From Myxococcota bacterium (GTDB taxonomy: Bacteria > Myxococcota_A > UBA796 > GCA-2862545), in the NCBI GenBank assembly GCA_039208735.1, contig JBCCQY010000165.1:1-21458 (forward strand): a stretch of DNA of 21,458 bases, given 5' to 3'. A model generated the notes under the pieces. That model made no database searches and had not been told where the DNA came from. It was given only the letters and a program-made list of their open reading frames with translations. Positions 1 through 21,458 of this stretch are shown piece by piece. Position 1 is the first letter of the stretch, and the number at the start of each line of letters is the position of its first letter. Both the position numbers and the translations under genes were made by a program.

Positions 1-289
1 ATCCCAGCCCCAGCATCTGGTCTGCCTCGGTCCGGCTCGCGGTGAGCATCAGGATGCCGCCATCGAAGTCGTCTCTTGCACGGCGACAGATCTCCAGTCC
101 GTCCAAGCCCGGCAGCATCAGGTCGAGGACGACCACATCGGGATTCAAATCGCGAATGCGCCCAAGCGTTCGAGCGCCGTCGTCTTCAAGGTGGATGTCG
201 AAGCCCGCAGCTCCCAGGTACTCCCCCAAGAGCTGGAGCAGGCCCGGGTCGTCTTCGACGATCAGGATGCTTGCGGACTGTGTTTGCAT
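1..289 (-). CDS. Two-component response regulator, OmpR/PhoB-like receiver domain (3' end runs off the window)
   Basis: Not in the ORF track. Manual translation from ATG at 289: MQTQSASILIVEDDPGLLQLLGEYLGAAGFDIHLEDDGARTLGRIRDLNPDVVVLDLMLPGLDGLEICRRARDDFDGGILMLTASRTEADQMLGLG. Shows receiver motifs ILIVEDD, LDLMLPGLDG (phospho-Asp) and MLTA. Confidence 0.93.
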   Translation of the reverse strand, partial: MQTQSASILIVEDDPGLLQLLGEYLGAAGFDIHLEDDGARTLGRIRDLNPDVVVLDLMLPGLDGLEICRRARDDFDGGILMLTASRTEADQMLGLG

Positions 290-312
290 GACGTCAGCGT
301 ACCCGAACGCGC

Positions 313-1245
313 TCAGAGGTTCGTTTCGAAGAACGTCGCAATGGCCGACCGGTTTTCGTCGGACTCGAACGCGGGACCCCCGTGGCCGGCGCCTTCGAAC
401 AGGTCGAACGTGACGCCGTCTTCACCGAGTGAGGCTCGTAGGGCGTCGGCGAAGTTCTGGCTCTGGGTGTAGGGAATGAGGGGGTCCACATCTCCGGCCT
501 GCACGAGGAAGGCAGCATCGTCGGCATCGATGTAGGTCGTGGGGTTTGCAAGCGCGGTCACTTCGGGGTCCGACTGCACCGGGAACCCCATGTACTGCGA
601 CTCGAAGGAGTTCTTGGCATCGGTATTCGTGGTGAAACCGAGGGCCGCGGACTGCTCGTCGATGGTGAGGAAATCCACGGGAGCGAACATCGCCACCGTC
701 GCCGTGACCTTCGACGACAGCGTGGCGTTGCCCAGCTCGGCACCCTCGACAAAGGCGTCGCCCGACGAGGTGCCAAGCATCGCGGCGAGGTTTGCCCCCG
801 CCGACTCACCCCACGATCCGATGCGGTTGGTGTCGAGGCGGTACAGATCAGCATTCGCCCTTAAGAAGCGGACGGCAGCCTTCGCGTCCTCCACCGCAGC
901 CGGAAACGTTGCCTCGCCACTGAGGCGGTAGTTGATGCTGGCGGCGGCGATGTCACGGCTCACGAGAAATGCGGCGCTGCTCGCCATCGCCGCCTTGTCG
1001 CCGGTGAAGAACCCTCCGCCGTGGATCAATACGACAACCGGAAAGGGCCCGGAGCCGGCAGGAATAGAGAGATCTAGCGCCTGTGCGGACGACAGGGCGG
1101 CGTAAGGGAGATCCTCGAACGTCTGTGCTTCAAGGTTTGCAACGGCGGTGTCGTCGGGGCGCAGGGCTCCAGAGTCGGTGGCATTGTCGCTGGGAGAGCA
1201 AGCCACCGCGAAGAGCAGTGGCGGAATCAGGCTTAAGGCGTTCAT
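313..1245 (-). CDS. Alpha/beta hydrolase (HSL/BD-FAE-like esterase/lipase), predicted lipoprotein
   Basis: HGGGF oxyanion motif, INYRLS, FPAAVEDAKAAVRFLR, nucleophile elbow GESAG, C-terminal D (GDVDPLIP) and H (GAGHGG). Lipobox FAVAC; GGAGG RBS upstream. Confidence 0.92.
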   Translation of the reverse strand: MNALSLIPPLLFAVACSPSDNATDSGALRPDDTAVANLEAQTFEDLPYAALSSAQALDLSIPAGSGPFPVVVLIHGGGFFTGDKAAMASSAAFLVSRDIAAASINYRLSGEATFPAAVEDAKAAVRFLRANADLYRLDTNRIGSWGESAGANLAAMLGTSSGDAFVEGAELGNATLSSKVTATVAMFAPVDFLTIDEQSAALGFTTNTDAKNSFESQYMGFPVQSDPEVTALANPTTYIDADDAAFLVQAGDVDPLIPYTQSQNFADALRASLGEDGVTFDLFEGAGHGGPAFESDENRSAIATFFETNL

Positions 1246-1332
1246 GAGCGTCCTCCACCCCCAGTAGAACGGGTAGGGACGACGGCTTCCGTTTCCCGCG
1301 ACGCTCGTTTCGTTTCGTTTTGTGGCGAGGCG

Positions 1333-1725
1333 CTAGAATGTCGGCCATTTGGAAGGGATTTCCTTCCAAAGCCAGCGCAGCCCAAATGCCGGAATCACCA
1401 ACAGCACCACCGTAAACACCCCAAGTTGAATCGCGACCTCACGCTCTGGCCCCTGCGCAAAGCCGACCACGATGTCGACGAAGTCGGTCAGGTAGCGCGC
1501 ACCGATCGTGCCGAGCAGCGCCGTCCGACTTCGAAGGACCAACCCTGCGAACGCTACCCCGAAAGCCATCGTGAGGTTGCGGGTCACATAGAGGCGGCCA
1601 AATACGTCAAGCGTTTCTGCCCCCCAGATCGACGGGTCGATAAGGGTAGCAAATCCAAAGAATGTCGGCACGACCACTTCGATGCCGATCACCAACCACA
1701 GCCACTTTGGCCAAGCCTCGTTCAT
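1333..1725 (-). CDS. Small integral membrane protein (about 4 TM, DUF4267-like)
   Basis: Four hydrophobic stretches; 'LYVTRNLTMAFG' and 'RYLTDFVD' resemble DUF4267-type proteins. GAAGGAG RBS upstream. Confidence 0.7.
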   Translation of the reverse strand: MNEAWPKWLWLVIGIEVVVPTFFGFATLIDPSIWGAETLDVFGRLYVTRNLTMAFGVAFAGLVLRSRTALLGTIGARYLTDFVDIVVGFAQGPEREVAIQLGVFTVVLLVIPAFGLRWLWKEIPSKWPTF

Positions 1726-1787
1726 CTGTCTTCTCCTTCGTGCGGTGCTTGCTCGACTTGGAAACTTCCTGTTTCGCAGGCCGTCAT
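1722..1787 (-). other. 21-aa mini-ORF (MTACETGSFQVEQAPHEGEDR): internally deleted gene remnant or leader peptide
   Basis: ATG at 1787 preceded by GGGAGGGG; its TGA (1722-1724) overlaps the ATG of the next gene (ATGA coupling). Confidence 0.35.
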
Positions 1788-1836
1788 GGTGCGCACCCCT
1801 CCCAGCGCCGAGGAGGGCATTGAGCGCTCACAGACA

Positions 1837-1862
1837 AATTTGATACCATCCGGTTTCAAATT
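1837..1862. promoter_or_regulatory. Inverted-repeat operator (TetR-like geometry)
   Basis: AATTTGATACC-ATCC-GGTTTCAAATT: 11-bp arms with 1 mismatch, AT-rich island upstream of the minus-strand 1787/1725 genes. Confidence 0.6.
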
Positions 1863-1930
1863 AGCAGCGACCCGCCGCCGCGTCAACGATTAAAAAACCA
1901 CACGGATCCAAATCGTGGCTCACCACAGAC

Positions 1931-2518
1931 TCACCGTGCGTTTGCGTCATCGAGCGCCTCGGCAACCCTGGCCCGCAACGCCGGAAGCACCTCCGATGTG
2001 AACCATGGATTGCGCTTCATCCAGATGCGGCTGCGCCATGACGGGTGCGGTAGGGGGAAGAAGTCTGGGCCGTAGTCTCCGAAGGCCCGCACGGTCTCGG
2101 TCAACGTCGGACGTCGGCGGTCGCCCAGGTACCATTTCTGCGCATACTGCCCCACGAGGAGCGTCAACCGGCGGTGCGGCAACGTATCGAGCAAGCGGCG
2201 GTGCCAGGTCTCAGCACAACGCGCGGGGGGAGGCAAGTCGCCGCTCTTCCCTCGGCCAGGGAAGCAGAATGCCATGGGCAGGATGCCGAACGACCTCGGA
2301 TCGTCGAAGGTTTCGCGGTCCACGTCGAGCCACTCAATCAGGTGTTCGCCCGAGCGATCGTCCCATGGAACACCAGATGCGTGGACTCGAGCCCCCGGCG
2401 CCTGGCCGATCACGAGAACGCGGCTGACCGGGTCGAGCCGCAGCACTGGCCTTGGTTCCAGCTGCTCTGCGCAAAGCGCACAGGCGCGCACAAGGGGGAG
2501 CGACTCACGCTGCTGCAT
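1931..2518 (-). CDS. Uracil-DNA glycosylase superfamily protein
   Basis: Motif A LVIGQAPG-x-RVHASGVPWDDRSG, 'PMAFCFPGRGKSGDLPP', 'LLVGQYAQ', motif B PLPHPS, 'WMKRNPWF'. Confidence 0.92.
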   Translation of the reverse strand: MQQRESLPLVRACALCAEQLEPRPVLRLDPVSRVLVIGQAPGARVHASGVPWDDRSGEHLIEWLDVDRETFDDPRSFGILPMAFCFPGRGKSGDLPPPARCAETWHRRLLDTLPHRRLTLLVGQYAQKWYLGDRRRPTLTETVRAFGDYGPDFFPLPHPSWRSRIWMKRNPWFTSEVLPALRARVAEALDDANAR

Positions 2519-2678
2519 GTGTCCGCTCCCCTCGGTAGGTGGCCGGCGTCCTCATTGGTCCATGATCTGGTCGAATCGGTGGCTCGCCTGAATTGGGTAA
2601 TCTGCTGCAAAGCCATCTTCTCACCCTTTTCCGGCAAATCCCTCGACGCCAGACGAGTCTCGAGCTAACCAACGCCCC

Positions 2679-3113
2679 ATGTTGAAAGCCATTTTCATTA
2701 GCGTCCCTCTCTTTCTTCTCGTCACGGGTTGCAGCGGCGACGAAGACACCCCGTTGGAGACCGCAGAGACCGCAGAGACCGCGGATCCTGGCACCACTAT
2801 GCCGGCCCCCACCGGTGATAACGAATGGGCCGCGCCATGTGGCGATGGGCTGCCAGACTGTCCGGCGGACCAGACCTGCTACATGCCGCCGCTTCCTGAC
2901 GGCAGCACGACCCAGGGGTACTGTTCGCCCAGTTGTTCCGAAGACGCAGAGTGCACCGACGGTTTCTTTGGACCGGGCACTGCCACTTGCTTCGTTCCTC
3001 CATTTTGCCTGATCTCATGCGACCAGGCCTTCGGCGAGGACTTGTGCCCAGAAGGGTTGACCTGCCTTCCCACCGGGGGGCCCACCAACGCGTGCGGCAT
3101 CTTCGAGGAGTGA
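2679..3113 (+). CDS. Cys-rich lipoprotein of unknown function
   Basis: Lipobox LVTG-C, low-complexity ETAETAETA linker, then a domain with 12 Cys (e.g. GYCSPSCSEDAEC, FCLISC, CPEGLTC). Confidence 0.8.
   Translation: MLKAIFISVPLFLLVTGCSGDEDTPLETAETAETADPGTTMPAPTGDNEWAAPCGDGLPDCPADQTCYMPPLPDGSTTQGYCSPSCSEDAECTDGFFGPGTATCFVPPFCLISCDQAFGEDLCPEGLTCLPTGGPTNACGIFEE
2757..2783 (+). repeat. 9-bp tandem repeat (GAGACCGCA x3) encoding ETA-ETA-ETA
   Basis: gagaccgca gagaccgca gagaccgcg read directly. Confidence 0.85.
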
Positions 3114-3120
3114 TCGTGGG

Positions 3121-3447
3121 TCAAGGTGCTTGCAGCGACTCCCCATAGTGGGCAATGTCGGCAATCTCTTGGTCCGCCAGACGGTCCGCGTAGCGAGGCA
3201 TTCCGGTTCGGCTGTTGAGCATGGCATCGACAAAGACCGGAAACTCTCGATCCCAGATGTTGCTGCCAATGCCTCCAGAGCCATCGGCGGCATGACAAGC
3301 GGCGCAATTGTCGAGATAGAGCGACTGTCCGTTGGCGAGGTCGGGTGACAGGGACAAAATCTTCGTCTCTCGCGTCGCGGTGTCTGCAGAGGTAACGGCG
3401 GTTTCCTCGTCTCCTGAACAGGAGAGGAGCAAACCGAACCAAACCAT
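3121..3447 (-). CDS. Class I monoheme cytochrome c, predicted lipoprotein
   Basis: GQSLYLDNCAACH heme-binding motif, distal Met in GMPRY, C-terminal helix 'LADQEIADIAHY'. Lipobox LLLS-C. Start placed at ATG 3447 after a GGAGG RBS. Confidence 0.88.
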   Translation of the reverse strand: MVWFGLLLSCSGDEETAVTSADTATRETKILSLSPDLANGQSLYLDNCAACHAADGSGGIGSNIWDREFPVFVDAMLNSRTGMPRYADRLADQEIADIAHYGESLQAP

Positions 3448-3523
3448 TGAGACCACGGGACCTCCAAGAGCCCACATTGTGTGCGCTCGGTTCTTCTCGA
3501 TATGCAGGGATCGTCACATCATC

Positions 3524-3542
3524 GAAAATGAATTTCATATTC
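3524..3542. promoter_or_regulatory. Fur-box-like palindrome 1
   Basis: GAAAATGA-ATT-TCATATTC; 13/19 to the classical GATAATGATAATCATTATC and 17/19 to the box at 21385. Lies 12 bp upstream of the MxcI-like ATG. Confidence 0.75.
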
Positions 3543-3554
3543 ATCTGGTGGAGG

Positions 3555-4739
3555 ATGCACGTGCGACACTGGACCATACTTGCTGCCGCCCTAGGCGTTG
3601 CTTGTACCGGCGAGACCGAAGAAGATCCGGTTGTTCCAGAGGCCGAGGAGGCTTGGCTAATCGGCGTTCGGGTGCGGACTCCGGATTCCCGCAGCGTGTT
3701 TGCGGTGGTGGTCGAAGACCCGGCGGAGGCCCAAACCATCGATCTGTCCGGTGCGATCGAGTTCAGTGGCGCCTCTCGCTTGTTTGCCGTTGATGGGTAC
3801 ATCTACGCGATGGATAGCGAATCGGGTGTGGTCAATCGCCTCGAGGTCGGGTCAGACAGCACGGTGCGCACCTTGGACACGTTTTCGATGCAGGGCGAAG
3901 GCGTGACCTCGTTCCGGAGCACGTTCGCGTTCGTTTCTCCCGAACGGGCCTACTACATCGATGTTGTGAACGATCAGATCATCGTCTGGAATCCCACAAC
4001 GATGGCGCTAATCGAGTCCGTCCCCTTCGAGGCCCCCGATCAAGGCGGGCTTGGGCTCGCAGGCGGAACCCCGGTCGTCACAGGCGATCAGGTGATCATG
4101 CCGGTGTCGTGGTCCAACCTCACGACTCTCGACTTTTACCCGGCGGTGGCTGCGATGTTGGTTTCGACGACCGATCCCATCTCTGTGACCTTCATCGAGG
4201 ACGCCCGCTGCGTGAGTTCTGGCGGTGGCTTCGTCGATGACGCCGGCGACTATTACCTGCTCGGGGACAGCTCGGGCGGAGCCGTCGAGCTGCTGGAGCC
4301 GGACACCGCCCCTCCATCCTGCTTGCTACGGATTCCAAGCGGCGAAACTAGCTTCGACCCTGACTTCTCGATCACGATGTCCGAGCTGACCGGGCGGCCT
4401 TATGTCAACAGCATCGCCGGCATCGGCGACGGAACTGCCGTGGTGCAGGTCTTTGATCCAAGCGTCTCACTCGAGGGTCTGGATCCATTGGAGTTTGTTG
4501 CGCTTTCGGCCTGGCAGTGGGCCCGCATTGACACTGTCGCGGAGACCGCCGAACTCGTAGAACGCGAACCGGCTCGGGTGGGGTTCGGTCCGTTCGCCGA
4601 CGATCAGGCCTTCTACCTACCTGAATTCCAGAACGAGACCGGCCAGTCGGAGTTGGTCATCTGGCCGCATGGTGACGCTGAGCCTTCGGTCGGACCGAAC
4701 GTGACAGGCGAGATTCAGGTCGTCAGCCGCATCCGTTGA
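3555..4739 (+). CDS. MxcI-like lipoprotein (beta-propeller-like, associated with iron uptake in myxobacteria)
   Basis: Lipobox LGVA-C; RBS GGAGG then ATG 3555. Motifs 'AIEFSG', 'FVSPERAYY...QIIVWNPTTM', 'EDARC' and 'CLLRIPSGETSFDPDF' are recalled from MxcI-family proteins. Fur-like box directly upstream. Confidence 0.7.
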   Translation: MHVRHWTILAAALGVACTGETEEDPVVPEAEEAWLIGVRVRTPDSRSVFAVVVEDPAEAQTIDLSGAIEFSGASRLFAVDGYIYAMDSESGVVNRLEVGSDSTVRTLDTFSMQGEGVTSFRSTFAFVSPERAYYIDVVNDQIIVWNPTTMALIESVPFEAPDQGGLGLAGGTPVVTGDQVIMPVSWSNLTTLDFYPAVAAMLVSTTDPISVTFIEDARCVSSGGGFVDDAGDYYLLGDSSGGAVELLEPDTAPPSCLLRIPSGETSFDPDFSITMSELTGRPYVNSIAGIGDGTAVVQVFDPSVSLEGLDPLEFVALSAWQWARIDTVAETAELVEREPARVGFGPFADDQAFYLPEFQNETGQSELVIWPHGDAEPSVGPNVTGEIQVVSRIR

Positions 4740-4848
4740 TCGTGTCCACCGCCCGGTGACGGCGACGGCTCGCCCGTCTCTGTAGGATCGCGGAGGGGTG
4801 AGCCCGTTCGGTGGGGTTCCGAGAGACCCAACACCTAAACGGAGACTC

Positions 4849-5265
4849 ATGATGATGATCGGATGGATGGTTGCCACGGCTGTGGCAGCGCCCCCGCAAG
4901 CGCGGGACTACAGCAACCTCGCGAACCACTTGCAAAGCTGTCCCATTGGCTGGCAAGACCTGTTCGCCGACATCCAAAAGTCCGGCCTCGCGGGCATGGA
5001 CAGTGCGGGCCTGGAGTACGCGGTGGGCTGGGTGTACCCCGCCTGGCCCGATCCGGTGTCGCTGACGCTGTATGACGATGCGACGGACACCGTGCTCGGT
5101 GGAGCGGTGGCCGACGACCAAGGCCAAGTGACGCCCTGGGGCGATGTCATCGACATGGAGCCCGTTCGACTCGCGCGGAACTGCGCCGTGCCCACGCGAT
5201 CGATCGACCTGGTTCGGGTGTACACCGCGGCCAACCCCAGCGGCCTGCTTTTGCTGGTTCGTTGA
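4849..5265 (+). CDS. Hypothetical secreted protein
   Basis: GGAG RBS before ATG 4849; short signal-peptide-like MMMIGWMVATAVAAPP; two Cys; no recognised family. Confidence 0.65.
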   Translation: MMMIGWMVATAVAAPPQARDYSNLANHLQSCPIGWQDLFADIQKSGLAGMDSAGLEYAVGWVYPAWPDPVSLTLYDDATDTVLGGAVADDQGQVTPWGDVIDMEPVRLARNCAVPTRSIDLVRVYTAANPSGLLLLVR

Positions 5266-5298
5266 GGTGCAGCCTGAGGCCCGCATCCCGAGGGAGTG

Positions 5299-8200
5299 TC
5301 ATGGCGCACAAACCATCGAGATGTCGTCGATGTGCGTCTGGTCCGAGATGAGCGAGCCCATGTCCGAGCGGAATCGGAACCGGAATTCGACATCGAAGGC
5401 GCTCGGATCCGCGATCGTTCCTGATCGAAGTACGAATCCGAAGTCGTTGCTGCCCCCAAACACGGTGTCCGCATTGACCCAGGCCCCGGCGGCCGCGTCG
5501 TACCATTCAAAGAACAAATCATCGCCGCTCTCGGGCAGCTGTGGGCCTCGACGGGCCCGGTAGCTCCACTCCAGGGCGCTGCATCCGCTGGTGTCGAAGG
5601 CGATGGACTCGGCCCAGGTGAGTCCCGCCATGGACAGGCTGTAGCTGCCGGAGTGGGCCTGCCGGTCCGTGCGCCATCCTTCACCCCGCACGGCCTCCCA
5701 AATCGGAGCCGGAACGACGGGCTCGAATCCGACGAACACGTCGGGACCGTCCACTCCGGTGCAATCCTGATCCACGCCGTCTCCAACGACGTCCAGCGCG
5801 CCAGGGTAGCGAAGTGCATCGGCGTCGTCGCAGTCCGCGAGATCGCAGAGTTCTCCTGTACCGTCGCCGTCCTCGTCGGTGCAGCTGTGGCAGCGGAACT
5901 GTTGGAAGGCGTCGCTGTCATCACAGTCGAGCAGCTCGACGACACCGTCGAGGTCGTTGTCGTTGCCCGCGCAGCCCACCCGGAACCCGTCGATGCGGGT
6001 TGGATCGTAAAACGATGTGAGCAGGTCTGAGCCCACGAACCGAAGCCGGAAATCGGAGCGGAAGGCGGCCGGGTCCGTGAGGAGGCCGAAGCGTGGAGTC
6101 ACCTCCTCACCCTGGCCAAACTGGTCGATGAGGTTCCACGAGGCTCCATCCCACCATTCGACGTCCACGACGGGCTGGTCTTCCACAAGCCAGACGTCTT
6201 CGGCCAAGAAACCCCAGGCAACCGCGCTGCATGCTCGGGTATCGAGGTCGTTGGTCTCGAGACGCGGCAAGCTCGCGAGGTCGAGCCAGGCATCCCCGGC
6301 AAAGACGTAGGGTCGGTTCGGGTACAATTCTGGCACCGTATCGGAGTAGTAGACCGCGCCCGAAACCGAGTTGAGATCCCATACGATCGGGTCGAGGCGC
6401 CGCAGCTCGAAGTCGTCGTGAAAGCCTGGCCCATCGGCGCCCGAGCAGTCCTGGTCGATCCCGTCTATGGGATCGGCGGCCCCTGGATGCACGAGGGAAT
6501 CGGTGTCGTCGCAGTCGGCCGCGAAGTCACAGCGAACGCCAAAACCGTCACCGTCGTCATCGATGCATCGACCGCACGAAGACCATTGCATGGGATCCGT
6601 GTCGTTACAGTCAAGGGCGCTCGGCACACCGTCACCATCGCCATCTCCGTCCGAGCAGCCCACCGAGAATTGGTCGATGACGAACAATGGCTCGTCGCTC
6701 GCCGTGTGTCGAAGCTGGACGTGGAGGTTTGCGACGTTTGCGCCGGCCGGAAACAGGCCCTCAAATCGTCGCCACGGAGCTGACGCGTTCGCCCCTTCGA
6801 CGCGGACGATTTCGGTAAGTCCCGCACCGGTGCCCAAGGCCAACACCACGTCCTCTCCAACGTTTGGAAAGGTGCGCTCCAGCTCCCCGAGCCGAATGTC
6901 GAACCGATAGGCAACCTCGTTGCAGGCGCTTGCGTCGAGCAGGCGGCTCTCGAGCACCCCAGAGGGCAGAGCATCGTCGAGCGCCCCGAGTTTCAACCCG
7001 AAGTGGCCCTCGGTGCGGTACGACGGGGTGCGGGAAAGGTCGTCGGCGATGACGACCCACCGTTGGGGGCGTAAGGGCTCCTCGAAATTGTCGGTCAACA
7101 GGGCTTGGCCATCTGCACCGTCACAGTCTTGGTCGATGCCGTCGCCGAACGTGTCGAGGGCCGCCCCCGGGAAGATCGAGGAATCTCCATCATTGCAGTC
7201 CTCGGGCAAGTCACAATCCCGACCAAACCCGTCTCCATCGACATCGAGGCAGGTCTCGCACGTTGTCACGACGAAGGGGCGCCCATCATCACAGTCGAGT
7301 TCGGCGCGAATCCCGTCCTGGTCGGCATCGTTTTCGACACAAGCGAAACCAAAGTCGTGGATATCGAACGCGACCTGGCTCCCCCCTTCCACGTCGAGCC
7401 GCATGGCGAAGTCCGCTCGCAGTGCCGCCGGGTCGTCGATGGTGCCCACGAGGCGTCGGCGTTCGAAGGCTTCCCGCTCGCCAGGCCACATGAAGGTGGG
7501 CACAAACCCAAACCCATTGAAGTACGACAGCGTTAATTCGGCATCGCGCTCGAGTTCCGCCTCGGCAGTGGCCGTGAGATGCCAGTTGATCGCTGTACAA
7601 CTGCGAACGTCGATGCCCGTGGTCTCGAGTTGCGCGGGGTCGTGGAGCCGGACGTACCGGTCGCCGGGGTCACCCAGAAGCGAGGCGTCACCCGCCCAGC
7701 TTCGCCATTGTAGCGGGTCCGGCTCGTCGAGTTCGAGGTCCTCGAAGAAGCCCGGGCCGTCAAACCCATCGCAGTCGGTGTCGATCCCGTCGCCGATGGG
7801 GTCCGGGGCGCCGAAGTGGATGGTGGCGTCGGTCTCATCGCAGTCTCGGCCGAGGTTGCAATCCGTGCCATAGCCGTCGCCATCGCTGTCGCTGCAGCGC
7901 CCACAGGCCGTCCAAAGTGTGCTGTCGGTGGGGTCACAGTCGAGGTCGTCGCCTACCCCGTCTCCGTCGCCATCAGGCGCGCCACAGCCCACGAAGAAAT
8001 CGTCGAAGCGAAATCCTGAAACTGTAGGATCAGGGTAGGGGTTGCGCAGGCGCAGGCGAAAGTCGGTAGCGAAAACCCCGGGTCCGCGGATCGATCCTTC
8101 GAGGGTTTCGCCAAGGTTCTCATCGACGTCGTCGATCACCGAGCGCCAGTCGGTGCCGTCCCAGTAGTCGAGAAGGTACTGAAAGACCGCATTGGCCGCG

Positions 8201-11016
8201 AACCCCGGGTCGACCCGCATGGAATAGGCCACCGTGTCGCAGGCCGTGGTGTCGATCGGGCGGGTCACGACTTGGCCGCCCCCGTAGAGCTGGAGCACCT
8301 TGTTGCCATAGACGGGGAAGTTGTCGTTCCCCAGATCAACGCGGCCCGAGAGGCTCTGCCAAACGGACGGAATCGGCAGGCCGGACTGAAAGTCATCGAA
8401 CAGGCCCACCCCATCTCGACCCGAACAATCCGTGTCGATTCCGTCGCCAAGCAGGTCGGGGGCATGTGGATGGACGGTCGCGTCCGCATCGTTGCAATCG
8501 GGTCCCAGATCGCAGTCATCGCCGTAGCCGTCTTGGTCGACGTCCGTGCAGTCCTGACAGGCGTCGAACGACCACAGAGCGGGAGAGTTGTCGTCGCAGT
8601 CGAAGTTGTCCTGCCACAAATCCCCGTCCGCATCGGGGTCGCCACAGCCAACGAAGACATTGTCAACGTGAAACGCCTGTTGTGCAGTTGCCGGAGCCCT
8701 CGCCGTGCCCTGGATGCGCACCCGGAGGTCGGAGCGGAAGGCTTCGGGATTGGCGAGGTTGCCCGTTAGCAGCAGCGAGCCAAACTCGGGGGCGTCGGGC
8801 TGGAGGAAGGGAATCCACTCCTCACCGTTGAAAAAGGCGACCTCGAGCATGTCTTCGGCTTCAGCGGTGTCGCGGAAGCGGAAGGTGTACTCAATGGTCG
8901 GGCAGTTTGTGGTGTCGATGGGCTTCAGTGTCATCGTGGACGAAGGGTCGATCTCGATGCTGTAGTCGTCGCGCAATGGCGCTCGGTACTCGAACCGCCA
9001 GGGTTCGGCGGGCCGGTCCCAGATGACGTTGGAAAACGCCTGGTTCTCGAACCGATCCCGCCACCCTGGTCCATCGGTGCTCGAGCAGTCGCTGTCGATA
9101 CCGTCGCCATAAGGGTCGGGGGCTCCTGGGAAGAATGCTGCGTTGCTGTCGTTGCAGTCTTCTCCGCGGTTGCATCCCACCCCAAAGCCGTCACCATCGA
9201 GGTCTTCGCAGGTCAGGCAGTCCGACCAGCGCTCGGCTTCGAGCGGATCACAGTCCACGGCATCGATGACGCGGTCTCCGTCGGAGTCTTCGAGCGATGG
9301 GTCGCAAACGATGTAGAGTTCGTCGATGTAGACATCATCGAAGCTTCCCGAACCGGTGATTTCGAGCTGGAGCGCAAACGCGGAATTCCGAGCTGCGGCA
9401 TCGCGCAGTAGGCTTTGCTCGAGGCTGAAGAAGCGCGCCACAGTCGACGGTTCCGATAGGCCTGCAATGCGGCGAAACTCGATCCAGGCGGCGCCATCCC
9501 AATACCGCAGGATCAGATCGTCGCTCGTGTCGAGGGTCACCTTTTCGAGCTGGAAGAAGATGCCAATCTCGTGGCAAGCGCTCGCGTCCATAGACACGGT
9601 CTCGGCCATCCCGCCCGGACGAAAGAATAGCGACCATTCTCCTGCCAAATGCTCGTCCGTCGACATTCGAGCACTGGCATTGCTGTTGGCCCACCTTGTG
9701 GCGTCGAAGGTGCCGCTCTCCATGCCGTCGTAGAACAAGGTGAGGCCGAGGGCTGAAGCATCGTCGTACGGATCGAGGGGGTCGAGGCCACTTCGAAGTT
9801 CGGTCCCGTCGGAGAGCCCTCCGCCATCGGTGTCGGTCAGGCTCGGATCGGTACCATGAACCGTGACTTCGATTCCATCGGCAAGCGAATCGCCATCGGT
9901 ATCGGGATTCCCTGCGTCGGTGCCCAAGAGCAGTTCCGCATCGTCCAGAAGTCCATCTGCATCGGTGTCGTCGAGCAGCGGGTCGGTGCCATGGAGCGTG
10001 ACCTCGGCCCCATCGTCCAGGTTGTCTCCATCGGTGTCGGACTCCAACGGATCGGTGAGCCAGATCAAGACCTCGTCGCCATCGTCGAGGCCGTCCTGAT
10101 CCGTGTCCGCCAGGGCCGGATCCGTATTGGTTTGCAATGCCTCAACCGGGTCGGTGAGGCCGTCCGCATCCGAGTCGACACGCACCGGGTCGCTGCCCCA
10201 AACGTTTACCTCTTCGCCGTCGCTAAGGGTGTCTCCGTCTGTGTCGGATTGGGTCGGATCCGAGCCAAAGACGAACATCTCGGCGAAATCGTCGAGCCCG
10301 TCGCCATCCGTATCGAACAACATCAGATCGTCGAGGGGATCGAGCGGATCGAGGCCCTCCATGACTTCGGTGCCGTCGCCGATGCCGCCCATATCGGTGT
10401 CATCGAGGTCAGGTCGGGTCTGGTGGACGTTGACCTCGGCCCCGTCGAGCAAGCCATCGTTGTCGGTGTCGGGATCAAGCGGGTCGGCTTGCACCTTGGC
10501 TTCTTCGCCATCATCGAGCCCGTCGTCGTCGGTATCTGCGTCGTTGGGATCGGTCATCCCGTCGAGTTCGACCTGATTGGTCAGGCCGTCGCCGTCATCG
10601 TCGAGCAACTGGGCATCGTCACTGGGGTCGGTGGGGTCTCGGCCCGCTTCGACCTCAAACCCATCGTCAGCGCGTCCCCCGTCCGTGTCGGAAGCGAGCG
10701 GATTGGTTCCGTGAACGTTGACTTCGTCGCCGTCACGAAGCCCATCGCCGTCTGTGTCAGGGTTGAGCGGATCGGTGCCTCCCTCCACCTCCGGGCCGTC
10801 GTCGAGGCCGTCGTCGTCGGTGTCGGGACGGTTCGGATCGGTGCCCAGGCGCTTCTCATCCGCATCCCGCAGTCCATCCGCATCGGTGTCGACGTCGACC
10901 ATCGGAGGGCTAGGGGGGCCGGCATCCTGAGATTCCGGTCCGCAGCCGACAAACAGTGGGAACACCAACCAGCGCACAACCCCTCCAGTGGCGCGAAGTA
11001 TACGCGGCCGCGCCAT
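5299..11016 (-). CDS. Giant (1905 aa) surface/secreted repeat protein: bacterial TSP3-like Ca-binding repeats, then 7 jelly-roll (reelin-subrepeat/MAM-like) domains separated by 6 Cys-rich MopE-like 'putative metal-binding' linkers
   Basis: Lipobox-like LFVG-C; 16 DTDxDGLxDxxE...TDP units; 7 domains of pattern F-x-D-x-F...W...D-x3-C...FRLR...ID-x-F-x-VGC; 6 linkers DxDGDG...DC...CxxC-x-DxDGDG-x-G-xx-C...DCxD...PGA-x-D...DGIDxDC. Confidence 0.9.
9760..10890 (-). repeat. 16 intragenic Asp-rich Ca-binding repeats (about 22-23 aa each)
   Basis: Counted from the translation, from [12 protein letters not shown]... to [25 protein letters not shown]. Confidence 0.88.
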
Positions 11017-11040
11017 GTCGGGAATTCAACAATCGTGTTG

Positions 11041-11076
11041 GGCGGGCGGAACCCTCCTCAAGTGGGTTGTCCCGCC
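11041..11076 (-). terminator. Imperfect GC-rich hairpin between the protease and giant-protein genes
   Basis: GGCGGGCGGAACCC ... GGGTTGTCCCGCC immediately after the protease stop. No clear U-tract, so it may be an mRNA stabiliser or a weak terminator. Confidence 0.35.
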
Positions 11077-11080
11077 TCGA

Positions 11081-12496
11081 TCAGAACTGGATGTAGCCGT
11101 TGCAGTGCAGATTCTGTGAGAAGCTGCCCCCACAGCTGCCATTCTGCCAGACACCGGTATTGGTCGACTGATCTTCGGCCTGGCGGCGAACGTCGTCAAG
11201 TTCCACCCAGTCGACGTAGGCATCGCGATTGCCGTTGTCGTTGTCAAAGCGGATGCGCACGTCGGACCACGAGACGGAACCTGTGTAGTCGAAGCGCCGA
11301 GTTGCCCAAGAGGTGCTCAAGTTGCTCCACGTTGCGACGGTCGAGCCGTTGATCTGCAGACGGAGTCGTTCGCTGCCATCACGTCCGCGCACTCGGGCCT
11401 CGATCTTTGTCGTGGATGAACCAGGCGCTTCACACACGTCCACCGCCGAACTCCACCCGTAGGCAGGTCCCACGTCGGTTGCGCAAACCAGCCCTGAGGC
11501 GCATTCCCCAGGTTCACAATCCCCTTCCCCGGCAAGACATGGTCCGCAGTCCTTGCAGTAGTCCCAGTCGCCAGGTTGCCATGGGCAGCTCGACGTCGTG
11601 GCTTCGCACACGTCCACCGAATTGGCCCACCCGTAGTTCGCGCCAACATCGTTGACGCATTGCGTCCCCACAGCGCAGTCTGCGTTGGAGTCACAGTCCC
11701 CGAATCCATCGGGACACGGATCGCTCGGACTGCAGTAGCTCCAGCCTGGAAAGATGCTGCGCAACGTCGGGGAGTGCGACCACAACCGCTCGATGCGCAT
11801 CGCGCTGTTCCCCGAGTTGCTGCTGTTGTTGCATCCCGCGTTGGTGTGGACGCCGACGAGCCGCCCGTTGTCTCCAATGACGCCGGAGCCCGAGCTGCCA
11901 AAGGTCGTGTCGACGCCGTGTCGGAACCAATTGTTGTTGAACGAATTGAAGTCCACCACGGGTCCCGCATGGACCACCTTCGGGACTCGGGAAGGGTGTT
12001 GGATGAGCGCGACCGTGTCGCCGACCGAGTAATCTGAGTGGTGAATGGGGACGGTTCCAAAGACGGATCCCGCGTTGCCATCGAGGCGAACGATGGCGTA
12101 GTCCCAGTTCGTGTTGTCTTCCTGCTCGAGCACTGCGGTAACGGTGTAGTCGGTGGTCGGACGGGGGTTTCCATTCGGATCATTTTGGTAGTTGAAGCGA
12201 ATGGCGTCGCCGACTGAATATCCGCAATGCCCGGCAGACAGAAACAGGTCCGGCGCGATGAGCGTACCCGTACACCCTGGCACAACATGGTAGCCAACGG
12301 CTTGTTCATGGGTGTTCACGAAGTTGATCGAAACGCCCGCCGTACCGTCATACGATTCGACATCTTGAACATCCCAGGTCGGGCCGCACTGTGACAGTGC
12401 CGGGTCGTCCTCTAAGACCTCGATATACCGGTCTTCTTCAACCACACAGGCCGCCATCCAAACGGTGGCACTCAACGTCAGCAGCATTCGATTCAT
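11081..12496 (-). CDS. Trypsin-like (S1) serine protease lipoprotein with two Cys-rich repeats and a C-terminal CBM60-like module
   Basis: CTGTLI...LSAGHC (His), WDYAIVRL (Asp), DTTFGSSGSGV (Ser), IQHP. Lipobox MAA-C from ATG 12496. C-terminus 'RVRGRDGSERLRLQING...DNDNGNRDAYVDWV...RQAEDQSTNTGVWQNGSCGG...LHCNGYIQF' matches the CBM60 pattern. Confidence 0.9.
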   Translation of the reverse strand: MNRMLLTLSATVWMAACVVEEDRYIEVLEDDPALSQCGPTWDVQDVESYDGTAGVSINFVNTHEQAVGYHVVPGCTGTLIAPDLFLSAGHCGYSVGDAIRFNYQNDPNGNPRPTTDYTVTAVLEQEDNTNWDYAIVRLDGNAGSVFGTVPIHHSDYSVGDTVALIQHPSRVPKVVHAGPVVDFNSFNNNWFRHGVDTTFGSSGSGVIGDNGRLVGVHTNAGCNNSSNSGNSAMRIERLWSHSPTLRSIFPGWSYCSPSDPCPDGFGDCDSNADCAVGTQCVNDVGANYGWANSVDVCEATTSSCPWQPGDWDYCKDCGPCLAGEGDCEPGECASGLVCATDVGPAYGWSSAVDVCEAPGSSTTKIEARVRGRDGSERLRLQINGSTVATWSNLSTSWATRRFDYTGSVSWSDVRIRFDNDNGNRDAYVDWVELDDVRRQAEDQSTNTGVWQNGSCGGSFSQNLHCNGYIQF

Positions 12497-12758
12497 CGGA
12501 CAATTCCCCCTGCTTTGGGACGCACGCCGGATCGGACGACGCGAAGTTGCGCCTTCCGACGGGTTGATTCGGGCATGCACTCGTCACGCTAGGAAAAATC
12601 TGGCTTACCTGGCCTTACATGTGTGCGGAGCTTGTTGCTATGGGCGTCGTCGGGACGGCGGTGGAAGGATCGGGCAAGCGGTCAATGGGGGAATTGGTTT
12701 TGCACAACGAGGGGGAGGGGGGGCAAGGATGGGAAGCGAAGTCTGGTAGCCTGTCGCG

Positions 12759-15398
12759 GTGACTCAACCGCTTCCGATGTTTCGTCAGCCACTGGGGCCC
12801 TTCGCGGGCCGAGATCAAGAACTGCGAGTCTTGGGCGATGCACTGATCGATGAGGGGTCGCTCGTCGTCGTCACCGGCATGGGAGGGATCGGCAAGTCGC
12901 GCCTCGCCGCAGAGTGTGCGCTGCGCTGGGAGGGTTCGGTACTCACCTTGACTTTGGATGGAGCTACCGAAATCAATGATGCCGTTCGGTCATTTTCGTC
13001 GATTCTTCAACCGGACGCACCCTTCGAGGATCTGGCCAAGGTCGTCCAAGAGCTTCGCGTGCGTGGCCCCGACTTGCTGATCCTCGACGGGTTTGAAGCG
13101 ATGGCCCACCATGGGCCTGAAATTTTGGGTCAATTGCGAACGTCGGGGGTGAAAATGCTTGTCACGTCCCGCATTCCGATTGCGTTGGTTCGACAACGAC
13201 GGCTTGGCTTGACACCGTTGTCGCGAGATGACGCGCGGCAGGTCTTGCTCGGTCATGCCAGACGCCATGATCTGTCGTTCGATGCGAATTCTGATCCGAT
13301 GGGCATGAATCGCCTTCTCGAACACCTCGATGGGGTGCCTCTCGCGATTGAACTCGCCGCATGCCGGCTGCGAACCTTCACACCAAGCCAGCTTGCCAAG
13401 CGACTGGATGCGGGGATGCGGTGTCTTCGATCCGACGCGATGGTCGATCGGCATGCCAGCATTGTGGGCATCTTGGACTGGTCGATTCGCCAGCTCCCAC
13501 CATCGGTGCGCAACGCATCGCTCGTGCTCGCGGCGGTGGAGGGTCCACTGTCGCCCGAGGTCGCCGAAGCCCTTCTCGATGAGGTGAAGCAGGAGCGAGA
13601 CGGAACGGAAGGTCTTGAGGCGCTCGACTGCTTGCTCGAACGTGGCTTGCTGTATCGCTCAGATGAGCGACGGGACCAGCTCGCAATGTTGGGCATCGTT
13701 CGTCGAGCCCTGCTTGCCGGAGCATCTGTAGCCGAACGGACCCAAGCATTTCAGCACCATGCTGCCTTCTTTCTCAAGCGAAACGCGGGCATTGCTCAGC
13801 CGGACGCCTTGCTGGTCCACCTGCTTCGTGGAGGCGGGGCGGAGTCCCATCTCGCGGACCTGCCGCAGCTCGAGCGAATCGTCGAGAGAAGTGGGCTGCC
13901 CATGGCTACCCGTGTGACGGCTTCGTACGCGGTATTTAGCCTGCTGGTCCACCACCATCCGACGTGGCGGTACGATTCACTCGCCCAACTGCTTGCCGAG
14001 GCGGTGGAGGATGAGGAGCCTACGACCCGGGCGCGGGCGTGGCTGGTTTACGCGCACGCTGCCGTCATGAATCTGTTTCCTTCGCCCCCTATCCACGAAC
14101 TTGCGAGCGGCTATGAGGTCCTGTTGTCCCAGGGTGATGAGGAATCTGCGGCTCAACTGGGCTACTTCGTGGGCCGAAGTGGAGGCGCTCCGAAGGGCTT
14201 TGACATCGCCGCGGCCCGAACCCGCGCTGCCCGAGCGAAGGGGCCGGTCTCGCAACTCTGGATGCACTTCGATCGCAATCGGCACTTGTATCTGCTGTCG
14301 CGACCCCATGCGTTGGACCTAGTGGTGCGCTCGCAGCTCGACGCAAAGGCCTATCCGGTGTTGTGCGACCGATGGACGTTTCATCGTGCGGCGCTGTTGC
14401 TCGAACGAGGTCGATTTGTCGAGGTTCGACGACTGTTGCTTCGAGCGGACCGTCGTCGGATGCAACCCACCGATCGGATCATTCTCGAGTGCCTCTTGGC
14501 GCGCACTGCATTCGCAACGGACAGTGTAGACCTGGCCCGGGAGCGGCTTGCCATTGCTGAAGCAATCGCGACGGACAATGGCATCGGCGATCCGTTTGCC
14601 GGAGTCTTCGCCCGGACTCGGTGGCTTGTGGCGTTGTCTGAGGGTCGCGCTGTCGACGTGCTCGCGGAGAGCCAACAGTTGCCGCCTGGACCCCTGGTGG
14701 CCAGCAGTCAACAGCGGTGGATGGAAGGGCTCGCCTATTTGATGCAGCGGGACCCAGATACTGCCGAAGCCGTGGTTTCCGTGGCGTGGCGCAAGGGCCA
14801 ATGGCCGTCCGACCGTGCCCTTGAAGATGGAATTCGGGCGCTTGTTCATGCGTGGCGGGGAGAGGCTTTGGAGGCTCAACGGGCGATACGCGTCGCGCAG
14901 GGGCGTTCGATGTGTCGGCGGTCCTATCGGGTCCAGGCTGCGCTGCAGGCGATGGCCGAGGTGGCGAATCGATGGCTTTGCACACCCATTCACGGGTTGA
15001 CCGATTCCAACTGCGCGCCGTATTTGGCCGCTCGCGCGGTGCTTCCCCTGAAACACGTACGCCCCGATGCTTCGCCATCGGTATTGCGCGTGGACCCGGA
15101 GCTGCGTTGGTGTGAGGCTCCATCCGGAGTACGACTCGACCTTGCCCAGCGGCCCGTATTACGCCGACTCCTTGCTGAATTGGTGACCGCGCGTCTTGAA
15201 CAACCCGGGCGTGTCGTGCCCGCGGAGCAGTTGATCACCGCAGGCTGGCCTGGGGATCGTTCAAGCACCAAATCGCTACGAAATCGGCTTTGGGTTGCAC
15301 TTTCTCGTTTGCGGCGACAGGGGTGGGAAGGCGCGATTGAGCGGGTGAATTCCGGCTACCGGATTCGCGCCGACCTGCCGTTGCAGCAGGTGCCTTGA
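12759..15398 (+). CDS. STAND/NB-ARC-type ATPase transcriptional regulator with helical (TPR-like) middle and C-terminal OmpR/PhoB-type winged HTH
   Basis: FAGRDQEL, Walker A GMGGIGKS, Walker B LLILDGFE, LVTSR, LDGVPLAIELAA, RHASIVGILDWS; C-terminal 'PGRVVPAEQLITAGWPG...RNRLWVALSRLRR...GYRI'. Confidence 0.88.
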   Translation: MTQPLPMFRQPLGPFAGRDQELRVLGDALIDEGSLVVVTGMGGIGKSRLAAECALRWEGSVLTLTLDGATEINDAVRSFSSILQPDAPFEDLAKVVQELRVRGPDLLILDGFEAMAHHGPEILGQLRTSGVKMLVTSRIPIALVRQRRLGLTPLSRDDARQVLLGHARRHDLSFDANSDPMGMNRLLEHLDGVPLAIELAACRLRTFTPSQLAKRLDAGMRCLRSDAMVDRHASIVGILDWSIRQLPPSVRNASLVLAAVEGPLSPEVAEALLDEVKQERDGTEGLEALDCLLERGLLYRSDERRDQLAMLGIVRRALLAGASVAERTQAFQHHAAFFLKRNAGIAQPDALLVHLLRGGGAESHLADLPQLERIVERSGLPMATRVTASYAVFSLLVHHHPTWRYDSLAQLLAEAVEDEEPTTRARAWLVYAHAAVMNLFPSPPIHELASGYEVLLSQGDEESAAQLGYFVGRSGGAPKGFDIAAARTRAARAKGPVSQLWMHFDRNRHLYLLSRPHALDLVVRSQLDAKAYPVLCDRWTFHRAALLLERGRFVEVRRLLLRADRRRMQPTDRIILECLLARTAFATDSVDLARERLAIAEAIATDNGIGDPFAGVFARTRWLVALSEGRAVDVLAESQQLPPGPLVASSQQRWMEGLAYLMQRDPDTAEAVVSVAWRKGQWPSDRALEDGIRALVHAWRGEALEAQRAIRVAQGRSMCRRSYRVQAALQAMAEVANRWLCTPIHGLTDSNCAPYLAARAVLPLKHVRPDASPSVLRVDPELRWCEAPSGVRLDLAQRPVLRRLLAELVTARLEQPGRVVPAEQLITAGWPGDRSSTKSLRNRLWVALSRLRRQGWEGAIERVNSGYRIRADLPLQQVP

Positions 15399-15407
15399 GG
15401 CATCACG

Positions 15408-15821
15408 TCATCGCACGATCAGGATGCCCAAAACCGCCAGCATTTGCGCCATGTTGATCCAGACCGAAAGCCGATGGCCACGGTCGAACTTCAACGTAGC
15501 GGACGAATCGCCTGCCAAACTGGCGTCCCGCCATTCGTTGATCCTCGGAACGAGCCATTGGCGCACCATCCAGGTGGACCCTGCGACACCGAAGAGAAGA
15601 GCTGCATGCCAGGGTTGGATGGCGAAGGTGCTTAGCGCGGCCGCCGTCGCCGTCGCAATGACGAAAGCGTAGTACCGAGGGAACAGGCTGCGCAGGAACC
15701 GGCCGGCATCGGTGGGCTCGAGCACCTTGAACACCAGCGGTGCCACGATGCTTGGAAGAAACACCATTCCTCCGAATAAGCTCGCGATCATGATGTCGGA
15801 TAGGGCATCCAGGATCTGCAC
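15408..15821 (-). CDS. DUF4149-family membrane protein
   Basis: GGMVFLPSIVAPLVFKVL...AGRFLRSLFPRYY...LVPRINEWRD...FDRGHRLSVWINMAQ. Start GTG 15821 after GGAGG. Confidence 0.85.
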   Translation of the reverse strand: MQILDALSDIMIASLFGGMVFLPSIVAPLVFKVLEPTDAGRFLRSLFPRYYAFVIATATAAALSTFAIQPWHAALLFGVAGSTWMVRQWLVPRINEWRDASLAGDSSATLKFDRGHRLSVWINMAQMLAVLGILIVR

Positions 15822-15872
15822 GTGACCTCCCGTTGGCCGGCGTATCTCAATCGCCCAGACGTACAATTCAAT

Positions 15873-15893
15873 TGAAATTGATTTTCAATTTCA
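15873..15893. promoter_or_regulatory. Fur-box-like palindrome 2
   Basis: TGAAATTGA-TTT-TCAATTTCA, a perfect 9-3-9 inverted repeat; core 17/19 identical to the box at 21385. Between the divergent DUF4149 gene and the 15917 ORF. Confidence 0.75.
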
Positions 15894-15916
15894 GTAGAGT
15901 GCGGTGAGAGGACAAC

Positions 15917-16123
15917 GTGCTGTTGATCTACATTGCGCTTGCCTGTGAGCCGTCGCACTCCACCACGCCCCCGATCCCGGGAGAGTCGGAGGAGTTGAAG
16001 TCTCCGCCCGAGGGAGTGCCTTCCTACTGCGCTCCGCTCGACCTGTTGACGTCTCAAGTTCCGACCGCCCTACGGCGTCCCCTTTGTTCAACGGCGACTT
16101 CGGTGATCGACGTTCAACGTTAG
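15917..16123 (+). pseudogene. Short lipoprotein-like ORF, probably a truncated remnant
   Basis: GAGGA RBS plus GTG; MLLIYIALAC lipobox and Pro/Glu/Ser linker, then no recognisable domain before the stop at 68 aa. Confidence 0.4.
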
Positions 16124-16191
16124 TGACGACCCCACGGCGTGCGCTTGCGACGTTCTCCGAATGCCGTCAGTATTTCGGCGGAGGAGGCGCG

Positions 16192-16878
16192 ATGGCGGAG
16201 TTACTCGACCCAAAGCTCGGGTGGCGGGCCGCGTTCGGGCTTGTCGTGACAATCGTGCCACTTGTGATGCTCGTCGGCCGGCGGGACCCTCCTGCGTGGA
16301 CGATGCTGCTGGTTGGGCTGTCTTTCGCGGTCACCTACCCGCAGGATTCTTGCTATTCCAGCTTGGTTCCGATTCCGCTGGACGAGCAAGGGCTGGCCAT
16401 GCTCCATCGTTTGCCGGTATGGGCGTCTGATTCCGGTCGATCCTTGCCCTCGTCGGCTGTTTCGCGCGCCCGGGTCGGCGAGATCAGGATTCCGACGAGC
16501 CGGGACCTCCGGCCTGCCTCGGCAGCTTTCGGGTCGCGGTGGGTTTGCTTTTCTTCGGCATCGTTGGGAGCAGTGTCTTCTTCGGCCTGCAGTTGGGGAC
16601 GATCGTGCCGTGGGAGCCCGCGTGGCGGTTGCTGCTTCAGCTTCCGTTGGCGGTGCTCTCACTCCGAGGAGGAGCCAGGCTAGACCGAATCCGACGCGCC
16701 AGCGCATCGCTTGCGCTCTTCGCGGGAGCGTTGCGGACCTTTCGCGGTGGGCCTTGGGATCGGTCGGAACTGGACCGCGCAGGAGGCGTTCGACATCTGC
16801 GCGGACGACCCTGAACTCGGCTGCGTCGACACGCACAAGCACCGCTCCGAGAGCTGGACTGCCCTGTTCTTTCCATGA
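16192..16878 (+). pseudogene. Frameshifted membrane-protein gene
   Basis: Strong GGAGGAGG RBS plus ATG 16192. Hydrophobic protein-like text runs in frame 1 to about 16425, frame 3 from about 16431-16740 (SILALVGCF...VAVGLLFFGIVGSSVFFGLQLG...), then frame 1 from 16741 (FAVGLGIGRNWTAQEAFDICADDPELGC...) to TGA 16878. Confidence 0.5.
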
Positions 16879-17011
16879 GGACTATCGCATCGGGTTTCCC
16901 GCACGGGTCGTTCGGTGGTCAACCGACTGGCCATGTTCCTCGCTGGGATGGTCACCGTAGTGGCCTGCTCCAGGGCCGGCCCGACGGCTAGGCCTGCCCC
17001 TGACTCCACAC

Positions 17012-17052
17012 GTGACTAGTGGTCACTTTATGAGAAGATGACTAACCGTCGC
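17012..17052. promoter_or_regulatory. Tandem operators upstream of tetR (GTGAC-N5-GTCRC type)
   Basis: GTGACTAGTGGTCAC (17012-17026) and ATGACTAACCGTCGC (17038-17052, followed by GTTT). Confidence 0.7.
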
Positions 17053-17072
17053 GTTTGAGATATGTCAACTCC

Positions 17073-17666
17073 ATGAGCACGAAATCCCTCGATCCGAGGC
17101 GTACGCCTGAACAAGAACGCAGTCGTAAACGGGTGGATGCCCTGTTGGCAGCGGCGGCTCGACTGATCGCCGAGCGCGGGGTCGATCGGGTCTCGATGAC
17201 CGACATCGCGACGGCTTCCGATATGTCGAAAGCAGCTGTTTATCGGTACTTTCCAAACAAGGCTGCGCTTGTCCGGGCGCTTGCGGTCGACGCTCAGATA
17301 CGCGATCGTGCCTGGCTGGAGCAGCGTCTGCAGGCGGGTGGCGACCCCATGACGACGCTACTTCGGGTGTTCCGCGAATATTGCGGGCTCATGACCGAAG
17401 ACCCATACCGCGCGCAGCTCCGCGCTGCGATCAATGCCGACGTGGAGCTCGCGGAGCTGGACCATCAGGAAGCGTGCGAGGTCGCCAGGACGGTGGCTGA
17501 CTACCTGGGTGATGCTGCGCGAGAGAGTGGGGCCAAGCTCGAGATGCAGATCCTGGTGGCGCTGTACCTGTTCGACGGCATGCTGGCGCTGGCGGAGCGG
17601 ACACCCGAGGAGCGCGACATGGTCGTGGACACGTACCTGGACATGGTCAGGTCACTGTTCGTGTGA
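17073..17666 (+). CDS. TetR/AcrR family transcriptional regulator
   Basis: PRRTPEQERSRKRVDALLAAAARLIAERGVDRVSMTDIATASDMSKAAVYRYFPNKAAL HTH; start placed at ATG 17073. Confidence 0.95.
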   Translation: MSTKSLDPRRTPEQERSRKRVDALLAAAARLIAERGVDRVSMTDIATASDMSKAAVYRYFPNKAALVRALAVDAQIRDRAWLEQRLQAGGDPMTTLLRVFREYCGLMTEDPYRAQLRAAINADVELAELDHQEACEVARTVADYLGDAARESGAKLEMQILVALYLFDGMLALAERTPEERDMVVDTYLDMVRSLFV

Positions 17667-17931
17667 CGCGTTCCTGGGCCACCGATCCAGCAGCCTACGC
17701 CGCGCGCCAAGTGCTCCAGCCCTTCTAGAGCCCCCTCCGTCGACAAGGAACGGACCCGCCGGGACAGCGACACCGTCGCGTTTCTTGGCGCCGAGAACGC
17801 CGAGGCCATCGGAGCCTGTGTGCTTTCCTGATGGAGGCTGCCATCGCGAGCGGGCGCCTCGCGTCCCAAGCGATGGATGCCCGACCGTGGCGCAGAGAAA
17901 ATCGGACCTTAGCGTGCAGCGTCCCCAAAAC

Positions 17932-17968
17932 GTGACTACTAGTCATTAATAACGTGACGCGTAGTCGC
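17932..17968. promoter_or_regulatory. Tandem operators upstream of the oxidoreductase (same motif as upstream of tetR)
   Basis: (AAAC)GTGACTACTAGTCAT (17932-17946) and (AAC)GTGACGCGTAGTCGC(GTTT) (17954-17968). Confidence 0.72.
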
Positions 17969-18001
17969 GTTTCATGGGCCGTCGGTCCGGGAGAGAAGAG
18001 C

Positions 18002-19174
18002 ATGCAAGACAAGGACATGGACATCGTGGTGTTCGGAGCCACCGGTTTCACTGGTCAGCTCATCGCGGAGTACCTACACGGGCAGTACGGGACGGGTGAC
18101 CTGCGCATCGCAATCGCGGGTCGCAACCTGGCCAAGCTCGAGACCGTCCAGCGCGACCTGTGCCCGATGGCGGAGATCATCGTTGCGGATGCCACAGACG
18201 AAGAGGCCCTCACGACGCTGGCCAAGCGGGCCCGCGTGGTCATCTCGGCCGCGGGGCCCTACACGCGCCTCGGAGGGCCGCTGGTCGATGCGTGTGCGGA
18301 CTGGGGCGCCGACTATGTCGACCTATGCGGGGAATCGAATTTCTCGCGGGACTCGATCCTAAACCGGGCGGACCGCGCCAAGCAGAGTGGAGCTCGCATC
18401 GTTCACTCGTGTGGTGTGGACTCGATGCCGTCGGATTTGGGGGTGCAGTGGTTGCAGGAGCTGGCCGTGGAGAAGCGCGGCGCTCCCTTCTCGAAGGTTC
18501 GCTGCCGTGTGGAGGCTTTTGTCGGTGCGGTGTCCGGCGGAACCCTCGCGAGCATGGCCACGGTGGCGGCCGTCGCCGAGAGCGATCCCGGGGTAGCTGC
18601 CGAGCTTTGCAATCCCTTCGCCTTTGCGCCCGGGTTCCAGGGGCCGCCGCAGCCTCCCGGTGATGCGCCCGTGTTCGACGACGATCTCGGGACGTGGGCC
18701 GGGCCCTTTGTCATGGCCGAAATCAATACCAAGGTCGTGCACTATACGAATTTCCTGCGCCAACATGCATACGGTACCGACTTCACCTACGACGAGATGG
18801 TGGTCACTGGAACCGGACAAGAAGGACGCGCGCTCGCCGAGGGCCTGTGTAGTCCAGGCGCGTTGCTCGACGACGATGGCCCACCGCCGACGCCGGGTGA
18901 GGGACCGTCGAAGCAGCAGCGCGAGGCCGGTCACTTCACCATGGCATTTCACGGGGGTGACGGCGACGAGCGATGCACCGTGCGGGTTTCGGGGTTCAAA
19001 GACCCCGGCTACGGCGCGACTTCGCAGATGATCGCTGAGGCTGCGCTCTGCCTGCTGTCGTCTCAGAGTGACCGCGTCGGCGGTGTGTGGTCTCCGGCTG
19101 CCTGCATGGGATCCTCACTCCGTGAGCGTCTTCAGTCCACGGGGGTGCTCGCGTTCCAAGCGCCGCCCAACTGA
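18002..19174 (+). CDS. Saccharopine dehydrogenase-like NAD(P)-dependent oxidoreductase (trans-acting enoyl reductase family)
   Basis: DIVVFGATGFTG Rossmann motif, IAGRNLAKL, AGPY...G-x-PLV-x-AC, YVDLCGE, HSCG-x-DSMPSDLG, SGGTLAS, DPGYGATSQM. GGAG RBS before ATG 18002. Confidence 0.92.
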   Translation: MQDKDMDIVVFGATGFTGQLIAEYLHGQYGTGDLRIAIAGRNLAKLETVQRDLCPMAEIIVADATDEEALTTLAKRARVVISAAGPYTRLGGPLVDACADWGADYVDLCGESNFSRDSILNRADRAKQSGARIVHSCGVDSMPSDLGVQWLQELAVEKRGAPFSKVRCRVEAFVGAVSGGTLASMATVAAVAESDPGVAAELCNPFAFAPGFQGPPQPPGDAPVFDDDLGTWAGPFVMAEINTKVVHYTNFLRQHAYGTDFTYDEMVVTGTGQEGRALAEGLCSPGALLDDDGPPPTPGEGPSKQQREAGHFTMAFHGGDGDERCTVRVSGFKDPGYGATSQMIAEAALCLLSSQSDRVGGVWSPAACMGSSLRERLQSTGVLAFQAPPN

Positions 19175-19535
19175 CTTCGGCAATCGTGGGGGCTCCGGTA
19201 GGCTCCGGCCCCAAGGGGCCCCTTGCCCACGGTGCTCACCGAGCTGGCCGATCCGGGGAGGACAAAGGTAGATGATACCAACGATCGGGCGAAGTTCCCG
19301 AATGGCCAGCGTCCTAAAGTCGCTGTCATGGGTGACCGCGCCGTCGGCCGCGCGCAGGAGCGGTCCCCCGAGCAATGCGATGCGCACCACGATTCACCCG
19401 ACGCGGTCTTCACCAACGGCAGGAACTGAGTTTCGCGCTTCGCCTTCGGTGATGAGCCGCATGGTCACCACTGGGGTCGAGCGCGGATTCCACTATCAAT
19501 GCGTGGATTTCCGTCACTGTTGACACGGGCAGCCG

Positions 19536-19563
19536 TTGACATATTTCATCCATGAAATATAAA
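19536..19563 (+). promoter_or_regulatory. Sigma70-like promoter overlapped by a perfect palindromic operator
   Basis: TTGACA (19536-19541), 16-bp spacer, TATAAA (19558-19563); ATATTTCAT-CC-ATGAAATAT (19541-19560) is a perfect 9-2-9 inverted repeat. Confidence 0.7.
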
Positions 19564-19641
19564 AAATCGCCCCCTTATCGCATGGTTATTCCTTTTGAAT
19601 CGACCTGTAGAGTGGGCCTGCCTTTCCCCATCGGAGGATCG

Positions 19642-19857
19642 ATGTACCGAGCCATTCGCAACGCCATAAGCGCCTTGATCGTCACGGTGATCGTCCTGGT
19701 CGCGTTCCAAGCCGAGGTCGCAGCCGGGCCCTCGAGCGAGCCGATCGACCCCTGCAAGTTCGTGTTGTGCCCCGCACCCGTCTGCTTCCCGGGTGAAGTA
19801 CCTGTCGTCCCCAGGGGGCAGTGCTGCGCCATCTGTGTCCCCGAGAAGACGCTGTAG
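19642..19857 (+). CDS. Small secreted six-Cys miniprotein (71 aa), resembling the C-terminal half of a VWC domain
   Basis: GGAGG RBS plus ATG 19642; Sec signal peptide ending ...AEVAA; mature part CKFVLCPAPVCFPGEVPVVPRGQCCAIC = C-x4-C-x4-C-x12-CC-x2-C. Confidence 0.78.
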   Translation: MYRAIRNAISALIVTVIVLVAFQAEVAAGPSSEPIDPCKFVLCPAPVCFPGEVPVVPRGQCCAICVPEKTL

Positions 19858-20092
19858 CGACCCGCCAAGGCTGTCGGACAGCGCTTGCCACGCTGTGGGC
19901 GAACACTTCTACGCGGTCGAGGGATGACGCCTACCGTGGTTCCGACGAGGTACGTCGCAGTGGAAACGGTGACGATCGCGGAGCCGCCGCCCGACCAAGA
20001 ACGCGGCTGAGGTCACCAAGATCAGCGCGCCACCGGGAGCCGCGGTGAGCCAGACAGGGGTCGCCGGCGCGTCGGACTTTAGAATGAGCACC

Positions 20093-21283
20093 TCATCGTG
20101 ACGCCTGTGGCTTGGAAACCTCGGTAAGGCCAAAGAGCACGAGTGAAACCGGCACGAGGGCTAGCGGAAGGGTCACGAGAAACGCGGGCAGATAGCCGCG
20201 GGAATCGATCACGGACCCAATCACCGGATCAAGAAGTCCAGCCAGTACGAAGTAGACCGCGATCTGGGCAGAAAAGTCAAAGCCTGGCATCTCGGGGCGT
20301 ACGTTCTCCATCGCACTTCGGAACATGACGATATCGATGATGGCAATCGCCGTCCAAGCAACGATAATGGCGTAACGAATCGCACTTGGAAAGATCGCTC
20401 CGATGAAGGCGATCACCACGATGGCGGGTACGTTCAGGAAGGCGACGAGTAGGGTCGCTCGACCACGCGGCAGCGCGCGCAAGGTGGGCCCAAGAATGAG
20501 AGTGGCACCACCGCCTGCACACATTGAGAATAGACCAAACCATACGGCAATTTCATCCATGCTCATCCCTTGATCGACCATCATGAGCCGCATCGGGATC
20601 AACGTCAGCACCAAAGGAAGACGAATCAGGCCGAGGATTAGGAGCCACCCTGCCATACCTGGCTGAGTGAAGAATTGGAGCGCCGCGCGGAGATCGACCG
20701 AAGAACGCTGCGATGGTCGGCTCGGCTCCGGGACGAAGAACAGGGGGATGAGGGGTAGAGCGAACAACCCAGCCTGGGCAAGCAAGGCGACTTGCCATCC
20801 AATGCGATCGTAGACCGACATGAAGCCAAACCCGCCAACGATCGCACCGGCATAGAGCCCTGCATTCTGGAACATGCTCCCCATCGTGCGCTCATCGGGC
20901 CTCATGATGGAGATGACGAACGCATCGACCGCGACGTCCTGGGTACTCACGGCCAACGATGCGATCAGCAGCGAGAAGACCAGAGGCAGGAGGGGCCCGC
21001 CAGGATTTACGAACGCAAGAGCGACGATTCCAACAAGATGAATCGTAGAAAGTGCGAGAATCCACGTCTTGTAATGGTCACGACCAAGACGAACCCGGTC
21101 AATGAGCGGCGCCCAAAGGAATTTGAACACATAGGGCAGCGACGTCAGTTGGATGAGGCCGATGTCGGTCGCGGCGAAGCCTTCCTTGCGCAAGATGATG
21201 GGCAACGCCATGTTGGTGAAGGAAAACGGAATGAATTGGGCGACGTACAGCGATCCGACGATGCCCAAGAGTCGCCAGCGCAT
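20093..21283 (-). CDS. MFS permease, AmpG/RhtX/FptX/YbtX (PAT) family, likely siderophore uptake
   Basis: LYVAQFIP...ALPIILR...LPYVFKFLWAPLIDR...WI and STQDVAVDA motifs; about 12 TM. GGAGG RBS before ATG 21283; Fur-like box upstream. Confidence 0.88.
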   Translation of the reverse strand: MRWRLLGIVGSLYVAQFIPFSFTNMALPIILRKEGFAATDIGLIQLTSLPYVFKFLWAPLIDRVRLGRDHYKTWILALSTIHLVGIVALAFVNPGGPLLPLVFSLLIASLAVSTQDVAVDAFVISIMRPDERTMGSMFQNAGLYAGAIVGGFGFMSVYDRIGWQVALLAQAGLFALPLIPLFFVPEPSRPSQRSSVDLRAALQFFTQPGMAGWLLILGLIRLPLVLTLIPMRLMMVDQGMSMDEIAVWFGLFSMCAGGGATLILGPTLRALPRGRATLLVAFLNVPAIVVIAFIGAIFPSAIRYAIIVAWTAIAIIDIVMFRSAMENVRPEMPGFDFSAQIAVYFVLAGLLDPVIGSVIDSRGYLPAFLVTLPLALVPVSLVLFGLTEVSKPQASR

Positions 21284-21384
21284 TCGTACCTCCGATGCAG
21301 GACGTTCCCTCGACATGCACGAGGGCTTCCGTGTTCGAGATCACGCCCTTGTGGTGCCGCAACCTATTGCGGTTGCAGCTTATT

Positions 21385-21403
21385 GAAAATGATTTTCATT
21401 TTC
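21385..21403. promoter_or_regulatory. Fur-box-like palindrome 3
   Basis: GAAAATGA-TTT-TCATTTTC, a perfect 8-3-8 inverted repeat; 15/19 to the classical Fur consensus. Upstream of the MFS permease. Confidence 0.8.
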
Positions 21404-21458
21404 GATATGCTCTAGCTTCAGCACTGAGGGGGCGAAATGCCTGGAAGGCGATATCCAA

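Follow-up and report, generated by a model that had tools for sequence, protein, structure and literature searches.

Animal reelin is a tandem array of subrepeats, each an 11-strand jelly-roll (PMC4882317), and in four animal reelins the spacers between subrepeats alternate between about 37 aa with six Cys (EGF) and about 6 aa with none. Reelin-like domains also occur in prokaryotes. Generic modules with weak similarity to PF21471 are found in bacterial and archaeal surface proteins, mostly in 1-6 copies on enzymes or Ig arrays; they largely lack a Cys pair and come without a six-Cys linker. Strong PF21471 domains of the same clan are present in Bacteroidota-type cargo of the T9SS (P0050, MBX3100897.1), where they form tandem arrays with a spacer of about 87 aa, containing 2-3 Cys, at every junction. 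No published description of an architecture combining such domains with six-Cys linkers was found in literature searches.

The window analysed here, 21,458 nucleotides of contig JBCCQY010000165.1 from a Myxococcota bacterium, encodes a predicted surface lipoprotein with seven domains distantly homologous to the reelin subrepeat and six six-Cys linkers (Table 1). Counted from the first ATG, the ORF comprises 1905 aa; the true start is likely GTG at 10977, yielding 1892 aa, judging from the GGAGG immediately 5' of this codon and from database copies that start at residue 14 of the ORF. The region 4500-12800 recurs without differences in two overlapping contigs from run X1, which may be the source run. 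TSP3-type repeats are followed by the seven domains, which alternate strictly with the linkers, as originally predicted, and all 51 Cys are accounted for: Cys25, two in each domain and six in each linker. Residue 428, at the start of domain 1, has its first base at position 9735. The protein is very acidic (D+E 22.5% vs K+R 5.6%), and no catalytic family was detected in it with Pfam.

Table 1. Features of the array gene and its product (D, domain; L, linker)
Feature	Position	Strand	Assignment or basis
Whole ORF, predicted surface lipoprotein	5299..11016	-	start: GGAGG and database copies
Short hydrophobic signal ending at lipobox-like Cys25	10942..10977	-	sequence pattern; lipidation predicted
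About 15 acidic TSP3_bac-type repeats	9754..10896	-	Pfam TSP3_bac and D[TS]Dx[DG] count
D1, aa 425-572	9301..9744	-	reelin-subrepeat-like jelly-roll by family membership, not own model
L1, six Cys, MopE-type	9070..9300	-	Pfam MopE, Cys spacing
D2, aa 650-792	8641..9069	-	domain alignment
L2, six Cys	8410..8640	-	Cys count and spacing
D3, aa 870-1012	7981..8409	-	domain alignment
L3, six Cys	7756..7980	-	Cys count and spacing
D4, aa 1088-1227	7336..7755	-	His in place of an Asp otherwise 98% conserved
L4, six Cys	7108..7335	-	Cys count and spacing
D5, aa 1304-1455	6652..7107	-	lacks WDG..W and PxAF motifs
L5, six Cys	6430..6651	-	Cys spacing, Pfam MopE
D6, aa 1530-1683	5968..6429	-	model is a beta-sandwich
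L6, six Cys	5746..5967	-	modelled: pLDDT 73-95, regular secondary structure almost absent
D7, aa 1758-1904	5305..5745	-	11-strand jelly-roll model; closest solved fold is a reelin subrepeat

Neighbouring genes are not conserved across the 24 loci compared, with a single weak match to TetR as the exception, so the gene has no operon context. A protease gene lies upstream and is not linked to the array gene. No sigma-70 promoter was found for the gene, and terminators are not in excess; ORFs on the opposite strand across the gene were read as shadows.

The lipoprotein signal and the TSP3-type repeats were left out of the original prediction. The signal is short, with the lipobox identified by pattern match alone, and a loose version of this pattern is passed by 35 of the 50 alternating-array proteins that start with M or V. 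Pfam TSP3_bac matched 13 stretches (E 2e-16), and 15 D[TS]Dx[DG] units were counted in the N-terminal region, which by its sequence is likely a Ca2+-binding stalk. Myxococcus CglD, a surface lipoprotein adhesin, similarly carries DxDxDG repeats on a lipoprotein; however, the ORF product lacks a VWA domain and scores far below the CglD and MtsD cut-offs (65 bits against 400 for CglD and 35 bits against 800 for MtsD).

The seven domains are 140-154 aa long, slightly more than the roughly 140 aa anticipated, and share 17-31% pairwise identity, with a W, a D and two C as the only invariant alignment columns. The anticipated motifs are present, with exceptions: (Y/W)WDGxxW is exact in 3/7 domains, and D4 and D5 deviate as listed in Table 1. 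Because an HMM of the seven domains found further copies in four other ORFs of the genome (E down to 2e-30), the array is real rather than a chance similarity. The only Pfam signal on single domains, a sub-cutoff hit to DUF2510, was dismissed as a short WDG..W match. Across the family, 98% of the domains retain Asp140 and 90% retain D/E5; by analogy with CBM sites and with reelin repeats, in which a structural Ca2+ sits on the convex side, these acidic residues are candidate Ca2+ ligands. Alternate strand positions are highly variable, and conservation falls mainly on core and metal residues; no CBM-type aromatic platform is evident family-wide at the level of sequence positions. Between orthologues, best matches fell on the diagonal for 5/7, 4/7 and 6/7 domains, so that domain order is partly kept, and positional orthology with two 7-domain relatives agrees with the view of the array as old and diverged.

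The model of D7 (pLDDT 93.7) supports the proposed jelly-roll. It matched reelin subrepeats (PDB 2E26, 3A7Q, 5B4X, 6A48, 7LYU and 2DDU; Pfam PF21471) with Z 16.0-17.7 and rmsd 2.2-2.5 at 13-17% identity, and in a VIA-align search of 48,161 chains the four reelin entries listed ranked first (Z 16.0-17.6 and rmsd 2.3-2.5 over 140-142 of 147 aa), the next match having Z 14.2. MAM (meprin, enteropeptidase), cleaved adhesin and CBM16/22/4 domains share a galactose-binding-like fold with the domain (Z 13-15.9). Reelin came out ahead of these folds, as expected, with a small margin over MAM: meprin MAM, with Z up to 15.9, is level with reelin 2ddu (16.0), and CBM or cleaved adhesin reached 14.3. In Foldseek, TMq was 0.71-0.79 for reelin and at most 0.66 for the other matches listed, whereas the best E-value belonged to a MAM domain.

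Profile comparisons pointed in the same direction. A profile of 117 domains from the genus matched reelin chains with E 6e-9 to 5e-3, and global hhalign of the family profile gave E 9e-11 for reelin B, 5e-6 for reelin A and 1e-13 for sponge reelin-like domains. Similarity to MAM was weaker (E 2e-8 for bacterial sets; a non-significant 0.01-0.38 for animal ones), and all 117 domains were nearer to the reelin-side than to the MAM sets, or 95/117 when the reelin sets were restricted to animals. Scored per single domain, CBM16 (23.4 bits, E 5e-4) did as well as reelin (21.4 bits). The distance to reelin is considerable: the window domains score just 0.3-12 bits against the animal reelin HMM, none of the seven matches PF21471, and at E up to 0.05 this family is matched by 3/117 genus domains, with one same-genus relative just reaching the 27-bit cut-off. 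At the same threshold, the Pfam families of MAM (PF00629, PF20773), cleaved adhesin and CBM match 0/117, and a survey of 61 genomes for the cleaved-adhesin and MAM families turned up no member in the genus. A search of PDB sequences with the 7-domain profile gave no match, a 24-domain profile reached reelin only at E 0.063, and the ESM Atlas yielded only leads below 0.9. Since fold ranking and profiles agree, the domain is, at the level of profiles and predicted structure, a distant homologue of the reelin subrepeat.

The linkers are 74-77 aa long, have a Cys spacing of 10-12/2/11/4-5/21-23 and are 45-59% identical. The predicted MopE motif in their tail was recovered by Pfam, with Cu-binding_MopE (PF11617) passing its cut-off at 90.1 bits in six stretches of the ORF; the motif matches the second half of the linker, which is thus an extended 75-aa six-Cys variant. 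The linker also aligns with the N-terminus of MopE (E 9e-5). MopE* is shielded from proteolysis by Ca2+, and removal of its first 24 residues abolishes binding to a Cu(II) column (PMC3423442). Thirteen Asp residues are conserved in at least 90% of 79 linker units, and the linkers likely bind Ca2+, as far as their sequences indicate. Because the MopE motif is also present in dozens of unrelated ORFs of the genome and in further architectures that lack the domain, it behaves as a generic module. A weak match of the linker to acyloxyacyl hydrolase (E 0.021), a lead only, covers a stretch that presumably binds Ca2+ in that protein. Within the two-domain model, the linker drew no fold match in either of the two fold searches.

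The domains share with reelin subrepeats the D-x-F ... LD ... W ... R ... (I/V)DD signature and a C-terminal Asp, and reelin is likewise a tandem array with six-Cys spacers. The layouts differ, however. In animal reelin EGF occupies every second junction, whereas here a linker is present at all six; A/B periodicity is absent (identity at lag 1/2/3 of 32.0/30.2/30.7%); and the Cys spacing is 10/2/11/5/22 in the 75-aa linker, vs 3/5/4/1/8 in the reelin spacer. Pfam does not call the linker EGF, giving MopE instead, and the linker HMM has no match in 27 animal reelin or reelin-like proteins. The full Asp-box S/T-x-D/N-x-G-x-x-W is found in 4/117 genus domains (the shorter [WYF][DN]GxxW in 36/117), compared with 158/202 reelin B and 83/102 reelin A domains, although in sponge reelin-like domains it is also infrequent (7/146). 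The Cys pair of the family was found together in 0/450 animal domains. Reelin remained the top structural match of the two-domain model, whose inter-domain geometry is of limited confidence (pTM only 0.69); the model did not superpose on a reelin repeat, in which A and B pack as a compact horseshoe (rmsd 9.5-10.5 A). Reelin starts with a Reeler domain, the ORF product with a lipoprotein signal and TSP3 repeats; neither the Reeler domain nor the basic C-terminus of reelin is present in the ORF. Of the suggested reelin-like repeat, domain homology by profile and fold thus stands, whereas A/B pairing, EGF position and Cys spacing do not.

In trees that draw on about 150 columns and have long branches, the sister group of the family was the generic prokaryotic modules (support 96/93), also the closest group by sequence (hhalign E 1e-32), although the generic and sponge sets, and some of the Bacteroidota-type one, were collected with the family's own profile and are therefore biased toward it. 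Bacteroidota-type domains grouped with animal reelin (98/98). These domains are far closer to animal reelin than those of the window (61-136 bits vs 0.3-12), carry the Asp-box in 25/39 cases and differ from the family in export route and spacer. AU tests on subsets of 48 and 58 rows, from which several long-branch rows had been removed, rejected a clade of the family with animals (p 0.010 and 0.011, respectively). Given the closer Bacteroidota-type domains and the AU rejection, the reelin-like layout most likely is convergent and, on the sequence comparisons, likely arose independently of animal reelin. The family not being the sister of animal reelin, the idea that the six-Cys module takes the place of EGF reduces to an analogy, and the ORF product is not a reelin.

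Alternating arrays were detected in 19 ORFs from 5 genomes of one, probably myxobacterial, genus and in 0 of 36 other genomes of the family and order. The paralogues range from 2 to 10 domains, and the domain also occurs singly, as a terminal module, on Kelch, Ig, cadherin and TSP3 scaffolds.

We consider it somewhat probable that the protein is an extended, multivalent, lipid-anchored and Ca2+-dependent adhesin with Ca2+-binding linkers and an independently arisen reelin-like layout. The rod-like form, the disulfides, the binding of Ca2+ and the adhesive role are inferences, as in the original prediction. The protein would be exported and then lipidated at Cys25, and its TSP3 repeats and MopE-type linkers would take up Ca2+ and form disulfides. 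Loaded and cross-linked in this way, these parts may space the jelly-rolls like beads along a semi-rigid stalk, each jelly-roll being held by one structural Ca2+, presumably bound by the N-terminal D-x-F-E and the C-terminal Asp, and by one putative family-specific disulfide. The variable outer faces could recognise external glycans or proteins, whether on substrata, in the matrix or on prey or host cells; repetition of the domains would provide avidity, and the paralogues might constitute a genus repertoire of probes.

Alternatively, the jelly-rolls could bind partner proteins or their own copies on neighbouring cells, in kin recognition or cell cohesion. Animal MAM domains bind in this way, their fold ranks next after that of reelin, the family is expanded in one genus with varying domain numbers, and the TSP3 region weakly matches, below cut-off, the cohesion protein MtsD and CglD; such a role nevertheless appears unlikely, given the placement of all 117 domains nearer to the reelin side than to MAM (95 for animal-only reelin) and the lack of a conserved adjoining partner gene in the 24 loci compared. 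A passive acidic coat or spacer, stabilised by Ca2+ and disulfides and shielding the cell without a specific ligand, would fit the composition of the protein, the restriction of conservation mostly to core and metal residues and the lack of a catalytic domain. We regard it as quite unlikely: positional orthology of diverged domains fits domain-specific roles better, and the same domain is fused singly, in a terminal position, to other scaffolds.

Capture of Cu(II) or other cations by the linkers and TSP3 repeats, with the jelly-rolls merely spacing them, is suggested by the match to the MopE N-terminus and by the loss of Cu(II)-column binding when the first 24 residues of MopE* are removed. 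The generic distribution of the MopE motif makes this improbable, as does the neighbourhood, where no metal-transport gene was identified beside the gene, several neighbours having no Pfam family. Homology of the whole architecture to reelin, through a common ancestor that already combined the domain with a six-Cys spacer or through transfer from animals, would explain why reelin is the top structural match of both one- and two-domain models. It is largely refuted and highly improbable in view of the AU tests, the silent linker HMM, the different Cys spacing, the two-domain rmsd and the sponge reelin-like proteins, which lack a six-Cys spacer.

The reelin subrepeat thus belongs to a broad prokaryotic module family. 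Arrays of jelly-rolls and small spacers have come together more than once, each time with another kind of spacer: EGF in the reelin of bilaterians, short and Cys-poor ones in sponges, about 87 aa in the Bacteroidota-type proteins and MopE-type six-Cys linkers here. The Bacteroidota-type group, not the window protein, is the better lead on the origin of reelin. The domain subfamily, unannotated to date (no Pfam match in the window), can now be curated, and its compact single domains make it possible to ask directly what reelin-type jelly-rolls bind in organisms other than animals. It is conceivable, though on balance rather unlikely, that the uncultured genus independently made a reelin analogue, with families of Ca2+-rigid arrays for cell-cell signalling or recognition; together with the near-animal domains of the Bacteroidota-type cargo, this would point to a prokaryotic pool as the source of the reelin subrepeat, and if so, these proteins would provide simple bacterial models for the ancestral ligand of the reelin subrepeat.

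The ORF encoding the domain array contains the seven domains and six linkers of the original prediction, which had put them at about 140 and 75-80 aa; they measure 140-154 aa (domains D1-D7, 17-31% pairwise identity) and 74-77 aa (linkers L1-L6, 45-59%). Each linker contains exactly six cysteines, and all 51 cysteines of the ORF were assigned to parts. A GGAGG site supports GTG at 10977 as the start codon. In the Pfam search, only the MopE motif (six times) and TSP3_bac scored above the cut-off, and the seven jelly-roll domains had no annotation at this level. Region 4500-12800 was reproduced without differences by two overlapping contigs from sequencing run X1, possibly the source run; pieces of it, a few percent divergent, were present in runs X2 and X3.

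Features of the array gene and its neighbors
Feature	Position	Strand	Basis
Array ORF, 1905 aa	5299-11016	-	translation from first ATG
Cys25	near N-terminus of array ORF	-	lipobox-like
About 15 TSP3-type repeats	after Cys25, before domain array	-	Pfam TSP3_bac
Predicted secreted trypsin-like protease, Cys-rich middle, C-terminal CBM60	11081-12580	-	ORF
879-aa protein, N-terminal P-loop	12759-15398	+	AAA/NACHT/nSTAND matches below cut-off
Small predicted exported protein	2679-3113	+	ORF
Small predicted exported protein	3121-3477	-	ORF
Small predicted exported protein	3447-4739	+	ORF
Small predicted exported protein	19552-19857	+	ORF

The expected jelly-roll was recovered in an AlphaFold2 model of D7, built from an alignment of 117 domains from the genus (11 strands, pLDDT 93.7); reelin subrepeats have 11 strands (PMC4882317). 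A comparison with 48,161 representative chains put the four listed reelin entries in ranks 1-4 (Z 16.0-17.6; next, 14.2). A second ranking, confined to the 999 chains that Foldseek placed highest, was led by six reelin entries (Z 16.0-17.7), followed by meprin MAM (15.1-15.9), and the lowest Foldseek E-value belonged to a MAM domain. Because meprin MAM follows so closely and MAM has the lowest E-value, the structural lead of reelin is real but modest. In hhalign comparisons, the genus profile matched generic prokaryotic modules (reelin-like jelly-rolls with weak PF21471 matches; E 1e-32) and sponge reelin-like domains (1e-13), both collected with the family's own profile; Bacteroidota-type domains (bacterial, with strong PF21471 matches; 9e-25), partly so collected; reelin B (9e-11) and A (5e-6); and bacterial MAM (2e-8), with no significant match to animal MAM (0.38); both MAM sets, unlike the former, were collected without this profile. 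Against PDB sequences, reelin came first (E 6e-9, multi-domain), with CBM16 equal per domain. Profile and model evidence together indicate that the domain is distantly homologous to the reelin subrepeat.

Of the proposed reelin-like architecture, the homologous domain stands and the replacement of EGF is an analogy. Spacers in four animal reelins alternate between ~37 aa with six Cys and ~6 aa with none, whereas the window protein has a linker at every junction, with Cys spacing different from that of EGF. The linker HMM matched none of 27 animal proteins, and identity within the array lacks two-domain periodicity. The animal reelin HMM gave the window's domains 0.3-12 bits. The full Asp-box, following the motif definition in PMC4882317 and PMC2716378, occurs in 4 of 117 family domains versus 158 of 202 reelin B domains. 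Within the genus, conservation of the two domain cysteines is 99% and 100%; the pair occurs together in none of 450 animal domains and probably forms a disulfide. The D6-L6-D7 model (pTM 0.69) did not superimpose on a whole reelin repeat (rmsd 9.5-10.5 Å). The window protein is not a reelin: the comparisons indicate a homologous domain in a most likely convergent layout. Sponge-type reelin-like proteins (P0029, P0043, P0155-P0176, of which P0170 is named Dysidea avara) contain 20-35 subrepeats without EGF; in the three examined, spacers follow a three-domain period (~29, 5 and 10 aa) and include no six-Cys spacer. Family member P0031 carries tandem EGF_3 repeats (6 stretches) immediately before its first reelin-like domain, not interleaved with these domains.

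In a 132-row tree, a branch with SH-aLRT 99 parts the family and generic modules from a group of Bacteroidota-type and animal domains, as in a 58-row tree rooted with bacterial MAM (support 96/93 and 98/98). A clade of the family and animals was rejected (AU p 0.010 and 0.011). The animal reelin HMM gave 61-136 bits for 11 other bacterial proteins with 1-12 domains, most with T9SS sorting signals (P0050 [MBX3100897.1], P0064, P0075, P0079, P0113, P0178-P0183). Their domains often keep the Asp-box and group with animals (98/98); P0050 itself has 12 copies, spaced mostly by ~87-aa modules. These proteins offer a better lead to where reelin came from than the window protein does.

The window genome (9.4 Mb, 64% GC) encodes 24 such domains across 5 ORFs. 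All four other genomes of the genus contain 18-38 domain matches each, and none of the 36 other family and order genomes has any. Domain-linker alternation was found in 19 of 28 domain-bearing ORFs in regions fetched from the five genomes. In a phylum survey (401 genomes, 9 candidates scored in each), 16 genomes matched; 14 of them belong to other genera and gave one or two weak matches each, and the six-Cys linker was absent from all 13 loci examined among these. In a 50%-clustered library, 53 of the best 150 of 3,026 matches showed alternation (2-10 domains); record titles of linker-bearing loci read Myxococcales, Deltaproteobacteria and Polyangia, plus several doubtful submitter labels. Because the domain and the linker each also occur without the other, both are mobile modules. 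Four adjoining genes at G001:C38:27000-46999, in another genome, encode 2-7 copies of the domain without the linker. MopE-motif ORFs number dozens in the window genome and, with the record titles above, point to a probable Myxococcota host; the ORF at G000:C20:65904-67466 consists almost wholly of 11 tandem MopE-type repeats. Two seven-domain relatives are 40-41% identical to the window protein over most of the length, with domain order partly kept, and internal domain identity is 22% in the window array versus 44-46% in others; on these grounds, the array would be, as predicted, old and differentiated, alongside younger expansions. The literature searched, which took in few subscription papers, yielded no description of bacterial reelin-like arrays, and PF21471 already matches many prokaryotic proteins; the new element is a subfamily with an inferred disulfide, strictly alternating with a MopE-type linker.

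Upstream of the array gene, on the same strand and 64 nt from its first ATG, lies the protease gene, which was not found beside the homologs. The 879-aa product looks like a STAND-type regulator. Of the four small proteins predicted to be exported, two are Cys-rich and match no Pfam family, one is a cytochrome c and one weakly resembles DUF4374.

The domains retain an acidic N-terminal motif and a C-terminal Asp (98% conserved; His in D4), which we take to be the structural Ca2+ site of the fold, and vary widely at alternate strand positions. The linker profile weakly matches, through the MopE-type motif, what is presumably the calcium-binding stretch of mammalian acyloxyacyl hydrolase (PDB 5w7a/5w7d; E 0.02-0.06); if this match holds, a solved structure for the motif exists. 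In 79 units, 13 Asp and 6 Cys of the linker are conserved at 90% or more. The linker matches the N-terminus of MopE; PMC3423442 reports that Ca2+ stabilizes MopE* and that its N-terminal residues are implicated in binding Cu(II) weakly. With a score below the cut-off, the TSP3 part is similar to CglD, described in bioRxiv 10.1101/2023.10.19.562135 as a surface-exposed, Ca2+-dependent lipoprotein adhesin. Recognition, a coat or metal capture are rival roles for such a protein; we lean, with slightly better than even confidence, toward a predicted multivalent adhesin as the best reading, in which a lipid anchor would hold a Ca2+-loaded stalk carrying binding modules.
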